A DNA stretch of 64,000 nucleotides from Klebsiella phage vB_KM5a1-KLB31: sequence record PP582757.1; one strand, given 5' to 3'. The translations under genes and the position numbers were made by a program. Position 1 is the stretch's first letter. Every line of letters begins with the position of its first letter. Below are positions 1 through 64,000 of this stretch, piece after piece. Under the pieces are notes generated by a model. The model ran no database searches. It saw only the letters and a program-made list of their open reading frames with translations, and had not been told where the DNA came from.

Positions 1-912
1 TTGACTTTGTCTCTTCAAATTGCCTTAGTTCTTCTGACTGTTCGACTTATGTCTGATGCAGCTGATACCGAGAAATTTGAAGGTGGTGACCATATTGCAG
101 AAGCTAAATTCAAAATCAACAAATGGCAAGCTCATGTTCGTACTCGTAAACTGAAAAGTTCTCTGACTATTGAATTGGCCCAGGACCTTGAAGCTAACGG
201 CTTTGATGCTCCTAATTTTGTTGAAGATGTATTGGCTACTGAAATGGCCGACGAAATCAACAAAGATATTTTACAGAGCTTAGTGACCATCTCCAAGCGT
301 TATAAAGTTGAAGGCATTACCGATACCGGTTTCCTGGATTTAAGTTACCTTGCCGCGCCTGAAGCTGGTCGTTCTCTGTATCGTATGGTTTGTGAAATGG
401 TTTCACATATTCAGCGTTCAACCACTTATACTGGTACATTTGTTGTTGCGTCTACGCGAGCGGCAGCGGTACTCGCCGCATCTGGCTGGTTGAAACATAA
501 ACCTGAAGACGACCAATATCTCTCTCAGAACGCCTATGGCTTCCTGGCTAATGGTCTGCCACTGTATTGTGATACAAACACTCCACTGGACTATGTGATT
601 GTTGGCGTTAAGGAAGATTTAGGTGGGAAGGAAGTAGTTGGTTCACTGTTCTACGCTCCTTATACTGAAGGTCTGAATTTAGATGACCCTGAACATGTAG
701 GTACGTTTAAGGTTGTTGTTGACCCAGATAGTTTACAGCCTTCTGTTGCATTACTCGTTCGTTATGCATTGGCGGCAAACCCGTATACGGTTGCTAAAGA
801 TGATAAGGAAGCTCGTATTATCGATGCGGGTAATATGGACTTAATGGCGGGACGTAGTGACCTTTCTGTACTGCTTGGTGTCAAGCTTCCAGAAATCATT
901 ATTGAAGACTAA
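1..912 (+). CDS. 24: capsid vertex protein gp24 (gp23/gp24 major capsid family), 5'-truncated by window edge
   Basis: ORF runs in from the window start. First codon is TTG, so the gene is partial. Sequence is gp23/gp24-family-like. Lies directly upstream of rnlB as in T4 (23-24-rnlB-hoc-inh). Confidence 0.65.
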   Translation: MTLSLQIALVLLTVRLMSDAADTEKFEGGDHIAEAKFKINKWQAHVRTRKLKSSLTIELAQDLEANGFDAPNFVEDVLATEMADEINKDILQSLVTISKRYKVEGITDTGFLDLSYLAAPEAGRSLYRMVCEMVSHIQRSTTYTGTFVVASTRAAAVLAASGWLKHKPEDDQYLSQNAYGFLANGLPLYCDTNTPLDYVIVGVKEDLGGKEVVGSLFYAPYTEGLNLDDPEHVGTFKVVVDPDSLQPSVALLVRYALAANPYTVAKDDKEARIIDAGNMDLMAGRSDLSVLLGVKLPEIIIED

Positions 913-919
913 AAATAAA

Positions 920-944
920 GGGAACCGTAAGGTTCCCTTTTTCG
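920..944 (+). terminator. intrinsic terminator: GGGAACC-GTAA-GGTTCCC stem-loop plus T-run
   Basis: Perfect 7-bp GC stem with a tetraloop, followed by TTTTT, directly after the gp24 stop. Confidence 0.6.
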
Positions 945-946
945 TA

Positions 947-1957
947 TTAATTCGATACTAATTCAATCCATACAGGACGAATAACACCCTGTACATAAGT
1001 TACAAGTTCTTTCTTCACAACATCTGGCTGGTCGGCATCAGTAATAAAGATTTCTTCACGACCCGCTTCTTCAAGAATATCTTGAACAGTCAGACCCATC
1101 ACTTTACCGAAGTCTTTCGGGCCTACTTCACCAATCTTACTAATAACGTTGTTAACACGGTTCAGAGTGGCATAAGCCGCTAATGTAGACAGTGTAACTT
1201 TATCAATATCAGTCAGAACTACTGCGGCCTTAATAGGCTTATCTGATTTAGCCTTTTCACTGAACTTAGAGTTCTTACACTTAATAGCCACACGAGTACC
1301 ATTAGGGAAGAACTTAGGATAACAAGGCTTCAGAACATAACCTTCTGCAATATTACGTGTGCCTGGCTCGATACCAAACGTGTGTTTATTAGCCGTTTCA
1401 AGGTCAACATGCTTAATCAGAGAATTATATGAACCAACAACTACATCAAAGTCGTTAGGAAGTTGAGCCAAAACATCAAATTTACCGCGACCGAGCAATG
1501 GAGCCATTTTGAAGCCAAACGTATTACACATGGTTTCCATCATGTAATCATCTACAAACTGATTAGTGCCTTGATCGGTCTTAACCAGGATATCGAAGAC
1601 ATAGAAGTCTTTCTCACCATAATCAACACCCTTCTGAATTCCACCACCAGCAAACTCACCAAAAATCTGCATCGAAGAGCCTTCTTTAATAGTGTGCTGT
1701 ACTGCCTTGATACTGTCATTATATTTCTTCAGAATAACAGAGTAACCAAAGAAATCTTCAGCTGGTAGAATAGGACCAGTGCGCTTCGCGCATGTGACTG
1801 CGTCACGTTCAATTATGATACTAAAGTTTGTACCATGAATCTTTTCACGTGCTACCCAACCTTCAGTTACATCAAGGCCTGCACCACGAATCTTCTCAAT
1901 AAACTTACCATTGTAGTGGTTTTCAAGACTGGAATACTTTTCGAACATAATAAACAT
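947..1957 (-). CDS. rnlB: RNA ligase 2
   Basis: Near full-length similarity to T4 Rnl2 as I recall it (N-terminus [45 protein letters not shown]-terminus RPVWIELVS). Start and stop line up with T4 Rnl2. Confidence 0.9.
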
Positions 1958-2056
1958 CCTATATTAATAGAAACGATCTTCTTACCCGGGCCGTTATAAA
2001 TAGCACCCAAACCATTATAACTAAATATAACACATAAAATTTAAAGCATATTTGAA

Positions 2057-2425
2057 TTAGTAAACAATTTCAACCCAATCGCCATCGCGTTGGTCATGTT
2101 TCCAATTAACTACTACGCCTTCATCCTGCATCCACTTTGTCAACTGGTCTTTATATTTCTTTGCCAGAGCAGATGGGTACCAGTTGAATTGACGTTTTCC
2201 TTTCATTGCCTGGTTTTTAAATTCCAGTTCGACTTCATCTTGTGCCTGTTTGAGCTCGCCTGTGGCGACAGACTCCGCCAAGGCACCGTAATGAGCAGCC
2301 AGAGTAGTAATACGTGTCTCTTTGTTTGAGGGCTTCAGACCGCCAATAGGATGGCCTGATTCATCCCAACCTTGGATACGACGTTCATTTTTAAATTGCT
2401 CGGATGGAAACATTGGGTCACGCAT
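2057..2425 (-). CDS. hypothetical protein (24.2/24.3 position)
   Basis: ORF packed between rnlB and hoc on the same strand. No motif recognised. Confidence 0.45.
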   Translation of the reverse strand: MRDPMFPSEQFKNERRIQGWDESGHPIGGLKPSNKETRITTLAAHYGALAESVATGELKQAQDEVELEFKNQAMKGKRQFNWYPSALAKKYKDQLTKWMQDEGVVVNWKHDQRDGDWVEIVY

Positions 2426-2636
2426 TGTAGCCTCTCATTTTCTCAACTAATTTAGTGTGATTGGTGATTAAACGTTTACGATAAACAACACGTTCACGGT
2501 TCTTTGCACGTTCCTTAGCCTTCTCAACTTTAATCCATTCCTTCATAGCTTCTTTAGCACTGATGCCGAACTGTTTAGCGATATCAATGAAGGTTACACC
2601 GTTCTCGTGCATCATATGAATCTTTAATGCTTTCAT
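2418..2636 (-). CDS. small helix-turn-helix DNA-binding protein
   Basis: 72 aa. GVTFIDIAKQFGISAKEAMKEW looks like a classic HTH. Basic C-terminal tail. Start overlaps the downstream gene stop. Confidence 0.45.
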   Translation of the reverse strand: MKALKIHMMHENGVTFIDIAKQFGISAKEAMKEWIKVEKAKERAKNRERVVYRKRLITNHTKLVEKMRGYNA

Positions 2637-2684
2637 TTGTTATCTCACTTATGAATGTAGGGACATTAAATCATCAAGTTTTAA

Positions 2685-2712
2685 AAGCAAAAAAGGACTC
2701 CCGAAGGAGTCC
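2685..2712 (-). terminator. intrinsic terminator after hoc (GGACTCCCGAAGGAGTCC plus T-run on minus strand)
   Basis: 8-bp stem around a CGAA-type loop, flanked by an A-run on plus (T-run on minus), immediately 3' of hoc. Confidence 0.55.
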
Positions 2713-2717
2713 TTTAA

Positions 2718-3539
2718 TTAGTAGATAATACCTGCATCTAAAGCAGAACGATGAACAATTCGTCCATTACGGGATTCTTGAACATCAACTTCAGGATAAT
2801 CATCAATCATTTTAGCAAGATTAGCTAAATGGCAGTAGTAAGGGGTGTCGGCTGCCGTGGCAGTTTTCCAATCCTTACCTTCGACAGTAAGTTTCTGAAT
2901 GGCATCCATAACCCACCAACCAGCCCAGATATAAGCAGAAGTTCGGTGCGGAAGAGGGTGGACATAAAGAATAGGACATTCAGCCGGGATTTCTGCTTCA
3001 GCCGACTGAACGGTTATTACAACTACATTAGATGTTTCTGATGCTGGGTCAAAACCTGCCGCAGTAGCCGATACGGTACAACTTAAATTAATAGTTCCTT
3101 CGGTAGAAGCCGTAGCAGTAATATTTGCCGTAGTTTCACCAGTAGACCAGCTATAAGTCAATGCAGCACCTGGAGCCTGACCAGTAACTGCAACAGAGGC
3201 GGTATATTCTTCGCCAACTTTAAGAGTCGTTGGCTGAGCTGTTGCAACAACAGATAAAGTCATGACATCATTAACCGTAAGGTTGGTTGTCTGAGTCTGA
3301 ACATCATCCGGCTCTGAATCAACTTTAGTGGTGGAAACAACTTTAATTACTTTAACACCTGCCGTAGCGGCTGTGTAATTAAAGGCGTCGGTTACAGAAC
3401 TCTGAACTACATTGTCAACAGACCATTCATAAGTGGTCGTTGCACCTTCAGGGGCTCCCGTTAAAGTAGTGGTAAATGCTTGAGAATCACCAACAGTAAT
3501 AGTCGGATTACTCGGTAAAAGTGTAAGAACAGTTGCCAT
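2718..3539 (-). CDS. hoc: highly immunogenic outer capsid protein Hoc (Ig-like repeats plus capsid-binding C-terminus)
   Basis: Thr/Val-rich repeated Ig-like segments (TYEWSVDN..., TYSWSTGE...) and a Trp/Cys-containing C-terminal domain. T4 synteny (hoc follows 24.x, precedes inh). Shorter than T4 Hoc (273 vs 376 aa), so it probably has fewer Ig domains. Confidence 0.65.
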   Translation of the reverse strand: MATVLTLLPSNPTITVGDSQAFTTTLTGAPEGATTTYEWSVDNVVQSSVTDAFNYTAATAGVKVIKVVSTTKVDSEPDDVQTQTTNLTVNDVMTLSVVATAQPTTLKVGEEYTASVAVTGQAPGAALTYSWSTGETTANITATASTEGTINLSCTVSATAAGFDPASETSNVVVITVQSAEAEIPAECPILYVHPLPHRTSAYIWAGWWVMDAIQKLTVEGKDWKTATAADTPYYCHLANLAKMIDDYPEVDVQESRNGRIVHRSALDAGIIY

Positions 3540-3554
3540 ATTAATTCCTTAGTA

Positions 3555-3568
3555 AAGGGCCGAAGCCC
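3555..3568 (-). terminator. GGGCCGAAGCCC tetraloop hairpin after inh
   Basis: AGGGCCGAAGCCCT stem-loop between the inh stop and the hoc start. Confidence 0.4.
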
Positions 3569-4318
3569 TTAATCCAAAATAACAAAACTAGAGTTACGTG
3601 TTTCGCGAATGCGAACTGAACCCTCACGCTTGATGTAATAAATCAAACTTAGAACTGTATCTAACCCGTAGTGATGTGGGAAACTTTTAGGTTTGGATTT
3701 CCAATCTGGGTTCTTTGTAATCCATTCGTAAATCCACCAAGGGAGAGTACAATAACCTTGACCTGGTCCGATTTTAGTTAATGACGGGCTGTAATTAGCC
3801 GGGAGTTCATATAACTCAGCTTTTTCAGATTCGATGATGGTTTGAATAGCCTGATTTAAATGCTCTTCATTAATAGGCTCGACAGGTTTTTCAATTACTT
3901 CACCTTCAGATGTTACGGTGATAGTGACATCGCCGATCGGAGCACTCGGAATAAATGGCGTACGAAGTTCGACTTCAGGAACTTTGATTTCAAGAACTTC
4001 AGGACGTTCGGTAGGACTGTCAAACAGAAGCTTGGCTTCTTCTTTTGCGCCTTCATCATCATTGATAATGAATTCTTTCTTACCTTCAAGTTCGTCATCA
4101 GCATCGATAAGGTCTGAAATAGATAGGCCTTCATTATCTTCAGGCAGAGGTTCAGACGCCAACTCTTTTAAACCGGCTTCGATATCAAGAACAAGATTTT
4201 CAAACGAACGAGTTTTCTTGACTTTGATACCAAATTGTTCGGCATACGCTACGAGCTTATCTTTAGCTTCTTTTTTATCTTCGAGTGCACGAAGGTCTTC
4301 AATATATTGGTAATCCAT
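3569..4318 (-). CDS. inh: acidic protein at the inh position (putative prohead protease inhibitor)
   Basis: Synteny with T4 hoc-inh-uvsW. Very acidic, low-complexity middle region. I cannot verify homology from memory. Confidence 0.4.
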   Translation of the reverse strand: MDYQYIEDLRALEDKKEAKDKLVAYAEQFGIKVKKTRSFENLVLDIEAGLKELASEPLPEDNEGLSISDLIDADDELEGKKEFIINDDEGAKEEAKLLFDSPTERPEVLEIKVPEVELRTPFIPSAPIGDVTITVTSEGEVIEKPVEPINEEHLNQAIQTIIESEKAELYELPANYSPSLTKIGPGQGYCTLPWWIYEWITKNPDWKSKPKSFPHHYGLDTVLSLIYYIKREGSVRIRETRNSSFVILD

Positions 4319-4336
4319 AATGTTGTCTCTTCTAGT

Positions 4337-4344
4337 GTATAAAT
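4337..4344 (+). promoter_or_regulatory. T4-type late promoter TATAAATA (for uvsW)
   Basis: Exact TATAAATA about 30 nt upstream of the uvsW ATG. A second copy in minus orientation at 4357-4364 faces inh/hoc. Confidence 0.55.
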
Positions 4345-4375
4345 ATGTATGTATTTATAACTGGGACTGACTCCA

Positions 4376-5875
4376 ATGCAAATTAATGTTCATTTTGAAA
4401 ATTTTAGTCATGTTCGTATTGAGTGTGATGAATCCACTTTTTACGAATTAAGAGACTACTTCAGTTTTGAAGCTGATGGGTACAAATTTAATCCAAAATA
4501 CAAGTACGGTCAATGGGACGGACGAATTCGTCTTTTAGACTACAATAAACTTTTACCATTTGGTCTTGTAAGCCAGATGAAGAAATTTGCATCTCAATTC
4601 GAGTATCATCTTTGGATTGACCCGAAGATTGCAGAAAAAGAAGAGATTAGCAAAGACGATTACACTAAGTGGATTGATGGCCTTGATATTTACTCAGGCA
4701 ATACTCAAATCAAGCCACATTGGTATCAATTTGACGCCGTGTTGCATGGCCTGACAAATCGTCGCTCGATTCTGAATTTACCTACATCGGCAGGTAAATC
4801 ATTAATTCAGGCACTCCTGGCACGTTATTACGTTGAGAACTATGAGGGTAAAATTTTAATCCTGGTCCCAACAACTGCTCTGGTCGATCAGATGATTAAT
4901 GACTTTGCCGATTATCGTTTATTTGGCAAACAGCATATGCTTGGTATTCGTGCTGGGACAAAGCGTGATTCTGATGCAATGATTTATGTTTCAACATACC
5001 AAACCGCAGTGAAACAACCTAAAGAATGGTTCCATCAGTTCGGCATGTTTATGAACGATGAATGCCACTTAGCGACCGGTAAATCTATTTCTACCATTAT
5101 TGAAGGGTTAACGAACTGTATGTTTAAGTTCGGTCTTTCAGGTTCTCTGAAAGATGGCAAAGCCAACCTTATGCAATACATGGGTCTGTTTGGTGATATC
5201 TTCCGTCCTGTTTCAACATCACAATTAATGGATGAAGGCGCGGTAACCGAACTGAAAATTAACTCAATCTTCCTTCGTTATCCAGATGAATTCTGCGTTA
5301 AGATGAAAGGTAAAGATTACCAGACCGAAATTAAAGTTATCACTAAAGCTGATAGACGAAATAAATGGATTGCAAATTTAGCCGTTAAATTAGCTAAGAA
5401 AGACGAGAACGTATTCTTGATGTTCAAAAATATCGAACACGGTAAAAAGCTCGTCGAACTAGTTAAAGAAGCAGGTGGCAAGCAAGTTTATTATGTGTCA
5501 GGTGAAGTGACTACTGAAGTTCGTAATGCTCTTAAAGTTATGGCCGAAAACGGTAAGGGTATTATCGTAGTAGCTTCTTATGGCGTATTCTCTACTGGTA
5601 TCAGTGTTAAGAACTTACACCATATTATTTTCGCTCATCCGGTGAAATCTAAAATTATTGTCTTGCAGACAATTGGCCGAGTTCTTCGTAAACATGATTC
5701 TAAAGATGTTGCCCAAGTATGGGACATCATTGATGATATGGGTGTTAAACCTAAATCAGCATCTGCTAAAAAGAAATATGTTCACTTGAACTACGCGTTG
5801 AAACACGCATTAGAGCGTATCCAACGATATGCTGATGAAAAATTTAACTACGTTATGAAACAGGTAGAAATCTAA
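4376..5875 (+). CDS. uvsW: UvsW DNA helicase (SF2, RecG-like)
   Basis: Strong similarity to T4 UvsW as I recall it (VHF.DFSHVRI.C.ESTF.ELRD.FSFEADGY.FNP, LNLPTSAGKS Walker A, MNDECH DEAH-like box, VASYGVFSTGISVKNLHH). 499 aa. Confidence 0.92.
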   Translation: MQINVHFENFSHVRIECDESTFYELRDYFSFEADGYKFNPKYKYGQWDGRIRLLDYNKLLPFGLVSQMKKFASQFEYHLWIDPKIAEKEEISKDDYTKWIDGLDIYSGNTQIKPHWYQFDAVLHGLTNRRSILNLPTSAGKSLIQALLARYYVENYEGKILILVPTTALVDQMINDFADYRLFGKQHMLGIRAGTKRDSDAMIYVSTYQTAVKQPKEWFHQFGMFMNDECHLATGKSISTIIEGLTNCMFKFGLSGSLKDGKANLMQYMGLFGDIFRPVSTSQLMDEGAVTELKINSIFLRYPDEFCVKMKGKDYQTEIKVITKADRRNKWIANLAVKLAKKDENVFLMFKNIEHGKKLVELVKEAGGKQVYYVSGEVTTEVRNALKVMAENGKGIIVVASYGVFSTGISVKNLHHIIFAHPVKSKIIVLQTIGRVLRKHDSKDVAQVWDIIDDMGVKPKSASAKKKYVHLNYALKHALERIQRYADEKFNYVMKQVEI

Positions 5876-6102
5876 TGAAATCATTTGCCGATATTATGTA
5901 TGAAGCCGCTATTGAAGGCTTTATGGCTAAAATCGGCTCTTGTCAGACCACGGACGGTTTGAAGGAGCTGGAAGGCTATTACAAGAAACGCTCTAAAGAA
6001 GCAGAACTGAAGGATTCTGATGACATCAGTATTCGTGATGCTTTGGAAGGGAAGAAAATTGAACTTTCGTCTATTGATGACGAGAAAGAAGAAGACTTCT
6101 GA
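5875..6102 (+). CDS. uvsW.1: UvsW.1 small acidic protein
   Basis: 75-aa ORF whose ATG overlaps the uvsW stop (ATGA), as in T4 uvsW/uvsW.1. Confidence 0.65.
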   Translation: MKSFADIMYEAAIEGFMAKIGSCQTTDGLKELEGYYKKRSKEAELKDSDDISIRDALEGKKIELSSIDDEKEEDF

Positions 6103-6158
6103 TACAAAAAAGCCCCAACCGTAAGGAAGGGGCAAAAACCAACAAGTTGGCTATCACA

Positions 6159-6326
6159 CTAGATTAGTAATTGAGTTTCATTAAGCTGCTCTTCGGTATT
6201 TTCCGTAACTGGCAAGCTTTGGGCATAATTATAACATGGACCTGGATGGCAAGGGCCTTTGTCTGAATGAACAACCAATACAGAGTCGATTGGAGTTTTA
6301 CAGACAACACAAATCTGTTCTGACAT
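6159..6326 (-). CDS. small Cys-rich protein at the uvsY.-2 position; unlisted 55-aa ORF
   Basis: Hand translation of the minus strand gives MSEQICVVCKTPIDSVLVVHSDKGPCHPGPCYNYAQSLPVTENTEEQLNETQLLI. Strong SD (CTAAGGAGACAATC ATG). Contains CxxC and CHPGPC. Below the 60-aa cut-off of the track. Confidence 0.55.
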   Translation of the reverse strand: MSEQICVVCKTPIDSVLVVHSDKGPCHPGPCYNYAQSLPVTENTEEQLNETQLLI

Positions 6327-6358
6327 GATTGTCTCCTTAGTTTCTTTTACAAATTTAT

Positions 6359-6790
6359 TTATACATCACCTGCTTCGAACTTGCGAATTTCATGCATAGT
6401 TTTAAGATTAAAACCACGTGCCTTGATTGCATCAAGAGCAGAACTAGCAAAGTCTTGCAACAGTTGCCAATATTGAATGCTTGTATCAATCTTTAACAGA
6501 CTTGAATCAGCAGCCAATACGGTTTTCATTTCGGACCTTTCATATTGGTCCATACACACTTCTTCGCCTGGCTCACCACGACCAGTATAGAAATCCAATG
6601 CCTTTTTACCAGCAGTCTTTTTCTGAATTTCCAACCTCATGATTTCCTTCTTACAGTTACTATAAAGGCGAAGCCACTTGCTGTGCAGCAAGACGTTGTT
6701 CTGTACTTCCCACTGCAATTTAGTACTGTCAATCTTTAAATCACCATCCAATTCATCTTGGAAAGCTTCTAACTTAAACTCTACTGCCAT
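6359..6790 (-). CDS. uvsY: UvsY recombination mediator
   Basis: Similarity to T4 UvsY as I recall it (IDSTKLQ, NNV.L.SKWL, MKTVL.AD, LQYW.LL.DF.S.ALDAIK.RGF). 143 aa. Confidence 0.85.
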   Translation of the reverse strand: MAVEFKLEAFQDELDGDLKIDSTKLQWEVQNNVLLHSKWLRLYSNCKKEIMRLEIQKKTAGKKALDFYTGRGEPGEEVCMDQYERSEMKTVLAADSSLLKIDTSIQYWQLLQDFASSALDAIKARGFNLKTMHEIRKFEAGDV

Positions 6791-6848
6791 AATGTTTTCC
6801 TGTTAAACAACCCATAGACCCATTATAACATCACATTCCAGGGAGCAA

Positions 6849-7238
6849 TTAGGCTGATGCCGACAACTGAACTCTGATTTGCTCTAAAGTATCTGGGTCA
6901 TCGACAATACTGAACTGAACTGTGACTATGACGGTGTTATCATCATAGATTGGAGTTACTTGGACCGTTAGACGTGAAATACGTGGTTCGAAGTTCCGCA
7001 CAGCGGAAACAATATTTCTTTGAATTGTATCAGCAATTAATGGTGACATGTTTTCGAATAACTGGTCACTGATATCGCATCCAAAATCAGGCATAAAAGG
7101 GCGTGAACCCTTACGTGTGGTTATAATACCTAAAAGACTGTTTTTTACTGCTCGAGCACCAACAACCTTAGCAACGTCATGCTTCCAGTCTTGAGACATT
7201 TCGGGGCTTAAATCCGAATACATCAAATTGATATTCAT
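6849..7238 (-). CDS. 25: baseplate wedge protein gp25
   Basis: Near-identical blocks to T4 gp25 as I recall it (KNSLLGIITTRKGSRPF.P.FGCD.SDQLFENM.PL.ADT..RNI.SAVRN.EPRI). 129 aa. Confidence 0.9.
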   Translation of the reverse strand: MNINLMYSDLSPEMSQDWKHDVAKVVGARAVKNSLLGIITTRKGSRPFMPDFGCDISDQLFENMSPLIADTIQRNIVSAVRNFEPRISRLTVQVTPIYDDNTVIVTVQFSIVDDPDTLEQIRVQLSASA

Positions 7239-7867
7239 TATAACACCTTAAAGAACTCTTTAAGTCCCTTGATAACATGGACATGAGATTCGCCACACTC
7301 ACAAGAGATAGGCACTGCCAACTGTATTTGAGGGCGTGTTAACATCAAAGATATACGTTCGATGTCTTCAGTTGTTATGGCCGCATAAAGGTCATCGATT
7401 TCAGCGTCTGAAAGATCGTCTACTGAAAGGGTGGTTCCGTCCGGGATAACAATGTATTCAATACATTCTGCTACCATTTGTGCTTTGTTCTTATCTTGGA
7501 ATAAGCCTGGGTAACGGAATTTTACTTTGAATTCTTTAAATGAGTACAGAAGCTCTTCTGTTGAATCTACACTCGCATGCATAAGGTTAATTGGGATAGG
7601 AATTTCTTTCCCACAGGCGCATTCCCAGGTACGTTCTACGTTAACTTCGCCTATAGAGTTAGCCCAAAGATTAACTAACAGAAGTTCACCTTCATGACGA
7701 GTCAAATCTTTTGCATCGGTACATTTTTTAATCAATGAAAGAATCTCATCTTCCATACGACCTTCTAATTTAGCTTGTAAAAGGTCTTTGTATTCTCTTA
7801 GTGTGAACGCTCTGCACTGGATATCTGTTTTGCCGATGCGAGCAATAAATTTATATTCATTAGGCAT
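7238..7867 (-). CDS. 26: baseplate hub subunit gp26
   Basis: 209 aa. Sits between 25 and the divergent gene 51 exactly as in T4. Stop overlaps the gp25 start. Confidence 0.75.
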   Translation of the reverse strand: MPNEYKFIARIGKTDIQCRAFTLREYKDLLQAKLEGRMEDEILSLIKKCTDAKDLTRHEGELLLVNLWANSIGEVNVERTWECACGKEIPIPINLMHASVDSTEELLYSFKEFKVKFRYPGLFQDKNKAQMVAECIEYIVIPDGTTLSVDDLSDAEIDDLYAAITTEDIERISLMLTRPQIQLAVPISCECGESHVHVIKGLKEFFKVL

Positions 7868-7887
7868 AATTAGCTCCTCTTATATGA

Positions 7888-7901
7888 CTATTTATAAATA
7901 C
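7888..7901. promoter_or_regulatory. bidirectional late promoter: palindromic TATTTATAAATA gives TATAAATA on both strands (genes 51 and 26)
   Basis: 12-bp perfect palindrome centred between the divergent gene 26 and gene 51 starts. Both genes are late baseplate genes. Confidence 0.5.
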
Positions 7902-7917
7902 ACGAAAGGAGATACTC

Positions 7918-8667
7918 ATGGCTAATATTATTCGTTGTAAAATGCCGGACGGTGTCCATCGTTTCAAGCCGTTTACAGTCGCAGACTATAGAGATTTTCT
8001 TTTGGTTCGAAATGATATGGGCAATAAGTCCGAAGAAGAACAAATCATTCTTTTAGATGAAATGCTTGAAGATTATTTCGGAGATTATCCGAAATCTTGG
8101 CGTCCATACATGTTCGTCCAGGTTTATTCCGGTTCGATAGGTAAAACAAAAATACCTGTTATGTATGAATGCAGCACTTGTGGTAAAAACAAACAGTTTT
8201 TATTTAACATGGCTCAAGATGAACTTAAAGCTCCTTCAATAGAAGTGGCAGGCCTTAAAATAGAATTTAACTTCCCGGATGAAATACTAGAAGACAAATC
8301 TGAAATGATTCTTTCTACCATAAAGTCGGTTGAAGATTCTAATGCAAAATACAGTTGGGCTTCATTATCCGAAGAAGAACAAGTCGCAGTAATTGATGCC
8401 ATTGATTTAGAATCCTTTGAGTCTCTTATGAAGCAGATGGCTCCAATTCGATTCGATATAAAGTTTGGATGTTGTCAGAAACGTCATATTGTTTACGAAC
8501 GTTTCATCGACATTTTCAGATTATTACTGAACCCTGATGAAGTTTTTTCCTTCTATCAAGTAAACCATTTGCTGGTCAAAAATCATTACAATTTAGAAAG
8601 TATTATGCAAATGATTCCTATTGAACGCAGTATTGCACTCTCACTAGTTGAAAAGGACCTTAAATGA
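7918..8667 (+). CDS. 51: baseplate hub assembly catalyst gp51
   Basis: 249 aa, same size as T4 gp51. Position 26/51/27. CxxC..CxxC-like Cys pairs. Confidence 0.75.
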
Positions 8668-9851
8668 GTAAGACTATTCAACGTGAAGGTTATCCTAATA
8701 TAAGCATCAAACTTTATCAAGACTATGATGCTTGGCTTGAACACCGATTTGTCGAGTTGGCTGCAACCTTTACTACATTAACAATGCGTGATGGCCTTTA
8801 CGGTCGCAATGAAGGCCTTCTTCAGTTTTATGATGCAAAGAACCTTCACACTAAAATGGATGGCGAACAGATTATTCAAATATCCGTAGGTAACGCTAAT
8901 ACTCAGCGTACTCAAACCAGGATATATGGATGCAAACACTTTTCAGTGAGTGTTGACTCTAAAGGTGATAACATAATCACAATCCAATTGGCAACCATTC
9001 ATTCATTAGAAGATTTGAAGTTTAGTCGGATGTTCTTCCCTAGTGTTCAAGAAACACTGACAGAAATGATTGGTGTGATTTATCAAGACAGACCTTTGAT
9101 AGCTCCTCCTATAAATGGAATAAACGTTTATGTTCCTAACGTTCCATGGTGTGACAATATAAACCAATACATGAGCTTTGTTCGTGATATGGGTCTCGCC
9201 GTTGATTCAGACAAATTCGTATTTGTCTGGGAAGATATCGACGGGATTGAAATCATGGATTACGAAATGATGATAGCCCAAGAGCCTATTAATTTCGTCG
9301 TCGGTGAACCACGACTCATTGGTCAATATGTTCAGGACCTTGAAACTCCTATTGCTTTTGATTTTGAATGGCTTGTAAAAGCTAACCAACATTCACGTAA
9401 GCCGTATGAGAACGCTACTGTGTATGCACATAGTTTTCTTGATAAAAGTGCTACACGAGTTACATTTGGTGAAGGACAAAACAGTATTCTGGTTTCTCGC
9501 TCCGGTGCTTATTCTGAAGCAACATATCGAAATGGTTTTGAAGAGGCCCAACGATTAATTACTATGACACAATATGATGGGTATGCTCATTGTAAGACGT
9601 TTGGTAATTTTGAATTGACTCCTGGCGATAAGATTAACTTCTATGACCCTAAGAACCAATTCCAGTACGATTTTTACGTAGATGAAGTTATTCACGAGAT
9701 GAGTAACAACACGTCTATAACGAACTTATACATGTTTACAAACGGCAAGGCAATTAAAGTCGAAGAGCCGCCTAAGGTTAAAAATGAACTTAAAACTTAT
9801 TCTCCCGATCAAGAAAATAACGATGAAGGGGAAGACGGTCAGTCTTCCTAA
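8664..9851 (+). CDS. 27: baseplate hub subunit gp27
   Basis: 395 aa against T4 gp27 at 391 aa. ATG overlaps the gp51 stop. Followed by 28 and 29 as in T4. Confidence 0.85.
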
Positions 9852-10308
9852 GCTTGGTCTTAAACACCACAATATGGTAAAAGATGAGAAGAACCCCTTA
9901 GTGGCTCTTAAAACTATAATGAATTCGATTCATCCTGGATTGAATGCAGCCGAAACCGACTTCATTAGTTTGCATCTTTTAGAATTCAATAACAAATTAA
10001 AAAGTGAAGTCACTAAAGATGGGTTCACTTATAAATTAGACGATGTTTATATTTGCCAAAGGCTTGAGTTCCAATTTGGTGGTAAAGAATACAAGTTTCG
10101 TTCACATGAGCCATTTGAACAATTTGGTCCTGTTGATGACGTACTGAAAACTCTTTATCTTGGTGATGATATACCAGATTTTCTGGATATGCCGGCCTTT
10201 GTTTCTAAATGGGCCGACGACATAACTAGCACAGTAGCTATTCCAGGTCCTAATGGTCCTATTAAAGGAATGCTCCAGATTATGGACCTATTAAATGAAG
10301 AAAAATAA
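9784..10308 (+). CDS. 28: baseplate hub distal subunit gp28
   Basis: 174 aa, about the size of T4 gp28. Overlaps the gp27 3' end by 68 nt. An alternative start at 9823 (MKGKTV) is possible. Stop overlaps the gene 29 start. Confidence 0.7.
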
Positions 10309-12061
10309 TTCCGAATCACAGAGCTTCCGTCGTAAGAAGCTCATTGAAGATATGGCGCCTCAACGTCGTGCTGAGGCCCTGGCGTCTTCTCAAAATGAAG
10401 AGCTAAGTAACATTGCCGATCAGATGAAAGACGCCCAGGCGGCGTCTGAGATGACTGCAGAGGCTATTGAGAACAAAGGCAACCAGATTATAGGTTCTTT
10501 GAATAATCTGGATAAAAGCATTAAAGACGTAGTCGCCGGTACGGAAATAACGTCCGAAGCAGTAGAACGTGTAGCCGTTAATACCCAAGCAACGACCGGA
10601 GCAGCAAGAGCAATTTCCGCAAAGATTTCTAAGCTGACCGATATGCTTGCGGAGAAATTGTCTAGTGAGGTTAAAAAATCTCCTAGCACTCAAGAAACAA
10701 CCACTTTAGCCGCTCTTCAAGAAGCTATGCCTATTCAGGTTGAACAACCTAAATTGGAAGAACTTATAGCTCAATTGATACCACAAGGTCCTATTCCAGA
10801 AGATGCCCCTTTCTTACCACCTCCGACGACTCCACAGGAAGAAACGGAAAATAAGAAAGACAAGGATAAAAAGACCGATGATGCCGGCTTTAAAATGGAT
10901 GACCTCCTTAAAATAACTAAAGGCGGTTTTAAGGCTGTTGTTTCTGTTTCTGATAAAATTGCTAGTATGCTTTTCAAATATACTGTGACGGCTTTAGCTA
11001 ATGCAGCTAAATTTGCTGCCCAGATGTTTGCATTAGTCCTTGGTATCGACATGATTCAAGTCTACTTCCAGTATTTCATGAAGCAATTTGAAGCCGGATG
11101 GAAAGACTTCAATGACAAATTCAAGGAATGGGGACCAATTCTAGAAGGCTTAATGACCTTTGCTAAAAATGCCCAGACGATGTTCAGTGAGAAAAACTGG
11201 ATTGGATTGGCTACTGCAATAGTTAAAGGAATGGTATCGCTGACAGAAAATATGGCAAATCTTTTAATGTTAGGCATCGGCAAATTAACTGCCGCCATGC
11301 TCCGTGCATTAGGTTTTAATGATGCAGCCGATAATGTTGAAGGTTCATCTTTAATGACGTATCAGCAGAAAACTGGTGCCACATTAGATGACCAGGACCA
11401 GACAACTTTGGCTAAATACCAAGACCGTAAAGATGCTGAAGCATTTGAAGCTAAAAAGGACATGGACAAACGCTTTAAAGGTAAAGACAAAGGACTTGCC
11501 GTAGCCGAGCAATACGGAACTGTTTCAAAAGAAACAGCCGAAGAAATTCGTTCAGGTGGAATCGATTCTACATTCCGTGATATGCCAGAAGAGCAACGTC
11601 TCGACATAATCAAAAAGCGTAATAATGCCCAGGCTGATATTATTCGTCTGACTAAAACGGCCGAAGATATTATGAAGCCTGATGCAGTCGATAAGAAAAA
11701 TGCTAAAGAGTCTTATGATGATATTCAAAAACAACTTAATGACCCTGCATTAAAGGCCGCTCCTAAAGATTTAAATATGGAACAGCTTATCGATAAAATG
11801 AACAAATCACTTGAGAAATTTAATGACCAACCGGCATTAAAACCTCAGCCGATAGAACAACGTGAAGAAACCCAACAGGCTAAACGCGTTGATGAAGGTT
11901 TGAAAGCTAAAGCTTCTTCAGTAAATACTCCGGCTGGTACAGGTTTACAAAATCTGGTCCAGCAAGTGAACGTTCAGAAAAATAGTAAAACCCAGTACAA
12001 CGTGCCACCACAATCAGCTACACCTGCTCCTGGTATGCACGGTGCTACTCGAGTTAATTAA
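10295..12061 (+). CDS. 29: baseplate hub / tail tube tape-measure protein gp29
   Basis: 588 aa against about 590 in T4 gp29. Ala/Gln-rich, with coiled-coil-like N- and C-terminal regions. Synteny. Confidence 0.85.
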   Translation: MKKNNSESQSFRRKKLIEDMAPQRRAEALASSQNEELSNIADQMKDAQAASEMTAEAIENKGNQIIGSLNNLDKSIKDVVAGTEITSEAVERVAVNTQATTGAARAISAKISKLTDMLAEKLSSEVKKSPSTQETTTLAALQEAMPIQVEQPKLEELIAQLIPQGPIPEDAPFLPPPTTPQEETENKKDKDKKTDDAGFKMDDLLKITKGGFKAVVSVSDKIASMLFKYTVTALANAAKFAAQMFALVLGIDMIQVYFQYFMKQFEAGWKDFNDKFKEWGPILEGLMTFAKNAQTMFSEKNWIGLATAIVKGMVSLTENMANLLMLGIGKLTAAMLRALGFNDAADNVEGSSLMTYQQKTGATLDDQDQTTLAKYQDRKDAEAFEAKKDMDKRFKGKDKGLAVAEQYGTVSKETAEEIRSGGIDSTFRDMPEEQRLDIIKKRNNAQADIIRLTKTAEDIMKPDAVDKKNAKESYDDIQKQLNDPALKAAPKDLNMEQLIDKMNKSLEKFNDQPALKPQPIEQREETQQAKRVDEGLKAKASSVNTPAGTGLQNLVQQVNVQKNSKTQYNVPPQSATPAPGMHGATRVN

Positions 12062-12069
12062 GGAATAAC

Positions 12070-13137
12070 ATGCAGATTAAAGAACTAACTGGTGAAGATG
12101 TTTGGAATACATGGAAAGGCGGAGAATCGGTCTCCGCTGGCCAATCCAAAATGAAAAGCACCCAGAAAACAATTAGCGCTCAATACCCAGCCGAACGTGC
12201 TGCCGGTAATGATAACACTCTGGACCTGCGTGTTAACGATCTTTATAAGAATGGGCTGTTATTTACAGCCTATGACTATTCTGCTCGAACTACGCCAGAT
12301 ATGCGTTCATTACGTGAGCAGTTCCAAAAAGGTGTATTAAAAGGTGGTTTTAACCCACTTAAGAAATTTATTGCCGGTTCATATAACACAGACAATTTTG
12401 ATTCTACTCCGGTTGCGAACCTTTTACTTCCGAGGTCTAAATCTGACGTTGAATCGGTTTCCCATAAATTCAACGATGTTGGCGAATCACTTATTTCACG
12501 CGGCGGCGGTACTGCAACAGGTGTTTTAAGTAACTTGGCTTCTCATGCTGTATTCGGTGCCCTTGAATCCATGACTAATGGTGTAATGGCCGATGCTGGA
12601 GAACAAATTTATACTACGGCACGAAGCATGTACGCAGGTCCTGATAACCGTACTAAAGTATTTACTTGGGAAATGACTCCACGTAATGTACAGGACCTTA
12701 TTCAAATCATCAAAATTTATGAAGTGTTTAACTATTATTCTTATGGTGAAACAGGCAACAGTGCTATGGCTTCTGAACTTAAAGAACAAATAGACACTTG
12801 GTATAAGTCTACATTCTTTAAAAAGGAAGCTATTGATTCATTTGAAGGAACTACAGCTGGTGAAGCTATTACTAGTTTCCTTTCAAACGTAATTGTCGTA
12901 AGCAACCCGACTGTATGGTTTATTCGCAACTTTGGTCAGACAAGTTCATTTGATGGACGAGCCGACGTATTTGGCCCTTGTCAAATACAAAGTGTTCGAT
13001 TTGATAAATCTCCGGATGGTCATTTTACGGGTCTTGCCGTAGCGCCTAACTTGCCGAGTACGTTTGTTCTGGAAATTACTTTCCGTGAAATCCTGACACT
13101 GAACCGTGGCTCACTTTATTTGGGTGGTATTCAATAA
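12070..13137 (+). CDS. 48: baseplate-tail tube junction protein gp48
   Basis: 355 aa. Synteny 29-48-54. Confidence 0.8.
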   Translation: MQIKELTGEDVWNTWKGGESVSAGQSKMKSTQKTISAQYPAERAAGNDNTLDLRVNDLYKNGLLFTAYDYSARTTPDMRSLREQFQKGVLKGGFNPLKKFIAGSYNTDNFDSTPVANLLLPRSKSDVESVSHKFNDVGESLISRGGGTATGVLSNLASHAVFGALESMTNGVMADAGEQIYTTARSMYAGPDNRTKVFTWEMTPRNVQDLIQIIKIYEVFNYYSYGETGNSAMASELKEQIDTWYKSTFFKKEAIDSFEGTTAGEAITSFLSNVIVVSNPTVWFIRNFGQTSSFDGRADVFGPCQIQSVRFDKSPDGHFTGLAVAPNLPSTFVLEITFREILTLNRGSLYLGGIQ

Positions 13138-14099
13138 TGTTTACATTACAGGAATTTCAAAACCAAGCGGCGAATATAGACTTTCAGCGTAATAACTTAT
13201 TCAGTGTGGTCTTTGCGACCACACCTTCTTCTAAATCTCAGGCATTACTTGACCAGTTTGGTGGAGCATTATTTAACAATTTGCCATTAGACACCGACTG
13301 GTTCGGTATTACTCAAGGTGAAGTGACTCAAGGTATTACTACACTGATTACGGCGGGTACACAACAGCTTATTCGTAAATCAGGTGTAAGTAAATATTTG
13401 ATTGGGGCAATGAGCAACCGTGTTGTTCAAAGTTTATTAGGCGAGTTTGAAGTCGGGACTTATTTGATTGACTTCTTCAATATGGCTTATCCTACTGCCG
13501 GATTATTAGTTCATACGGTTAAAGTTCCTGACAACCAATTGAACTATGAAATGGACTTGAACCATAACGCCCCGAACATTAAAATAACAGGTCGTGAATA
13601 CGCTCCGTTTATTTTAAGTTTCCGTATGGATTCAGAAGCGGCAAACTATCGTGCATTCAATGATTGGGTTAACGCAGTCCAAGACCCAGTGACAGGTCTT
13701 CGTGCTTTACCTGAAGACGTCGAAGCCGATATCCAAGTTAACTTACACGCACGTAATGGTTTACCACATACCGTAGTAATGATGCAAGGATGTGTCCCTG
13801 TGGGCGTCAGCGCGCCCGAGCTCAGTTATGATGGTGATAATCAGATTGCTACGTTCGATGTGACCTTCGCATACAGAGTGATGTCTACCGGCGCCGTAGG
13901 TGAACAAGCAGCATACGACTGGTTAGAAGATAAAGCTATCAACGTCATCAACAAAATAAATCCTATGCAATCACTTTCACAAGAAGTTGCAAGATTAAGT
14001 CGTTTGTCGGGTGCTCAGAGTGGAATGAGAAACTTACTGAATGGATTTGGCAGTGGTGGCTTGACAGGGGTTGTATCTGGCGGTGGCAGGATATTATAA
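13137..14099 (+). CDS. 54: baseplate tail tube initiator gp54
   Basis: 320 aa, same as T4 gp54. ATG overlaps the gp48 stop (TAATG). Confidence 0.85.
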   Translation: MFTLQEFQNQAANIDFQRNNLFSVVFATTPSSKSQALLDQFGGALFNNLPLDTDWFGITQGEVTQGITTLITAGTQQLIRKSGVSKYLIGAMSNRVVQSLLGEFEVGTYLIDFFNMAYPTAGLLVHTVKVPDNQLNYEMDLNHNAPNIKITGREYAPFILSFRMDSEAANYRAFNDWVNAVQDPVTGLRALPEDVEADIQVNLHARNGLPHTVVMMQGCVPVGVSAPELSYDGDNQIATFDVTFAYRVMSTGAVGEQAAYDWLEDKAINVINKINPMQSLSQEVARLSRLSGAQSGMRNLLNGFGSGGLTGVVSGGGRIL

Positions 14100-14101
14100 C
14101 G

Positions 14102-14136
14102 AAAAAAGGGAGAGCGTTTGCTCTCCCTTAGGGGTT
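14102..14136. terminator. bidirectional intrinsic terminator GGGAGAGC-GTTT-GCTCTCCC between gene 54 (+) and alt.-1 (-)
   Basis: Perfect 8-bp GC stem flanked by an A-run and T-rich sequence, sited between convergent genes. Confidence 0.7.
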
Positions 14137-14465
14137 TATTTACGGAAGCCTAAGAATGCAGGCACAACCATATCTGCATCAGGCAATTCAGCTTCTGATT
14201 CAAATTCTTCCATCGGTTTGGCATTGAAGAAAACAGAAATATTAACAGGCGCTTCACTTTCGAATTGACCTGTGATAATACCAGTAAAGATATTATCAGT
14301 CTGCGCTTCATTAATGAAGTTTGCTGCTGGTCTGATGTTGAACTGAGCTTTTTCACCAAACACCTTACGAAGTTCAGTAATCAGCATTTCGTTAAAAGCT
14401 GGTTCCACGATACGAACGTTGTCCATGGAAGTTTCAGTGCCGTTAAAACGAATGAATGAACGCAT
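14136..14465 (-). CDS. hypothetical protein (alt.-1 position)
   Basis: 109-aa ORF downstream of alt on the same strand. Preceded by an early promoter cassette. Confidence 0.45.
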   Translation of the reverse strand: MRSFIRFNGTETSMDNVRIVEPAFNEMLITELRKVFGEKAQFNIRPAANFINEAQTDNIFTGIITGQFESEAPVNISVFFNAKPMEEFESEAELPDADMVVPAFLGFRK

Positions 14466-14469
14466 TTTG

Positions 14470-14527
14470 ATATCCTCACTTGTGATTGAGATTACATCAT
14501 AACACGTTCATTCGGCGTTGTAAACTA
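14470..14527 (-). promoter_or_regulatory. early promoter cassette (GTTTAC -35 / TATGAT -10), minus orientation
   Basis: Reverse complement reads AGTTTACAACGCCGAATGAACGTGT TATGAT, about 35 nt before the alt.-1 ATG. Confidence 0.5.
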
Positions 14528-16630
14528 CCCTTCAATAAACTTAGGTGGAGTGTCATCTGGGTCAATAAAGGACGCTAATAGACCAAGTGCTTCGCGTTTA
14601 GCTGCGGCATCATAACCAGAAGAACTAAATGAAGCAAAGCTTACAGGAGCATCCGAATCATCAGTACTGTCCATTGTTACCAGTTCACCACTTTCTAGAA
14701 GAGCATCGCCATCATAGACTACCATGGATTCGTTCAGAGCATCAGAAGTCATGACTTCCGCCTGGATGAATTTCTGGTTATTGTATTCCATGCCATCATT
14801 ATAAGAAGCATCAGTGATTTTGTTAATCTGGACCATAGTACCACGCGGGAGAATGATTTCCATTTCACCGCCCATATTACTGATATCGCCAGGATAAACA
14901 ACGTTAATCTTCTCTGCACCACTAATAGCCCAACCTACCATCATACGAACAACTTCTTCGCCTTTCAACTCGACAACATCAGCCATGATAGATGGGACAA
15001 TAGCTTCTTCGTCATTCTTATCAATGTTAAGAACATTACGAGTATTATCTGACGCCATACCAACGCCAAGATTACCTTTCCAACCACCAAAGATAATAGG
15101 CATCAAAGAAGTTGAAACAAAGTTCCTGAAATAGAATACACGGTTTTTAACCATTGCTTCGTAAATAGGCTTACGAATCGACTGTGCACGCCATAAGGTA
15201 AGACCTTCAGGAATACGATCACCTTTCTTAAATGCATCATCAAGGTTTTTAATAGCAGTGGTTACTTCTTTTTCATTTAATGTATCTTGAGTAGCATCAG
15301 AGAAACGACCTAAGAGCATGTTATTGATGTCATGATAACCAGAGCCGCAATATTCTTTAATACCACGTTTTTCAGCCGGAGTATATTGCTTAGGCGTACG
15401 CATCAAAGTAACTTGATGAATTGTGGATGATACGTTTTTAGCATAACCTTGAAGTAAGTTCTTAATGAAGTTAGTTCTCTTCATGTTCCACAGTTTAGTA
15501 ACTTGGGCTTCTTTTTCTTCTTGAGAACCGAACCAACCACCGTCTTTATATTGCTTATCAAAGAAAGTGACTTTGTGTTCTTCTAGCTTATCAAGAGCAG
15601 TTTGTATAAATGCCTGCATACTTTCTACAGAAGTCAGGTTATTATTGCCAATACGATTTTCAAGTTCTTTGGCAATAGCACCTTCAAGTTTCTCCATCTT
15701 AGCAGGAGAAATTTTTACCATATCTGAAATACGCCATGATATGCCGGAAGCAGCTAAAGCCGCAGACTGATTTCGAGAAGCTTTAGATGTAATGCTAGTT
15801 AAGATTTCACCTGCTTCAGGAATAATTTCCGCTGTAGCCGGTTTACTGAATTCAGCCGCACTTTCTTCATATTCTTCGAATTTAGCCGGGTTATGAATGA
15901 TATCAGAAGTCAATGACTGGCTTGCTGCAATCTGACGACGAGAAATCTTAGTACGAGAAATAACAGAACGGTCTGAACGTTTTTCTTCTACGGCTGCAAT
16001 AGAACCAGCAATAGCAGTTTCTTTAGTTACCTGTTGTCCGTCTTTTTTGTTTACATAAACTTCGCCGACTTCAGAATCAACTTTGGTATAGATGTCCGGG
16101 TTAATTCCAGGCATGCCATTGATATCTTCAATCTGAGCATTCTTACGAACAACCAGAATGTAAGTATGTTTGCCAGTGAAATTATACAGAGCAGGAACAA
16201 CTTTAAACTTACCACCAGTTTTCTGCATAACCAGACGTTGAATAACACGTTGGACCACAGGACCTTGGCCTTTCATTTTCTTAGTAGGGAAGCGGAACAT
16301 TACTGCATCCATACGGAATTTCTTGACCTGTGCATAGACAGTTTCAAAGATGGTATTAATTGAGTCGATAGGGCTCACACCTAACCCACCTTTCAATTCT
16401 GCCGGAGTACCCTTAGCAGATAATGACATCAGGATAACGTGGGCATATTTATCGCCGGCCTTAACCTGTTTAATTGCATCACCTTCAGACGTATATGAAA
16501 CCATACGAGCGACGAGATTGCTTTCATCATTACCAATCTTCCAGATTTGCGGCACTTTTAATTTTGGATTCAAGTTCACGACAGCCAGTGTGCCTTCGCT
16601 GTCAAAAACTTCATTCAATTGTTCAGACAT
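14525..16630 (-). CDS. alt: Alt NAD-protein ADP-ribosyltransferase (virion-packaged)
   Basis: 701 aa. Long blocks match T4 Alt as I recall it (KISRR.IA.SQSL, YTPA.KRGI.EY.GSGY.DINN.LLG, NRVFYFRNFVSTSL, ILPRG.MV.NKITDASYNDG, LIQAEVMT). Confidence 0.88.
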   Translation of the reverse strand: MSEQLNEVFDSEGTLAVVNLNPKLKVPQIWKIGNDESNLVARMVSYTSEGDAIKQVKAGDKYAHVILMSLSAKGTPAELKGGLGVSPIDSINTIFETVYAQVKKFRMDAVMFRFPTKKMKGQGPVVQRVIQRLVMQKTGGKFKVVPALYNFTGKHTYILVVRKNAQIEDINGMPGINPDIYTKVDSEVGEVYVNKKDGQQVTKETAIAGSIAAVEEKRSDRSVISRTKISRRQIAASQSLTSDIIHNPAKFEEYEESAAEFSKPATAEIIPEAGEILTSITSKASRNQSAALAASGISWRISDMVKISPAKMEKLEGAIAKELENRIGNNNLTSVESMQAFIQTALDKLEEHKVTFFDKQYKDGGWFGSQEEKEAQVTKLWNMKRTNFIKNLLQGYAKNVSSTIHQVTLMRTPKQYTPAEKRGIKEYCGSGYHDINNMLLGRFSDATQDTLNEKEVTTAIKNLDDAFKKGDRIPEGLTLWRAQSIRKPIYEAMVKNRVFYFRNFVSTSLMPIIFGGWKGNLGVGMASDNTRNVLNIDKNDEEAIVPSIMADVVELKGEEVVRMMVGWAISGAEKINVVYPGDISNMGGEMEIILPRGTMVQINKITDASYNDGMEYNNQKFIQAEVMTSDALNESMVVYDGDALLESGELVTMDSTDDSDAPVSFASFSSSGYDAAAKREALGLLASFIDPDDTPPKFIEG

Positions 16631-16669
16631 AATAGTTCCTCTTATAGTTGTCTGTATTTATGCCCAAAA

Positions 16670-16685
16670 GGAGCCCGAAGGCTCC
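16670..16685 (-). terminator. GGAGCCCGAAGGCTCC hairpin plus T-run (minus) upstream of alt
   Basis: 8-bp stem with a CGAA loop. On the minus strand it is followed by TTTTGGG and then CATAAATA, a 7/8 late-promoter match in front of alt. Confidence 0.5.
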
Positions 16686-16688
16686 TTG

Positions 16689-16892
16689 TTACCAAAGTGG
16701 TAATAATGTACGATACACTTCAAAGCCTGGAGCTTTTTCATGAGCATCGAATGATGCATTAAAATTGTCCCATTGGGACCAATCTTCGAACTCGAGAATA
16801 ATCTGAGAACAAGAAGTAGAGATATCTCCACCTTCTTTACGAGCAATTACAACTGTTTCAAGATATGCTTTCATAGTCCTGTCTGGTCCCAT
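16689..16892 (-). CDS. hypothetical small protein
   Basis: 67-aa ORF between ligase and alt. Start overlaps the ligase stop region. Confidence 0.3.
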   Translation of the reverse strand: MGPDRTMKAYLETVVIARKEGGDISTSCSQIILEFEDWSQWDNFNASFDAHEKAPGFEVYRTLLPLW

Positions 16893-18391
16893 GAACCAAA
16901 TACATCTTCAAATGTATCTGCACTTGTTTTATCAAAACGGAAGCCTTTAATGATCGGTAAGAAAATACCAACAGTACCATCTTTACGACCTTTAGAGTGC
17001 ACCCAACCATTACATTCACAATCTGCAATACGGCCAACCAATTCGCCTGATAAAGCTAACGTCATCAGAAGTTCACGGTCCATTTCATCGCGTTCATCGA
17101 TTGGAATATCAACCCATTGGCCTTTAATCTTCTTACGAGTTGTATCAGTGAAACCTGAACCACAATCGGAAGTAATCTTACCACACAGAGATTTAATCTC
17201 TACGCCACCAAGTTTATTTGGGTCTTTAGAGTGTGGATAGAAACCGACGATTTCCATTGCAATATCGATAACTTCTTTGAACTTGATAAGGTTCTTAGAA
17301 CGTTTGTTTTCCCAGAAGGAACCAATGTTCTTCAGAATAATACCTTCAAGCTTCATATCGACATATTTCTTATAGACTTCACGAGCTTCTTTAAGGTTAT
17401 GAACGATTTGGTTCTCAATCAGAATTACACTATCAAAGCCATGCAATACTACAGCTTCTGAAATCATAATTTCTAGAGCACGGAAACGAACATCATATGC
17501 GAAGCCAGGCTTTTCACCTTCAGAATAAACCACATCGAGTGGAACGTAATCCCATGCCTGCAATTTCATTCCAGATGCTTCGACCTGAGAGATTGTGCCT
17601 TTAAGAGATTTGTTCGCTAATCCATTTGAGGTGCTACGATCTACGTTCTGGAATTCAGCAGCTTTACTCAGTTCAGGCATTTCTTCTTCAAACATGCCGA
17701 ATAGGTCATTATCAGCCTTTGGTTCAACCTTAGGAGCATGATAAACCAGCTCACCGTCAATCATTACACCGGATGGGTGACGTTTACGGGCATCTTCAGT
17801 CATAATCATCAGCTCTTTTGCAAGCTTATGAAGACCTTGATATTCGTTACCTGCACGAGAGAAGAATTTAACACCATCATCGGTTACTTCAGCAAAACAA
17901 CGAGCACCATCGGCTTTTAACTGAGCGAATGCAGGCCATTTGATATGTTTTTCAATCAGCTTTTCATCATAGCTCGAAGCCAACATCTGAGGCTGTTCTG
18001 GAATACAGTTCTTCCAGATTTTATTTGCAATAGTCGGACCTGTACCACATTCAAGGTCACGCATCATTACACGACGTAATACTTCTTCTTCACCTTTCTG
18101 TGAGAACATTACATCATGAATAAGCATACCTACTTGGCGAATAGCTTCATGCCCGGTATAAACACGGGTTGCTAATTTCTGTTCAAAGAAATCCAGGCCT
18201 TCATCGAGTGTACGTGTTCCACGAGACTCAATTACTTCAGGCCATTTTTTGATGCCATAGTTGAAACGTTTAGAATAAGCCATAATGAACACACGTTTCA
18301 GAAGGTCATTACCTTTCTCACGTTCCATGATAGCTTTCTTTTCGTTAATAGAATCAGTCGCAGCCAATTCATTCAGGATATTAATAATCAT
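16871..18391 (-). CDS. 30: ATP-dependent DNA ligase gp30
   Basis: Similar to T4 DNA ligase along the full length as I recall it (LKRV, VLRRVMMRDLECG, IPEQPQMLASSYDEK, FAQLKADGARCFAEV with the motif I lysine, IDGELVYH, EGIILKN, CECNGW, TFEDVFG). 506 aa. Confidence 0.92.
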   Translation of the reverse strand: MIINILNELAATDSINEKKAIMEREKGNDLLKRVFIMAYSKRFNYGIKKWPEVIESRGTRTLDEGLDFFEQKLATRVYTGHEAIRQVGMLIHDVMFSQKGEEEVLRRVMMRDLECGTGPTIANKIWKNCIPEQPQMLASSYDEKLIEKHIKWPAFAQLKADGARCFAEVTDDGVKFFSRAGNEYQGLHKLAKELMIMTEDARKRHPSGVMIDGELVYHAPKVEPKADNDLFGMFEEEMPELSKAAEFQNVDRSTSNGLANKSLKGTISQVEASGMKLQAWDYVPLDVVYSEGEKPGFAYDVRFRALEIMISEAVVLHGFDSVILIENQIVHNLKEAREVYKKYVDMKLEGIILKNIGSFWENKRSKNLIKFKEVIDIAMEIVGFYPHSKDPNKLGGVEIKSLCGKITSDCGSGFTDTTRKKIKGQWVDIPIDERDEMDRELLMTLALSGELVGRIADCECNGWVHSKGRKDGTVGIFLPIIKGFRFDKTSADTFEDVFGSWDQTGL

Positions 18392-18399
18392 GTTATTCC

Positions 18400-18642
18400 T
18401 TAATAGCCATGTGTGTTTCTATTATACGCCACTTCAGTCAGGAGCAAATCAATCTTCTTTTGATATGTGTAATATGGCTCATGGATATGGACGTAGATAA
18501 AACCTTGAGCAATACATTCTTCAAAGACTTCTTCACCTTTTGCATCACGGAAAATAGGGTACATGCGCAAGAACTGGTTAACATGACCGAAGTCACGTGT
18601 ACGAGTAGGTTGGCCATCACGCATTAAATGCATAACAAACAT
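18400..18642 (-). CDS. hypothetical protein (30.1 position)
   Basis: 80-aa ORF directly upstream of ligase, same strand. Confidence 0.4.
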   Translation of the reverse strand: MFVMHLMRDGQPTRTRDFGHVNQFLRMYPIFRDAKGEEVFEECIAQGFIYVHIHEPYYTYQKKIDLLLTEVAYNRNTHGY

Positions 18643-19442
18643 TATTTGGTGTCCCCATAATAAGCACGAAGGTCGCTTGGTGTTACATTACGATAGCTTT
18701 CAGGCTTTGGTGCTCGTGGATTAAACGGCCAAACATACGGATAAGGAACATTAATAGGGCGAACCTCAGCCCGACGATCAATTTCTGCCTGGATGCTTGC
18801 CAAAGATTTTGCTGCTTCTTGGCGTTTCAGCTCAATCGCTACTAGATTGTCCCAATCTTTAACCTGAGTACAATCATCCGCATTACCGACGCGTTCACCA
18901 CGAACCATCCAGTAAACTGGAGTTCCAAGAATACGATGGGCTGCCTGGCAATGGTGCGGAAGGTCATCAACATAGAACTTAACACGGTTACCGTATTTCA
19001 GACGGACCTTAGTAAGAATCATTTCCTTACTTTCATTATGGGCACACATCTGGATGTCCTGGAATGCGCCAGGGAACAGAGCATTCAAATTGAATTGTCT
19101 ATTCAGACGGGCATCAATAGAATCACCAAGCGCCGTCACGGCTACAAAATCATAGACTTTCTTGAGCTTGTTAATATGACGCAGGGCATCCATATAAGGA
19201 GCCAGATAACGAATAAAGTCGGAGCAATTGTATTTGTTAATCAGTTGCTCGCCCAATGAGTCATCACAACCAAACAGTGTGCCTGGTTTAATGAACTTAT
19301 CATCCTGAATCATCTCCAGAATATGTTCAAGAGGCAGGTTATATTTCTGAGCGAAATAAGGCAGGCCTGACTGCCAAGACAACAGAACACCATCGACGTC
19401 TGTTGCAATTACTGGCCTTTCATTTTGGGTCAAAGATGTGGT
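18642..19442 (-). CDS. HAD-superfamily hydrolase (30.2-like)
   Basis: DVDGVL motif I (DxDG) about 14 aa after the internal Met MTTSLTQNERPVIATDVDGVL. The listed 309-aa ORF extends to 19571, but its 5' part overlaps another ORF (19420..19620), so the downstream ATG at about 19442 is preferred. Confidence 0.55.
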   Translation of the reverse strand, partial: TTSLTQNERPVIATDVDGVLLSWQSGLPYFAQKYNLPLEHILEMIQDDKFIKPGTLFGCDDSLGEQLINKYNCSDFIRYLAPYMDALRHINKLKKVYDFVAVTALGDSIDARLNRQFNLNALFPGAFQDIQMCAHNESKEMILTKVRLKYGNRVKFYVDDLPHHCQAAHRILGTPVYWMVRGERVGNADDCTQVKDWDNLVAIELKRQEAAKSLASIQAEIDRRAEVRPINVPYPYVWPFNPRAPKPESYRNVTPSDLRAYYGDTK

Positions 19443-19620
19443 CATATTTGGTCCAATCAATTTCAGATTCATAAGAGACAAAGGCGAATTGTTGCCCTTG
19501 TCGTACACGTTCTTTAATGAGATGCATCGTAATGCAACTGCCAGGGAATTCACGTTGGCTACTTGCGCCAATAGTTATTAATTGTCCTAGTGGAAACCCA
19601 CCATTTAAACTGCCAACCAT
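19420..19620 (-). CDS. hypothetical small protein
   Basis: 66-aa ORF overlapping the 5' extension of the HAD ORF. Uncertain. Confidence 0.3.
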   Translation of the reverse strand: MVGSLNGGFPLGQLITIGASSQREFPGSCITMHLIKERVRQGQQFAFVSYESEIDWTKYDHIFDPK

Positions 19621-19925
19621 AAATCCACCTCACTATAAACATCTTCATTACCATCAGCCCAACGAACAGCATACCAGAAATCGGGTGTGTATTTATTCGG
19701 AGGCAGAACCATAATAACCCAACCTGGGATAGTTCCTGCACCTGCTTTAGATACAGAGTCGCCGGGCATGAATTTAGGAGGATTAATCATCAGCATATTG
19801 AAGGGCTCCGGTAAAGTCGTCATCACCAATTGAACGAATATCGCAATCATCGAGAATAGCTTCGAACTGGCGACCCTGAACATCATCTTGCTGCTCCCAA
19901 GTAACCCAGGCAGCAGAGGTACCAA
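19605..19925 (-). CDS. hypothetical protein (30.x block)
   Basis: 106-aa ORF, same strand, tightly packed. Confidence 0.4.
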   Translation of the reverse strand: MVPLLPGLLGSSKMMFRVASSKLFSMIAIFVQLVMTTLPEPFNMLMINPPKFMPGDSVSKAGAGTIPGWVIMVLPPNKYTPDFWYAVRWADGNEDVYSEVDLWLAV

Positions 19926-20049
19926 ATTCAGTGATAGTCAAATCAACTGATTGAAGACGCTGGGCATGAACATTAGCCATAATAGCAATGTAACCAAGGT
20001 CTTCAGCGCGCGCCATAATGATCTTACTCATTCTTCCACCTCTACCCAA
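19783..20049 (-). CDS. hypothetical protein (30.x block)
   Basis: 88-aa ORF. Likely real start at the internal MSKIIMARAE. Confidence 0.35.
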   Translation of the reverse strand: MGRGGRMSKIIMARAEDLGYIAIMANVHAQRLQSVDLTITEFGTSAAWVTWEQQDDVQGRQFEAILDDCDIRSIGDDDFTGALQYADD

Positions 20050-20228
20050 TCAGGGAACACGAAGAAATCGGGTGCATCAACCATATAGCAGACTTTGTCG
20101 TCTTTCACTAGGCAACCCAAGACTTCGACCATTTCGTTATTCTGAAGACAACGAGCCAATTTTGATGCACGAGATTTAGATGTCATAACAACCATAATAT
20201 TTTCCTCAGATTTTAGTAGCAGAAACAA
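20028..20228 (-). CDS. hypothetical protein (30.x block)
   Basis: 66-aa ORF. Confidence 0.3.
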   Translation of the reverse strand: MFLLLKSEENIMVVMTSKSRASKLARCLQNNEMVEVLGCLVKDDKVCYMVDAPDFFVFPDWVEVEE

Positions 20229-20403
20229 GATTCAAATCAGACCAATAACCGACCGGATTAAGCGCCTCAATTTTTTCATTGATTCGCTTTTCAAGATTTT
20301 CCCAAGGCCATACGGTAATAGTTGATTCAAAAGTATCTTCAATCAGACCTTGGGAATGAGGGTGGTCAGAGACCACCTCAAATTTAAGTAAATATTTTGC
20401 CAT
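20206..20403 (-). CDS. hypothetical protein (30.x block)
   Basis: 65-aa ORF. Start overlaps the upstream stop. Confidence 0.4.
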   Translation of the reverse strand: MAKYLLKFEVVSDHPHSQGLIEDTFESTITVWPWENLEKRINEKIEALNPVGYWSDLNLVSATKI

Positions 20404-20759
20404 TAGATAATGAACTCGGTTGATACTACGTCCCAGATTGCTTCACGTTGTTCTTCAGTAGTTTTCTGACCAAGAACATGGCGAAGATAAAGTTTGACCA
20501 GAAGCTGACGATTATCGCCATGCCATGATGGGTGAGAATCAAAATCACGAGTACGAACTTCATCATGTAGGCCAACTTTGATTGTCGAACCTTTGATTGA
20601 AACATCTAAGCAAGGACCGTTTTCAAAAGCGAAGAAGCAGTAGTTGTCCATGTGATACATGTCAATCTGAGCAACTGTGCCATTGTTGTGTTTCCACAGC
20701 AGAATTGGAGATTGACCTGCATCATTCACATATTTGCGTTCGAAGTTGTTGAAGTTCAT
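20403..20759 (-). CDS. hypothetical protein
   Basis: Listed as 20403..20810, but the 5' 51 nt lie inside the promoter stem-loop. Internal ATG (MNFNNFERKY) at 20759 preferred. Confidence 0.45.
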   Translation of the reverse strand: MNFNNFERKYVNDAGQSPILLWKHNNGTVAQIDMYHMDNYCFFAFENGPCLDVSIKGSTIKVGLHDEVRTRDFDSHPSWHGDNRQLLVKLYLRHVLGQKTTEEQREAIWDVVSTEFII

Positions 20760-20775
20760 TTTGTTATCCCGTTTA

Positions 20776-20830
20776 AGTAGTTTGCTGATTGAGTGTACAT
20801 AATACCACACTCAATCAGCGTTGTAAACTG
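20776..20830 (-). promoter_or_regulatory. early promoter stem-loop cassette (CTGATTGAGTGT-loop-ACACTCAATCAG, GTTTAC -35)
   Basis: 12-bp perfect inverted repeat flanking CATAATA (TATTATG on minus), with CAGTTTACAACG as -35 on minus. Confidence 0.55.
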
Positions 20831-21316
20831 TTAATCGAACTTAATTTCAGATACTACACGAGCTGTTGTTTCTAAACGGAAAATGTTGACTTCAGTCCCA
20901 GGAACATTGCCTTTAAGAACAAATTCTGCATGTTCTTTTGCTTTAGACAAAGTGAAACGAGTAGGAGTGGCACCACCTACAGTGTAAACTTCACCTGGGC
21001 TTGTCACTACGACAATGCGGTCTTCTACATCATCTGCCACTTTAACTTCAGTGAACAATTCCCACTCATCTTTATAGAACCATGATGCAGACCATTCTTC
21101 TTCTTTAAAGTGAGGCAGGGCTTCTAGGCGAGAAATAGTCTCACCACCTTCAAATCGAATCTCAAAGACACCATCAGAATCGCCGTCTTCAAAAGAAACC
21201 ACTTCAAACTTACGACCACGCAAATAGGCTACGATTCCACGATTAAGTTTTGAGGCCAGACGAATAAATTCATCAACGTTCTTTTCTTCGAGCACGTACC
21301 ACTTATTCAGTTCCAT
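20831..21316 (-). CDS. hypothetical protein
   Basis: 161-aa ORF, no recognised motif. Confidence 0.5.
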   Translation of the reverse strand: MELNKWYVLEEKNVDEFIRLASKLNRGIVAYLRGRKFEVVSFEDGDSDGVFEIRFEGGETISRLEALPHFKEEEWSASWFYKDEWELFTEVKVADDVEDRIVVVTSPGEVYTVGGATPTRFTLSKAKEHAEFVLKGNVPGTEVNIFRLETTARVVSEIKFD

Positions 21317-21323
21317 ATTTTTC

Positions 21324-21794
21324 TCACTTAAATTTAGTTGAAACTACTTTAGGCTCTTTGCGAGTTGTCATACGATCGATACCTTTGAAGACAATAACAG
21401 TGTCATCAGGATGGTTTTTAAGCCACATCTCGCCATAAGCCACAGCATCATCATAGCTTTTGTTCTTTTCACGAATCAAGTAGCCTGGCACCTCTGGAGA
21501 ACAAACCAGACAACCATAATCGTTTTCGCCTACTTCTTCGAACAAATGGAATTCAGAATCAAATGAGATAATCACGCCATTCATTTCGCCACGCAGCGAA
21601 TAAGTATCGTGAACTCGAACTTGACCATTTTCGTTCTTTACACCGACTTTCGTCACAGAACCAGACTGCCGCGTTTCAATGACGATAAATTCGCCACTTA
21701 AAACATCAACATACTTAATGTTTTGTGTTGCAGAGTTAATGAATGATTCACGTGATTCCTCATCTTTAAAGCGATAAGTCTTTTGTACTTGCAT
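21324..21794 (-). CDS. hypothetical protein
   Basis: 156-aa ORF. Good SD. Confidence 0.5.
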   Translation of the reverse strand: MQVQKTYRFKDEESRESFINSATQNIKYVDVLSGEFIVIETRQSGSVTKVGVKNENGQVRVHDTYSLRGEMNGVIISFDSEFHLFEEVGENDYGCLVCSPEVPGYLIREKNKSYDDAVAYGEMWLKNHPDDTVIVFKGIDRMTTRKEPKVVSTKFK

Positions 21795-21811
21795 TTTAGT
21801 TTCCTCAATTA

Positions 21812-21827
21812 AGAGCCCGAAGGCTCT
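21812..21827 (-). terminator. AGAGCCCGAAGGCTCT tetraloop hairpin
   Basis: 8-bp stem with a CGAA loop between two minus-strand genes. Confidence 0.45.
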
Positions 21828-22192
21828 TAACGGACTTTAGTCCAGTTAGTCAAATCAATTTTACCGGCTTTCTTAATCTTTTCAATTAGATTGTCAGCAC
21901 GAGTACGGCCGTTTTCATACCAAACAACATCTTCTGAACAATCTTCATCTTCATAAGTCTCAGAACGAATATGACCATGAATTGTGGTTTTCAATGCGTA
22001 GATTTCACCAGTGAAGAAGTTCTCAACAGTGATATGCCATGCAAAATCATCAGAAGGACCATCAGGAGTCATACAATGAACTACATCACCTTGATACTTG
22101 CTTACCATCCACTGTAACTCATTTACGGTCTGTGCTTTATAACCGTCATGGTCTTTGCATTTCACTGTAGCGTTCAGATTGATGATTGTCAT
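21827..22192 (-). CDS. hypothetical protein
   Basis: 121-aa ORF preceded by an early promoter cassette at 22196-22252. Confidence 0.5.
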   Translation of the reverse strand: MTIINLNATVKCKDHDGYKAQTVNELQWMVSKYQGDVVHCMTPDGPSDDFAWHITVENFFTGEIYALKTTIHGHIRSETYEDEDCSEDVVWYENGRTRADNLIEKIKKAGKIDLTNWTKVR

Positions 22193-22195
22193 TTT

Positions 22196-22252
22196 TAAGT
22201 CTCCATGTTGATTGAGTGTACATCATATCACAATCCTAGGAGAAGTAAACAC
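22196..22252 (-). promoter_or_regulatory. early promoter stem-loop cassette
   Basis: Minus strand reads GTGTTTACTTCTCCTAGGATTGTGATATGATG. A GATTG/CAATC stem wraps the -10. Confidence 0.45.
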
Positions 22253-22261
22253 CGCCATGAA

Positions 22262-22292
22262 AACAAAAATGGGAACCACTAGGGTTCCCATA
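22262..22292 (-). terminator. intrinsic terminator GGGAACC-ACTA-GGGTTCCC (copy 1 of 2 identical terminators)
   Basis: AAAAATGGGAACCACTAGGGTTCCCAT is identical to 40441-40467. Lies 3' of the small basic protein gene. Confidence 0.6.
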
Positions 22293-22295
22293 ACA

Positions 22296-22481
22296 TTATA
22301 CTGCGCGTGGCTTACCAAAGCAAGCTGCATCTGCACGTAGAACTGCACGAGCACGAGCTTGAAGTTTGCTTACCAGCTGATTGATACGCTTGTTGGACCC
22401 ACGCTTGTAGCCAGCGCGTTTAGAATCACCAACAACCACTTTTTCTACTTTCTTTGCTTTAGCTTGTTTAGCCATTTTCAT
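22296..22481 (-). CDS. small lysine/arginine-rich basic protein
   Basis: Listed ORF starts at 22526, but the SD-supported start is at the internal MKMAKQAKAKK (GGAAG ATG). About 61 aa. Confidence 0.45.
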   Translation of the reverse strand: MKMAKQAKAKKVEKVVVGDSKRAGYKRGSNKRINQLVSKLQARARAVLRADAACFGKPRAV

Positions 22482-22766
22482 CTTCCATTTCGGAGAAATA
22501 CATGGGAGCCAACAACTCTCCCGCAAGCCCTCGAGGGGTACGTTTAAACTCTTATCTGTTGCACGCCGTTAGCTTAAAGGGTCCGGGTCCGATTTCTCGA
22601 GGATAAGATATACACCGATGGATGTATAGGCCTTGAGGCGTACTCCCAATTAGCCATCGCCTTGGGGTAGCATGCACTTGCCGTTTATTTCAAGTTCGCA
22701 CTTTAGTAGCGTTCACTGAAGGTTTTGACTTATTTAACGTCGGGATAACCTACAACCATGACATCA

Positions 22767-23012
22767 TTACTTCAGCGTAACCACATAATGGCGAACTGCT
22801 TTACGAGCAGCACTGCACAGTGGATATGCATATTTTAGTACATCTTGTGCCTGAAGCGTATCACGCAGAGTAGCCTGTACAGGATTCAGATGTTTAAAGC
22901 CGGACAGAACAGACAGAATTTCTGCTTGAACATCAATGCTTGCACCATAGTTATCGTGGCCTGCATTCCATGCTTTATGTTGAAGATCTAGAGCGTTAGT
23001 GATAATAGACAT
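22767..23012 (-). CDS. rIII: putative rIII lysis-inhibition accessory protein
   Basis: 81 aa. T4 rIII is, as far as I recall, about 82 aa. Sits between gene 31 and the 30.x block as in T4. No motif checked. Confidence 0.4.
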   Translation of the reverse strand: MSIITNALDLQHKAWNAGHDNYGASIDVQAEILSVLSGFKHLNPVQATLRDTLQAQDVLKYAYPLCSAARKAVRHYVVTLK

Positions 23013-23126
23013 TATTCATCCTCAAAATGAGGTTAATATAGATGGAGCCCCGTAACCCTCATGGTACGGCGCATCTCCACCACGTAGAAGAGGCTAGCGT
23101 CATCTGACATTCGACTCTTCATAATT

Positions 23127-23450
23127 TTATTTATACAAGCAAGGAATTGCTTTGTAATGGCAGGTCACAAATTTCTGTTTAATGTCCTTGGCTTTACGAA
23201 CACCAAGTGCAACCAGAGGATGTGGAACGTTTGCAATTTTACCTACCGGAATAGGAGTCAAATCACCAACTTCACAGAAACCTTCTGGGACATCAGGACC
23301 AATTGAATAAACTTCACACATCTCAGGCAATTCGCCTTGATGTAATTTACCAATCACAATACCACTTGCGGTAACTTCTTCGTCGCCTGCTTGTTTAGGC
23401 TCAGAAACCAGAATAATGTATTCACCTACTGCTTTAATTGGAAGTTCCAT
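23127..23450 (-). CDS. 31: co-chaperonin gp31 (GroES analogue)
   Basis: Very similar to T4 gp31 as I recall it ([61 protein letters not shown] at the C-terminus). 107 aa. Confidence 0.92.
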
Positions 23451-23507
23451 TATTAATCCATATCATTGGGTTATGTACTAATAATAACACACAACCCATA
23501 AAGCAAA
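23451..23507 (-). promoter_or_regulatory. MotA-dependent middle promoter for gene 31 (MotA box TGCTTTA, 12-nt spacer, TATTAT) with overlapping stem-loop
   Basis: Minus strand reads ATTTGCTTTATGGGTTGTGTGT TATTAT. T4 gene 31 is known to be middle-transcribed. A GGGTTgTG...CAtAACCC imperfect stem wraps the -10. Confidence 0.5.
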
Positions 23508-23840
23508 TTACTTACCTACGAACTGAAGCAGGTGCTCAACTTTCATACCGTTAACTGAAATCAGTTTATCGATAGAGAAGCCACGCCATTGTTTAATTGT
23601 TGCATCGAAACATGGGACCATATCGGTAGCTTCTTTACGAGGCTTGGCCGGAGATACATATGATTCAAATACTTCAGCACCAACCAGAGTTGTTACTACG
23701 GCTTTGTCGCGAGTCGCAGACATAGTACGAATAGTGCCATCGGCTTTTTCAAACACGATTTCAGATACGCCCATTGCGAGTTTAGTTTTCAGAATTTCGC
23801 GCAGAGCAATTTTTTGTTCAACAGTTAATTTAGTAGACAT
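23508..23840 (-). CDS. hypothetical protein (31.1 position)
   Basis: 110-aa ORF. Confidence 0.5.
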   Translation of the reverse strand: MSTKLTVEQKIALREILKTKLAMGVSEIVFEKADGTIRTMSATRDKAVVTTLVGAEVFESYVSPAKPRKEATDMVPCFDATIKQWRGFSIDKLISVNGMKVEHLLQFVGK

Positions 23841-23842
23841 AA

Positions 23843-24079
23843 TCAGTCCTTCAATACAGTTCGGATTTTATGAGCACCTCGTTCTCTTAAGACTTTTAAG
23901 AGTTTAAGGCATTTGTTTTTACGGTCTTTAACATAGCTTGGGTCTTCAGAGTCAACCCAATCGGTCGTATAAAGAGTCTTCCATTTAGAGAAGAATCCTT
24001 CTTTATATTCTACGGCGAAGCAAACATTGACTGCGCCATATGAACTCAGACCGGTGGTTTCGATAATACGTGATTTCAT
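23843..24079 (-). CDS. hypothetical protein (31.2 position)
   Basis: 78-aa ORF. Start overlaps the cd stop. Confidence 0.45.
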   Translation of the reverse strand: MKSRIIETTGLSSYGAVNVCFAVEYKEGFFSKWKTLYTTDWVDSEDPSYVKDRKNKCLKLLKVLRERGAHKIRTVLKD

Positions 24080-24630
24080 TATTCACCACAGAAATTACGA
24101 ATGTTTTCCCAGTTCAGCGAACGGAGATTATTACGCTGATACTCAACCACTTCAATTCCGGCTTCAAGTAGAATATCAGCCCAATTGTCAGGAGAACGGT
24201 CATAACGCTCTGCGTAAACGACTTTCTTAATACCTGACTGAGAAATAGCCTTAGTACATTCAGGACAAGGAGACGCCGTACAGTACAACGTAGCACCTTC
24301 AATTGAAGAGCCTTTACGTGCTGCAAACAGAATGGCATTCAGTTCGGCATGGATTTCATTTTTAGAAGACCATTCGCTATGAGCCGGACGATGTTCTTTG
24401 GCCAGGACTTTTAAGACACCAAAGCCACGATGAATTGGATAATCGACTTCTTTAATCCAACCTTGTTCTTCGGCATGGTCACAGCAGTTAGTTCCGCCGG
24501 CCGGAGAACCATTATAACCGGTAGAAATGATACGGCCATCTTTTTCGATAACTGCACCTACTTTCCAGGAACAGCATTTTGATTCTTGCGATATCAGGTA
24601 AGCAATTTGTAAGTAAGTGCTAGCTTTCAT
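24079..24630 (-). CDS. cd: dCMP deaminase
   Basis: Cytidine/deoxycytidylate deaminase zinc motifs HAE (CDHAEEQG) and PCxxC (ASPCPECTK). 183 aa. T4 synteny (31, cd, pseT). Confidence 0.9.
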   Translation of the reverse strand: MKASTYLQIAYLISQESKCCSWKVGAVIEKDGRIISTGYNGSPAGGTNCCDHAEEQGWIKEVDYPIHRGFGVLKVLAKEHRPAHSEWSSKNEIHAELNAILFAARKGSSIEGATLYCTASPCPECTKAISQSGIKKVVYAERYDRSPDNWADILLEAGIEVVEYQRNNLRSLNWENIRNFCGE

Positions 24631-25626
24631 TTAAATAGCCTTTTGATTAATATAAGACAGAAGCTCTTCAGTATGTTCCCAACCAATACAGGCATCTGTA
24701 ATAGAAACACCATAGAGCATATTATCAGAAATCTTTTGATTTCCTTCATGTAGATTAGATTCTATCATAATACCTTTGACAAAGGCGTTATCTGCTACCA
24801 ATCTGCCAACATGAAGTTGATTTGAGAAATAACCGGTCGCATTAGCATGACTACAGTCAACCATAACGTTATGATTAAGACTTTGAGCTGAAGCAGCAAC
24901 TACGGCTTCATTAATATCGGACTCTGAATAATTAGGTCCTTCACTACCACCACGCAATACGATATGGGTATTAACATTGCCTTCGGCATGAACGATACCT
25001 ACTTTACCATCATGGTCCATACCCATATAACGATGCGGATACGCCGCAGAAAGAATTGCATCAGTAGCAACCTTAACAGAACCATTTGTTCCATTTTTAA
25101 AGCCAACGCACATAGGCAGGCCTGAAGCAATTTCACGGTGAGTCTGGCTCTCGGTTGTACGAGCACCGATTGCGACCCAAGAGAAAATACCTGTAAGATA
25201 CTTAATCGTGAATGGGTCTAACACTTCAGTCGCTAGTGGCAGGCCTAAGCTTAATAGTTCTAAGCAAAGTTCACGAGCCATTTCGAGCCCACGGTTTATG
25301 TCAAATGAGCCATTCAATTCTGGGTCATTAATGAAACCTTTCCAACCTACAGTTGTTCTTGGTTTCTCAAAATAAACACGCATAACCAAAAGAAGATTTG
25401 GAAATTGTTTTTGTACTTCGGCTAAACGTTCACCGTATTCGAGAGCAGCTTTAGGGTCATGAATTGAACAAGGGCCTACAACAATAATTTTGCGTGGGTC
25501 TTCGCCATTCATAATCGAATTTACTTGTTCACGATGAGCAGCAACTTGTTTTTCAAGTGCCACCGTCAAAGGATATGTTTCAACCAATGTTTTTGGAGAA
25601 ATTAGTGATTCGACTAATGGTAGCAT
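24631..25626 (-). CDS. 3-deoxy-D-arabino-heptulosonate-7-phosphate (DAHP) synthase, class I alpha (AroG/F/H-like)
   Basis: Collinear with E. coli AroG over the full length as I recall it (IVVGPCSIHDP, MRVYFEKPRTTVGWKG.INDP, WVAIGARTTESQ.HRE.ASGL, VGFKNGT.G, DCSHAN, ESNL.EGNQ, ITDACIGWE). Metal ligands Cys/His/Glu/Asp are present. 331 aa. Confidence 0.9.
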   Translation of the reverse strand: MLPLVESLISPKTLVETYPLTVALEKQVAAHREQVNSIMNGEDPRKIIVVGPCSIHDPKAALEYGERLAEVQKQFPNLLLVMRVYFEKPRTTVGWKGFINDPELNGSFDINRGLEMARELCLELLSLGLPLATEVLDPFTIKYLTGIFSWVAIGARTTESQTHREIASGLPMCVGFKNGTNGSVKVATDAILSAAYPHRYMGMDHDGKVGIVHAEGNVNTHIVLRGGSEGPNYSESDINEAVVAASAQSLNHNVMVDCSHANATGYFSNQLHVGRLVADNAFVKGIMIESNLHEGNQKISDNMLYGVSITDACIGWEHTEELLSYINQKAI

Positions 25627-25635
25627 TATTTTACC

Positions 25636-25887
25636 TTAATTTTTATAAACGGAAACCGATTCTACTCGACCATCCATATGTCTAACGATATTATAATATT
25701 CTTCTGAATAAGCAAGAGTATCTTTTTCGCCTTTTTCAATGGTAATCAAATATGAAACAGGACTTTCTTGTTGAACGCGCACTTTTACGTCATCACGTCG
25801 TTCAGAGATTTTATTAATCAGGGCCTGAGCAAACTGAGGGATTGCTGCGGCGAATTCTTCGATAGAAAACTGTTTATCTGAAATCAT
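25636..25887 (-). CDS. hypothetical protein
   Basis: 83-aa ORF between the DAHP synthase gene and pseT. Confidence 0.45.
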   Translation of the reverse strand: MISDKQFSIEEFAAAIPQFAQALINKISERRDDVKVRVQQESPVSYLITIEKGEKDTLAYSEEYYNIVRHMDGRVESVSVYKN

Positions 25888-26162
25888 GCTACGGCCACCT
25901 GTACTGAATTAGCATCATAGTCCACTGTAACAAAAACATACAGCGGTTCGGTATCGCCACAATCAATTTCTACTTCGCAAGTAGAAACAAAAGAAGTATG
26001 ATTAATAGATACTTTCTGAACATCAGGAGCCAGAATAGCTAGTGCGCCAGTTACTTCAGCATGAACTTTAAGTTCGCCCGGGACATCACGTTTAGTCAGG
26101 CAATGATTACCAAGGACCTGACGGAATACCATACTTACTAATTCAGAATATTTAGGGAACAT
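25884..26162 (-). CDS. hypothetical protein
   Basis: 92-aa ORF. Stop overlaps the downstream start. Confidence 0.45.
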   Translation of the reverse strand: MFPKYSELVSMVFRQVLGNHCLTKRDVPGELKVHAEVTGALAILAPDVQKVSINHTSFVSTCEVEIDCGDTEPLYVFVTVDYDANSVQVAVA

Positions 26163-26172
26163 TTTGTTTTCC

Positions 26173-26388
26173 TCAATGGACAGTGTGAACTACGACACGA
26201 ACAACGAATGCTACTACAGGGTCGTTGATTGGTGGGAACTCAACGTAATATTCTCCCTGATAGCGTTTGTTCAGGTCAGTACGGATTTCAGCAATAGCAT
26301 TAATCAACGCAGGGTTGAATACTGCACCTTGGAGCTTACGAAGCATTTTATAGGCTTCTTGCTCGACTTCATGATGTTTATCGTACAT
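26173..26388 (-). CDS. hypothetical protein
   Basis: Listed to 26421, but the 5' end lies in the promoter cassette. Internal ATG (MYDKHHEV) with GAGGAA SD preferred. Confidence 0.45.
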   Translation of the reverse strand: MYDKHHEVEQEAYKMLRKLQGAVFNPALINAIAEIRTDLNKRYQGEYYVEFPPINDPVVAFVVRVVVHTVH

Positions 26389-26394
26389 ATCATT

Positions 26395-27351
<957 letters not shown>

Positions 27352-27508
27352 TTATTCTCAATAAGGATTTTCACTGCAGCACGACCAAGGTCAGCACCGC
27401 GTTTGCAATCGGCCATTGTCCAAGCTTCACCATTCTGTGACTTACGAAGAGCTCGGGTATTAATATCAGCAACCAATTGTTGGATTAATGCTTCAATTTT
27501 TACAGGAT

Positions 27509-27991
27509 TCATACGCCAAGTTCCTCATACAATTCCGCGCGTAAAGTTTTAAGGAGCTTACCAGTTTCATAAGCATGGTGCTCACCAATATTGCCATCAC
27601 CAACCGAACGTTGAGTCGCACCATGATGTTTAGCTGCTTCTTCGAAACGTTTCACAATATCACGAACGCGTTCTAATTCATTATATTCTTCAATGAACTC
27701 TGGATATTCCCAGACAGGACGCATCATACGATACCAGTTTTGAAGCGTAATATAATTTGATTCAAGAAGATTGAAAACCTGAGAAGGCAGGTCGGAACCA
27801 GGCGCATAGAAAGTAACTTGGGTTACCATATCTTGCCCATTGATACGAGTCCAAGTATAAGAAAACGTCGCTTTCTTTTCGAGAGGAGTTTTCATGCATG
27901 AACCGATTTTGAGAAGGTCTTTAAGACCAGGAGATTTGATACCAGAGATGTACTCTGCATGTGCTACGAAAGAGTTGTTACGTAAAGTCAT
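27509..27991 (-). CDS. hypothetical protein (pseT.1 position)
   Basis: 160-aa ORF between the spanins and pseT. Confidence 0.45.
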   Translation of the reverse strand: MTLRNNSFVAHAEYISGIKSPGLKDLLKIGSCMKTPLEKKATFSYTWTRINGQDMVTQVTFYAPGSDLPSQVFNLLESNYITLQNWYRMMRPVWEYPEFIEEYNELERVRDIVKRFEEAAKHHGATQRSVGDGNIGEHHAYETGKLLKTLRAELYEELGV

Positions 27992-28034
27992 AATATTTTC
28001 CTCAGTTTGAGATATCCGTGGAGGGCCGAAGCCC

Positions 28035-28328
28035 TCATTTACATTTTGTTTCTTTCAGGTCTTTACGGTAGTAACATATCACATCATTTGAATCTTTAAC
28101 ATATCTGCTGATATCATCCATCCAAGAACGATATTTCTGTGACTCTTCAAATGGCATACCTACCCAGGCTTTTCCATCGATTACTTTTACTTCCCACTTA
28201 CTGTCATAAGCCTTAATAGGGTCTGGCCAGGATGGATGGACCTTTTCAACTTTAGTGGGCTCAGGTAACGCCTGGGAACATCCGGTCACTAAGACAGATA
28301 AACATATGGCTGCGATTTTTAAATTCAT
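28035..28328 (-). CDS. o-spanin lipoprotein (Rz1 equivalent, pseT.2-like)
   Basis: Signal peptide MNLKIAAICLSVLVTGC with lipobox LVTG-C. 97 aa. Immediately follows the i-spanin. T4 pseT.2/pseT.3 sit at the same place. Confidence 0.7.
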   Translation of the reverse strand: MNLKIAAICLSVLVTGCSQALPEPTKVEKVHPSWPDPIKAYDSKWEVKVIDGKAWVGMPFEESQKYRSWMDDISRYVKDSNDVICYYRKDLKETKCK

Positions 28329-28675
28329 TTCGTCGCCTCCTGGAGGTCCTGAGCAAACTTATTGAAGCTTGCGTTAATTTGGTTTTCTACCAGTTGTGGC
28401 TTCTTGGCCACGACATCAGAACGCTTTGCATCTTTATCAAGCTTTTGGTCAGAAGCTTTTTGAGTCTGACGACGGTCGCTACGACTCTTGTCAATAGCCT
28501 GAAGGCCTTTAAAATCATCTTGCAGAGTTTTAATCTGCTCTGATTGTGTTTTGGCTGTTTGTGTCACTGTCTCTAAATCAGCAGACAATGACTCAATACG
28601 TAGGTTTTGAACAAATAGTCCTGCACCAGCCAGTGCAGCAATAATGACCATTGTTCCCCAGATATTTACTTGCAT
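28325..28675 (-). CDS. i-spanin (Rz equivalent, pseT.3-like)
   Basis: N-terminal transmembrane helix (WGTMVIIAALAGAGLFV) followed by a charged coiled-coil periplasmic domain. Stop overlaps the o-spanin start. Confidence 0.7.
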   Translation of the reverse strand: MQVNIWGTMVIIAALAGAGLFVQNLRIESLSADLETVTQTAKTQSEQIKTLQDDFKGLQAIDKSRSDRRQTQKASDQKLDKDAKRSDVVAKKPQLVENQINASFNKFAQDLQEATK

Positions 28676-29163
28676 AACTTTTTGATAACCTCTACGATAT
28701 CGTCACGAGATAGGCCATTAACCAGAACATGACGAGCAGATTCAGATTGGACTTTATGGCTGTTATCGATAAGCTCTGCAACTTCGTCTGAAGAAAGTGT
28801 GCTGTGAGCGATACCGAGACGATTGAACTTATCTGTAAGTGGGTCACAGATAATGTAGAATTTATGCCCATCAATATGGACATTAGGCTGACTGATGTTA
28901 ATGAACACCTCAGCATTAGGCAGGTTGTTGGACAAGAACTCAACCATTGTATCAACCGCCTGGGGCATTGCTTCGCGACGTTCTTCGGTCTGCTTTGTGC
29001 TATAAGCTTTCTGTTTGACCTTTTGAGCCAATTTGCGGCCGAGTGTTAAACGAAGGTCAGAGAGAAAACCTACACGCTTCGTTCCTTTATATACACTGAT
29101 TCCGTCATGACGATCGCCAAATTCGGTTACTACCATGTCATTAGAGATAAGCTGTAAATTCAT
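28666..29163 (-). CDS. alc: putative Alc (host transcription shut-off) by position
   Basis: 165 aa against T4 Alc at 167 aa. Located between rnlA and the spanins as in T4. Homology not verified. Confidence 0.4.
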   Translation of the reverse strand: MNLQLISNDMVVTEFGDRHDGISVYKGTKRVGFLSDLRLTLGRKLAQKVKQKAYSTKQTEERREAMPQAVDTMVEFLSNNLPNAEVFINISQPNVHIDGHKFYIICDPLTDKFNRLGIAHSTLSSDEVAELIDNSHKVQSESARHVLVNGLSRDDIVEVIKKLCK

Positions 29164-29222
29164 ATTAATTTCCTCATGATTGGGTGTAAGGACATTCTAT
29201 CACACCTTACACCCATTGTAAA
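29163..29222 (-). promoter_or_regulatory. early promoter stem-loop cassette (GGGTGTAAGG-loop-CCTTACACCC)
   Basis: 10-bp stem around GTGATAGAATGT (-10-like TAGAAT). AGTTTACAATGGGTG -35 on minus. Confidence 0.55.
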
Positions 29223-30374
29223 CTACTCTTCAACAACTTTAATTGTTGAGTATTCAGCTGGAACCAGAGTCTTGTGTTCTTTCATGAAAACAGACGAGAT
29301 TCGTTCGACAACTTTATCATAGTCGATACCATTACCGAAAGCCATCATAATGATGCCAAACAGACCAGGTTTAGACTTCAAGACTGTCTGAGCAGTTACA
29401 GCATAATCTTTACGATCTTTGCCGGCGATAACAGCATAAAGTGATTCGAGTTCTGCAAGAGATTCTGTCAGATAGTCACGATAGATGTCTTCGAAGGTTT
29501 CGATTTTTCTGATAGCATAATCGTCGCCAAAGAACATTGCCTTGATATCGTCAGAACCACCTGCAATAATCACTTCAAACAGGCGTTGGTTATTGTTGAT
29601 TGAATCTTTAGTGTGGTGCAGTGCACTGTACCATTTAGTTTTCAGTTTAAATTTCTGGCCTGATTCGAGTTCAAAGATAAACCCTTCGATACCTTCTTGG
29701 GCTCGGATTTCTTCAATGAAGTCTTCGTTGCTCGTATCAAAGTCATAACCACGAACCAGATAAGGACGAAGAACACCGTCTTTAAAAAGCTCTGTGTACG
29801 GAACGTATTCGCCTGTATCATTTTCACGAACGTTGAGCAGAATCAGATTTCGGTCTTGATAATCAAGAACGATTCGATTTGTCGGAGCAACATACTCAAA
29901 GTTACAAGTAAAACCATTTTTAGCGAGTTCAGACACACGTTCTTTAAATGCATCATTGCTTGGAGCGGAAATCCATTGGAGAGCTTCGGCGGCCTGTTGG
30001 CTATAAACAGAAGTCTTTGACTTCATGCCAAGACGACCTTTGTCAATATAAGAAGAGATAAGAGAACCATCTTCTTTAGCCATTGCCAAGACGACTTTGG
30101 TCAGGTCTAACCCAATAGTGAAAGGACATTCATTAAGGTTAAAGAACTTTTCCATTGGACGAGATGCGATACGGACTGGTTTATCACCATCCATTTCAAA
30201 CATGATGCCACGGCATTCTAAAGCAGAAGGCTCAAGCCAATCAGTGTAAGAAGCTAAATGATAGCTGAACACGCGGAAATCAGTATCAAGAGCAGATTTA
30301 AAATCTTTGAAGAAGAACTTAGTTTTATCGCGTTCAGTTACAGCCATCAGTTCATTGAATAATTTTTGCATCAC
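29223..30374 (-). CDS. rnlA: RNA ligase 1
   Basis: Collinear with T4 Rnl1 as I recall it (ALECRGIMFEMDG.KPVRIASRPMEKFFNLNE.PFT, LTKEDGSL, NFE.VAPTNRIVL.YQ, ILLNVREN.TGEY, KAMF..D.Y..RKIE.FE). 383 aa. Confidence 0.92.
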   Translation of the reverse strand: MMQKLFNELMAVTERDKTKFFFKDFKSALDTDFRVFSYHLASYTDWLEPSALECRGIMFEMDGDKPVRIASRPMEKFFNLNECPFTIGLDLTKVVLAMAKEDGSLISSYIDKGRLGMKSKTSVYSQQAAEALQWISAPSNDAFKERVSELAKNGFTCNFEYVAPTNRIVLDYQDRNLILLNVRENDTGEYVPYTELFKDGVLRPYLVRGYDFDTSNEDFIEEIRAQEGIEGFIFELESGQKFKLKTKWYSALHHTKDSINNNQRLFEVIIAGGSDDIKAMFFGDDYAIRKIETFEDIYRDYLTESLAELESLYAVIAGKDRKDYAVTAQTVLKSKPGLFGIIMMAFGNGIDYDKVVERISSVFMKEHKTLVPAEYSTIKVVEE

Positions 30375-30781
30375 TTAACCTTATGTTGTGTATTCCACGG
30401 TGGATTGAAGAGCTTGATAAACATTGGCTCTTCCAAGTCAGTAGTAGAAACTGACATTGTTCCAAGCTCGTTTGTCATTGATAGGTTAAAACACTGACGT
30501 GCATAGAACTCTACCTTTTTACCAGATATTAACGCATCGTATATTGCAGCAGATTTAATCGAATCACTATTTTGCATTGTCCGATTAATGCTTGTTCTAT
30601 AATAGTTTATTCGTTTACGTAAGTTTTTAGTTTTCCCGATGTACATTAACTCTTCATCGACGGCGATAGCGTAAATAACATTTTGCTTATTCGGTACCGT
30701 AAGAGTTTGGATTGTGCAATCGTCATTGAGCTCTAATGTAACATACTTTATAAACGAATATTCATTTGCTATAGCTTGCAT
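30371..30781 (-). CDS. denA: endonuclease II (GIY-YIG family)
   Basis: Closely matches T4 EndoII as I recall it (EYSFIKY, NVIYAIA..EL.YIGKTKNLRKRINYYRT.INR, SDS.KSA, KVEFYARQCFNLSMTNELGTM, LEEP.FIKLFNPPWN.QHK). 136 aa. Confidence 0.92.
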   Translation of the reverse strand: MQAIANEYSFIKYVTLELNDDCTIQTLTVPNKQNVIYAIAVDEELMYIGKTKNLRKRINYYRTSINRTMQNSDSIKSAAIYDALISGKKVEFYARQCFNLSMTNELGTMSVSTTDLEEPMFIKLFNPPWNTQHKVK

Positions 30782-30788
30782 ATGAAAT

Positions 30789-30804
30789 CAGGGCCGAAGC
30801 CCTG
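30789..30804 (-). terminator. CAGGGCCGAAGCCCTG tetraloop hairpin between nrdB and denA
   Basis: 8-bp stem with a CGAA loop. Confidence 0.4.
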
Positions 30805-30807
30805 TCC

Positions 30808-31986
30808 TTAAAGATAAACTCTGAAACCGTTCAGCACATCTGCATCGACGTCATTATCGATTTGAGCAACCAAGTAAGAAGAAATTTCTACTTCTTGTGG
30901 TGCTGCCTGTACAAGGTCAGAGTTCAGATATTCACGAATCCAAGGAATAGGATGTCGTGTTGATTCAAGTACAATATCACATGGCAGGCCAGCAGCTTTC
31001 ATTCTGCTTACAGTCAGGTAATCAATGAACTGGTGCAGAACTTCAACGTTCAGACCTGGCAGACCACCATTACGGAACAGGTGAATGGCCCATTCTTTTT
31101 CTTGACGGTTCACATCCATGAAGATTTTTACTGCTTCGGCTTCACATTCTTTAGCAATATCAACCCATTCTTGTCCATCAGTACCAAGTTGAAGCTGACG
31201 AATAATGTACTGAGTAGATTTCAGGTGAAGCTGTTCGTCACGTGCAATGAACTTCATAATCTTGCTGTTACCTTCCATGATTTCCATATTCTTATGGAAG
31301 TTGAAGGTACAAGCGAACGAAACATAGAAACGAATTGCTTCAAGAGCATTGACAGAATGCAGACACAGATAAAGAGCTTTCATCAGGTCATGTTTGCAAT
31401 TATCAGCATGGTCACGAGCATCCTGAATAAATTCTTCGTCGTGTTCAGTGCCTTCATAAAATTCTACATCGGCAACAGCATTCTGCCAATAACGAGTTTT
31501 AGCCAGAACATCATCATACAATACGCCGATAGATTCTGCACGAGCCATAATAGCTTCATCGAGAATAATTTCGTCGAAGATTTTAGCCGGGTCAGCGAAC
31601 AGGTTACGCATGATATGTGTATAAGAACGACTATGGATAGTCTCAGAGAATGTCCAAGTAGCAACCCATGTGTCTAATGCTGGATCGGAAATCAAAGCCA
31701 TCAGGACCGCTGCAGGCGCACGACCTTGAATAGAATCCAGCAGACTTTGGTATTTAAGATTGGAAATAAAGATGTCTTGCTGGTGATCGGCTAATTTGTC
31801 GAATTGAGCCTTATCGGTCATCAGGTTAACTTCTTCAGGTCGCCAGAAGAAACTCAATTGCTTTTCGGTGAGGTCTTCAAATTGTTTGTGACGCTGAATA
31901 TCATAACGAGCAATACCAAGTCCTGAGCCAAAGAACATCGGTTCGTTCATGATATCAACTTGTTCTGTATTAAAAACTGTACTCAT
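30808..31986 (-). CDS. nrdB: ribonucleotide reductase beta subunit (intron-free)
   Basis: 392 aa. Di-iron RNR small-subunit features (E..H motifs, C-terminal tyrosine-containing tail). Continuous ORF, so no group I intron, unlike T4. Confidence 0.9.
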   Translation of the reverse strand: MSTVFNTEQVDIMNEPMFFGSGLGIARYDIQRHKQFEDLTEKQLSFFWRPEEVNLMTDKAQFDKLADHQQDIFISNLKYQSLLDSIQGRAPAAVLMALISDPALDTWVATWTFSETIHSRSYTHIMRNLFADPAKIFDEIILDEAIMARAESIGVLYDDVLAKTRYWQNAVADVEFYEGTEHDEEFIQDARDHADNCKHDLMKALYLCLHSVNALEAIRFYVSFACTFNFHKNMEIMEGNSKIMKFIARDEQLHLKSTQYIIRQLQLGTDGQEWVDIAKECEAEAVKIFMDVNRQEKEWAIHLFRNGGLPGLNVEVLHQFIDYLTVSRMKAAGLPCDIVLESTRHPIPWIREYLNSDLVQAAPQEVEISSYLVAQIDNDVDADVLNGFRVYL

Positions 31987-32147
31987 AGGGTATACATCCT
32001 GTTCATTAATTCTGGTGTAGGTCGCATTGCTTCAGCTTGACGGCAAAATTCTTCGTCTAAAGCCATTAGCCTTGCCTTAATCTTTTCTTTATCTTCATCA
32101 GTCAAAACGATTTCATGAGATAATGCAATCAAATCTTGAACAGTCAT
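31983..32147 (-). CDS. small protein (nrdA.x-like); unlisted 54-aa ORF
   Basis: Hand translation gives MTVQDLIALSHEIVLTDEDKEKIKARLMALDEEFCRQAEAMRPTPELMNRMYTL. SD GAGGAAG. Stop overlaps the nrdB ATG (ATGA). Confidence 0.5.
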   Translation of the reverse strand: MTVQDLIALSHEIVLTDEDKEKIKARLMALDEEFCRQAEAMRPTPELMNRMYTL

Positions 32148-32377
32148 TTAACTTCCTCATATCTGAAATCTAAAGACTTATATTGTTTGTTTGAGAATAC
32201 AACGCCAATCTTAATACCTTCCATAAGATTGTATAAAGCAGTATGGTGTTTTGCTTTAATAGGAACTTCTCTTAAATCTGCTCTTGTAAGCAGGCGTTCC
32301 TTACCATCAATAATCATATAGATGTCGTATGTCTTTTTAGCATGTTTCATTTTACTCTCCTCAAAAGGCTCGTCCAT
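32144..32377 (-). CDS. hypothetical protein (nrdA.1 position)
   Basis: 77-aa ORF between nrdA and nrdB. Confidence 0.45.
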   Translation of the reverse strand: MDEPFEESKMKHAKKTYDIYMIIDGKERLLTRADLREVPIKAKHHTALYNLMEGIKIGVVFSNKQYKSLDFRYEEVK

Positions 32378-32389
32378 GAGCCAATTCTA

Positions 32390-34645
32390 TTACAGTTTAC
32401 AAGCAGCGCAATCGTCGGCTTTTGGCATTTCAATTTCGTAATCGTCAGTACCAGAACCATCACGAGTATTATGATAATAAGCCGTCTTACCACCGAGTGA
32501 CCAGAAGTAAAGCATATCACGCATCATCGTTGACATCTCGACCTTACCTTTAGGGAAGTTCTGAGGGTCATAATCAAAGTTCGTAGAAATAGACTGACAT
32601 ACGAATTTCTGCATAATTGCAGCCTGGGTCAGGTAACCACGCATACCACGTTTAGTCATCTGCCACAGATAATCATAAAGCTCGATATTATCTTCAACCT
32701 TAGGAACAACCTGGTTAAACGAACCTTCTTTAGATTCTTTAACGCTTACTGGCCCACGCGGTGGCTCGATGCCGTTGGTACTATTTGATACTTGTGAGGA
32801 TGATTCACATGGCATAAGTGCCGAGAGTGTGCTATTACGAATGCCATATGTTGCAAGGTCTTCCCGCAGCTTCGACCAGTCACAAACATAGTTTGGCGCT
32901 GCGACATTGTCAATCTTTTTATTGTACCAGTCGATAGGTAATTCACCTCGAGACCAACGAGTGTCTGAATAATATTCGCAACGGCCTTTTTCTTTGGCGA
33001 GCTTGACGGAGGCAGTAATGAGTCCATACTGTAATCTTTCAAATAATTCGTGAGTCAAATCGTTAGCATCATCGTATGTAGCGAAGTTATTAGCCAGGAA
33101 CCCGGCATAGTTCGTTACACCAACACCTAATGCACGACGCTTTTTAGCTTTCAGAGCTTCCTTAACCGGATAATCTTGATAATCAAGCAGGTTGTCAAGA
33201 GCACGTACCTGGATTTCGGCTAGTTCATTTACCATGTCCTGGTCTTGGTAATCAAAGCTATCCAGAACAAATGCCGCTAGCGTACACAGAGCGATTTCAG
33301 GGTCATCACCACCGACATCTTTAGTAGGCAAGGCAATTTCACAGCACAGGTTACTTTGTTTAACCGTTGCGATGTCACGAATAAACGGACCATGGTCGCC
33401 GACATTATCTACGAAATAAGGATAAATTCGTGCAGTACCAGAACGTTCGGTGAAGAATGTTTCGAACAATTCGAGAGCTTTAATACGTTTCTTACGAACA
33501 GTTGGGTCACGTTCCAAGGTCGTATAAAGATTACGGAATGCTTCTGGGTCTTTAAAGTAATCTTCATAAAGCAGACCGGCACAAACTTCAGGGCTGAATA
33601 ATGTGATGTAGTCATTCTTAATAAGACGTTCTAACATCAGGTCATTAATCTGGACGCCATAATCTAAGTGACGAATACGGTTCTCGTCTACACCTTTATT
33701 GTTCTTCAGAACGAGAAGGTTTTCGACTTCTAAGTGCCAGATTGGATAATACAATGTTGCTGCACCACCGCGTACACCACCTTGGGAACATGATTTAACA
33801 GAAGCTTGAATAGTTTTCCAGAATGGAATCACGCCGGTGTGTTTGACTTCGCCATGGCCAATCTTAGAACCTTCTGCACGAATCATACCGGCGTTAACAC
33901 CAATACCTGCGCGTTTACTGATGTACTTAATGATTGAAGCATTTGTGGTATTAATCGAATCCAGTGAATCACCACCTTCAATAACAACACAACTACTAAA
34001 CTGACGAGTCGGAGTACGAACACCTGCCATAATCGGAGTTGGCAGAGAAATCTGACGTTTACTTACGGCATCATAGAAACGAACAGCATGCTTAATACGA
34101 TCAATCGGTTCGTCTTGATGCAGGCACATACCAATCAGCATAAATGCGAATTGAGGAGTCTCATATACCTTACCATTAGAACGGTTCTTGACCAGGTATT
34201 TTTCTTTCAGCTGCATTGTTCCAGCGTACGTGAGTTCGAAGTCACGGTCGTGGTCGATACGAGATTCAAGATAAGCGATTTCTTCGGCAGACCATTTCTG
34301 CAGGATTTCTTTATCATAAAGACCCGCATTGACAACACTAGAAATATGGTCGATAAATGACGGTGGTTCGAACTGTCCGTAGACGTCCTTACGTAACGCA
34401 AACATAGCCAGATTAGAAGCAACATACTGGAAATCAGGCTCCTGAACAGAGATAGCATTCGCCGCTACTTTAATAATAGCGATTTGAATATCACGGGTGC
34501 TCATACCGTCCTGAAGATATGGTTTCACTCGTTCGTACAAGTCATATGGGTCAATATTAGTATTTTTGGTTGCCCAATCCAATACTTGGATAATTTTATG
34601 TGGTTCAAACAGCGTTGCAATACCGCTGGACTTTACTACTTGCAT
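32390..34645 (-). CDS. nrdA: ribonucleotide reductase alpha subunit
   Basis: 751 aa. ATP-cone N-terminus and class Ia catalytic core. C-terminal redox Cys pair (CAACKL). Confidence 0.95.
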   Translation of the reverse strand: MQVVKSSGIATLFEPHKIIQVLDWATKNTNIDPYDLYERVKPYLQDGMSTRDIQIAIIKVAANAISVQEPDFQYVASNLAMFALRKDVYGQFEPPSFIDHISSVVNAGLYDKEILQKWSAEEIAYLESRIDHDRDFELTYAGTMQLKEKYLVKNRSNGKVYETPQFAFMLIGMCLHQDEPIDRIKHAVRFYDAVSKRQISLPTPIMAGVRTPTRQFSSCVVIEGGDSLDSINTTNASIIKYISKRAGIGVNAGMIRAEGSKIGHGEVKHTGVIPFWKTIQASVKSCSQGGVRGGAATLYYPIWHLEVENLLVLKNNKGVDENRIRHLDYGVQINDLMLERLIKNDYITLFSPEVCAGLLYEDYFKDPEAFRNLYTTLERDPTVRKKRIKALELFETFFTERSGTARIYPYFVDNVGDHGPFIRDIATVKQSNLCCEIALPTKDVGGDDPEIALCTLAAFVLDSFDYQDQDMVNELAEIQVRALDNLLDYQDYPVKEALKAKKRRALGVGVTNYAGFLANNFATYDDANDLTHELFERLQYGLITASVKLAKEKGRCEYYSDTRWSRGELPIDWYNKKIDNVAAPNYVCDWSKLREDLATYGIRNSTLSALMPCESSSQVSNSTNGIEPPRGPVSVKESKEGSFNQVVPKVEDNIELYDYLWQMTKRGMRGYLTQAAIMQKFVCQSISTNFDYDPQNFPKGKVEMSTMMRDMLYFWSLGGKTAYYHNTRDGSGTDDYEIEMPKADDCAACKL

Positions 34646-34938
34646 TATAAGTCCTCTAGTGAAAATGTATCTTTAAAAAGTTTGTTAACGATATGAGCTA
34701 TTATATCACCATGACAATCCTTTGGTTTACATGTGCAGCCAAGCCTCATACCACGAAGAGTCTCTAAGTGAGCTTTCGTAATTACTCCAGTTCTAATCTT
34801 TTCGATGAATTCAGACTTAAAAGCCGAGATATTTTCATCTCGGCTGCCGTCTTTATATGGGTTGCCCCACATCGTTCCACGTTGAATGTTCACATCGAAG
34901 TCGGACTGGTATTTATTCACCACCCGACAGACTCTCAT
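34645..34938 (-). CDS. conserved Cys-rich protein (GNPY...CxC..P..CHGD motif, DUF4326-like)
   Basis: WGNPYK, then LGCTCKPKDCHGDIIA. I believe this matches the DUF4326 family seen in many phages. Stop overlaps the nrdA start. Confidence 0.45.
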   Translation of the reverse strand: MRVCRVVNKYQSDFDVNIQRGTMWGNPYKDGSRDENISAFKSEFIEKIRTGVITKAHLETLRGMRLGCTCKPKDCHGDIIAHIVNKLFKDTFSLEDL

Positions 34939-35162
34939 TCACACGCTCTTAATGCTGCTTGAAGGACTTCAATAAGGTCACGAGCATGGTCTCGGTCCAT
35001 ATCAAACCCAAGACCAGGCGTATTCATTTTAATACGAATGGTATTATCGTAATTAGGATAACAGACAGCCTGAATTTTCTGCCAGTGTTTGTCTGTCACT
35101 AATTCTATTTTGACCTGGTGAAGCGTATCACCGGGACTATTGCTGTCTGTTCTCTTAATCAT
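34935..35162 (-). CDS. hypothetical protein
   Basis: 75-aa ORF. Overlapping start/stop with neighbours. Confidence 0.4.
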   Translation of the reverse strand: MIKRTDSNSPGDTLHQVKIELVTDKHWQKIQAVCYPNYDNTIRIKMNTPGLGFDMDRDHARDLIEVLQAALRACE

Positions 35163-36025
35163 ACTGCCATCTTCGCTTTAATTGTTGGATGGGATTCGTA
35201 ACCGACCAATTTGAAGTCTTTATGAGTCATGACTTCGGTCACATGCTTCAACTGACCAGCAGTTGTTACGCCTTCAGCATTGAAGTTTTCAGGCCAATTA
35301 ATTTCTAGTTCACACAGTTCTTTAGGCTTACGACGCAGGATTTCTTCGCATTGTTCTACATGGTTTGAATAGATGTGTGTATTGCCGCCTGAGAACACGA
35401 GGTCACCCGGAATAAGATTACACATCTTAGCTACGATATGCAACAGAGCGGCGTAAGAGGCAATATTAAACGGCAATCCTAAGAACACGTCTACTGAACG
35501 TTGATACCATTGCAGGTCTAAATATCCATTACGGACGTTGAACTGATAGAACATATGGCAAGGAGGCAGAGCCATCTGGTCGATTTCAGCAGGGTTCCAC
35601 GCAGAAACAATCTGACGACGATCATTAGGCAGAGCCTTGATACGATCGATGATTTTTACAACTTGGTCAACACCACCAAAATCGCGCCACTGTTTACCAT
35701 ACACCGGGCCGAGTTCGCCACCAGAGTAGCCAAGGTCCCGAGCCTGATTTTCATAGTTTTCGTCCCAAATAGTTTTACCTTCGATTAATGAACCATGCGT
35801 ACGTTGACGGAGTTCATTAACATTTGTGCTACCGGACAAGAACCAAAGCAATTCAGCAATACAAGCCTTCCATGCTAATTTCTTAGTCGTTACAGCCGGG
35901 AATCCTTGAGTCAAGTCCCAACGGGCCTTCGTCCCGAATACTGCAATTGTTCCTGTTCCAGTACGGTCATCAGTTTCATAACCAGTGGTAAGAATATGTT
36001 GAATCAGATGTTGGTATTGTTTCAT
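35159..36025 (-). CDS. td: thymidylate synthase (intron-free)
   Basis: ThyA motifs (RTGTGT, AELLWFL, PPCH..YQF, catalytic Cys in MALPPCHMFYQF, DLV.SGGNTHIY). 288 aa, uninterrupted. Confidence 0.95.
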   Translation of the reverse strand: MKQYQHLIQHILTTGYETDDRTGTGTIAVFGTKARWDLTQGFPAVTTKKLAWKACIAELLWFLSGSTNVNELRQRTHGSLIEGKTIWDENYENQARDLGYSGGELGPVYGKQWRDFGGVDQVVKIIDRIKALPNDRRQIVSAWNPAEIDQMALPPCHMFYQFNVRNGYLDLQWYQRSVDVFLGLPFNIASYAALLHIVAKMCNLIPGDLVFSGGNTHIYSNHVEQCEEILRRKPKELCELEINWPENFNAEGVTTAGQLKHVTEVMTHKDFKLVGYESHPTIKAKMAV

Positions 36026-36378
36026 TCTGCACCTAATATAAAGAGAATCTCACTGCCACGTTTATCGAATCTACCTCTCAGATAGACTGTATCTTCATTA
36101 TAACGCAGATTTTGTGCAGCAATTTCTTTAATCATTTGAACATGACTAATTAGGACCTTAACATGAATGGCGCCATTACTAATACCGTCTGGCCAGACCT
36201 GGAAACCGTTATCAGCATTACGAAGATTCTTAATATTACATTCAATCTCGTAGAAGCCATGGTCAATTGTATTAAACAAATGAGGATTGCGCTTATACGC
36301 ATCGATAGTAGGAACCGAACCTTGGATTACAAGAGCCCATTTCTTTTGAACTGCATCACGATCAATAAGGCGAATCAT
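36022..36378 (-). CDS. hypothetical protein
   Basis: Listed to 36438. Internal start MIRLIDRD preferred because of the overlap with the upstream ORF. Confidence 0.35.
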   Translation of the reverse strand: MIRLIDRDAVQKKWALVIQGSVPTIDAYKRNPHLFNTIDHGFYEIECNIKNLRNADNGFQVWPDGISNGAIHVKVLISHVQMIKEIAAQNLRYNEDTVYLRGRFDKRGSEILFILGAE

Positions 36379-36697
36379 AATGAACCTCTGTTTCAGGAAC
36401 GAAGTAGAAATCTGAACCATTCTTTTCGAACTGACCAATCATTGTAACAAAATCGCCTTCAAATGTGATATTACCAATTGAAGCAGCTTTAAGCCAGGAA
36501 CGAGTGTTACGTTTCAGGTTAGTAGTGAATTGTTTGAACGGGCCAAACTCACCAGTCATATATTCAGGGTCTTTGCTCTGATATGAATTACGAATTTCGT
36601 CAATTCGAATACGAAGAGCATAGATGCCTTTGTCAAACTGAGGACCTTTCCATTTAGGTTGGGTCTGGAATTTTTCAATCAAATGGGCTTGATACAT
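36362..36697 (-). CDS. hypothetical protein
   Basis: 111-aa ORF. Stop overlaps the frd start. Confidence 0.45.
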   Translation of the reverse strand: MYQAHLIEKFQTQPKWKGPQFDKGIYALRIRIDEIRNSYQSKDPEYMTGEFGPFKQFTTNLKRNTRSWLKAASIGNITFEGDFVTMIGQFEKNGSDFYFVPETEVHYDSPY

Positions 36698-37296
36698 TAT
36701 TTCACCTTATAAACCGTTTCGATGATTTGAGTAACTTCATCACATTGATACCAATGATTCTCAACCATTTTATATTGGTTTCGCATAGTATAGATGAGCT
36801 CTTCAGGCATCTGAACATCAGAGTTAACACGATGGTCTTTAATAATGTTGGTATGAACCACCTGGTCAACCCTGGTAAGCGCCTGTTGAATTAATTTCTT
36901 ACCGCCAATAATACTTACAGCCGTATTATTCCGGCTTACAGTAGTGTCCCAGGGATATTCCTTGGTGGCTGTAGAAGTGATAATAATATCACCATTCAAG
37001 AAGCGTTCGAACTCATCGTCATACATGATTTCAGATGCATACGTGCCATCTTTAGTCTGAGGCTTTGTACTCAGAGATTTGCAGACAACAATATGGCGAC
37101 GACCCGGCAATGGCTTTCTGAAGCTCATAAAAGTTTTAGAACCCATAATCAAAATGCTATTATCAGTACGAGCCTTGAAGTTTTTCATGTCCTGAGGAAT
37201 ATGTCCCCACGGAAGTCCATCACCCAGCCCGAAAGCGATTTCATTTCGACCGTCAACGGTCTTCGTATTACAAGTTGCAAATACTAATTGGAGCAT
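36697..37296 (-). CDS. frd: dihydrofolate reductase
   Basis: Similar to T4 Frd as I recall it (KTVDG.NE.AFGLGDGLPWG, NFKARTDN.I.IMGSKTF, PGR.HIVVC, VHTNII/HRVNS.VQ, ENHWY..DEVT). Real start probably MLQLVF. Confidence 0.85.
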   Translation of the reverse strand: MLQLVFATCNTKTVDGRNEIAFGLGDGLPWGHIPQDMKNFKARTDNSILIMGSKTFMSFRKPLPGRRHIVVCKSLSTKPQTKDGTYASEIMYDDEFERFLNGDIIITSTATKEYPWDTTVSRNNTAVSIIGGKKLIQQALTRVDQVVHTNIIKDHRVNSDVQMPEELIYTMRNQYKMVENHWYQCDEVTQIIETVYKVK

Positions 37297-37550
37297 CGTT
37301 CTTCCCACCATTCAAATACAGTGATTTCTTTAGAGAAGGCATCAGAGTCAATGAACTCGCCATCTTCATCATATAATGTAATGCAAATCATAGGATGAAC
37401 GCATTCACCTTCAGAAGCACAATATGCTTCTTCTACAGCATCTTTTAAGATTTGTGGTTTTACGCCAAGGAAAATCTTTTCGACTTCCAGGTCACCACGA
37501 TTATTACGCCATTCAACAAGAGTAATCATATTATCCCCAAAGGTCTTCAA
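37284..37550 (-). CDS. hypothetical protein
   Basis: 88-aa ORF. Confidence 0.4.
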   Translation of the reverse strand: MKTFGDNMITLVEWRNNRGDLEVEKIFLGVKPQILKDAVEEAYCASEGECVHPMICITLYDEDGEFIDSDAFSKEITVFEWWEERCSN

Positions 37551-37746
37551 TCATTTCGAATTCATCTACAAACCAATAACCTTCTTGTTCATAGATATCA
37601 AGTGGAACATACAAAACAGTACGGCCGTTAGGAGTTCCACCTGCCTGTAAAGTTCGAATTATATCGCCTTTCATGACATGATACAATTGCCCTGCTACAA
37701 GATATTTCTCGCAGTCTTTAGGGACCGGAACGAAGTTAATTTGCAT
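37531..37746 (-). CDS. hypothetical protein
   Basis: 71-aa ORF. Confidence 0.4.
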   Translation of the reverse strand: MQINFVPVPKDCEKYLVAGQLYHVMKGDIIRTLQAGGTPNGRTVLYVPLDIYEQEGYWFVDEFEMIEDLWG

Positions 37747-37985
37747 CAGCGCACCTCGATATAAGCAACATATTTAGGAAGAATATAACCATCATCACCT
37801 TCACCAATAGCAAAGCGATAGTTATTCCCACGACCTTGTTCCCATACTAAAGTCACAGTATGAAGGGTTCCATAGGTGGTTTCAATAACAAACGGCTCAT
37901 CATAAGCTTCGTTTGAATAAAGCGTATCCAAACAAAAATCAGGTCCAATTTTAACCAGACGAATATCTTTATATTCGAGTTCCAT
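37746..37985 (-). CDS. hypothetical protein
   Basis: 79-aa ORF. Confidence 0.4.
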   Translation of the reverse strand: MELEYKDIRLVKIGPDFCLDTLYSNEAYDEPFVIETTYGTLHTVTLVWEQGRGNNYRFAIGEGDDGYILPKYVAYIEVR

Positions 37986-38200
37986 TATAATTTCCTCAGC
38001 TCATCACGAATGATGTTAATGAAACGACGTGTCATTTCGATATTAGCTTCGCGGCCTAATCGACTGAAAATGCCTTTGGTCATATCATCATAAGTCACAG
38101 TCATAACTTTATTAAGCTTTGACAATGCTTCCTTTTGTCCCTTAGTTTCGGCTTCTTTAAGAGCTTTATCAAACTCTTCTTTGTTCATTATAATTTGCAT
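37985..38200 (-). CDS. hypothetical protein
   Basis: Listed to 38230. Start MQIIMNKEEF is coupled to the upstream Zn-ribbon ORF stop (TGATG). Confidence 0.4.
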   Translation of the reverse strand: MQIIMNKEEFDKALKEAETKGQKEALSKLNKVMTVTYDDMTKGIFSRLGREANIEMTRRFINIIRDELRKL

Positions 38201-38298
38201 CAACCCTGCCTCATTCCACAATGGAAACAACGTCCACCTGCAAACATCAGGTGGGCACCACAGTACTTACATTCCCAATCAGAAAGAATTCGAAACAT
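38199..38298 (-). CDS. 33-aa zinc-ribbon peptide (CxxC-X12-CxxC); unlisted ORF
   Basis: Hand translation gives MFRILSDWECKYCGAHLMFAGGRCFHCGMRQG. SD AAGGCGAG 5 nt upstream of the ATG. Confidence 0.4.
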
Positions 38299-38599
38299 GC
38301 CCACTCGCCTTAACCATTCGGCGAAGAGTTTCCATTCCAGCTTTAACAGCTTCAGAAATTTCTTCAAATGGTGCTTTAGTCAGAATAAAAAGTGAACCAC
38401 ATTTCTGGCCATGCATGCAACCGTGGATTACCTGGTCATCAAGTGGAATATCACCATAACATGACTCTACTTTGCCAGCAACTTTATTACCACGTGAATG
38501 TGGGTCAAATTCCAGATGGATATACGACACACCCGGAATAGTTTCAAATTGGCAACGGACCTTAACACGTGGATAACCTGTTACGCTAATTTTAGACAT
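38279..38599 (-). CDS. hypothetical protein
   Basis: 106-aa ORF. Confidence 0.4.
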   Translation of the reverse strand: MSKISVTGYPRVKVRCQFETIPGVSYIHLEFDPHSRGNKVAGKVESCYGDIPLDDQVIHGCMHGQKCGSLFILTKAPFEEISEAVKAGMETLRRMVKASGHVSNSF

Positions 38600-38877
38600 T
38601 ATTTCTTCGCCTTAGCAAGTTTGAATGCAGCTTTGAAAGCAGGAACATCGTCGATGTCAATCATGAAGCCACAACCCATACCTTCTTCATAAAGAGGGCA
38701 AAGGTCACAATAGTCATGCCAGGTTTTCTCTTTACCGCCAATTGAGAAGCCAGTGTCCATTGCACATAGGATGTCCTCAACACGTTCGAGTTCTTCTGGA
38801 TTCTTATCATGAATACAGAACAGCCATTTGCCACGATATTCAGAACCTAAGTTAATGCTTTCACGTTGAAGTTTCAT
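38599..38877 (-). CDS. hypothetical Cys-rich protein
   Basis: Start at the internal MKLQRES, because the promoter cassette occupies 38878-38932. Confidence 0.4.
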   Translation of the reverse strand: MKLQRESINLGSEYRGKWLFCIHDKNPEELERVEDILCAMDTGFSIGGKEKTWHDYCDLCPLYEEGMGCGFMIDIDDVPAFKAAFKLAKAKK

Positions 38878-38932
38878 TTTAATCTCCTTGTTGGTGTAAG
38901 AGTATAGTAACATGCTCCTACACCGTTGTACA
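38878..38932 (-). promoter_or_regulatory. early promoter stem-loop cassette (variant GTGTAC -35)
   Basis: TGTTGGTGTAAGAGTATAGTAACATGCTCCTACACCGTTGTACAC shares the family core. Confidence 0.45.
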
Positions 38933-39175
38933 CTATCTTTTTAAGGCTTCTTTAAATTTTTCAAGAGAAACCGTATCGCTTGGTACCAGATACACATTGT
39001 TAGTCATCCGGCCATCCAACCCGAAGACCTGCACACAGAGGTCGTAATAGTTGTCTTCAACCAAAGACATCATTTTAGGCTGATGGACCATATCAAACAA
39101 TTGGACAACATTTGTACCAGCCCATTTGTTTGAATTTCCGTCATAACCGTAATCTTCAACTAAGATGTAAATCAT
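38933..39175 (-). CDS. hypothetical protein
   Basis: 80-aa ORF. Confidence 0.4.
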   Translation of the reverse strand: MIYILVEDYGYDGNSNKWAGTNVVQLFDMVHQPKMMSLVEDNYYDLCVQVFGLDGRMTNNVYLVPSDTVSLEKFKEALKR

Positions 39176-39390
39176 GCCATCTCCAGAATTTCGTTGATGT
39201 AAAAAGGGCGAACTTTAGAATTCAGATAGAATTCATCAATGAAGTCGATCAGATTATCAGAAGGACCAGTGATAGTTGCTAACTTAGCATAGGCTTCACC
39301 TACCATTTTCACTTCTAGCTTAACGTTGTACTGAGAAGCAACTTCTTCCGCACGAGCTACATTGTTCACTACGATTTCTAAAGTTTTCAT
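39172..39390 (-). CDS. hypothetical protein
   Basis: 72-aa ORF with a GGAG SD, directly downstream of a promoter cassette. Confidence 0.45.
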   Translation of the reverse strand: MKTLEIVVNNVARAEEVASQYNVKLEVKMVGEAYAKLATITGPSDNLIDFIDEFYLNSKVRPFYINEILEMA

Positions 39391-39448
39391 TTTAGTTCTC
39401 CATGTTGGTGTAGAAGCATAATAACCTGTTTCTACACCGTTGTAAACT
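39391..39448 (-). promoter_or_regulatory. early promoter stem-loop cassette (canonical copy): -35 GTTTAC 39442-39447, -10 TATTAT 39418-39423, stem GGTGTAGAA/TTCTACACC
   Basis: Minus strand reads AGTTTACAACGGTGTAGAAACAGGT TATTAT GCTTCTACACCAACATGGAGAAC. The 9-bp stem brackets the -10. Confidence 0.6.
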
Positions 39449-39815
39449 ACTTAATGAAATTCTTTTTGATCAAATCAATCATAGCTTCAAAGTTGGATTG
39501 ATTGACTTCGATAGTCATTGAAATCAGACCACCTTTATTTGAAACTTCAGAACCTTCTACAACTTCTTCAAAGTAGCAGAATTCTTCTGAGCAAAGCTCG
39601 AAGTAATCGTCACCACTATCATCAGAACGATAGATTTCGCCATTCTTAGTGCGAATTTTGTTCACGAAAGACCCATCACAGAAGCTTGTATCAAGAACAG
39701 TGAATGTTCCTCCACCTTCTTCAATCAGGTTAACCATGTGTTCATTGTTACTGTTTTCATCAATGAATTGCTGGCGGAGTGTTGGGATTAAACGGTATAC
39801 TTTGCCTTCTTTCAT
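39447..39815 (-). CDS. hypothetical protein
   Basis: 122-aa acidic ORF. Confidence 0.45.
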   Translation of the reverse strand: MKEGKVYRLIPTLRQQFIDENSNNEHMVNLIEEGGGTFTVLDTSFCDGSFVNKIRTKNGEIYRSDDSGDDYFELCSEEFCYFEEVVEGSEVSNKGGLISMTIEVNQSNFEAMIDLIKKNFIK

Positions 39816-39825
39816 TTCGGTTTCC

Positions 39826-40089
39826 TCAGTTGCACAGAGCTACAATTTTAGCTTCAAGAGTTTTCATATTTTCGCGATGCAAGTCACGAGTCTTACCTAC
39901 GCCTTCTGGATAAGTTCCATCATAAGTGGAATTCTCATTTCCAGTGGCCAGAATTACGAGATGCCACATCATAGATTCCATGAAAGCGTAATCTTTTAAA
40001 AGAACGCCTTTTTCAATAGCTTTACCACGTTTGGCACGAAGTTTAGACAATTCGTGTGAGCTATGCATATTAAGCCTCGATGCTTTCAA
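39826..40089 (-). CDS. hypothetical protein
   Basis: 87-aa ORF. Confidence 0.4.
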   Translation of the reverse strand: MKASRLNMHSSHELSKLRAKRGKAIEKGVLLKDYAFMESMMWHLVILATGNENSTYDGTYPEGVGKTRDLHRENMKTLEAKIVALCN

Positions 40090-40291
40090 GAGTTTCAGCT
40101 TTCATTTCAGGGTCCATACCGACCATGTACTCAGCACGAAGATAATCTTCGATAGTGCAGATGTCACCTTCGATTGTGACCTGAGAATCAATCCAACCAT
40201 GTTCACAAGCAACTTCTTTCAGTTTGTAACGCTCAAGGCAGGTTTCGTTGAAGTATTCATAATCACATACGCTTAAAGTAATACGAGCCAT
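40070..40291 (-). CDS. hypothetical protein
   Basis: Start at the internal MARITLSV (40291), because a promoter cassette occupies 40292-40350. Confidence 0.4.
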   Translation of the reverse strand: MARITLSVCDYEYFNETCLERYKLKEVACEHGWIDSQVTIEGDICTIEDYLRAEYMVGMDPEMKAETLESIEA

Positions 40292-40350
40292 TTTTGTATC
40301 TCCAGTTTGTTGGTGTAGGAGCATAATAACCTGTTTTAAAGTCGTTGTAA
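40292..40350 (-). promoter_or_regulatory. early promoter stem-loop cassette
   Basis: TTGTTGGTGTAGGAGCATAATAACCTGTTTTAAAGTCGTTGTAAACAC. Confidence 0.55.
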
Positions 40351-40372
40351 ACACCTTTGTGCAAAACCCCCT

Positions 40373-40435
40373 AATGGCACATATAAGTTACATTATCCGC
40401 AAAAAGTGGGCTTAATGTAACTTATATGTGCCATT
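40373..40435. repeat. perfect 23-bp inverted repeat (AATGGCACATATAAGTTACATTA / TAATGTAACTTATATGTGCCATT) with a 17-nt spacer
   Basis: Arms 40373-40395 and 40413-40435 are exact reverse complements. Lies between the gene 32 terminator and the next early promoter. Confidence 0.8.
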
Positions 40436-40440
40436 AACAA

Positions 40441-40470
40441 AAATGGGAACCACTAGGGTTCCCATTCATT
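40441..40470 (-). terminator. gene 32 intrinsic terminator GGGAACC-ACTA-GGGTTCCC (copy 2, identical to 22262-22292)
   Basis: Strong GC stem plus T-run immediately 3' of gene 32. Confidence 0.65.
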
Positions 40471-40471
40471 A

Positions 40472-41374
40472 TTACAGACCAGCTAACAGGTCATCCAGAC
40501 CATCGTCGTCACCACCAGCTTTTACACCGGTATCTTCAACATCTGGAGTGCTTGGTTTGGAGCTAGTGAACTCGGCCATTTCTTTATCGAAACCGTCCAG
40601 TTCTGCACCCATTGCATCAGCTTTAGAAGCCGCTACAGAAGCAGCACCACCAAGAGCGGCCGTACCCATTACCTGAGCAAATTTCTTCTGGTTATCTTCC
40701 AGAGATTTGAACTTAGCCAGTTCCTGCAGGTCACCCATGTCTTCCATCAGTTTCTTCTGAACTGCTTCGTCATCGATACCTGGGATTTCTGACTGATTCA
40801 GGAATTTGGAGTCGTCGTAGTTTTTGAAGCCACCGACCATTTTGCATTTCAGTGCGAAGTTAGCACCTTCATAGACACAAGTCACGTCAACTGGAGTTTC
40901 ACCAATCTCAGTATCAACTTCAACCATCTGGTTAATTTTGTCCATGATTTTCTGACCGAAACGATATTTGAATACTTTACCTTCATTAGCAGGAACAGCA
41001 GGGTCTTTAACAACCAGGATGTTAGCCCAGAAAGAAGTTTTACGTTTCAGCAAACGGTATTCTGCTTCATTGGTGTTGAATGAATCATGCTTGTTCAGGT
41101 GAGCACACACTGGGCAAGATTCGAAATCACCGTGAGTAGAAGTACAGTTTTCAATATACCATTTACCATTTTTCTTGAAGCCGTGGTTAACCAGTTTCAG
41201 GAATGGAGACGGGTTTGCTTCGTTTTTAGAAGGCAGGAAGCGAATCACAGCACTACCAACACCGTCGGTATCTTTCAGTTTCCACTCGTTCTTATCATCA
41301 TCATAAGAACCTTTACCACCTTTCATTGCGGACAGTTGAGCCTGAAGTTCTGCTGGGTTTTTGCGCTTAAACAT
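40472..41374 (-). CDS. 32: single-stranded DNA-binding protein gp32
   Basis: Collinear with T4 gp32 as I recall it ([44 protein letters not shown] zinc site, [49 protein letters not shown], acidic C-terminus DDLL). Confidence 0.95.
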
Positions 41375-41401
41375 ATTTGATTACCTTATTTACAGTTATT
41401 T

Positions 41402-42055
41402 TTAAAATTTACAGTTTTTAACAGTTTCAATGAACAGTTTTCTTGCTTCGACAGGGTCAATAATAAGAATTTTCTTATATGCATTTAACTTTGTCGAGTA
41501 CTTAGACCAGACTAAATCATTTGTTTGGTCATCGTGTTTATTTATTATATCCAAGAAGGAGTCAAGCAAAATAAACGTTTCGAATGAAATAACATTCGAT
41601 TGAAGGAGCTTGAAAATATAGCTCGAGTTCACTTTAGTATTATACTCAAATATCTCTGACAGCGCTTTAACTTCAACTTTCTTACTGAAGTAATAGATGT
41701 TTTTGATATCGTCTTCGAATACTTGTTTTATACGTTTTAACCGACCGATATATTCACGGTAGAAAACGAGTGCGTCAGCATCACTGATGTCGCCAATCCA
41801 TGCGTCTTGGTTCGCAACCAAGTTAGACATGAAAATGAGCGTGAGCTCTTTCAAAGTGTATTTATCACTTAATTTTTCGAAGAAATATTTGTCACGGCGT
41901 TTTTGATAGGCACCGTCTGACACTCGCATAACCCAATTGTACTTAACAACATCATAACGCCCATTGAAGTGCTGTTTAATGGCCAAGTACAAAGTGTAGA
42001 CACTCTTGCCATTGACCATGCGATTGTTGTTAGCGGGCATGCGAATTTTAATCAT
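41402..42055 (-). CDS. 59: helicase loader gp59
   Basis: Near-identical blocks to T4 gp59 as I recall it (MIK.RMPA, GKSVY.LYL.IKQH.NG.YDV.KYNW.MRVSD.AYQKRRDKYFF.KLS.KY.LKEL, ANQDAWIGDISDADALVFYREYIGRLK, YYFSKKVEV, YIFKLLQSN.ISFETFILLDSFL.II.KHD.QT). 217 aa. Confidence 0.93.
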   Translation of the reverse strand: MIKIRMPANNNRMVNGKSVYTLYLAIKQHFNGRYDVVKYNWVMRVSDGAYQKRRDKYFFEKLSDKYTLKELTLIFMSNLVANQDAWIGDISDADALVFYREYIGRLKRIKQVFEDDIKNIYYFSKKVEVKALSEIFEYNTKVNSSYIFKLLQSNVISFETFILLDSFLDIINKHDDQTNDLVWSKYSTKLNAYKKILIIDPVEARKLFIETVKNCKF

Positions 42056-42357
42056 AACAAGAAGTCCAACGTATTTGTTTTCTGAGTACGGGCCATTGAA
42101 GGGCGTAACAGTTTATCGTCAATAGCTTCATTACGAATTTTATCAATAATTCCGGCTGGAATATAACGAGCGAATTGACCTTCTGGAATGGAGTTTTCTT
42201 CTAAGAAAGAAGTCGTAGCTTCAAGATAACCCATTTCACCCTGGGCGACGATAGCTTCAATCGTGAATGCGTTCTGTTGTTTATCCAACAGAATATTCAA
42301 GGGTTCAGTAGGAGCCACTTGGGCTCCATCAAAATCAATTATCGAAGACTGAGTCAT
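42052..42357 (-). CDS. 33: late transcription co-activator gp33
   Basis: 101 aa. Position between 59 and dsbA as in T4. C-terminal ...TNTLDFLL, consistent with a sliding-clamp (gp45)-binding tail. Confidence 0.7.
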   Translation of the reverse strand: MTQSSIIDFDGAQVAPTEPLNILLDKQQNAFTIEAIVAQGEMGYLEATTSFLEENSIPEGQFARYIPAGIIDKIRNEAIDDKLLRPSMARTQKTNTLDFLL

Positions 42358-42613
42358 ACAGCTCTACCACTTCAGTTTTTTCGTCTTCAAAACGTTCACG
42401 AGTGCCTTTATGATACAGAGCGAACAGTTGATTAAACATCTTACCGTCAACGCCTAGTTCATCTTTAGCTTTGGTACGAAGTTCAGAGACTTCGCCCATA
42501 TAGCCTTCGGCTTTCAGTTTTGCATCAGATGCTGATTTAACCAGTTTGGCGAGTTCTTCACCATGGGTATCAGGACAAAATTCAACTTTCACTTTTTTAG
42601 CTTCTTTAGCCAT
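42335..42613 (-). CDS. dsbA: dsDNA-binding late transcription enhancer DsbA
   Basis: From the internal MAKEAKKVKVEF, similarity to T4 DsbA as I recall it (HGE.LAK..K.ASD.KLK..GY, .AKDELGVDGKMFN.L.ALYHK, E.VELYD.VF). Confidence 0.75.
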   Translation of the reverse strand: MAKEAKKVKVEFCPDTHGEELAKLVKSASDAKLKAEGYMGEVSELRTKAKDELGVDGKMFNQLFALYHKGTRERFEDEKTEVVELYDSVFDN

Positions 42614-42623
42614 AATATTCACC

Positions 42624-43568
42624 TTAATAGAAATCAGCAACGTGTGCAGTAAGTTTAGACAGGCCACTCTTCACGAAATAAGGATATACACGTGATTTGG
42701 CCGGTTTGTTATATTCATTATAACGTTTCATGATTAAAGCAACAATATCATCTGGAATCTGGTCCATATCGATGAGGATAATGTTTTCTTTGAAACGTTT
42801 GAACTGTTCTTCAGTCAGAAGTTTTTTAACTTCATCATGGTCATAATAATTCAATGCAATAGCATCCAGTTCACTTTGTTTAGTGGATGGAGTACGTTCA
42901 CCATCAATTCGAGTTAACCAGAAGTCACCGCGAACTTTAATTGATGCGACGTTATCTTTCTTATCGCCTTTAACTACTTTAACAACACAATCCATAAGCG
43001 AATCACCAGATTTGGTTTTAACCCATTTCTTATGCATTGGTGACCATTGTTTTACGCCTGGATATTTGTGAAGCTGTGTGAAGTCACCATCCGAAGATAC
43101 GACAACAACAGGATGACCTAATGATGTCAGGTGTTTGACGAGCACAGCAATATGGTCATCGGCCTCAATCTTATCTATGTTCATTACTACATGAGGCATA
43201 TATTTTTCGAGTTCTTCGATAATAATATGCATTGCTTCGAAAAGACCTTCCCAATCGAATGGAGAATCTTCACGATCAACTTTACGGTTCTTTTTGTAAT
43301 AATGAGAATAATCACGACGCCAATACCCTGATTTAGAGTTATCAACGCAGATAATCATGTTTGGATAACCTTGTTTCTTGAAGTCCTTCATATTTTTCTT
43401 GATGGAGTTCAGAACCAAGTGACGAAGCATTGCAGTAGTTACCTTAGGAAACTTTGCATTTTCACCGAATTCGGTAAAAGCGGCAGCCATGATAATTTGG
43501 CTGAAGTCCAGAAGGGCGAAGCCTTCCTTTTCCCTGTCTTCTTCAGGGAGTAAAAAATCTAATTCCAT
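42624..43568 (-). CDS. rnh: RNase H (5'-3' exonuclease / flap endonuclease)
   Basis: 314 aa. FEN-family acidic clusters (ICVDNS, EADDHIA, VVSSDGDF). Synteny rnh-34. Confidence 0.88.
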   Translation of the reverse strand: MELDFLLPEEDREKEGFALLDFSQIIMAAAFTEFGENAKFPKVTTAMLRHLVLNSIKKNMKDFKKQGYPNMIICVDNSKSGYWRRDYSHYYKKNRKVDREDSPFDWEGLFEAMHIIIEELEKYMPHVVMNIDKIEADDHIAVLVKHLTSLGHPVVVVSSDGDFTQLHKYPGVKQWSPMHKKWVKTKSGDSLMDCVVKVVKGDKKDNVASIKVRGDFWLTRIDGERTPSTKQSELDAIALNYYDHDEVKKLLTEEQFKRFKENIILIDMDQIPDDIVALIMKRYNEYNKPAKSRVYPYFVKSGLSKLTAHVADFY

Positions 43569-43621
43569 ATGAACCTCTGTTCAATTAGTCAACTCAGCTA
43601 TCTTATCACATTTCTGAGTAG

Positions 43622-43630
43622 CATAAATAA
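43622..43630 (+). promoter_or_regulatory. late promoter (CATAAATA, 7/8 to TATAAATA) for gene 34
   Basis: About 30 nt upstream of the gp34 ATG (43663). Confidence 0.4.
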
Positions 43631-43662
43631 TGTTATTACTACCTAACAAAGGGAACACTTCA

Positions 43663-46600
43663 ATGGCCGATCAATTTAAACCTGCATTCCGTGCCACGTC
43701 TGGTCTCGATGCAGCAGGCGAAAAGGTTGTCAACGTTGCCAAAGCCGACTTCGGTACATTAACTGACGGTGTTAACGTTGACTTTTTCATCGAAGAAAAC
43801 ACTCTTCAACAGTATGATTCGACTCGTGGTTATCGCCAGAACTTCGCAGTTATCTATGATAACCGTGTTTGGGTCTCTAACCAGGATATCCCTGCACCTG
43901 CTGGCGCATTCGCAGAACTTCGTTGGAAAGCAGTTCGTACCGATCCAAAATGGGTCGAAATCAAACAACCTGTTTACCAACTCAAATCAGGTGATTATGT
44001 AACTGTTAACTCAGAACAATCACCGTGCAATATGTCTTTACCATCGTCTCCACAGGATGGCGATACCATCGTTATTAAAGATATCGGTAATAATGCCGGT
44101 TATAACGAAATGAAAGTACGTGCGACTAACCAATCAATTGTTCGTTTTGGTCAGCAAGTAACTGAAACTCTTTTAACCAAGCCACTGAGCTATAATATTC
44201 TTATTTTTAGTAATCGTCTGTGGAACTTCTACCAGACTGCTCAGGAAGAACGTGGTATTCGTGTAGAACCTTTAGTAGAATTCAAGGCTCAAGCCGGTGA
44301 TTCAATTTTCCGTCGTTATACTTCGGCAAACCCGGTTACTATTCTTCTGCCAAAATACGCTAACCAAGGCGACATCATTAAGTCTGTTGATATTGACGGC
44401 TTAGGTCCGATGTACCACCTGATTATTAAATCAAGTGACCCAACCATTGGTATCGATTCTCCTGGTGTTTTACAGAAAGAATATCGTACGAGTGGTGATG
44501 GCCTGCTTACTTATGTTGCAGCCGATCGTGTCTGGAAAACTTGGGACGGTGATATTCGTACACGTCTTCGTATTGTTCGTGATAACGTTAAGCTTATGCC
44601 TAATGAAAGTATCACGGTATTCGGCGACAACAATATGGTTTCTCAGACAATCAATATTGAACTGCCTACTGATGTTTCTATCGGTGACACAATCAAGATT
44701 GCTCTGAACTATCTTCGTAAACAACAGACTGTTATTCTTAAAACGACTGGTGGTGATAAGATTGCGACTGATATTAAGTTGCTTCAATTCCCTAAACGTT
44801 CTGAATATCCGCCTGATGCTACTTGGGTCACTGTGTCTCAGTTAGAATTTAATGGTGATATTAACTACACCCCGGTAATTGAGTTTAGTTATACGGAAGA
44901 GGCTGGTGCAGGTGTTTGGATTGTTCAACAGAACGTTCCAACCGTCGAACGTGTCGATTCTAAAGATAATAACACTCGTAAACGTCTTGGTGTTATCTCA
45001 CTGGCAAGCCAGACTGAAGCGAACGTTGATTTTGAAAATGCTCCTATTAAAGAATCAGCTATTACTCCTGAAACATTAGCTAATCGCGTGGCGACCGAGT
45101 CTCGTCGTGGTATTGCACGTATTGCTACAACTGCACAAGTTAACCAAGATACTACATTTGCTTTCCAGGACGATTTAATTATCTCTCCTAAGAAATTAAA
45201 TGAACGTACTGCTACTGAAACTCGTCGTGGTTTAGCTGAAATTGCAACTCAAACTGAAACCAACCAAGGAACAGATGATAGTACCATTATAACGCCGTTG
45301 AAGTTGACAGCACGCAAGGCATCTGAAACTTTAACAGGTATCGCTAAGCTGGTATCGACTGTAGGCACCGCACCAGGTGTAGATCGTCCAACTCTTGGTA
45401 CTAACGTGTATAACAGTGCTAATAATATTGATATCGTGACTCCTATGTCATTGTCTCAATTAAAAGGTACTTATACCGAACAGGGTCTTTGGATTGGTGC
45501 AATTGAATCTGAAGTCATCGCTGGTGTAATGAACAACGGTTTCCCGAACGGTGTTGTTACTCCTGAAATGCTTCATAAGAAAACCTCTACTGATTCTCGT
45601 ATTGGTCTGATTCAAATTGCTAAACAGACTGAAGTAGATGCCGGTACTGATTACACTAAAGCTGTTACTCCTAAAACTCTGAATGACCGTAAGGCTTCCG
45701 AGACTTTAACGGGTATTGCCGAAATTGCAACCCAGGCGGAGCTAGATGGCGGCACAGATGATGTACGTATTTCTACTCCTTTGAAAATTAAAACCCACTT
45801 CGCTGATACTACGCGTCGTGAAGTGACTGCTGCGTCTGGTCTCGAAGTTACCGGTACGGTATGGGACAAAATAAGTTTCAACATCAAACCTTCTGCTGAA
45901 GCACAACGCGGTACTTCCCGTCTTGCAACACAAGGCGAAGTTGATACTGGCACAGATGATGCGACAATTGTTACACCACTTAAGTTACAGCGTAAAAAAG
46001 CCACTGAAGGTACCGAAGGTATTATTCAGGTTGCTACTCAGGCAGAAGTTATTGCTGGGACTAATGGCTTAAAAGCTGTTCCACCTGTTCATTTGAAATA
46101 TATTGCACAGACGGAAAAAACTTGGGAAGCTACTGCAGCTCGTCGTGGTTTCGTTAAATTAACTGAAAATACCTTGACGTTTAAAGGTGATGCAGTTAAT
46201 GGTTCTGGTCGTTTACTGCCAGATGGAAGTGCAAACCTCCCGGCTCTTGATGGTTTAATGAAAGATGGATTTGCCGTATCTCCATATGAGATGAACCGTG
46301 CACTTCAGTATTTCTTACCAGCAAATGCTAAAGCTGTTGACACCGATAAATTAGATGGCCTGGATTCACTTCAGTTCATTCGTCGTGATGTCGACCAATC
46401 GGTTGAAGGTAAACTCACTTTAACTAAAGAAACGATCCTGACGGCGCCTCTGACATCCAGCACTTATGCTTCATTCGCTGGTACACTGAGTGCTAAAGAC
46501 ATCGCAACTGAAGGACCTATTATTATTCTTAATGGTACTAACCGTTGGAATATAAGAGCTCTTAATAACGCGACAACTCTTACTTTTGGTAATACAGCTA

Positions 46601-47436
46601 ACGTACTGACCATTAATAGTGCGACTGGTAACGTTGCTGCTCAGAATAACCTTTCTGCTGGTGCTGAAGTTAGCGCTACCACTAAGTATAATCTGAACAG
46701 TCGAACTGTTATTGAGACCACAGCAGGAACTCCTAATGCAACATTAGCAGTCGGTGATAATGCTCAAAACCTGGTTCTGAAAACTTTAGATGCCGGTAAT
46801 ATCGTTGCAAATGGCGGTGGTGCATATAAAGTATTGACCGAGAAGAATGCTAAAGAAATCGTTGACCGTGACTTCGTCAAGAAAGAAGGCGATACGATGG
46901 GTGGCAAACTGAACATCAATGCTCCTGTTCTGCCTAAAATCACTGAAGCGCAAGCATTGGCTCCTTTGAATACGAATAACTTCGGTTTCTGGACTGCGGA
47001 TATAACAACTCCGACTGAATATCAGAAGCTTCCAGGTTATGCTGTTCCTGTGATGGAAATAATCGATGGTTCTTCAACCGGCCATGTCGATCATTATGAT
47101 TACGTTAAGGCTCCAGGTGTAATGACCGGTACTGGTACTTCATTGACCAGTATGACTCGTACTTGGACTCCACGTCCTCAGTCTATTCAAGATAACCATA
47201 ATGCTAACACCATTTGGATTTCTGTTTGGGACTTGGCTCGTAATAAATGGGGTGAATGGGGACGTGTGTATACGAATCAGGCTCCACCAACTGCTGCTGA
47301 AATTGGTGCTGTGTCTTCTTCAGGTTCTGCATTTAATAACCTGACTATTCGTGATTGGTTGCAAGTTGGCCAAGTACGTATTGAGCCGGACCCAGACACT
47401 CGTTCAGTTAAATTCACTTGGGTAGACATTCCGTAA
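43663..47436 (+). CDS. 34: long tail fiber proximal subunit gp34
   Basis: Start at MADQFKPAFRA. Strong similarity to T4 gp34 as I recall it (GDTIV..DIG, LIFSNRLW, RLRI, PKRSEYPP.A.WVTV, VWIVQQNVPTVERVDS, repeated TETRRG/ASETLTGIA motifs, LDGLDS.QFIRRD, C-terminal GNLTIRDWL..G.VRI.PDP). Confidence 0.92.
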   Translation: MADQFKPAFRATSGLDAAGEKVVNVAKADFGTLTDGVNVDFFIEENTLQQYDSTRGYRQNFAVIYDNRVWVSNQDIPAPAGAFAELRWKAVRTDPKWVEIKQPVYQLKSGDYVTVNSEQSPCNMSLPSSPQDGDTIVIKDIGNNAGYNEMKVRATNQSIVRFGQQVTETLLTKPLSYNILIFSNRLWNFYQTAQEERGIRVEPLVEFKAQAGDSIFRRYTSANPVTILLPKYANQGDIIKSVDIDGLGPMYHLIIKSSDPTIGIDSPGVLQKEYRTSGDGLLTYVAADRVWKTWDGDIRTRLRIVRDNVKLMPNESITVFGDNNMVSQTINIELPTDVSIGDTIKIALNYLRKQQTVILKTTGGDKIATDIKLLQFPKRSEYPPDATWVTVSQLEFNGDINYTPVIEFSYTEEAGAGVWIVQQNVPTVERVDSKDNNTRKRLGVISLASQTEANVDFENAPIKESAITPETLANRVATESRRGIARIATTAQVNQDTTFAFQDDLIISPKKLNERTATETRRGLAEIATQTETNQGTDDSTIITPLKLTARKASETLTGIAKLVSTVGTAPGVDRPTLGTNVYNSANNIDIVTPMSLSQLKGTYTEQGLWIGAIESEVIAGVMNNGFPNGVVTPEMLHKKTSTDSRIGLIQIAKQTEVDAGTDYTKAVTPKTLNDRKASETLTGIAEIATQAELDGGTDDVRISTPLKIKTHFADTTRREVTAASGLEVTGTVWDKISFNIKPSAEAQRGTSRLATQGEVDTGTDDATIVTPLKLQRKKATEGTEGIIQVATQAEVIAGTNGLKAVPPVHLKYIAQTEKTWEATAARRGFVKLTENTLTFKGDAVNGSGRLLPDGSANLPALDGLMKDGFAVSPYEMNRALQYFLPANAKAVDTDKLDGLDSLQFIRRDVDQSVEGKLTLTKETILTAPLTSSTYASFAGTLSAKDIATEGPIIILNGTNRWNIRALNNATTLTFGNTANVLTINSATGNVAAQNNLSAGAEVSATTKYNLNSRTVIETTAGTPNATLAVGDNAQNLVLKTLDAGNIVANGGGAYKVLTEKNAKEIVDRDFVKKEGDTMGGKLNINAPVLPKITEAQALAPLNTNNFGFWTADITTPTEYQKLPGYAVPVMEIIDGSSTGHVDHYDYVKAPGVMTGTGTSLTSMTRTWTPRPQSIQDNHNANTIWISVWDLARNKWGEWGRVYTNQAPPTAAEIGAVSSSGSAFNNLTIRDWLQVGQVRIEPDPDTRSVKFTWVDIP

Positions 47437-47444
47437 GAGGTGCT

Positions 47445-48572
47445 ATGGAACATTATATGGCTGAGTTTGGACAGGGATTTGTCCAAGCTGCCGTTTTATC
47501 CGAAAATAATGCCGTGAAATACAGATTGAGTATAGCAGGAAGCTGTACTCGTTCTTCCGTACGGCCTTATGTTAAATTACAAGACACAAATATTGGCCCA
47601 GCAACTTATTCTTCTGGTATGAACGTTGTAGTTTTTGACCCTCAAACTTTAAAAGTCACTGAAATAAAAACTTATGACTTCACATCGGTTCCATCAACTA
47701 TAAACAGAGCCTTTATGACGTACGTAGATTCGCTGCCAAGTGATAAAGTTGTTATAATGGTTTCAGAAGGTAAGTTAAGAACATGTATTGAATTGGTTGA
47801 TTGGTTTAAGAAACATAACAGTACGGCATGGCCTACTGTTTGGGACCTTACTCATTATGACGCAGCTTATTCTGCTTTCTATATTACTAATATCACATCT
47901 ATAAGTTCAGAACATGTTCTTTGGAATGATGGTGTAAAGATTGAAGCAATTAATCCACATCTCGATGTGGTCTTTGATTATTATCAAGATATAGGCGCCA
48001 CGGGTGTCCCTAATCGTATTGGTGTTTTAGATGGAATTGTAGAATCTCAAGGCGGTGACCCGTTAGAATTGATTCGTCTTCCTACTGAAGAACTTCAAGC
48101 ACCAATAAGTGATTATAACCTTGTTGCCGGTGATATGTTCTACATTAAGTTCCAATTAAAAACTGGAATTGGCTCTGGCCCTGGACCTTCTCCTAATGGA
48201 GCAACTCGTTGTTCTATACGATGGTTCTTAGGCGAAGACCTTGTTTCGTTTACGAATATAATGACTGGTGATGCATTTATAGACCAGTGGCAAACATTTG
48301 AACGATATATTCCTGTTCCTTCAGGTGTAGATGGATTCACTGTTTATTTCGCTAAAACCGATGTTGAAGACTATGGTGCTGTCCAAAACGTAGTTATAAC
48401 TGAAGTTCCACGTGAAGAAATGCCATTGTTCCGTTCAGCCGAATTTGGTGTTAACGGTATAAGAATGAATTCGATGATTGATGGTACGGTCGATGAACTC
48501 CTTATCCTTAATGACACTAAGACGGATGATAGAGGACGAGTTCGTGGTGCAGAATTCCGTGAAAAATATTAG
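47445..48572 (+). CDS. 35: long tail fiber hinge connector gp35
   Basis: ATG MEHYMAEFGQG with GAGGTG SD, 8 nt after the gp34 stop. 375 aa against T4 gp35 at 372 aa. Synteny. Confidence 0.8.
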   Translation: MEHYMAEFGQGFVQAAVLSENNAVKYRLSIAGSCTRSSVRPYVKLQDTNIGPATYSSGMNVVVFDPQTLKVTEIKTYDFTSVPSTINRAFMTYVDSLPSDKVVIMVSEGKLRTCIELVDWFKKHNSTAWPTVWDLTHYDAAYSAFYITNITSISSEHVLWNDGVKIEAINPHLDVVFDYYQDIGATGVPNRIGVLDGIVESQGGDPLELIRLPTEELQAPISDYNLVAGDMFYIKFQLKTGIGSGPGPSPNGATRCSIRWFLGEDLVSFTNIMTGDAFIDQWQTFERYIPVPSGVDGFTVYFAKTDVEDYGAVQNVVITEVPREEMPLFRSAEFGVNGIRMNSMIDGTVDELLILNDTKTDDRGRVRGAEFREKY

Positions 48573-48595
48573 GAGCCCGTAGGCTCCTTTTTTGT
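48572..48595 (+). promoter_or_regulatory. terminator hairpin GGAGCCCGTAGGCTCC plus T-run, followed by late promoter TATAAATA, between genes 35 and 36
   Basis: Hairpin 48572-48587, TTTTTT, then GTTATAAATACGC. Matches the T4 arrangement in which gene 36 has its own late promoter. Confidence 0.55.
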
Positions 48596-48627
48596 TATAA
48601 ATACGCGTATATTTTAAGGAGACAACT

Positions 48628-49278
48628 ATGGCCGATTTAAAAGCAGGCACTACAGTCGGTGGAGCCCTTGTTTGGCATCAAGGTAATTTTCCATTAAAGT
48701 CTGTTAGTGATGACGTCTACTATAAGACGTTTAAAATTTACACAGAATACAATAAACCTCAGGCTGTAGATAACGATTTCGTCTCTAAAGCTCAAGGTGG
48801 TACATATTTAGGAAAAATCAGTTTTGATGTTGGACTAAATATTAAAGACAAGAGCGGATATCTAATAGATATTTCGGCAAACACTAATACCGATCCGATG
48901 TTTGCTTACACCGCTAAAATGAGATTGAACGCAGCCTTTGCTCTTGAAAACGCGGCTGGTCAACCATTCATTATTTTTAACCCGGCATTAAGTACACCGC
49001 GACTTACTGTTATGGGTGATATTTTAGGCCAAAAGGTAAATGACGAGAGTGGCCGTGTGTTCTCACCAGGGAACCCTCCTACTCCATCTGATGTTTCACT
49101 TGGCAATGTAACAAACGACGCCCAGGTAAAGGTAGCCTTCTCAGGATTGCAAACTATGGCAGGTTCATTGGCTGCTCCAAACTTTACCTCATTACAACCG
49201 GCTACGAACGCAGGTCATGTCCCTCGTTTAGACCAAGTAATCGTTAAGGGTACAATCATAGACTTTGGTGAATTCTAA
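48628..49278 (+). CDS. 36: long tail fiber distal subunit, small (gp36)
   Basis: Matches T4 gp36 as I recall it (MADLK.G.T.GG...WHQGNFPL, DDV.YK.FKIY.EYNKPQA.DNDFVSKA.GGTY). 216 aa. Confidence 0.88.
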   Translation: MADLKAGTTVGGALVWHQGNFPLKSVSDDVYYKTFKIYTEYNKPQAVDNDFVSKAQGGTYLGKISFDVGLNIKDKSGYLIDISANTNTDPMFAYTAKMRLNAAFALENAAGQPFIIFNPALSTPRLTVMGDILGQKVNDESGRVFSPGNPPTPSDVSLGNVTNDAQVKVAFSGLQTMAGSLAAPNFTSLQPATNAGHVPRLDQVIVKGTIIDFGEF

Positions 49279-49287
49279 GAAGGACTT

Positions 49288-52089
49288 ATGGCAGATATTA
49301 AACAAATCCAATTTAAACGTTCTGTTACTGCCGGCAAAAAACCTGCGGCAGCCGATTTGGTTGAAGGCGAACTTGCTATTAACTTGACAGATCGTACAAT
49401 TTTTACAAAAGATCGTCAAGGTCAAGTAGTTGATTTAGGCTTTGCTAAAGGCGGTCGTGTTGACGGCGATATAACTCAAGTTGGTAGTTATACCCAAACC
49501 GGTAATTTTAATCAGACTGGCAACTTTACTACAACTGGTGACGTTTCCGCCAAGACCCTTTTAGTTTCTTCCGGTGTAGAATCTCAGGGTGATATTCGTG
49601 CTAATTCAGGCGTAATCCGGACGCGCGCTAATGCGGCATCTAATTCTCATGTGTGGTTTGAAGGTATCGAAGTTGGTTCAGCTAAAAACTTTGAACGTGG
49701 TGTTCTGTATGCTCCACCTCAAACTGTTAATGCCGGAGCAATCAATCTTCGTGTATTGAATGGTACTGCTACGGATGCAGGACAAGCATTATTCAGTTTT
49801 CGTGGTGATGGTGATTTAAATATCCAACGCGATTTTCTTGGCCAACGTTCTCGTTTAGCTATTGAATCTGTAGCACCCACTATGAATACGAGTCGTCTTT
49901 ATACTCGTGATCGTTCATGGAACCAGTTTGGTGCAAACGAATCTTATGGTTGGAATGATATAGTTAACTGGACGCCAGCCGAAAATGGTCCTTTAGCATT
50001 GAACTATGTCTATAAAGGGCGTGCAATGGCTTCTGGTACCATTTGGCACCAACTGCTTGATGAACGTGTTACTCCGGAATGGTCCCTTTACACTGGTGCC
50101 GGTCCATCTCAGAAAATGTTCTCTGTATTTTCTCAAGGTGGTAACGGACATGGGCGTTTCTCCGGTTCCATGATGATTGGTGGTGGTATTAATGACATTT
50201 CTGAACTTAATGATAACTCAATTGCATTAGGTGAAAAGAATACTGGTATTCGTCGTACTTCTACTGGCAACTTAGACTTAATTACTTCCGGTGGTATGCA
50301 TTTACGCCTTTCATCTGTTATGGGTGCTAACGTTTCTTATAAACGTTTATTAGTTCAACATTCAGATGCAAATGGTAACGCTGTTTTACCAGCAGGAAAT
50401 AATGCCCAGCTCCAAATTGATACTTCAGGTGATGCTAACAATACCGGCGGTAATGGATCAACTTTAATTGGTTATTACACTACTGGCGGCGAATATTATC
50501 ACTATTTCCGTGGTAAAGGTGAAGCTGCGTTCTCAATGGGTAAAGGTGTCAGAATTGACCAAGGTGGTTTGACTGTTAACGGCAACTCGACATTTACTAA
50601 CGCGTTAACTGTAAATGGCACAGTGTCATCTTCAAGATTTGATGCTCTTGGCGATATAGCATTTAAAAATGCTAACAACCGCCATATTCGTTTCGAATAT
50701 GTTAATAGTGGTGGAGCAACTGCTGTAGATGGTTATATCTTCAAAGATGGCCCTTCGGCTACAAACCGTCGTCCTGGTATTCGTATTAACTGTTCTGCTC
50801 CTAATTCTTCTACTGGTTCTGGTGATTTCGTCTTTAATGAAGATGGCAACCTTACGGTCCCAGTCCAAGTACAGCCAGGTAATTTTGGTAACTTTGATTC
50901 ACGTTATCAGAATTTGTTCCAATTAGGTGCAAACGTAAACCTTGATACACTGACTCAAGATAGTCAACTTGGCGAATGGGCCCAGCATGCGAACGTTAAT
51001 ACCTCTTTAGCTTTGAATTATCCTGAAGCTCAAGCGGGTCACTTAACAATTACTTCTGGTGCTGGTGTTCAACAAACTTATCGCGTTTATAACTCGAGTC
51101 GTGTATACTTACGTTCAAAATATAGCACTAGTGCTTGGACTCCTTGGGACCGTGTTGTAACAGATGATTATTTGGCGAGTGGTGTAGCCGGTTCTATTGT
51201 TTCTAAAGCAGCCGATGGCTTCCGTATAGCATATGGTAACTATGGTATGTACCTTCGTAACGATGGTAATAATACTTACTTCTTATTAACTAATTCCGGC
51301 GACCCTATGGGTGGTTATAATACCTTACGCCCGATAACAATTAATAATGCTAGTGGAAACGTAAGCATTGGTCATACTTTAACAGTTGGTGGTGGTACTA
51401 TTGAATGGGGTAATGCCGCGACTCGCGCCGCGTTGGCCAACGATGGTAACCTTAAAGGGACTCGCTGGGCTTCATTTGGTGGTGCTACATGGGCCGGTGA
51501 TGCTGTACAATGGGTTCATAACCAAAACGTATCTAAAGCTGGCGATACCATGACAGGTAAACTGACTATTTCTAATACGTCAGGTAACATGGTTACAATG
51601 AATGCTACTGCAGGTGGTGCTAATTATGTTCTTGGCCAGCGTGCCGGGACTAATGCATTTTATGTTGGCCTGCCAAGTTCAGGTAATAACGCTGTATTCC
51701 ATAGTTATTTGAATGGTACGACACTAGAACTACGTCCAAGTGATATTTACTTTAGCAAAACTGTTTATGGTAATGGCGATGCAAACTTTAACAACGTTTA
51801 CATTCGTTCTGATATTACTCTGAAACGTAACTTCAAGACAATTGAAAACGCACTTGATAAAGTTGATAAACTTGAAGGTTTGATTTATGAGAAGAAAAAC
51901 TCTCGTGAATCCACTGAATACGAAACAACTGAAGCGGGTATTATTGCACAGAGCTTACAGGCTGTATTACCGGAAGCCGTAGCAGAACATGAAGGTGTTC
52001 TGAACGTATCAGCATCAGGTACTATTGCACTGTTGGTTAATGCAATTAAAGAGCTTAAAGCTCGCGTCGAATATCTTGAATCAAAATAA
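49288..52089 (+). CDS. 37: long tail fiber distal subunit gp37 with C-terminal S74-type intramolecular chaperone domain
   Basis: Conserved N-terminus MADIKQIQFKRS. C-terminal roughly 100 aa match the Peptidase_S74 endosialidase-chaperone consensus (SDITLKRNFKTIENALDKVDKLEGLIYEKK...EAGIIAQSLQAVLPEAV...LVNAIKELKARVEYLE). Confidence 0.9.
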   Translation: MADIKQIQFKRSVTAGKKPAAADLVEGELAINLTDRTIFTKDRQGQVVDLGFAKGGRVDGDITQVGSYTQTGNFNQTGNFTTTGDVSAKTLLVSSGVESQGDIRANSGVIRTRANAASNSHVWFEGIEVGSAKNFERGVLYAPPQTVNAGAINLRVLNGTATDAGQALFSFRGDGDLNIQRDFLGQRSRLAIESVAPTMNTSRLYTRDRSWNQFGANESYGWNDIVNWTPAENGPLALNYVYKGRAMASGTIWHQLLDERVTPEWSLYTGAGPSQKMFSVFSQGGNGHGRFSGSMMIGGGINDISELNDNSIALGEKNTGIRRTSTGNLDLITSGGMHLRLSSVMGANVSYKRLLVQHSDANGNAVLPAGNNAQLQIDTSGDANNTGGNGSTLIGYYTTGGEYYHYFRGKGEAAFSMGKGVRIDQGGLTVNGNSTFTNALTVNGTVSSSRFDALGDIAFKNANNRHIRFEYVNSGGATAVDGYIFKDGPSATNRRPGIRINCSAPNSSTGSGDFVFNEDGNLTVPVQVQPGNFGNFDSRYQNLFQLGANVNLDTLTQDSQLGEWAQHANVNTSLALNYPEAQAGHLTITSGAGVQQTYRVYNSSRVYLRSKYSTSAWTPWDRVVTDDYLASGVAGSIVSKAADGFRIAYGNYGMYLRNDGNNTYFLLTNSGDPMGGYNTLRPITINNASGNVSIGHTLTVGGGTIEWGNAATRAALANDGNLKGTRWASFGGATWAGDAVQWVHNQNVSKAGDTMTGKLTISNTSGNMVTMNATAGGANYVLGQRAGTNAFYVGLPSSGNNAVFHSYLNGTTLELRPSDIYFSKTVYGNGDANFNNVYIRSDITLKRNFKTIENALDKVDKLEGLIYEKKNSRESTEYETTEAGIIAQSLQAVLPEAVAEHEGVLNVSASGTIALLVNAIKELKARVEYLESK

Positions 52090-52093
52090 TAAA

Positions 52094-52112
52094 TGGGGCT
52101 TCGGCCCCTTAA
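52094..52112 (+). terminator. GGGGCTTCGGCCCC (UUCG tetraloop) hairpin after gene 37
   Basis: Perfect 5-bp GC stem with a TTCG loop, then TTAAGG. Confidence 0.45.
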
Positions 52113-52121
52113 GGATTTAAT

Positions 52122-52625
52122 ATGGCAATTGTAGGTATACCCGGTTGGATAGGAGCTTCAGCCGTTACAGAAACAGGACAACGATGGATGGCACAAGCAG
52201 GAAGTGTTCTAGGCATAGGAACGCCGTTCTGGATGTCAACATTAGCCGGTAAATCAAGATCGTTCTTCTTGACCGTAGGCTACAATAAATGGACAACTCC
52301 ATTGGCCGGTGACCAAAGCGATTATGGTTGCGGTACTTCTGGTTATAGTGGGGTCACTATTGGTAAGCTTGAAAATGCTGGTGGTGTATGGGGTGGTATT
52401 ACATCATTAATGGCTTCACGCTCTAAAGTATCTACTGGTGGCTCTATTAGTGGCGGTAATTTACCTAAACGAAATCTTATTCTTAAGATAGGTGGAACTA
52501 ACTTCCAATTTAATTACACTAAAATAGAAACATTCGAATATTGGCCTGCAGCAGATGTTAATGGTTTTTATAACTTCTTAAGTGCTCGTAATGGTCAACG
52601 TTTAGAATGTATTCCACAGAACTAA
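52122..52625 (+). CDS. 38: gp38-type tail fiber adhesin, paralog 1 (T2/T6 type)
   Basis: N-terminus MAIVGIPGWIGASAVTETGQRWMAQAGS matches the conserved gp37-attachment N-terminus of T2-family gp38 adhesins as I recall it (MAVVGVPGWIG.SAVNETGQRWM). Gly-rich segments (GGVWGG, GGSISGG). 167 aa. Confidence 0.7.
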   Translation: MAIVGIPGWIGASAVTETGQRWMAQAGSVLGIGTPFWMSTLAGKSRSFFLTVGYNKWTTPLAGDQSDYGCGTSGYSGVTIGKLENAGGVWGGITSLMASRSKVSTGGSISGGNLPKRNLILKIGGTNFQFNYTKIETFEYWPAADVNGFYNFLSARNGQRLECIPQN

Positions 52626-52644
52626 GTTATTAATTTATCCTTTT

Positions 52645-52652
52645 ATAAATAC
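52645..52652 (+). promoter_or_regulatory. late promoter TATAAATA between the two gp38 paralogs
   Basis: Exact TATAAATA, followed by a 10-bp stem hairpin CCAATTTGAC-N8-GTCAAATTGG (52667-52694). Confidence 0.5.
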
Positions 52653-52705
52653 TGGTATCGCCCAATTTGACTGTTCTTGTCAAATTGGCAAAACTTTTAT
52701 TTATA

Positions 52706-52751
52706 TCGCCGCGCGACAAGTTTTCAACTCGCCGCGCGACAAGTTTTCAAC
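52706..52751 (+). repeat. GC-rich 23-bp tandem direct repeat (CGCCGCGCGACAAGTTTTCAACT x2, plus a partial third copy CGCCGCCGG) in the 5' leader of gp38 paralog 2
   Basis: Two exact adjacent copies read directly. Strongly GC-rich against the AT-rich surrounding leader. Confidence 0.75.
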
Positions 52752-52780
52752 TCGCCGCCGGCCTCAAAGAGGCTAAATCA

Positions 52781-53278
52781 ATGGCAATAGTTGGTGTACC
52801 TGGATGGATAGGCGCTTCTGCCGTATCTGAAACAGGTGAAAGATGGATGGCTCAAGCCGGGTCTAAAGTAGGTCTCAGTACGCCATTTTGGATGAGTTCA
52901 TTAGCCGGAAGAAGTGCAAACTGTATGGTTGCAACTGCACAATATATGCGACAAGCTGCTACGGTTTGGGGTGCTAATACCACAGCAAGTGGTGAAGCTG
53001 CTCATGGTACTATTAATGGCGCTAATATGGTTGGATTGAATTCAACATTAGTTTATATAGAAAATAACAGCACATCTCTGGTTCCATCATTAACAGCCAT
53101 GGGCTTACAAGGTGGCCCAGCACGTAATATTACGGTTAACTATGGCGGACAAACAGCGGTTGCTTCATATCTTGCTAATAGTTCTAACCCAAGCCAGTAC
53201 TTTATGTATTCGGCTTCTACAGCATTTGTTAATATGCTTAAATCAACTGGCGTTTTAAGACCACTTATTGTTAGTTGA
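52781..53278 (+). CDS. 38: gp38-type tail fiber adhesin, paralog 2
   Basis: ATG at 52781 (AGAGG SD) gives MAIVGVPGWIGASAVSETGERWMAQAGS. The N-terminal 40 aa are about 80% identical to paralog 1 and the C-terminal region is divergent. The listed ORF start at 52667 is a TTG-start extension through the repeats. Confidence 0.7.
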   Translation: MAIVGVPGWIGASAVSETGERWMAQAGSKVGLSTPFWMSSLAGRSANCMVATAQYMRQAATVWGANTTASGEAAHGTINGANMVGLNSTLVYIENNSTSLVPSLTAMGLQGGPARNITVNYGGQTAVASYLANSSNPSQYFMYSASTAFVNMLKSTGVLRPLIVS

Positions 53279-53304
53279 TAAATAATTGTAACAAAGGAGG
53301 AACT

Positions 53305-53952
53305 ATGGCGGCGCCAAGTATTTCCATTGTGGACTTAGTATTTGGCGTTCTTGACCGGCTATTCCGAGACACTACGGGTCGTGTTCCTTTCACCCGTATT
53401 CTTTCTGTTATCGTCTTATTTGTTATGGGACTAATATGGTACAAAGGCCCTGAGCTAATGTCCATCTATAAGGAATCTCGTTATGAAGTTTATGCAGAAA
53501 TGATGCAGAAAGCTGCTGACGAAAAATTCGATAAAACTGCTCAGGAACAAGTTCAGATAGTACATGTCTCCAGTGGAGCTGATTTCACTGCGGTCTATGC
53601 ATTTAGACCAGTCAATAAGAACTTTTTCGTAGATATGGTCGCTTATCAAGGCACTTTGCCTCCGACCCTTAATGAATTGAATTTAGGTGGGTACCCAATC
53701 GATAAAACTTCAACCGAGTATATTAATCACTTGAATGGAGAATATTTCGAATCTAAAAATGAATCAATCTTTTTGCCTACTAAAAAGAAAACTGAATTCT
53801 CTTATATGTTTTCTTGTCCTTACTTCAATCTAGAGAATAATTATGCCGGCAATATAGCACTTTATTGGTTTACTACCGGCCCTAAATATTCTTACGAACG
53901 ACTTCAAGCTATTTGCGGACAAGCCGGTCGTATGATTGGACGTTCACGCTAG
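53305..53952 (+). CDS. t: holin T
   Basis: From MAAPSISIVDLVFGVLDRLF. Strong similarity to T4 T holin as I recall it (FGVLDRLF.D, single TMD ILLF.M..VWY.G, LQIVH.SS.ADF.AVY.FRP.N, GGYP.DKT, YMYSCPYFNL.N.YAG). 216 aa. Confidence 0.9.
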   Translation: MAAPSISIVDLVFGVLDRLFRDTTGRVPFTRILSVIVLFVMGLIWYKGPELMSIYKESRYEVYAEMMQKAADEKFDKTAQEQVQIVHVSSGADFTAVYAFRPVNKNFFVDMVAYQGTLPPTLNELNLGGYPIDKTSTEYINHLNGEYFESKNESIFLPTKKKTEFSYMFSCPYFNLENNYAGNIALYWFTTGPKYSYERLQAICGQAGRMIGRSR

Positions 53953-54221
53953 AATCTGGAGCCGTACATCATAAGGAAGCGATGTACGTCTTCATAACCT
54001 TCATTGAATTGCTCAATTAGTTTTTCACGTTCATCTTCAGTCAAATCAAACAGCTTATTAAAGCTTACACCGTTTAATTCCTTTCCGGATTCATTACGAA
54101 TCCCTGCTTCGTTCAAAAATGCAATGAAGTGGTCACGTTTCCACATAATATCATCACAATCGGTTTTAATTAGAATTGAAGCGATGGTTACAATTTCAGA
54201 AATAATTTCAAACTTAGTCAT
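53949..54221 (-). CDS. asiA: anti-sigma-70 factor AsiA
   Basis: 90 aa, same size as T4 AsiA. Shared blocks as I recall them (EI.T.ASILIK, FIAFLNE.G, LI.QFNEG.E.V.R.L.MY). Confidence 0.85.
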   Translation of the reverse strand: MTKFEIISEIVTIASILIKTDCDDIMWKRDHFIAFLNEAGIRNESGKELNGVSFNKLFDLTEDEREKLIEQFNEGYEDVHRFLMMYGSRF

Positions 54222-54290
54222 TTTACATCCTACGGCTTAATGGTATGTTTTATTGGTATGAGTGTATAGTAACATGTTACAATGTGAATG
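54222..54290 (-). promoter_or_regulatory. early promoter cassette upstream of asiA (GGGTTTACAT -35, TACTAT -10, palindromic TGTAACATGTTACA core)
   Basis: Minus strand reads GGGTTTACATTCACATTGTAACATGT TACTAT, then an SD and the asiA ATG. T4 asiA is an early gene. Confidence 0.5.
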
Positions 54291-54645
54291 TAAACCCAGT
54301 ACCTTTAGCATACTCTTTGAGAGTGTTCACAACACCAACAATTGCACCTTTATTAGGAGCCTTCAGATACAGTCCACGGTTGTCTTCAGAGATATCCATT
54401 TCTGTGGCCAGGAAGTCGGGCCAGGACGCATTACGTTTATCCAGATATAATCCAATCAGGCCTGAAATAAAACGTCCACGCGCTACAGAATCTTCACAGG
54501 ACGCTTCAGAACGGACACACAAGTCAAGTTTATATTCACAGACGATAGCCTGAGTGAGGTCAATGAATTCGCGATAAGCCGTAGATTCTGCTTCACGTTG
54601 TGAGCGAACTACATCGTTCCAGGCAGAGAAGTCAAATGCTTTCAT
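54277..54645 (-). CDS. hypothetical protein (arn/asiA.1 region)
   Basis: 122-aa ORF between motA and asiA. No motif recognised. Confidence 0.45.
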   Translation of the reverse strand: MKAFDFSAWNDVVRSQREAESTAYREFIDLTQAIVCEYKLDLCVRSEASCEDSVARGRFISGLIGLYLDKRNASWPDFLATEMDISEDNRGLYLKAPNKGAIVGVVNTLKEYAKGTGFTFTL

Positions 54646-54911
54646 TAGTAGTCCTCGAGTTCATATTCTTCGATAATTTCATTTAGTTGAGCACCAATAG
54701 CTTCAAGATCGGTCGACTCATTAAATGCTACAATTTTAAAATGGCCTTCGTACAAATATTCTACTGCTGCTTCACGAATACCATATTGGGCGTCTTCAAG
54801 AATCCCAGCAATAACTTCATTAGAAATATTGCGATGGATTTTCTTTTCGAACTCTTCAACCTTAACGTTCCACCAAACAATAAACGGGATAGTGCCTTTA
54901 GCTGTAATCAT
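54645..54911 (-). CDS. hypothetical protein
   Basis: Start at the internal MITAKGT, coupled to the stop of the unlisted basic peptide ORF (54898..55020). The listed N-terminal extension is probably not translated. Confidence 0.4.
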   Translation of the reverse strand: MITAKGTIPFIVWWNVKVEEFEKKIHRNISNEVIAGILEDAQYGIREAAVEYLYEGHFKIVAFNESTDLEAIGAQLNEIIEEYELEDY

Positions 54912-55020
54912 GTTCTTTACCTTTATGCTTTTGTTTACGTTGAGATTCAGAGGCAGCTTTCTTACGGTCTTTATGAGCGCCGCCTTTGTTGAAATCATGC
55001 TTTGCTACTGGGTTATTCAT
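54898..55020 (-). CDS. 40-aa highly basic peptide; unlisted ORF
   Basis: MNNPVAKHDFNKGGAHKDRKKAASESQRKQKHKGKEHDYS. Its start overlaps the stop of the upstream ORF (TATGAATAA) and its stop overlaps the downstream ATG. Confidence 0.35.
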   Translation of the reverse strand: MNNPVAKHDFNKGGAHKDRKKAASESQRKQKHKGKEHDYS

Positions 55021-55210
55021 AATGCTTGATTACCTCTCTTAAACATCCACCTGTAAGACTAAAACGTTTGGCTACACCACACTCAATGATATGCTCTGAA
55101 AGCATATTTACATCGGTATAGCCAAGTTCAACAATGAAGTATTTTATTGTAGCCTTTTCGGAACGATTCAGACTATTAAAATAGTCACTTTTAGTATAAA
55201 GTGCTCTCAT
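55013..55210 (-). CDS. hypothetical protein
   Basis: 65-aa ORF. Confidence 0.4.
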   Translation of the reverse strand: MRALYTKSDYFNSLNRSEKATIKYFIVELGYTDVNMLSEHIIECGVAKRFSLTGGCLREVIKHYE

Positions 55211-55626
55211 TAATAAAGGTCCTCACTGAAAAGTTCATCGGCCGGTCCTGATTTAGGACGTACTGTATTAATTTGACCTGCATGTGTAGCAATAACAAGA
55301 GCTTCTTCACGAGTGAAATATTCACCCCACTGGTCAATGAAACCTTGGTTCTCACCAGTGACATGGTCGCTAACAACTTTATCACGAACCTGGTCTATAA
55401 CTTCGGCCATATCTTTTGAATAATGACGTGAGCCTGGAATTACGAGATAACCACCTGTCTTAAGTTTAAAACGGTTTGCTGCACATACAATACGGCGTTG
55501 AAGCAGACGGCCGTCCCACCAATCAGCAATCTTATAACAAATGTTCAAACGTTGTTGTTCAGTCTCGATTCTTGAGAGAACCGGAGCATCTAAAGACGAT
55601 TTATACGTAGTCATTATTTGAACCAC
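55210..55626 (-). CDS. hypothetical protein
   Basis: 138-aa ORF (IVCAANRFKLKTGGYLVIPGSRHY). Conserved-looking, but I cannot place it. Confidence 0.45.
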   Translation of the reverse strand: MVQIMTTYKSSLDAPVLSRIETEQQRLNICYKIADWWDGRLLQRRIVCAANRFKLKTGGYLVIPGSRHYSKDMAEVIDQVRDKVVSDHVTGENQGFIDQWGEYFTREEALVIATHAGQINTVRPKSGPADELFSEDLY

Positions 55627-55949
55627 ATCTTAACTCGCATCCAGAAGGATTTCTGAGCAGCTTTAGTTACGCCATGAGTACGAATCACCGGATAGCTTTC
55701 TTGCAGTTCTTTGTAATCATCTTTAGCAATCTGTACAGCTTGCGGAATGAAGCTAGAGATTGCAGCCATGAAGTTTGTACGTTCACCCAGTGGGCAAGAG
55801 GTATCTGTACGAACAATCTGATATAAACCGGTCTTGACCTTAACGATAGTGCCAAGATAAGCACCGTGGAACCATACGTCCCAACCTTCTTGAGTTGGTT
55901 CAACACAACGACGGAGTTCGTTCAGGATTTCGATCTTGTTCATGGTCAT
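55614..55949 (-). CDS. hypothetical protein
   Basis: 111-aa ORF downstream of motA. Confidence 0.45.
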   Translation of the reverse strand: MTMNKIEILNELRRCVEPTQEGWDVWFHGAYLGTIVKVKTGLYQIVRTDTSCPLGERTNFMAAISSFIPQAVQIAKDDYKELQESYPVIRTHGVTKAAQKSFWMRVKMWFK

Positions 55950-55953
55950 TTCC

Positions 55954-56586
55954 TTACAGTGCGTTAGCGATGATTGCGATCATGTCTTTGGTTACGTTAG
56001 GGAAGTCGATGTAAGTGTTTTTGCCACCTACTTTGAACTTAGTTTCGTAACCCAGTGAAGTGAATACTTTGGCATCAGCATCTTTCATGTTGTAACCGAA
56101 GATACGAAGAGTGCCATCACGACGAACTTCGAACTGACGAATACCGAGAGTACGTTTTGCAAGACGAACTTCCAGGTTGCTACGGTTTTCAGCGATTTCT
56201 TTAACATCGATACGATCTTCAATCAGAGATTTAACCAGTTCAGCCATCTCGGTCATTTCAGAAGTCACACCACGTGCTGAACGAGTCTTACGTTTGGTCA
56301 GCAGTTCAGGTTTGTTTTCTTCTGCATGAAGAACCGCTGCAGCCTGGACGATGTCCATTGCTTCACCAGTAGCCATCAGACCATCACCAGATTTTTCGAT
56401 GAGGCCTTTCTTCAGAAGAACACCGATGTTAGAGTTAACTGAAGAAGCATTCAGTGTTTCAGCCAGAGCTTCACGAACATCGGCTGAAGTGCAGAAATTG
56501 TTCTTGATTACATGAACAAGGATTGCTGCAGTTTTTTCGTTCAGAGTATCGTTAGAAGCTTTGATGATGTAAGTTACTTTAGACAT
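55954..56586 (-). CDS. motA: middle-promoter transcription activator MotA
   Basis: N-terminal 90 aa nearly identical to T4 MotA as I recall it (MSKVTYIIKASND.LNEKTA.IL, NSNIGVL.KKGL.EKSGDGL..TGEA.DI). 210 aa against T4 at 211 aa. Confidence 0.92.
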   Translation of the reverse strand: MSKVTYIIKASNDTLNEKTAAILVHVIKNNFCTSADVREALAETLNASSVNSNIGVLLKKGLIEKSGDGLMATGEAMDIVQAAAVLHAEENKPELLTKRKTRSARGVTSEMTEMAELVKSLIEDRIDVKEIAENRSNLEVRLAKRTLGIRQFEVRRDGTLRIFGYNMKDADAKVFTSLGYETKFKVGGKNTYIDFPNVTKDMIAIIANAL

Positions 56587-56650
56587 TTTGAATCTCCATT
56601 ATGTTTTGTTCATTTCGTTTGGTATGAAAGTATAATACCATGATTTAATG
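56587..56650 (-). promoter_or_regulatory. early promoter stem-loop cassette upstream of motA
   Basis: Minus strand reads GTGTTTACAACAGCATTAAATCATGG TATTAT ACTTTCATACC. T4 motA is immediate-early. Confidence 0.55.
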
Positions 56651-56710
56651 CTGTTGTAAACACTTTATTTTGAGCTCTCAAAAATTTTTTCAAGAGCTCT
56701 GGTAAAATGC

Positions 56711-56887
56711 TTAATCTACCAACAGAGTTTTGAGAAACTCAACCATTTTCTTGTTGCTTTTAACTTTAGGAGTTAAGCCTGTATGGAACTTAACAATGTA
56801 CTGGTTATGTTCTAAGCAACCACCTTCGTTCAGAACATGATTGATCAGTGAGTTAACCAGTTCGTTAGTGATTTGAGTGTTTTTCAT
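56711..56887 (-). CDS. 58-aa protein; unlisted ORF (motA.1-like position)
   Basis: MKNTQITNELVNSLINHVLNEGGCLEHNQYIVKFHTGLTPKVKSNKKMVEFLKTLLVD. GGAG SD. Directly downstream of the promoter cassette at 56888-56960. Confidence 0.45.
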   Translation of the reverse strand: MKNTQITNELVNSLINHVLNEGGCLEHNQYIVKFHTGLTPKVKSNKKMVEFLKTLLVD

Positions 56888-56960
56888 TTTATTCTCCAGT
56901 TTGTTTCATTTTGTTGGTGTAGAAGCATAATACTATGTTTTAATGCTGTTGTAAACTGTT
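56888..56960 (-). promoter_or_regulatory. early promoter stem-loop cassette
   Basis: TTGTTGGTGTAGAAGCATAATACTATGTTTTAATGCTGTTGTAAACTG. Confidence 0.55.
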
Positions 56961-56961
56961 T

Positions 56962-57117
56962 TTAAATCTTTTTGAAAGACTTTTTATCAACTGTAACACG
57001 ATGGCCTACAGAAGGAACGAAGAAAGTCCATACCTTAGTACCACATGGGGCTACATCGGTCTTAACCAGTTCGCCAACTACATTAGAATATTGTTTGTTA
57101 TTGATGATAGCTTTCAT
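56962..57117 (-). CDS. 51-aa protein (internal start of the listed 76-aa ORF)
   Basis: MKAIINNKQYSNVVGELVKTDVAPCGTKVWTFFVPSVGHRVTVDKKSFKKI, with a GGAGAAATAAAA ATG SD. Upstream listed codons lie in the promoter cassette. Confidence 0.4.
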   Translation of the reverse strand: MKAIINNKQYSNVVGELVKTDVAPCGTKVWTFFVPSVGHRVTVDKKSFKKI

Positions 57118-57192
57118 TTTTATTTCTCCGTTTGTTTCAACATTTTGTTGGTGTAGAAGCATAATACCATGTTCTACACCAGTTGTAAACAC
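57118..57192 (-). promoter_or_regulatory. early promoter stem-loop cassette
   Basis: TTGTTGGTGTAGAAGCATAATACCATGTTCTACACCAGTTGTAAACAC. Perfect TGGTGTAGAAC/GTTCTACACCA stem around TATTAT. Confidence 0.6.
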
Positions 57193-57864
57193 TTATGCAA
57201 ACATTTTTTTGCAGAGGTCCCACTGAACCAGAGCATAACGTTCGTTATAGCCACAGTTCATGAATTCACGCTTGAAGTTATCCATCCACAACCAATTGTT
57301 ATCTTTAACTTCTTTTTCATGATAGATGCTGATAGCCAGTTTAGTAGGCTTAGCAACACGTTTCTTTTCGCCGCCAAAGTTAGGAGAAGAAGGCTTTTTA
57401 GAACGTGGCAGTTCACGATTAGTGAAAGCCGCTACATCAAATTCAGATTCTTGACGTGTATGTCCTGAGTTAATCATCCACTCAATTCTGAAACCTGGGC
57501 CAGATTTGATTGGTGTAGTAGCACGAGCATGTGTATCACCGAGTTCGATAGCCTTGGCACGCCATACCTTTGAGTGACCTTCGCCTGGACATAATGCATG
57601 AGCCAGTTCATGAAGAATTGTTTCTTCGACCTGGGCAGCAGTCATTGCAAAGAAGAAGTGTGCCTGAATAGCAATTTTCTTTCTCCATGCAGAGCAATAA
57701 CCAATGTTGCGTTTTGAAGTAGAAGACACAACATGGAAGCTCCAACCTTCAAGACCGTGTTGCTTACATTTACCTTCGAAGAAACCTTTAGCGGATTCAA
57801 CTGAATGATACAAATGACCATCTAAGTAAAAAGCTTTAGATAAGATGCGATCAATAAGGTTCAT
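57193..57864 (-). CDS. SprT-like zinc metallopeptidase-domain protein (HExxH)
   Basis: ILHELAHALCPGEGHSKVW is a HExxH motif in a SprT-like context (GYC...I..FF). The C-terminal half is basic (KKPSSPNFGGEKKRVAKPTK). 223 aa. Confidence 0.6.
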   Translation of the reverse strand: MNLIDRILSKAFYLDGHLYHSVESAKGFFEGKCKQHGLEGWSFHVVSSTSKRNIGYCSAWRKKIAIQAHFFFAMTAAQVEETILHELAHALCPGEGHSKVWRAKAIELGDTHARATTPIKSGPGFRIEWMINSGHTRQESEFDVAAFTNRELPRSKKPSSPNFGGEKKRVAKPTKLAISIYHEKEVKDNNWLWMDNFKREFMNCGYNERYALVQWDLCKKMFA

Positions 57865-57925
57865 ATTAAGTTCTCCATGTTGGTGTAGAAGTATAGTAAC
57901 CTGTTTTAAAGCATGTGTAAACCCC
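57865..57925 (-). promoter_or_regulatory. early promoter stem-loop cassette
   Basis: CCATGTTGGTGTAGAAGTATAGTAACCTGTTTTAAAGCATGTGTAAACCCC. Confidence 0.5.
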
Positions 57926-57935
57926 GAATGCGAAA

Positions 57936-57953
57936 AAGGGACCCGAAGGTCCC
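57936..57953 (-). terminator. GGGACCCGAAGGTCCC tetraloop hairpin
   Basis: AAAAAGGGACCCGAAGGTCCCTTAAAAG lies 3' of the micro-ORFs that follow gene 52. Confidence 0.5.
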
Positions 57954-58030
57954 TTAAAAGAAGTATTCAATGACTAAGTATATAATCCATAAGAAGAAAA
58001 TCATTCCTACAAACAGACCGTATATCGTCA

Positions 58031-58180
58031 TCATTTGGCCAGGCTTACAAGATAGACGATAAGTCTGGTGACCGCATAAGAAATCAATGCAATACCAGAA
58101 GCTACCGCCACAGGTTGTCCTGCCAACAGTGCCAAGCCGCTAAACAAAGCGGCATTAGTTAGACCTACGAAAACACTCAT
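58031..58180 (-). CDS. 49-aa hydrophobic membrane peptide; unlisted ORF (approximate coordinates)
   Basis: MSVFVGLTNAALFSGLALLAGQPVAVASGIALISYAVTRLIVYLVSLAK. Start overlaps the gene 52 stop. Followed by a second overlapping 26-aa hydrophobic ORF (MMTIYGLFVGMIFFLWIIYLVIEYFF). Confidence 0.4.
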   Translation of the reverse strand: MSVFVGLTNAALFSGLALLAGQPVAVASGIALISYAVTRLIVYLVSLAK

Positions 58181-59502
58181 TTCAGTTCCTCTAAATCTTT
58201 GAGATATTCTGTTTTCACATCAGTGGTCTTCCAGTATTCATGTTCTTCTTTCTTGGCCTTAGCTTCAAGTGCAAGCTTCTTGGCTTCATCAGAAGTCATG
58301 TGGAAGATGTTCATTGCTACAAGTTTTTCTGCAAATTCACCGTATACTGCATTCTGTCCAAGTTCGTCAACAAGTTGTTTACGTGTTTTACCTTGAACGA
58401 CACATACACCATCAATAACATCTTTAATGAATCTGGCCTTAGCCAGAGCAAGTTTGAAGGCGTCTTCGGTATCTTTCAGTTTGCCATCGATTCGTTTTTG
58501 AACAAACGTCTGACGAACTTCTACGAAGTCTTTAATAAGCTCTGAAGCTGTTTCATAAACTTTCAGTTTGCCTTCATGAGTCACAACAGTGATGTTCTGC
58601 GAGCGCCTTTCAATAAGAGAAAAGTCTTTCATGATTTTTGCATGACGTTCTTCTTCAGTTTCACCAAGACCATATTCCTTACGGAATTTAATCTTGAAGC
58701 CGAAGCCGCTTTCATCGCAATCATCGTCCCAAGTAATAAAACCTTTTTCTTCTAATGCATCAAGAATTTTGACATATTTTTCACGGTCATATTTGTATGG
58801 GATTTCCGTGATTAACATTTGAGTTCTTGAAGTGAACTTGTATTTTCCATGAAGTTCCCAACGTCCATCAACTTCGATTACATCACCTTTGAATTCCGGG
58901 AACGAAACTTTAGGCTCAGTAATTTTCTTGCCTTCCAAAGCTTGACGAACAGCTTTCTTGACCGAGGCCATATCATGAGGCAAAATAGAAGTAGCATAAC
59001 CGGTAGCAATGCCCGAAATACCATTGAGAAGAACCACAGGCACAATAGGAAGATAATAAGCAGGAGGGGTGTGTTCTTTATCTTTATGAACCGGCGCATA
59101 TTCAGTGTCCTTATAGACATCAAAGAAGTTTTTGCCTACACGGGCAAAGATATAACGTGAAGCCGCAGCTTCTTGGACCAGTCGAGAACCGAAGTTACCT
59201 TGACCATCCAGAATTGGATAGTTGTTGTTCCATGTGTTCGCCATTAACGCACCTGCGTCTTGAGCAGAACCTTCACCATGGTGATAACCTAAGTCGGCTA
59301 CGCCACCTGCAATGCTTGCCAACTTATGAAACTTCTCACGATTGCCACGACCTAATTCAAGAGCACGTGCCACAACAAAACGTTGAACAGGTTTCAACCC
59401 ATCAATCATATTTGGAATCGCACGATTCTCTACAGTATACATTGCATAAGCTAATGCTTCGTTATCAATAATGCTTTTCAAACCACGATTTGTTAATTGC
59501 AT
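58177..59502 (-). CDS. 52: DNA topoisomerase II medium subunit gp52 (GyrA-like)
   Basis: 441 aa against T4 gp52 at 442 aa. Topo IIA breakage-reunion domain with the catalytic-Tyr region (ASRYIFARV). Confidence 0.92.
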   Translation of the reverse strand: MQLTNRGLKSIIDNEALAYAMYTVENRAIPNMIDGLKPVQRFVVARALELGRGNREKFHKLASIAGGVADLGYHHGEGSAQDAGALMANTWNNNYPILDGQGNFGSRLVQEAAASRYIFARVGKNFFDVYKDTEYAPVHKDKEHTPPAYYLPIVPVVLLNGISGIATGYATSILPHDMASVKKAVRQALEGKKITEPKVSFPEFKGDVIEVDGRWELHGKYKFTSRTQMLITEIPYKYDREKYVKILDALEEKGFITWDDDCDESGFGFKIKFRKEYGLGETEEERHAKIMKDFSLIERRSQNITVVTHEGKLKVYETASELIKDFVEVRQTFVQKRIDGKLKDTEDAFKLALAKARFIKDVIDGVCVVQGKTRKQLVDELGQNAVYGEFAEKLVAMNIFHMTSDEAKKLALEAKAKKEEHEYWKTTDVKTEYLKDLEELK

Positions 59503-59507
59503 AATAC

Positions 59508-60083
59508 CTACCAGGCTATTGAAGAGATTTGTACTATAACATCAGAAATGAACAGCACAACAGAAATGAGCCCGTATAGAACTCCGTAATATAAAACAAT
59601 TGCCAAAATAGCGGCCACTAGGACCGCAATCAGAAATTTCTTCATAGTTTAAAAATGACGAAATATAGGATTAAAATGCCCATCAGCCCAGATGAAATTG
59701 CTGTTGCCGGCAGGACACCTGTAAAGAACAGTATAGTTAAAGTGGACCAAACACAACATAAAAATGCTTTCATTAGCTATTAGCCTCACGACAAATACCG
59801 ACAACACAAGAAATAATCCAGGCAATAAACATAAAACCCATGAATGTTGCAGATGGAATCCATGCACCAGTAAAGAAACATACGGCACATACAATAGAAA
59901 TAATCAACTCAATAAAGATTACAAGAATCATTTAATGACCCCACATAAAATAGCTACACGCTCTAATGCAATAAGAGCTACACCATAGGCGGTTAAACCT
60001 ACAATCTCAGGTGTGACAGGGAGACCTAAGAACAAGAATGTCCCTGCCACAAACATAATGCCTATCAGATAAAGATAGGCCAT
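59508..60083 (-). CDS. chain of four translationally coupled micro-ORFs (45, 43, 52 and 51 aa) encoding small hydrophobic membrane peptides (T4 ac/stp/ndd.x-like region); not in ORF track
   Basis: By hand: A 59508..59645 MKKFLIAVLVAAILAIVLYYGVLYGLISVVLFISDVIVQISSIAW. B 59642..59773 MKAFLCCVWSTLTILFFTGVLPATAISSGLMGILILYFVIFKL. C 59773..59931 MILVIFIELIISIVCAVCFFTGAWIPSATFMGFMFIAWIISCVVGICREANS. D 59928..60083 MAYLYLIGIMFVAGTFLFLGLPVTPEIVGLTAYGVALIALERVAILCGVIK. Junctions are ATGA/TAATG overlaps. Confidence 0.45.
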
Positions 60084-60100
60084 ACACCTGACCGTATTCA

Positions 60101-60559
60101 TTAGTAGCTCTGCAGAATGAACTTGAAGTGGTCGTTCAACATACGGTTCATTTCAGAGAAGTTCTGATATTCATCTTTGTGTTTCTTAGTGAACATCAGA
60201 GACAGTTGACCTTTACCAAAGCCTGTGGTCAGAGGTTTCATTTTCTGAGCAGGAACAAAGTATACGTCATACAGATTGCCATTAGAAGACAGAGTACGTC
60301 CAAGTTGGCTACGTCCCTGACGAATCTGGGACAGGACATTCAAGAAGCCGGTTTTAGAACGCTGACGACCTACAAAGAAGCGTGCAGCAACCTGACGCCA
60401 TGGCGATGAACCTTTAACCATGAAATAGAATCCAGGTTCAGCCAGGGTTTCAGAGTCGACATAACCAATAGTTTTGCCATTATGAACTGTACAAACAACA
60501 GTTGCACCTACAGCGTCAAGATCGGCACGGGTCATATAGTTACGCATATCAATAGTCAT
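60101..60559 (-). CDS. ndd: nucleoid disruption protein Ndd
   Basis: Matches T4 Ndd as I recall it (PGFYF.V, ARF.VG.QRSK.GF..VLS.IRQ.RSQL.RT, MKPLTTGFGKGQL.L.FT, EYQ...EMNRML.D.FKF.LQ.Y). 152 aa. Confidence 0.88.
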   Translation of the reverse strand: MTIDMRNYMTRADLDAVGATVVCTVHNGKTIGYVDSETLAEPGFYFMVKGSSPWRQVAARFFVGRQRSKTGFLNVLSQIRQGRSQLGRTLSSNGNLYDVYFVPAQKMKPLTTGFGKGQLSLMFTKKHKDEYQNFSEMNRMLNDHFKFILQSY

Positions 60560-60632
60560 ATTAATTTCCTCAATAAGTTAAAATTATTTCTCCAAGGAGG
60601 ACATTATACTCTGTCCTCATGAGTTTGTAAAC

Positions 60633-60827
60633 CTATTTACCAGTTCCGTTCCAAATTGTATCGATAACGGATTTCAGGCCATCAGTTTTAATCATATCAA
60701 AAGCTTCTACAGCAACATAACCCATGAAGCCGAACATTGCAATAACCGCCACAAAGATGATAGCGATAACAACAGTAACAAATTTACGGAAACGATCATG
60801 ACGTGCTTGCATTTGATGGAAGTTCAT
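60633..60827 (-). CDS. small membrane protein
   Basis: 64 aa with a central transmembrane segment (FVTVVIAIIFVAVIAMFGFMGYVAV). Confidence 0.45.
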   Translation of the reverse strand: MNFHQMQARHDRFRKFVTVVIAIIFVAVIAMFGFMGYVAVEAFDMIKTDGLKSVIDTIWNGTGK

Positions 60828-60835
60828 TATTCATC

Positions 60836-61213
60836 CTTCTTAAAGGCTTCAGAGCATTTGATATGAAAATAGTTCAGGTCATCCCAAGAGAAAACCTCAG
60901 GCGAAAAAATATTTTCAATAGGCTTGCCACATTCATAACAGTGGTAGATGCGTTTGATAGTCATTTGCGTTCACTCGAAATAGTGATATGAACATCGTTA
61001 AACCCAAGCCAATACGGTGTATTAAAACCTAAAACAAACACTAACGAAAACAGTAAGCCATTAACAAAGTATTTGATGAATTCCATAATATTTTCCTCAG
61101 AAGAAGTAAGCGAAATGAACACGAATCACATCAATGAAAAGAACAATTGGGAAGATAGCCAGGACAATTGCCAGGACCATCATGTTCCAGATTGCTTTCA
61201 GTAATTTTTTCAT
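60836..61213 (-). CDS. second chain of three coupled micro-ORFs (about 39, 40 and 46 aa; two hydrophobic, one CxxC-containing); not in ORF track, approximate coordinates
   Basis: MKKLLKAIWNMMVLAIVLAIFPIVLFIDVIRVHFAYFF. MEFIKYFVNGLLFSLVFVLGFNTPYWLGFNDVHITISSERK. MTIKRIYHCYECGKPIENIFSPEVFSWDDLNYFHIKCSEAFKKDE. Overlapping stop/starts. First ORF is 16 nt downstream of the cassette at 61214-61275. Confidence 0.35.
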
Positions 61214-61275
61214 GTTCATCTCCTTTGTTGGTATGAACTTATCTTATCATGATGCGAAGTGGATGTAAACACTTG
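61214..61275 (-). promoter_or_regulatory. early promoter cassette (GTTTACATCCACTTCGCATCATGA TAAGAT)
   Basis: Minus-strand -35 GTTTAC, 18-nt spacer, TAAGAT, then GGAG SD and the ATG of the MKKLLKAIWN micro-ORF. Confidence 0.45.
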
Positions 61276-61325
61276 CAAGTATCATTATTGCAGGAATACT
61301 TAACATCCACACAAAACACCAGAAC

Positions 61326-61517
61326 TTACTCAAAGCCAGCGCTCCCAACAACTCGGTCCATTGTATCAAAAATCTTACATTGGCCATTACGATACATAGA
61401 AGCAAGTTCTTCAGCTGCAATCTGAATCTCATTCCCATACATATGGGAATCACAAGTCTTGAAACGTGGTTCGCCATTTTCAAGTTCAAACCAAATCATG
61501 ATAGTTACTTTAATCAC
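61326..61517 (-). CDS. hypothetical protein
   Basis: 63-aa ORF ending just upstream of the promoter cassette. Preferred over the overlapping 61247..61489 ORF. Confidence 0.4.
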   Translation of the reverse strand: MIKVTIMIWFELENGEPRFKTCDSHMYGNEIQIAAEELASMYRNGQCKIFDTMDRVVGSAGFE

Positions 61518-61765
61518 AGTTCCACCTCTTTCATTTCAACTTGCAGATTGTCAATAGCTTTCTTTACAGCAGACGGGATATCGTAAGACCATGAATCATG
61601 CATATGGCCTGCCAGAATTTTATGAAGTTCTTCTACCGAACCGAAGTAAGGTTGTTCACCTTCACCACCGAAAGAAAGATTAACCCATGAACCTTCTTCG
61701 TTTGAATCAAAATCAGCTACAATGATGTCGCCTGAAACTTTATGTCTGAGATAAAAGAATTTCAT
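61514..61765 (-). CDS. hypothetical protein
   Basis: From the internal MKFFYLRHK. Preceded by the cassette at 61781-61838. Confidence 0.4.
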   Translation of the reverse strand: MKFFYLRHKVSGDIIVADFDSNEEGSWVNLSFGGEGEQPYFGSVEELHKILAGHMHDSWSYDIPSAVKKAIDNLQVEMKEVEL

Positions 61766-61780
61766 TTTAGTACTCCTCAC

Positions 61781-61838
61781 TTGTTGGTGTAGGAGTACTA
61801 TATCATGCTAGATTTGTTGTGTAAACTGGTGGAAGTTA
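61781..61838 (-). promoter_or_regulatory. early promoter stem-loop cassette; its -35 overlaps the 3' end of the upstream gene
   Basis: TTGTTGGTGTAGGAGTACTATATCATGCTAGATTTGTTGTGTAAACTGG. The GTTTACA -35 encodes ...QFTQQI* of ORF 61808..62428. Confidence 0.5.
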
Positions 61839-62428
61839 AAATCTTCCATGTGATAAGGGCGAGACGACAGGTACCACCCATCGTTGTATTGTGATTTGAT
61901 AACCAGGCCAGAGTCTTTAACGAAGGCATCACGACCAGCAAGATACTTAGGAGTAAACAGGGTGGCGCCTGTTGCATCTTGTTTAGTGTCGAATATGATT
62001 ATTAAGTCTGCAAGCTTGTGCCCAAGGAAGGGTCCTAGGTTGATTCCCCATAATGTTGCCGGATAATCGCCAGACATTCCAGTGTTCACCGTAATGTACT
62101 TTGAATTTGCCTGATGGGTTTTGACTTCAATCCTTACGCCATCTTTCCCTACAACATCATAAGCAAAAGACCAAGGATTCTCATGGTTCTCACGACCAGT
62201 AGGCATGAACCCATGAACGGCATTCATTACTATCTGTTCGGCCATCATAGCCACTAGATTACGACGTAGAACATCTTGCTCATTTTGAGATGGGTCTTGT
62301 CTTAAAGAATAATGAGAAGTTTCACGAGCTTTTTCTTTAGCCAGAGGAGTCATGTACTTACTAGACATCTTTGTTGGCTCAAGGCGCTGCAAGAGCGCCC
62401 AAGTATCACTGTTCCGAATCATTTTCAA
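61808..62428 (-). CDS. hypothetical protein (at the denB position)
   Basis: 206-aa ORF between the ndd cluster and rIIB. T4 has denB (endonuclease IV) here. Homology not verifiable by eye. Confidence 0.35.
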   Translation of the reverse strand: MKMIRNSDTWALLQRLEPTKMSSKYMTPLAKEKARETSHYSLRQDPSQNEQDVLRRNLVAMMAEQIVMNAVHGFMPTGRENHENPWSFAYDVVGKDGVRIEVKTHQANSKYITVNTGMSGDYPATLWGINLGPFLGHKLADLIIIFDTKQDATGATLFTPKYLAGRDAFVKDSGLVIKSQYNDGWYLSSRPYHMEDFNFHQFTQQI

Positions 62429-62696
62429 CCTTAGGCGGATTTAAACCCTGTGAATGAGAACCATTGATATAGATGTCTTCGACATAAAGCGTTCCTTCAT
62501 AACAACGATCGTCATGGTTCAACTTGCTTTTATCTAATGTATCAAAATCTACACCATAATAAAGGTCATTGCAATACAGGATTCCTGCACCATACTTAAT
62601 CTCTACACTTTTACAATAAACATTATGTGCATGATGATTGCCGTGCAATGTAGAATGTTTGATACCTGGTGTCAGGTCATTCATAGGGTTTATCAT
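62406..62696 (-). CDS. hypothetical His/Cys-rich protein
   Basis: Start at the internal MINPMNDL with a GAGGT SD, 7 nt after the upstream stop. Confidence 0.4.
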   Translation of the reverse strand: MINPMNDLTPGIKHSTLHGNHHAHNVYCKSVEIKYGAGILYCNDLYYGVDFDTLDKSKLNHDDRCYEGTLYVEDIYINGSHSQGLNPPKVENDSEQ

Positions 62697-62703
62697 AATT
62701 ACC

Positions 62704-62895
62704 TCAGAATCGTGCGATACGTTTTTCAAGAATGTGTTGGTATGCACTCATTGTATCAAGCTGTCGCAGAAGCAGTTCTTTATCAATATCTTCGAGAGTT
62801 TTGAACACTGCGCCTACAGTGAATGCACGAAGAGCATTAATTTTCAAGGAAAGTTCAGAATGTTCATCAACAACACGAGATTGGAAACCGGTCAT
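62704..62895 (-). CDS. hypothetical protein
   Basis: 63-aa ORF just downstream of the rIIB terminator. Confidence 0.4.
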   Translation of the reverse strand: MTGFQSRVVDEHSELSLKINALRAFTVGAVFKTLEDIDKELLLRQLDTMSAYQHILEKRIARF

Positions 62896-62908
62896 AAAGC
62901 CTCAATAA

Positions 62909-62922
62909 GGGGCCGAAGCCCC
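62909..62922 (-). terminator. GGGGCCGAAGCCCC tetraloop hairpin after rIIB
   Basis: Perfect 5-bp GC stem with a GAAG/CGAA loop, directly 3' of rIIB. Confidence 0.5.
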
Positions 62923-62934
62923 ATTCAATTTAGA

Positions 62935-63969
62935 TTAGTAAGAATAACCACGAATTTCAGAAGTGAACTTCTCGGTGACGTCTTCAATTACTTCATATTG
63001 GCAGGCACGCATTTTAGCATCGCCGTAGTCAACTGGAATTGAAACTACATCACGTGGATGAACTTTAACTGCTACTACACGAGAAGTGCTGCAGCTGAAG
63101 TGCTTGATGTAGCTCTTAGAGCAAACGTGCAGACCAGCAGAACAAGTTACTTCATCATTATCGTTTACACGAGAACGAGGCATTTTAACAATTTGACCTA
63201 CGCTATTATCGAAAGAACCAGAGTGGTGGTCTTTATAGTCGGAACGAACAACTTTCCAACCGATGAAATGACCATCTTCGGTAAGTTCGATATCGTTCGC
63301 TACCAGGAAGTCGAACAGACGACTTACAGCCTTAGAGCTTGGGTTTTCCAGCAGATTTTCCAGGAATGGCAGATAGAACTCGAAGTTCTCACCTTTGTTC
63401 ATGGAATCAAGAATACGATCAACCAGGCCTGAGCGCAGTTCGATGTCCTGATAATACAGAGTACCATCGGCAATACGAACATCGCCTTTAACGAACTCTT
63501 TAACAGCACGTTCGATGTTGATAGTATCACGAGCCTTACGAACCAGTTCCTGTTCTTCAGCGTAAGATTTACCTACGGACTGACTCAAGAATGCGAATGC
63601 AGCCGCAAACCCAGGATGGTCTTTATCTGCGTTCCAAGTTTCACGACCTTGAGTAATGGAGATGAATTTAGAGTTCGCGTTCCAGATAAATGATGGTTCT
63701 GCAACTTTAACTTCGATTTTAATTGGAGCCGGTACTGGAGTTGGAGTTACAGTGATTTCACCTTTAGCAATGAAACGGCCTTTAGAATCACGAGACGGGC
63801 CTTTAAATGCGAACTGAACAGAAGTATCTTTATGGTCACGGATAACACGATAAATCGTATCACGTGAAACACCATAATCATCGGCCAGTTCTTGCTGGGT
63901 TTTCAGTTTAGCTTTATAAGTAGCTACAATCTTTGATTTCTCGGATGCACTTAAACATTTAACAGTCAT
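62935..63969 (-). CDS. rIIB: rIIB protein
   Basis: Collinear with T4 rIIB as I recall it (QQELAD..GVS.DTI.RV, IWNA..KFISIT, YQ.IELRSGLVDRILDSM.KGENFEFY.PFLENLLENPS.KAVSRLFDFLVANDIE.TEDG, WKVVRS.Y, VKMPR.RVND.D, CS.GLHVCSKSYI.HF, STSRVV.VKVHPRDVVSIP.DY.DAKMR.CQYEV.EDVTE). Confidence 0.88.
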   Translation of the reverse strand: MTVKCLSASEKSKIVATYKAKLKTQQELADDYGVSRDTIYRVIRDHKDTSVQFAFKGPSRDSKGRFIAKGEITVTPTPVPAPIKIEVKVAEPSFIWNANSKFISITQGRETWNADKDHPGFAAAFAFLSQSVGKSYAEEQELVRKARDTINIERAVKEFVKGDVRIADGTLYYQDIELRSGLVDRILDSMNKGENFEFYLPFLENLLENPSSKAVSRLFDFLVANDIELTEDGHFIGWKVVRSDYKDHHSGSFDNSVGQIVKMPRSRVNDNDEVTCSAGLHVCSKSYIKHFSCSTSRVVAVKVHPRDVVSIPVDYGDAKMRACQYEVIEDVTEKFTSEIRGYSY

Positions 63970-64000
63970 TTACAGTTCTCTTTACAGTTATTAAGGGCGA

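Follow-up and report, generated by a model that had tools for sequence, protein, structure and literature searches.

Genomic context of the phage DAHP synthase gene

DAHP synthase (DAHPS) governs the entry of carbon into the synthesis of aromatic amino acids, folate and quinones. A gene for this enzyme is found on the minus strand of Klebsiella phage vB_KM5a1-KLB31 (sequence record PP582757.1), of which a stretch of 64,000 nucleotides, referred to here as the window, was analyzed. The window is ~97% identical to Edwardsiella phages PEi20 and PEi26. The initial annotation placed the gene between cd and pseT, where it described only small ORFs in T4, and both statements are correct: the T4 counterpart of the interval contains only cd.1–cd.5, with cd.1 at the position of the DAHPS gene upstream of cd. 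The features of the locus are listed in Table 1.

The pseT–cd block is tightly packed, with no intergenic gaps between the genes around DAHPS. A Shine-Dalgarno-like AAGG lies 5' of the DAHPS start codon and overlaps the stop codon of the upstream ORF. At the other end, the DAHPS stop codon is directly joined to the start codon of cd (TAAATG), and the two genes are therefore likely co-transcribed. The real start of the small phrog_3609 ORF is probably an internal Met at 26388, which matches the annotation of PEi20.

The best sigma-70-like match upstream of the gene block is located behind pseT. It is reported as tentative only, since the promoter and terminator scans of the region returned site numbers no higher than those in shuffled sequence. 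No late-promoter TATAAATA was found near the DAHPS gene. DAHPS is probably transcribed together with the pseT–cd block and without a late promoter, and its expression would be early or middle. An Rfam scan of the 20–30 kb region gave one sub-threshold match, to sroE, which coincided with a terminator hairpin and was dismissed.

Table 1. Genes, regulatory elements and functionally relevant DAHPS codons in the pseT–cd interval (window coordinates)
Feature	Coordinates	Strand	Remarks
pseT (polynucleotide kinase/phosphatase)	26449..27348	minus	Upstream boundary of the interval
Candidate sigma-70-like promoter (TTTACA-17-TATGAT with TG)	26417..26445	minus	Gap after pseT; consensus match, tentative
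Small ORF (phrog_3609)	26173..26421	minus	
cd.3-like ORF (DUF7355)	25884..26162	minus	
cd.2-like ORF (DUF7320)	25636..25887	minus	Immediately upstream of DAHPS
Spacer, 9 nt	25627..25635	minus	Holds the ribosome-binding site of DAHPS (TAA-GGTAAAATA-ATG); sequence read directly
DAHP synthase CDS, 331 aa	24631..25626	minus	ATG-to-TAA ORF; type I-alpha, AroF-like by sequence; phage-specific clade
C53 codon, CSIHD motif	25468..25470	minus	Metal ligand (AroG C61)
KPRT motif, K88-P89-R90-T91	25354..25365	minus	Aligned to AroG K97-T100
D137-P-F-T-I141-K142-Y143	25198..25218	minus	Remodeled inhibitor-pocket motif; AroG D146-M-I-T-P150-Q151-Y, AroF DPNSPQY
P171 codon	25114..25116	minus	Replaces the inhibitor-contacting Ser (AroG S180 / AroF S181)
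Y200-M201-G202	25021..25029	minus	Strand equivalent to AroG F209-L210-S211
H260 codon, DCSHAN motif	24847..24849	minus	Metal ligand (AroG H268)
E289 codon, MIES motif	24760..24762	minus	Metal ligand (AroG E302)
D311 codon, ITDAC motif	24694..24696	minus	Metal ligand (AroG D326)
cd (dCMP deaminase)	24079..24630	minus	Start codon abuts the DAHPS stop

Family, fold and active site

The encoded protein matches PF00793 over profile positions 8–269 of 270 (E=9.1e-78, 261 bits vs a cut-off of 25.5), TIGR00034 aroFGH (433 bits vs 173) and the PRK12755 subfamily (456 bits vs 343), and it aligns end to end with the phrog_5045 profile (residues 1–330, E=4.8e-174). The equivalog cut-offs of AroG (374.8 vs 568) and AroH (393.3 vs 463) were not reached, and the best sequence relative of solved structure is E. 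coli AroF (PDB code 6agm, E=1e-105). The AlphaFold model (pLDDT 92.6, pTM 0.92) contains a (β/α)8 barrel with an extra β6a/6b hairpin comprising strands 198–203 and 209–214. Foldseek superimposes it on DAH7PS structures from N. meningitidis and E. coli with TM scores of 0.93–0.96 and an rmsd of 1.4–1.8 Å. These profile and structural matches bear out the identification in the initial annotation of a phage-encoded class I-alpha enzyme; the protein is almost certainly a genuine DAHP synthase and, judged by its sequence, is of type I-alpha, AroF-like and with its catalytic residues intact.

The protein had also been described as full-length. This holds for the catalytic barrel, which is complete, but the protein is truncated at the N-terminus and is 17–25 residues shorter than AroG, AroF and AroH: about 8–9 residues are missing at the N-terminus, and deletions of 5 and 3 residues are present near the C-terminus.

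The four metal ligands, C53, H260, E289 and D311, are invariant in 16/16 aligned sequences. The Cys, His and Asp ligands were correctly assigned from the beginning to the CSIHD, DCSHAN and ITDAC motifs, but the Glu ligand is that of the MIES motif and not E294 of EGNQ, which is not invariant in the alignment. The residues R92, K97–T100, G163–R165, K186 and R234 of AroG, which we take to be those binding erythrose-4-phosphate (E4P) and phosphoenolpyruvate (PEP) and which include the KPRT motif, are conserved as R83, K88–T91, G154–R156, K177 and R225. The check covered 4 metal ligands and 10 substrate-binding residues, and these 14 are kept without exception.

A distinct and old phage clade

The phage DAHPS gene is not a new discovery, and many related phages already carry an annotation for it. 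Full-length homologues are present in 212 deposited phage records; ORF-233 of PEi20 is annotated in RefSeq as phospho-2-dehydro-3-deoxyheptonate aldolase, and PHROG 5045 represents the same family. The annotation is uneven, with the PEi26 copy and several others labeled as hypothetical protein. Genome papers mention the gene as an auxiliary metabolic gene at the annotation level only (PMC11845039, PMC8022965), and the literature search found no experimental work on a phage DAHP synthase. What is new here is the clade structure, the phage-like codon usage, the conserved position, the loss at the N-terminus and the rebuilt, conserved pocket.

The window protein and 24 cluster representatives (319–343 aa) are monophyletic in 50/50 bootstraps, and the stem of this clade is six times as long as the median internal branch. 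The members are 55–99% identical to the window protein, and two of them (P0024 and P0021) were confirmed on phage contigs. No cellular homologue above 56% identity was found in the homologue search, and none above 53% in the exhaustive representative search. The sister of the clade in the neighbor-joining tree is a single bacterial sequence (P0029), too weak a placement to name a donor lineage.

The GC3 of the gene is 0.27, like that of the neighboring genes, as compared with 0.50 for E. coli aroF, and its composition and codon usage are phage-like. A recent origin from a host was rejected on the grounds of this composition and the lack of a cellular homologue above 56% identity. The dN/dS ratio, at 0.04 relative to the PEi20 copy and 0.14–0.28 relative to the Mosigvirus and Bragavirus copies, shows purifying selection. 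The locus is conserved in Mosigvirus, Bragavirus, PEi20 (Kanagawavirus) and one uncultured T4-like contig, while among close relatives the gene behaves as a clean present/absent cassette, missing from ZX14, Kosakonia 305 and RB69; T4 lacks it too. The phage context, the variable presence among relatives, the dN/dS of 0.04 and the PHROG category of phrog_5045 ("moron, auxiliary metabolic gene and host takeover") all agree with an auxiliary metabolic gene. The initial view of an acquired gene of this type is upheld, with the qualification that DAHPS is an old, vertically maintained phage gene and was not acquired recently.

The inhibitor-binding pocket

Phage copies lack the first 8–12 residues, including the equivalents of AroG D6 and D7, and the N-terminal allosteric region does differ from that of AroG, as first noted. 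In AroG, these aspartates and I10 complete the inhibitor site from the partner subunit. Four residues lining the pocket are also replaced. In AroG numbering, the substitutions P150I, Q151K, S180P and F209Y are shared by practically all of the 25 clade members (the exceptions are a P at 150 in one and an R at 151 in one), with [I/P][K/R]P at 150/151/180 in 25/25. At a position diagnostic of Tyr-type enzymes, the window protein has a Gly (G202), as do the Tyr-type AroF (G212) and ARO4 (G226). Among the 99 nearest cellular homologues, Q is found at position 151 in 96 and S at position 180 in all 99, and no close relative in the exhaustive representative search has all four residues of the I-K-P-Y signature. 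The known pocket residues account for 4 of the 11 clade-signature positions. The individual changes are not unique to phages, an idea that was considered and rejected: in a diverse family sample of 153 domains, Pro occupies the S180 position in 23 and Lys the Q151 position in 5. The phage enzyme thus does not have the set of residues that forms the inhibitor site for aromatic amino acids, namely the Pro-Gln of the PQY motif, Ser180, Phe209 and the N-terminal D6/D7.

In AroG, the side chains of Q151 and S180 bind the main chain of the inhibitor, P150L makes the enzyme fully resistant to Phe, and S180F and F209 variants are resistant as well (PMC9529685). In yeast, the ARO4 allele Q166K confers feedback resistance (PMC5879953, PMC7513737), and K142 of the phage protein aligns with this glutamine, the Q of the PQY motif. 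The loss of D6/D7 and the changes at positions known for feedback resistance indicate that inhibition by Tyr, Phe and Trp is probably absent. The bypass of host feedback that was initially raised as a possibility is strengthened by the replacement of P150, Q151 and S180 and by the missing D6/D7, and the phage DAHPS would, more probably than not, be insensitive to all three amino acids.

Conservation within the phage clade is higher in the pocket than elsewhere in the protein, with an entropy of 0.27 as compared to 1.0 for the whole protein. This fits a pocket that still has a function, for example in binding another ligand or in keeping the dimer together, better than it fits simple loss. It might be hypothesized that the pocket has been re-specified and places the enzyme under the allosteric control of a metabolite relevant to infection rather than of an aromatic amino acid, with a nucleotide, a sugar phosphate, chorismate or prephenate as candidate ligands. 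This is not very likely. Near-invariance across a clade of such divergence does argue for it, as simple loss predicts drift; the model retains the hairpin strands forming the site, and the introduced Lys might form an ion pair with an anionic ligand. However, the N-terminal segment that the neighboring subunit contributes to the site is deleted, in yeast the identical substitution of Q by K just yields resistance, none of the candidate ligands is indicated by the data, and the conservation could equally well stem from structural demands at the dimer interface.

Proposed role during infection

The best explanation, and a reasonably probable one, is that the gene encodes a functional, deregulated, metal-dependent type I-alpha DAHPS that feeds the shikimate pathway during infection. 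The phage enzyme would condense PEP and E4P to DAHP in the first committed step of this pathway. The clade is proposed to descend from an AroF-like (Tyr-type) enzyme; its members keep the catalytic apparatus, the N-terminal segment closing the inhibitor site is gone and the inhibitor pocket is rebuilt. Most probably, Tyr, Phe and Trp would then fail to turn the enzyme off, and carbon entry into the shikimate pathway of the infected cell would be independent of the aromatic amino acid pools. Phage production may draw on the resulting flux for aromatic amino acids, for cofactors derived from chorismate, or for both.

Apparent association with arabinose DNA modification

The DAHPS carriers appear nested within the phages that have a UDP-arabinose DNA-modification module; this nesting rests on host-genus counts and spot checks and describes an association at the clade level only. 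Counted by host genus, DAHPS carriers relative to carriers of the AfhE-like UDP-arabinose enzyme number 24/24 for Klebsiella, 7/7 for Proteus, 6/9 for Serratia, 4/9 for Enterobacter, 125/177 for Escherichia and 4/57 for Acinetobacter. In PEi20, genes for an isomerase and for AfhE-like and AfhF-like proteins are located beside gp43, and AfhE-like and AfhF-like genes are also present in Marfa. The AfhE-like enzyme proved a better marker than the RB69-type arabinosyltransferase ORF003c, which was rejected: homologues of ORF003c (E≤1e-5) are found in Escherichia, Shigella and Acinetobacter phages and in none of the Klebsiella, Proteus, Serratia, Enterobacter or Edwardsiella phages.

RB69, the founding arabinosyl phage, has the arabinose module without DAHPS, and in Enterobacter phage Q7622 the isomerase is present and DAHPS is absent. 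An obligate coupling of DAHPS to the module was rejected on the evidence of these two phages, which, together with the 53/57 Acinetobacter records without DAHPS, show that the gene is dispensable for the modification.

The main role of the gene might lie in re-routing central carbon and not in making aromatic compounds. An unregulated, irreversible drain of E4P (and PEP) could in principle pull the non-oxidative pentose-phosphate reactions toward pentose phosphates, serving nucleotide synthesis and the route from ribulose-5-phosphate (Ru5P) through arabinose-5-phosphate to UDP-arabinose for cytosine arabinosylation; in a variant of this idea, the phage DAHPS replaces a host DAHP synthase poisoned by high arabinose-5-phosphate. 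The nesting of the carriers and the gene content of PEi20 and Marfa are consistent with such re-routing of carbon, as is the lack of Tequatrovirus among the listed DAHPS matches, T4 included. The arabinose pathway has moreover been proposed to draw Ru5P from the pentose-phosphate pathway (PMC13326640). Against it stand the phages with the module and without the gene, and an association seen only at the clade level. T-even phages with different modifications do not recombine (PMC6024577), which alone could confine DAHPS to arabinose-type phages. None of the searched papers on the arabinose DNA modification mentions the gene, and the metabolic logic is one that we infer. This explanation is quite unlikely.

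More broadly, it is unlikely that the carriers retain a naturally deregulated DAHPS on account of a functional tie to their arabinosyl-hydroxycytosine DNA modification. If it were, DAHPS would be an irreversible sink for E4P and PEP that shifts the pentose-phosphate flux to Ru5P and arabinose-5-phosphate or, alternatively, would shield aromatic synthesis from the side effects of the arabinose pathway. In either case an anti-restriction modification of DNA would be linked to the rewiring of central carbon metabolism.

Other explanations

E. coli DAHP synthase weakly accepts five-carbon sugar phosphates, PF00793 spans both DAHP and KDO8P synthases, and the carrier phages generate arabinose-5-phosphate. 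The phage enzyme might for these reasons form a different 3-deoxy-ulosonate, for example from arabinose-5-phosphate in the manner of KDO8P synthase. Such a shift in substrate is very improbable, as KPRT is kept along with every other residue that aligns with the substrate site of AroG, the best profiles are DAHP synthase equivalogs with no KdsA model among the NCBIfam matches, the nearest structures are all DAH7PS, and 0/11 clade-signature positions fall among the 14 catalytic and substrate-binding residues checked.

That the gene is a non-functional or neutral passenger recently taken from a host, as its location in a hyperplastic interval rich in small accessory ORFs and its absence from ZX14, Kosakonia 305 and RB69 might indicate, is effectively refuted by the low dN/dS, the fully phage-like codon usage, the intact catalytic residues, the monophyletic clade without a close cellular homologue and the synteny across genera.

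Significance

Should the deregulated DAHPS proposed here be feedback-insensitive, a lytic phage would be overriding a metabolic checkpoint and not merely adding enzyme capacity. Among the 212 carrier records are numerous phages of E. coli, Klebsiella and Shigella that were isolated as candidates for therapy or biocontrol. Strains producing aromatic compounds could benefit from a naturally feedback-resistant enzyme some 20 residues shorter than AroF, AroG and AroH; it would be a compact DAHPS uniting three positions that strain engineers have used. A link to arabinosylated DNA is possible but speculative.

Comparison with known systems

ORF-233 of PEi20 (YP_009190391.1) encodes a 99% identical protein at the same site between cd and cd.2 and is the same gene. 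The Tyr-sensitive AroF of E. coli (PDB codes 6agm and 6agl) shares 51% identity with the phage enzyme and is identical in the checked catalytic and substrate residues; its residues 1–9 are absent from the phage protein, where IK replaces P151-Q152 and Pro replaces S181. The Phe-sensitive AroG has the same catalytic residues with 48% identity, and its structures (PDB codes 1gg1, 1kfl and 8e0x) show the same fold, with TM scores of about 0.94–0.96 to the phage model. The Trp-sensitive AroH, with 46% identity, likewise has the same catalytic residues.

The cyanophage transaldolase talC is another host-derived enzyme of lytic phages that plausibly redirects precursor supply. Its likeness to the phage DAHPS is conceptual only, since the enzyme, the pathway and the hosts are different.

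The closest parallel to the pocket is offered by the resistant alleles of cellular enzymes (AroG P150L, S180F and D146N, AroF P148L, ARO4 Q166K), for which the phage clade is altered at AroG positions 150, 151 and 180. The Q-to-K change of ARO4 Q166K is identical to that at the equivalent phage position (AroG 151), whereas the changes tested in AroG were P-to-L and S-to-F and the phage has P-to-I and S-to-P. At the site of AroG D146N the phage keeps Asp (D137), and at that of AroF P148L it keeps Pro (P138). The laboratory alleles are single mutations, while the phage changes are natural, fixed, combined in one protein and under purifying selection.

Identification of the enzyme

The gene encodes a DAHP synthase (DAHPS), and both the observation made in the initial annotation and its interpretation are right. 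Pfam DAHP_synth_1, the profile suggested there as a check, matches the protein with E=9.1e-78, NCBIfam TIGR00034 (aroFGH) scores 433 bits against a cut-off of 173 and the PRK12755 subfamily 456 bits against 343, while in the NCBIfam search the protein does not reach the curated AroG and AroH equivalog cut-offs. The closest solved relative is E. coli AroF (6agm, E=1e-105), and the AlphaFold2 model, built from a 74-sequence alignment (pLDDT 92.6, pTM 0.92), superposes on the N. meningitidis and E. coli DAH7PS structures with TM 0.93–0.96 and rmsd 1.4–1.8 Å.

Alignment to AroG, AroF and AroH from E. coli MG1655 shows intact the four metal ligands C53, H260, E289 and D311 and ten substrate-binding residues, R83, K88-P89-R90-T91, G154-A155-R156, K177 and R225, whose AroG counterparts we take to be the PEP/E4P-binding residues. 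Of the catalytic residues first listed as retained, the Cys, His and Asp stand, but the metal-binding Glu is E289 in the MIES motif (AroG E302) and not the Glu of EGNQ.

Gene neighborhood and expression

The 331-aa ORF runs from ATG to TAA and has a GC content of 0.40, the same as the surrounding sequence. The gene order is that of T4 (pseT - cd.x - cd - 31.2 - 31.1 - 31), and the gene was correctly placed in the cd-pseT interval, where T4 has only the small ORFs cd.1 to cd.5. The upstream ORF stops 9 nt before the DAHPS start (TAA-GGTAAAATA-ATG, with an AAGG Shine-Dalgarno), and the DAHPS TAA directly abuts the ATG of cd.

Features of the DAHPS neighborhood and other observations in the window
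Feature	Position	Strand	Remarks
pseT	26449-27348	-	HAD_PNKP + AAA_33; upstream end of neighborhood
sigma-70-like match	26445-26417	-	TTTACA-17-TATGAT with TG
small ORF	26173-26421	-	phrog_3609; between pseT and DUF7355 ORF
DUF7355 ORF	25884-26162	-	
DUF7320 ORF	25636-25887	-	directly upstream of DAHPS
DAHPS gene	24631..25626	-	between DUF7320 ORF and cd
cd	24079-24630	-	dCMP deaminase; directly downstream of DAHPS
unnamed 78-aa ORF	23843-24079	-	downstream of cd
WYL_2 ORF	23508-23840	-	
gp31, Cpn10-like	23127-23450	-	downstream end of neighborhood
GC-rich stretch	22480-22760		~250 nt, ORF-poor
hairpin + T-run	22258-22287	-	GGGAACC-CTAGT-GGTTCCC-ATTTTTGTTTT

There are no intergenic gaps from the small ORF after pseT through cd, the sole terminator-like match in this block is weak and lies inside an ORF, and a motif scan found no late promoter (TATAAATA) near DAHPS. 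The short gap that follows pseT contains the best coding-strand match to a sigma-70-like promoter, in a region where the count of such matches is not above chance. From these features we infer that early or middle co-transcription of DAHPS with cd is plausible.

The small ORF after pseT was called mechanically at 82 aa, but an internal Met at 26388 is probably its true start, since the PHROG profile aligns from residue 12 onward and the PEi20 annotation is 71 aa long; with this start, pseT is followed by a 60-nt gap, which houses the sigma-70-like match. In Proteus phage Pm5461 (Bragavirus), two additional small ORFs (4457-5016) separate the DAHPS gene from cd, so the tight junction of these genes is not universal. 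Elsewhere in the window (1-64000), the strong hairpin follows a small basic 30.9-like ORF and gives rise to a sub-threshold Rfam sroE match; the stretch upstream of this ORF is unusually GC-rich (0.46). ARAGORN found no tRNA genes in the 64 kb.

Distribution and evolution of the phage clade

The gene belongs to a known, widespread phage family and has already been annotated. Over a 3.4-kb block the DNA shares 97% identity with the Edwardsiella ictaluri phages PEi20 (assigned to Kanagawavirus by RefSeq) and PEi26, and PEi20 ORF-233 (phospho-2-dehydro-3-deoxyheptonate aldolase in RefSeq) is a 99% identical protein encoded at the identical position. The match to PHROG 5045, a family in the auxiliary metabolic gene category, is end to end (E=4.8e-174). 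Full-length homologs were found by tblastn in 212 deposited phage records, with identities of 76–77% in Mosigvirus coliphages and Shigella phages, ~68% in Serratia and Erwinia phages, ~66% in Klebsiella phages and 58–59% in Proteus phages. Many of these records already carry a DAHP synthase annotation, and phage DAHPS is named in passing as an auxiliary metabolic gene in two genome papers (PMC11845039, PMC8022965); the literature search found no experimental work on any clade member. GenBank labels are inconsistent (‘hypothetical protein’, ‘aroF Tyr-sensitive’, ‘AroG’, ‘phosphate synthase I alpha’), for example in AP014715 (PEi26), MK327933, MK373784 and PQ671645, and the pocket residues do not justify the isozyme-specific ones (Tyr-sensitive, AroG).

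A search of 5.8 billion proteins returned 24 cluster representatives of 319–343 aa with 55–99% identity to the window protein, then a clear break, followed by cellular enzymes of ~341–385 aa with identity of at most 56%. The short forms and the window protein are monophyletic in 50/50 bootstraps of NJ trees, on a stem six times as long as the median internal branch. The deepest-branching members lie on phage contigs: that of P0024, uncultured and T4-like, has the order alc ... pseT - ORF - DAHPS - cd, and that of P0021 also bears a gene with a match to the T4 Y05Q family. In Mosigvirus SF and Bragavirus Pm5461, DAHPS lies at the same locus as here. The GC3 (0.27) and codon usage of the window gene fit the neighboring phage genes and not E. 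coli aroF (GC3 0.50), and dN/dS is 0.04 versus PEi20 and 0.14–0.28 versus distant copies, where dS is saturated. The gene is absent from RB69, and Kanagawavirus ZX14 lacks exactly this cassette, the y13E stop being followed 2 nt on by the cd start. Monophyly, shared locus, phage-like codons, dN/dS and clean absences thus identify DAHPS as an old, selected and occasionally lost phage gene, and all but the absences speak against a recent pick-up, which we reject. The NJ sister of the clade is a single bacterial sequence, too weak a basis for naming a donor lineage. In the search of 50%-identity cluster representatives, P0121 (799 aa) and P0123 (730 aa) are fused double enzymes, each with two complete DAHP synthase domains in tandem and canonical PQ/S pockets.

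Association with the arabinose module

The arabinose module leads from Ru5P via arabinose-5-P to UDP-arabinose (PMC13326640). Several phages with RB69-type module genes are named in the arabinosylated-DNA paper (PMC6024577), and HY126 in PMC13326640; JS09, APCEc01, Shf125875, CHI14 and HY126 are also among the DAHPS tblastn matches, and phiC120 has an ORF with a DAHP synthetase domain (PMC8022965).

PEi20 (NC_028683) encodes, within 5039-10652 and beside its DNA polymerase gene, a thymidylate-synthase-like ‘42’, a peptidase, a ‘phosphoheptose isomerase’ (AfhF-like), a 559-aa AfhE-like protein and an arabinose-5-P isomerase. This gene set was recently linked, in RB69-like phages, to DNA with arabinosylated 5-hydroxycytosine, so the PEi20-type Edwardsiella phage lineage probably has arabinosylated cytosines, of which the literature searched makes no mention for PEi20. 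Klebsiella phage Marfa has AfhE-like and AfhF-like genes (6207-11094), but the interval separating them from the DNA polymerase gene has no annotated arabinose-5-P isomerase, and the phage may rely on host KdsD/GutQ for arabinose-5-P.

AfhE-like genes occur in 365 records (tblastn). Compared as record counts at the host-genus level, DAHPS and AfhE-like genes are found, correspondingly, in 24 and 24 records for Klebsiella, 7 and 7 for Proteus, 6 and 9 for Serratia, 4 and 9 for Enterobacter, 125 and 177 for Escherichia, and 4 and 57 for Acinetobacter. T4 lacks DAHPS and no Tequatrovirus is among the DAHPS matches listed, and on this basis the carriers look like a subset of arabinose-module phages. 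Such nesting would suit a functional link, with DAHPS acting as an erythrose-4-P sink that favors pentose phosphates or protecting aromatic synthesis. We nevertheless regard this link as unlikely and the evidence for it as weak, because RB69 and Enterobacter phage Q7622 have the module and lack DAHPS, the RB69-type transferase is distributed differently, and the association is one of genus-level counts uncorrected for phylogeny. Moreover, T-even phages with different modifications do not exchange genes with one another (PMC6024577), which could alone confine DAHPS to the arabinose group.

The inhibitor-binding site

Aligned to AroG and AroF, the clade proteins begin at the residue corresponding to AroG I10 and so have no counterparts of D6/D7, which bears out the initial remark that the N-terminal allosteric region differs from that of AroG. 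Eleven positions separate the clade from its 99 nearest cellular homologs; four are known inhibitor-pocket residues, and several others (F144, L156, G160, T223) flank pocket residues in sequence. At AroG positions 150, 151, 180 and 209 the window protein has I141, K142, P171 and Y200. The pattern [I/P][K/R]P at the first three is found in 25/25 clade members, while the cellular homologs have Q151 (96/99) and S180 (99/99). G202 corresponds to the Gly of Tyr-type enzymes (AroF G212; ARO4 G226, Ser in the 1og0 variant), which agrees with an AroF-like ancestry.

In AroG, the side chains of Q151 and S180 (AroF Q152, S181) touch the bound inhibitor's main chain, P150L confers complete Phe resistance, and S180F, L175D, F209A/S and V221A are also resistant (PMC9529685). 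We infer that the phage enzyme would not be inhibited by Tyr, Phe or Trp. This prediction is tempered in two ways. Within the clade the pocket varies less than the remainder of the protein (entropy 0.27 vs 1.0), so it may have taken on a new function instead of losing all function. Cellular enzymes vary in the pocket as well: in a more diverse sample of 150 representatives, drawn from 1.84 billion proteins clustered at 50% identity (153 domains), Pro occupies the S180 position in 23/153 domains and Lys the Q151 position in 5/153.

The analysis adds evidence that the phage clade is old and under selection, an unproven association with phages whose DNA is arabinose-modified, and a specific, testable prediction of natural feedback insensitivity with mutational precedent. 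The yeast ARO4 variant Q166K is in standard use as a feedback-resistant allele (PMC5879953; PMC7513737); the P165-Q166-Y167 motif of ARO4 chain 1hfb places Q166 at the position of K142, where the phage enzyme has the same Lys.

Follow-up and report, generated by a model that had tools for sequence, protein, structure and literature searches.

The intergenic region between gene 32 and frd.3 of the window (the whole stretch of 64,000 nucleotides from Klebsiella phage vB_KM5a1-KLB31 that was analyzed) harbors a 65-bp palindrome, which an inverted-repeat search of the window resolved into two arms of 24 nt and a 17-nt spacer (Table 1). We infer that this palindrome is functional and is read as DNA and not as RNA. 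The reading that we tentatively prefer, with a probability of roughly 40%, is a two-fold symmetric cis-element at the DNA level that serves as a putative protein site or forms a putative cruciform. A role as DNA is suggested by arm cores that are as invariant as promoter hexamers and more conserved than the neighboring terminator stem, by the fact that the palindrome neither gained nor lost a base in two genera, by a distance of 42 bp (approximately four helical turns) between the centers of the arm cores, and by an inversion of the spacer that leaves the arms untouched and is tolerated in viable isolates.

Table 1. Features of the gene 32-frd.3 region (positions in the window)
Feature	Position	Strand	Sequence or motif	Remarks
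frd.3	40070-40291	-		73 aa; Pfam PF05798; downstream neighbor in Kanagawavirus
Early sigma-70-type promoter of frd.3	40352-40323	-	GTTTACA-17-TATTAT	10/12 consensus matches
Linker, palindrome to -35 box	40353-40371	-	GGGGGTTTTGCACAAAGGT (minus strand)	
Palindrome arm nearest the promoter	40372-40395 (+ coordinates)		TAATGGCACATATAAGTTACATTA	3' arm on the transcribed minus strand; 24 nt, 100% complementary
Weak promoter-like site inside the palindrome	40392-40421	-	GTTACA-18-GATAAT	9/12 consensus matches
Palindrome spacer	40396-40412		+ strand TCCGCAAAAAGTGGGCT; transcribed strand AGCCCACTTTTTGCGGA	17 nt
Palindrome arm nearest gene 32	40413-40436		TAATGTAACTTATATGTGCCATTA	5' arm on the transcribed strand
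Intrinsic terminator of gene 32	about 40438-40467	-	TGGGAACC-CTAGT-GGTTCCCA, then TTTTTG	
Gene 32	40472-41374	-		Single-stranded DNA binding protein, 300 aa; Pfam PF08804

A preliminary description of the region had reported a perfect 23-bp inverted repeat with a 17-nt spacer and had listed several possible roles without favoring any of them. The perfect pairing and the spacer length stand, but each arm is 1 bp longer. Within the arm, an 18-bp core (TGGMACATATAWGTTAC) is conserved. The claim that such a repeat lies far beyond chance holds as well, as the base composition of the window predicts only ∼3e-8 perfect hairpin repeats of 24 bp per 64 kb, and none of 100 shuffled sequences contained an arm match. 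The palindrome is by far the longest hairpin-type inverted repeat of the window, where the next perfect one measures 13 bp, and it occurs there in a single copy. Likewise, the genome of Edwardsiella phage PEi20 contains no second half-site (with up to 3 mismatches out of 17). The sequence is AT-rich (∼30% G+C) and is predicted to fold as DNA into a very stable hairpin (-24 kcal/mol, z = -9; z-scores of -9 to -9.7 for the folding of the palindrome as DNA). It is followed by AGGGGG, and a TTTT stretch begins 6 nt past the stem.

All local genes lie on the minus strand. The gene names gene 32 and frd.3 are confirmed by the annotation of PEi20, to which the window is closely related (98.6% identical). 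In the direction of transcription, the gene 32 terminator ends 1-2 nt upstream of the palindrome. It is the only terminator-like site that a terminator scan detected between positions 40000 and 40800, and gene 32 of T4 and of other T4-like phages is followed by a terminator of the same type. Together with a promoter scan, this bears out the earlier placement of the palindrome, with the gene 32 terminator on one side and the next early promoter on the other. The assignment as non-coding DNA is also upheld, as the palindrome is part of a coding region in none of the relatives compared.

The linker sequence between the palindrome and the early promoter (AGGGGGTTTT) is conserved, with 12 of 21 invariant columns and an AGGGG motif in 17 of 17 sequences. 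The sequence that precedes the -35 box of the frd.3 promoter in T4 (TTTTTTCACAAAACG) is homologous to the 3' part of this linker. The frd.3 promoter itself belongs to a set of 15 GTTTAC-type promoters in the window, where the same module of promoter and 5'UTR (CTACACCAACA) recurs.

Several other assignments of the palindrome were considered and rejected. The only open reading frame found is a 13-codon one within the arm (ATGGCACAT...TAA), which lacks a Shine-Dalgarno sequence and is mirrored on the opposite strand by symmetry; a single relative, MY742, carries an annotated ORF at the palindrome (33 aa, on the opposite strand). A second intrinsic or bidirectional terminator was dismissed, as no T-run adjoins the stem on either strand. 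Inspection by eye revealed a TGGCAC-N5 sequence that is not followed by the TTGC of a sigma-54 site, and no IHF, CRP, or LexA consensus in the palindrome. A DnaA-box-like sequence at the arm/spacer junction (TTATCCGCA, with a perfect TTATCCACA in Entb_45) is absent in Winklervirus. We treat these likenesses to host-factor motifs as coincidence. The promoter-like site inside the palindrome, whose -10 box GATAAT spans the spacer/arm junction, is probably non-functional; its -10 box is not conserved and reads GATAAA in Enterobacter-phage types and GCTTAT in Winklervirus.

The palindrome occupies the same position in every Kanagawavirus and Winklervirus genome found. All 24 phage records that contain it belong to these two genera, and three metagenomic T4-like contigs are further carriers. 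Gene 32 is the constant upstream neighbor in all carriers, whereas the first gene downstream differs from frd.3 in Winklervirus. The preliminary description had raised the possibility of a synteny breakpoint; the palindrome does not lie at one, and its site is shared by two genera. A survey of 30 T4-like gene 32 loci demonstrated that the long repeat is confined to Kanagawavirus and Winklervirus, with no analogous hairpin after gene 32 in other T4-like genera. Because T4 and about 20 other T4-like lineages lack the palindrome and their terminator abuts the homologous promoter, the comparison of these loci establishes it as a lineage-specific insertion into the terminator-promoter cassette, in single copy and at a fixed position. 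Marfavirus carries a solo arm-like segment at the same place, which shares an exact 13-nt run with the arm of the window (chance 8e-5) and 19 of 26 positions overall. The papers PMC5449768 and PMC10132071 on phages CHI14 and LC53 do not mention the palindrome.

Outside of these phages, the palindrome has no match in 185,579 bacterial and archaeal genomes. Searching 2.9 million viral contigs with the half-site yielded 33 solitary matches, all in unrelated contexts, which is about the number estimated for chance. A metagenome scan with the full element returned one true homologue and unrelated ACATATATGT iterons. Together with the genome-wide scan of PEi20, these searches led us to reject a dispersed repeat or mobile element, and they uncovered no known mobile element whose end would correspond to the palindrome.

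It is extremely unlikely that the palindrome is a MITE, i.e. a 65-bp non-autonomous element with 24-bp terminal inverted repeats and TA insertion, or a switch in which a recombinase flips the spacer and turns the internal GTTACA-18-GATAAT toward frd.3 or gene 32. The perfect terminal repeats, the TA on both sides in the Edwardsiella-phage type, the insertion relative to T4-type cassettes, and the occurrence of the whole element or its spacer in both orientations would fit such an origin. As the -10-like GATAAT spans the spacer/arm junction, inversion of the spacer would also shift this box to the other strand. However, the palindrome is single-copy and absent from other contexts in the viral, metagenomic, and bacterial collections, and its site is shared by two genera, without any empty-site polymorphism in the carriers. 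The TA flanks are present in some carriers only and are not conserved in Winklervirus. Neither the several copies in varied contexts nor the target-site duplications typical of MITEs or transposon ends were found. No transposase or recombinase gene adjoins the palindrome, whose neighbors are gene 32, frd.3, and small ORFs devoid of recombinase domains, and the lack of conservation of the internal promoter also speaks against a switch. Protein-mediated synapsis of flanking sites needs more than a 17-bp spacer, so that the palindrome has neither the adjacent recombinase nor the sufficiently long segment of fimS- or hin-type switches.

Across 17 genomes, the arm cores are invariant in 15 of 18 and 16 of 18 columns. 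For comparison, 6 of 7 columns are invariant in the -35 box, 5 of 6 in the -10 box, 8 of 16 in the terminator stems, and 3 of 17 in the promoter spacer; the spacer of the palindrome has diverged, with no invariant column among 17. One arm is significantly more conserved than near-neutral positions (Fisher p = 3e-4). The difference between the arms and the terminator stems, for which the terminators compared may be non-orthologous, amounts to p = 0.006 when counted by bases and loses significance when counted by pairs (p = 0.05). All 13 distinct variants of the palindrome are identical in length, with no indels across the two genera, whereas the G-run and the T-run that flank it vary in length.

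The arms also change in a concerted manner. Of the 24 arm pairs, 17 never vary and four change on both sides, whereas not a single pair is changed on one side only while still paired. Three of the four double changes are transversions, G-U or G-T intermediates do not occur, and the mismatches found in the arms are G.A, T.T, and A.A.

This substitution pattern bears on the proposal of the preliminary description that the palindrome forms an RNA processing hairpin upon read-through past the gene 32 terminator. The hairpin would act as RNase III substrate, pause site, or exonuclease barrier and would decouple the gene 32 mRNA, which is abundant and long-lived, from the early genes downstream, similar to the inter-cistronic RNase III sites of T7 or sib of lambda. 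A perfect 24-bp helix with a U5-capped apical mini-stem is indeed predicted if the region is transcribed, and the stem is longer than the roughly 20 bp of helix that RNase III substrates need. Folding of the whole intergenic minus-strand RNA predicts the terminator hairpin plus the long hairpin (-63 kcal/mol, z = -6.3). Moreover, the palindrome always follows gene 32, although the downstream gene varies by genus, and despite demonstrable inversion only one lineage departs from the T5/U5 loop orientation on the transcribed strand.

However, the missing G-U intermediates, the predominance of transversions, and the type of mismatches are not what an RNA helix would predict, and the arm sequence is conserved well beyond the needs of pairing. 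The palindrome would also be the least transcribed spot of the region because it lies behind a canonical strong terminator and ahead of the next promoter. With the common allele, pairing in the mini-stem is better on the non-transcribed strand, where it gives G.T, than on the transcribed one (A.C), and phages whose loop is flipped to A5 are viable isolates. Rfam 15 yielded no matching family; the best scores against its covariance models were at most 22.5 bits, compared with gathering thresholds of 54-200, and represent generic chance matches to miRNA precursors. Overall, the substitution pattern and the position argue against an RNA hairpin, which we consider unlikely.

The spacer provides information on how the two arms behave. 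Folding as DNA predicts a weak internal mini-stem in the spacer with a T5 loop on the transcribed strand, and partial dyad symmetry and the T5 loop on this strand are retained in both genera. PEi20 and PEi26 are the only exceptions to this orientation. The spacer of PEi20 is the exact reverse complement of that of the window (transcribed strand TCCGCAAAAAGTGGGCT in PEi20, AGCCCACTTTTTGCGGA in the window), and PEi26 carries the exact flip of another allele, AGTCCAC..., which is that of the Enterobacter phages. The arms of these phages are identical to those of the window, and phages that differ by the flip are otherwise ∼99% identical. All seven SRA-derived assemblies (assembled sequences, near-identical metagenome assemblies) show the orientation of the window.

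The exact inversion of the spacer between such closely similar phages shows that the two arms interact with each other in vivo at the DNA level, and it lends real support to the general idea of interacting arms put forward earlier. The flip groups PEi20 with PEi26, in conflict with the nearest flanking markers, at which derived sites (positions 40658, 40559, 40371/40370, and 40190 of the window) join the window and PEi20 against PEi26. This suggests that the inversion happened more than once. Since PEi26 carries the flip of a different allele, the data would call for at least two inversions, or for one inversion plus short-patch exchange through the arms; the count of at least two presupposes that the flanks within about 125 bp of the palindrome were free of recombination, which is very frequent in T4-like phages. 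Template switching is known to homogenize the arms of inverted repeats and to invert their spacers (PMC8604942, PMC8794818), and the spacer flip together with the concerted arm changes bears the signature of template switching or of intramolecular exchange within a hairpin or cruciform. Template switching would also keep the arms homogeneous.

The same process could generate the palindrome without any function. A promoter-proximal segment might have been duplicated in inverted orientation, with quasi-palindrome correction keeping the palindrome perfect thereafter. Template switching can create and lengthen inverted repeats (PMC8604942, PMC8794818), and the single arm-like segment of Marfavirus could be a precursor. 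The arm also loosely resembles the -35 region of its own promoter (GCACA..GTTACA compared with GCACA..GTTTACA). However, arm-to-arm conversion does not slow the divergence between lineages, and between the genera the arms differ at only 1-2 of 18 positions compared with ∼55% of adjacent unconstrained positions. The constant length of all 65 bp in two genera, next to G- and T-runs that vary, is likewise not explained by a neutral by-product. Long perfect palindromes are normally deletion-prone, and no carrier lineage lost this one, with the possible exception of Marfavirus. We consider a purely neutral origin distinctly unlikely.

The evidence for interacting arms can also be read as that of a structure-driven hot spot of recombination or replication, in which a cruciform, or a hairpin on the lagging strand, would be cut by endonuclease VII (gp49) or gp46/47 and the break would seed recombination-dependent replication. 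The palindrome is a unique cis-site in the genome and adjoins the replication-gene cluster rnh, 59, and 32. PEi20 encodes gp49, gp46, and gp47. The spacer inversion demonstrates the intramolecular arm interaction, and the hairpin is predicted to be very stable as DNA (-24 kcal/mol). The twin-domain model furthermore predicts a build-up of negative supercoils upstream of an active promoter, which is where the palindrome lies. A role of structure alone, however, leaves the invariance of the arm sequence and the lack of indels unexplained, and mosaic boundaries nearby match the promoter cassettes and not the palindrome. T4, the model of recombination-dependent replication, does not have such a repeat at this locus, so that the link to recombination-dependent origins of T4 drawn in the preliminary description finds no support; T4-type origins act via promoter-derived R-loops. 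Overall, a hot spot of this type appears rather improbable.

A symmetric DNA element remains the reading that we prefer. The palindrome would form a cis-site at about -55 to -120 of the frd.3 early promoter and a dimeric or tetrameric protein of the phage or the host would bind to it in a sequence-specific manner, with the site either as duplex or as extruded cruciform. The bound site may then set or insulate activity where the gene 32 unit, which is very strongly expressed, borders on the early unit downstream of it. The earlier suggestion of a site for a dimeric regulator fits the arm conservation and the fixed 42-bp spacing of the cores, as the palindrome possesses the conserved dyad half-sites with fixed, helically phased spacing of a symmetric operator. 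Neither a cognate protein nor a further half-site elsewhere in the PEi20 genome was found.

There are also features that an operator would not predict. The site is single genome-wide, whereas regulators usually have several, and 18 bp is unusual in length for the half-site of an operator. A pure duplex protein site does not need the retained dyad symmetry and T5 loop of the spacer, and these two features hint at a form that is single-stranded and specific to one strand (RNA or ssDNA). It is conceivable, although very unlikely, that the palindrome is a unique cis-site in extruded form that serves as an entry site, specific in both structure and sequence, for replication or recombination proteins beside 59/32 or as a recombinase-free micro-switch that re-orients the internal promoter. 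The hairpin-mediated inversion of the spacer would then point GTTACA-18-GATAAT to frd.3 or antisense to gene 32.

Genomes of T4-type phages are among the best studied, but non-coding cis-elements outside T4 are hardly charted. The palindrome unites an unusual set of properties: it is genome-unique, its arms are conserved at the level of promoter boxes, its geometry is fixed, it borders the replication gene with the heaviest expression, and its spacer flip records arm pairing in vivo. Should it prove to be a protein or cruciform site, the regulatory or replication signals of T4-like phages would gain a new one, and the 18-bp arm core could be used to fish for the factor. Even when read most conservatively, it is a clean natural phage example of template-switch spacer inversion and concerted arm evolution. 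The spacer flip also calls for caution with assemblies and phylogenies, because 11 seemingly clustered substitutions represent one event.

The closest known setting is that of the promoter-early stem-loop (PeSL) cassettes of T4-type phages (Arbiol et al. 2010, PMC2839356; Comeau et al. 2014, PMC4122927), which are defined by a terminator stem-loop followed by a sigma-70-like early promoter, a Shine-Dalgarno sequence, and a start codon (PMC4122927). The surrounding locus conforms to this definition, with a GTTTAC-type promoter closely after the terminator stem-loop, and modular gene swaps near the palindrome are bounded by such cassettes. In contrast, the palindrome is wedged as an extra part between the PeSL stem-loop and the promoter, and it is distinct from the PeSL stem-loop itself. 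Whereas PeSL stem-loops are GC-rich and comprise 7-11 bp, the palindrome is AT-rich, comprises 24 bp, is conserved in sequence, and has neither a GC-rich stem with a T-run nor a terminator call in the scan. Multiple related copies per genome, concentrated in hyperplastic regions, also characterize PeSL stem-loops, whereas neither the window nor the remainder of the PEi20 genome contains a second copy of the palindrome.

Other systems share individual features with the palindrome. The Correia elements of Neisseria are short bacterial MITEs that resemble it in their ∼25-bp terminal inverted repeats, the TA flanks (in some carriers), the intergenic location beside promoters or terminators, and the two orientations; unlike these, the palindrome is single-copy, fixed in its site, much shorter (65 bp), and without a cognate transposase. 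T7 R1.1-type sites and lambda sib also place a long, near-perfect helix 3' of a gene and between transcription units, and more than 20 bp of dsRNA would form here upon transcription, but the palindrome lies behind a separate, complete terminator and is devoid of wobble covariation. The oriS of herpes simplex virus is a palindromic origin core with symmetric initiator sites. The palindrome shares with such cores that it is unique, AT-rich, and hairpin-capable, with conserved arms and a variable center beside replication genes, whereas no initiator protein is known for it.

Comparable inversions are known from the hairpin loops of chloroplast genomes, and T4 polymerase is reportedly the classical system for templated mutation at quasi-palindromes, as described by Ripley for T4 rIIB. 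Hairpin-associated small inversions and quasi-palindrome template switching (PMC8604942, PMC8794818) produce the same exact flip of the spacer with unchanged, concerted arms, and the distribution of the flip in our phages, which conflicts with the flanking markers, may reflect recurrence. Whereas those inversions are mutational events at arbitrary repeats, the repeat described here appears to be under purifying selection at the sequence level in two genera, which would make the inversion a side-effect of a conserved element.

The inverted repeat downstream of gene 32 is real and slightly larger than in the preliminary description, which gave it 23-bp arms at 40373–40435; each arm comprises 24 nt. 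Its location, past the gene 32 terminator and ahead of the next early promoter, was correctly recognized, as confirmed by a terminator scan, the promoter match, and the annotation of Edwardsiella phage PEi20 (Kanagawavirus), which is 98.6% identical to the window over this region and from which we took the gene names. All genes of the locus lie on the minus strand. Base composition predicts 3e-8 such repeats per 64 kb; the arm match occurred in 0 of 100 shuffles, and the next-longest perfect hairpin-type repeat in the window is far shorter (13 bp). As ssDNA, each strand of the element has a folding energy of about −24 kcal/mol, with z-scores of −9 to −9.7.

Features of the gene 32–frd.3 locus in the window
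Feature	Coordinates	Strand	Remarks
Gene 32	40472–41374	−	First in transcription order
Gene 32 intrinsic terminator	~40467–40438	−	TGGGAACC-CTAGT-GGTTCCCA + TTTTTG; sole terminator-like site in scan
Palindrome	40372–40436		After terminator in transcription order
Gene 32-proximal arm	40413–40436		24 nt, 100% complementary to other arm
Spacer	40396–40412		17 nt
Promoter-proximal arm	40372–40395		24 nt, 100% complementary to other arm
Linker		−	GGGGGTTTTGCACAAAGGT; between palindrome and early promoter
Early promoter	40352–40323	−	GTTTACA-17-TATTAT; consensus matches 10/12
Shine-Dalgarno sequence, then frd.3	40291–40070 (frd.3)	−	

An 80-amino acid ORF (39826–40069) separates frd.3 from frd.2 in the window, PEi20, and PEi26 and is missing in the Enterobacter-phage Kanagawaviruses, where frd.2 directly follows frd.3. 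The frd.2 ORF (39450–39820 in the window) is a wholly swapped module, with one allele in PEi26 and an SRR24146891 contig and the other in the window, PEi20, and SRR15674967; its edges fall on promoter cassettes, as expected of modular shuffling of the promoter-early stem-loop (PeSL) type. Between genes 59 and 32, a Logan contig of SRR24146891 (L079) carries a 222-amino acid ORF without a Pfam hit (820–1488) at the position of the homing endonuclease segG in T4; CHI14 has segD between genes 59 and 33. In Serratia phage LC53 (L015, 291–390), the 3′ end of gene 32 is duplicated in tandem (77 bp), with GATATGTAATAATGATGGGAGAC present twice (291 and 368) and the annotated gene ending at the first copy. 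Seven of the 15 GTTTAC-type early promoters in the window (minus strand, −35 G at 20828, 26446, 29223, 39447, 57190, 60632, and 61826) possess a perfect 7–13-bp inverted repeat straddling the −10 box, its left arm within the promoter spacer and its right arm at about +1 to +12 (e.g. 20784–20796/20807–20819). No such repeat accompanies the frd.3 promoter at 40352, and the 5′UTR motif CTACACCAACA is common to many of these early promoters.

Sensitive blastn with the element as query finds it in 24 phage records, all from Kanagawavirus or Winklervirus, and in each the element occupies this same position, with the gene 32 terminator on one side and the next early promoter on the other. The Kanagawavirus carriers are Edwardsiella phages PEi20 and PEi26, Enterobacter phages Entb_45, Q7622, CIP9, IME523, MY742, and ZX14, and Kosakonia phage 305; the Winklervirus carriers are Serratia phages CHI14, CBH8, X20, and LC53, Erwinia phages Virsaitis27, Vettismorki, and Gravdalen, and Kosakonia phage Kc304. 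It also occurs in three metagenomic T4-like contigs and in seven SRA-derived assemblies of PEi20-like phages. T4 has no repeat at this locus, and its terminator runs straight into the homologous promoter region (TTTTTTCACAAAACGGTTTACA). Among 30 gene 32 loci surveyed in diverse T4-like phages, the stop codon is canonically followed by the terminator, a T-run, 10–30 nt, and GTTTACA, and the long repeat is confined to the two genera. The element is therefore a lineage-specific insertion of ∼65–85 bp in a terminator–promoter cassette of the PeSL kind.

A mobile or dispersed element was rejected: the palindrome is single-copy in the whole PEi20 genome and the window, which contain neither another half-site with ≤3 mismatches nor another perfect hairpin repeat of >13 bp; solitary 17-nt arm-core matches in viral contigs occur at about the estimated chance level and always in unrelated contexts; and the paired-arm pattern is absent from the 185,579 bacterial and archaeal genomes scanned. 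In metagenomes, the other hits of this pattern are all unrelated ACATATATGT iterons. The contigs concerned (L060–L064 and L066) contain densely arrayed AACATATATGTT/GTAACATATATGTTAC palindromic iterons and were picked up solely because the Winklervirus arm contains ACATATATGT. A coding function was likewise rejected, the sole ORF being a 13-codon frame without a ribosome-binding site, and no Rfam family matches the element. The arm/spacer junction (40392–40400, plus strand) resembles a DnaA box (TTATCCGCA; perfect TTATCCACA in the spacer of Entb_45), which is probably a coincidence because it is absent from Winklervirus.

In an alignment of 17 genomes, the two arm cores (ATGGMACATATAWGTTAC) show 16 and 15 invariant columns out of 18, compared with 6/7 in the −35 box, 5/6 in the −10 box, 8/16 in the terminator stems, 3/17 in the promoter spacer, and 0/17 in the spacer of the palindrome. 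When the window is compared with CHI14, one of the arms shows differences at 1 of 18 positions versus 19 of 34 in spacer plus promoter spacer (Fisher p = 3e-4); for arms versus terminator stems, p = 0.006, or 0.05 with pairs as the unit. All 13 distinct variants of the element are identical in length, whereas the flanking G-run and T-run vary, and the core centers lie 42 bp apart, about four helical turns. The spacer has diverged between the genera, yet its T5 run (transcribed strand) and a weak 4–5-bp mini-stem persist. Such conservation of the arms between genera makes a neutral by-product of template switching improbable, because arm-to-arm conversion does not slow the divergence of lineages.

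Among the 24 arm pairs, 17 are invariant, four are changed on both sides, and none is changed on one side with pairing kept. Transversion-type changes account for three of the four double changes (C:G to A:T once, A:T to T:A twice); G-U/G-T states are absent, and the mismatches seen are G·A, T·T, and A·A. These double-sided, wobble-free changes argue for templated copying between the arms and not for stepwise RNA compensation via wobble pairs.

Read along the transcribed strand, the arms enclose AGCCCACTTTTTGCGGA or a close variant in the window and in all relatives except PEi20 and PEi26. In PEi20 they enclose TCCGCAAAAAGTGGGCT, which reverse-complements the window spacer exactly, while arms and flanks are identical; this single flip accounts for 11 of the 53 sites at which the two phages differ in a 3.9-kb alignment. 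The spacer of PEi26 is flipped too; its sequence, TCCGCAAAAAGTGGACT, is an exact inversion of the Enterobacter-phage allele AGTCCACTTTTTGCGGA. The nearest flanking informative sites (40658, 40559, 40371/40370, and 40190) place the window and PEi20 together, apart from PEi26 and the outgroups, whereas the flip groups PEi20 with PEi26. Given this conflict, either the inversion took place at least twice in a clade <3% diverged, or it took place once and a very short exchange via the arms came after it; on both accounts the arms interact in vivo. For quasi-palindrome-templated mutation, the classical system is T4 polymerase. A recombination or replication hot spot driven by a cruciform or hairpin seems quite unlikely. 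For a MITE or recombinase switch the odds are very low; no recombinase gene lies near the element, and a recombinase could not invert a spacer as short as 17 bp.

The evidence favors a sequence-specific role at the DNA level, because the element sits where transcription is expected to be lowest, with a complete terminator behind it and the next promoter still to come, because its substitutions lack wobble intermediates, because the arm sequence is conserved beyond pairing needs, because the geometry is fixed, and because isolates tolerate inversion of the spacer with the arms untouched. These points speak against an RNA hairpin in read-through transcripts that would act as an RNase III site or insulator, which we consider unlikely. 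Tentatively (probability roughly 0.4), the palindrome may be a two-fold symmetric, protein-bound cis-site spanning about −55 to −120 relative to the early promoter. Its binder would be a dimeric or tetrameric protein that recognizes it as duplex or as cruciform, the bound site would act where the gene 32 unit borders on the downstream early unit, and the symmetry would be upheld by template switching, which would now and then flip the center. Weaknesses of this protein-site reading are that the binder is only putative, that the genome holds no second site, and that the half-site is unusually long; the nearly universal T5 orientation also counts against it, hinting at a strand-specific single-stranded form. 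The likeliest answers on function are conventional, and the spacer flip together with conservation at the level of promoter boxes makes the element a good experimental target.

At the homologous position, Klebsiella phages Marfa (L113, 272–345) and pzk-kv8 (L112) of Marfavirus possess a single arm-like segment (ATGAAAAGTAAAAGTTACATTA|AGGGTTTACA), which matches the window at 19 of 26 positions. An exact run of 13 nt is common to this segment and the window's arm extended by the first two spacer bases (chance 8e-5). The segment (ATGAAAAGTAAAAGTTACATTAAG) sits directly upstream of the −35 box and may be what the palindrome arose from or what is left of it. A loose resemblance also links the arm to the promoter's own upstream/−35 segment (GCACA-N5-GTTACA versus GCACA-N5-GTTTACA). 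Plausibly, a promoter-proximal segment was duplicated and an inverted copy then arose by template switching; alternatively, Marfavirus lost one arm.

The element, which we classify as a conserved palindromic cis-element of an intergenic region with template-switch dynamics, goes unmentioned in papers on CHI14 and LC53 (PMC5449768, PMC10132071). The surrounding locus is a terminator–promoter cassette of the kind named PeSL by Comeau, Arbiol and Krisch (PMC4122927), with the palindrome as one additional, undescribed part. The palindrome differs from the PeSL stem-loop itself in being AT-rich, 24 bp long, single-copy, and without an adjacent T-run. Template switching during replication or intramolecular exchange in a hairpin or cruciform homogenizes arms and inverts spacers (PMC8604942, PMC8794818), and the inversion behavior of the element matches that of these known hairpin-loop and template-switch inversions.
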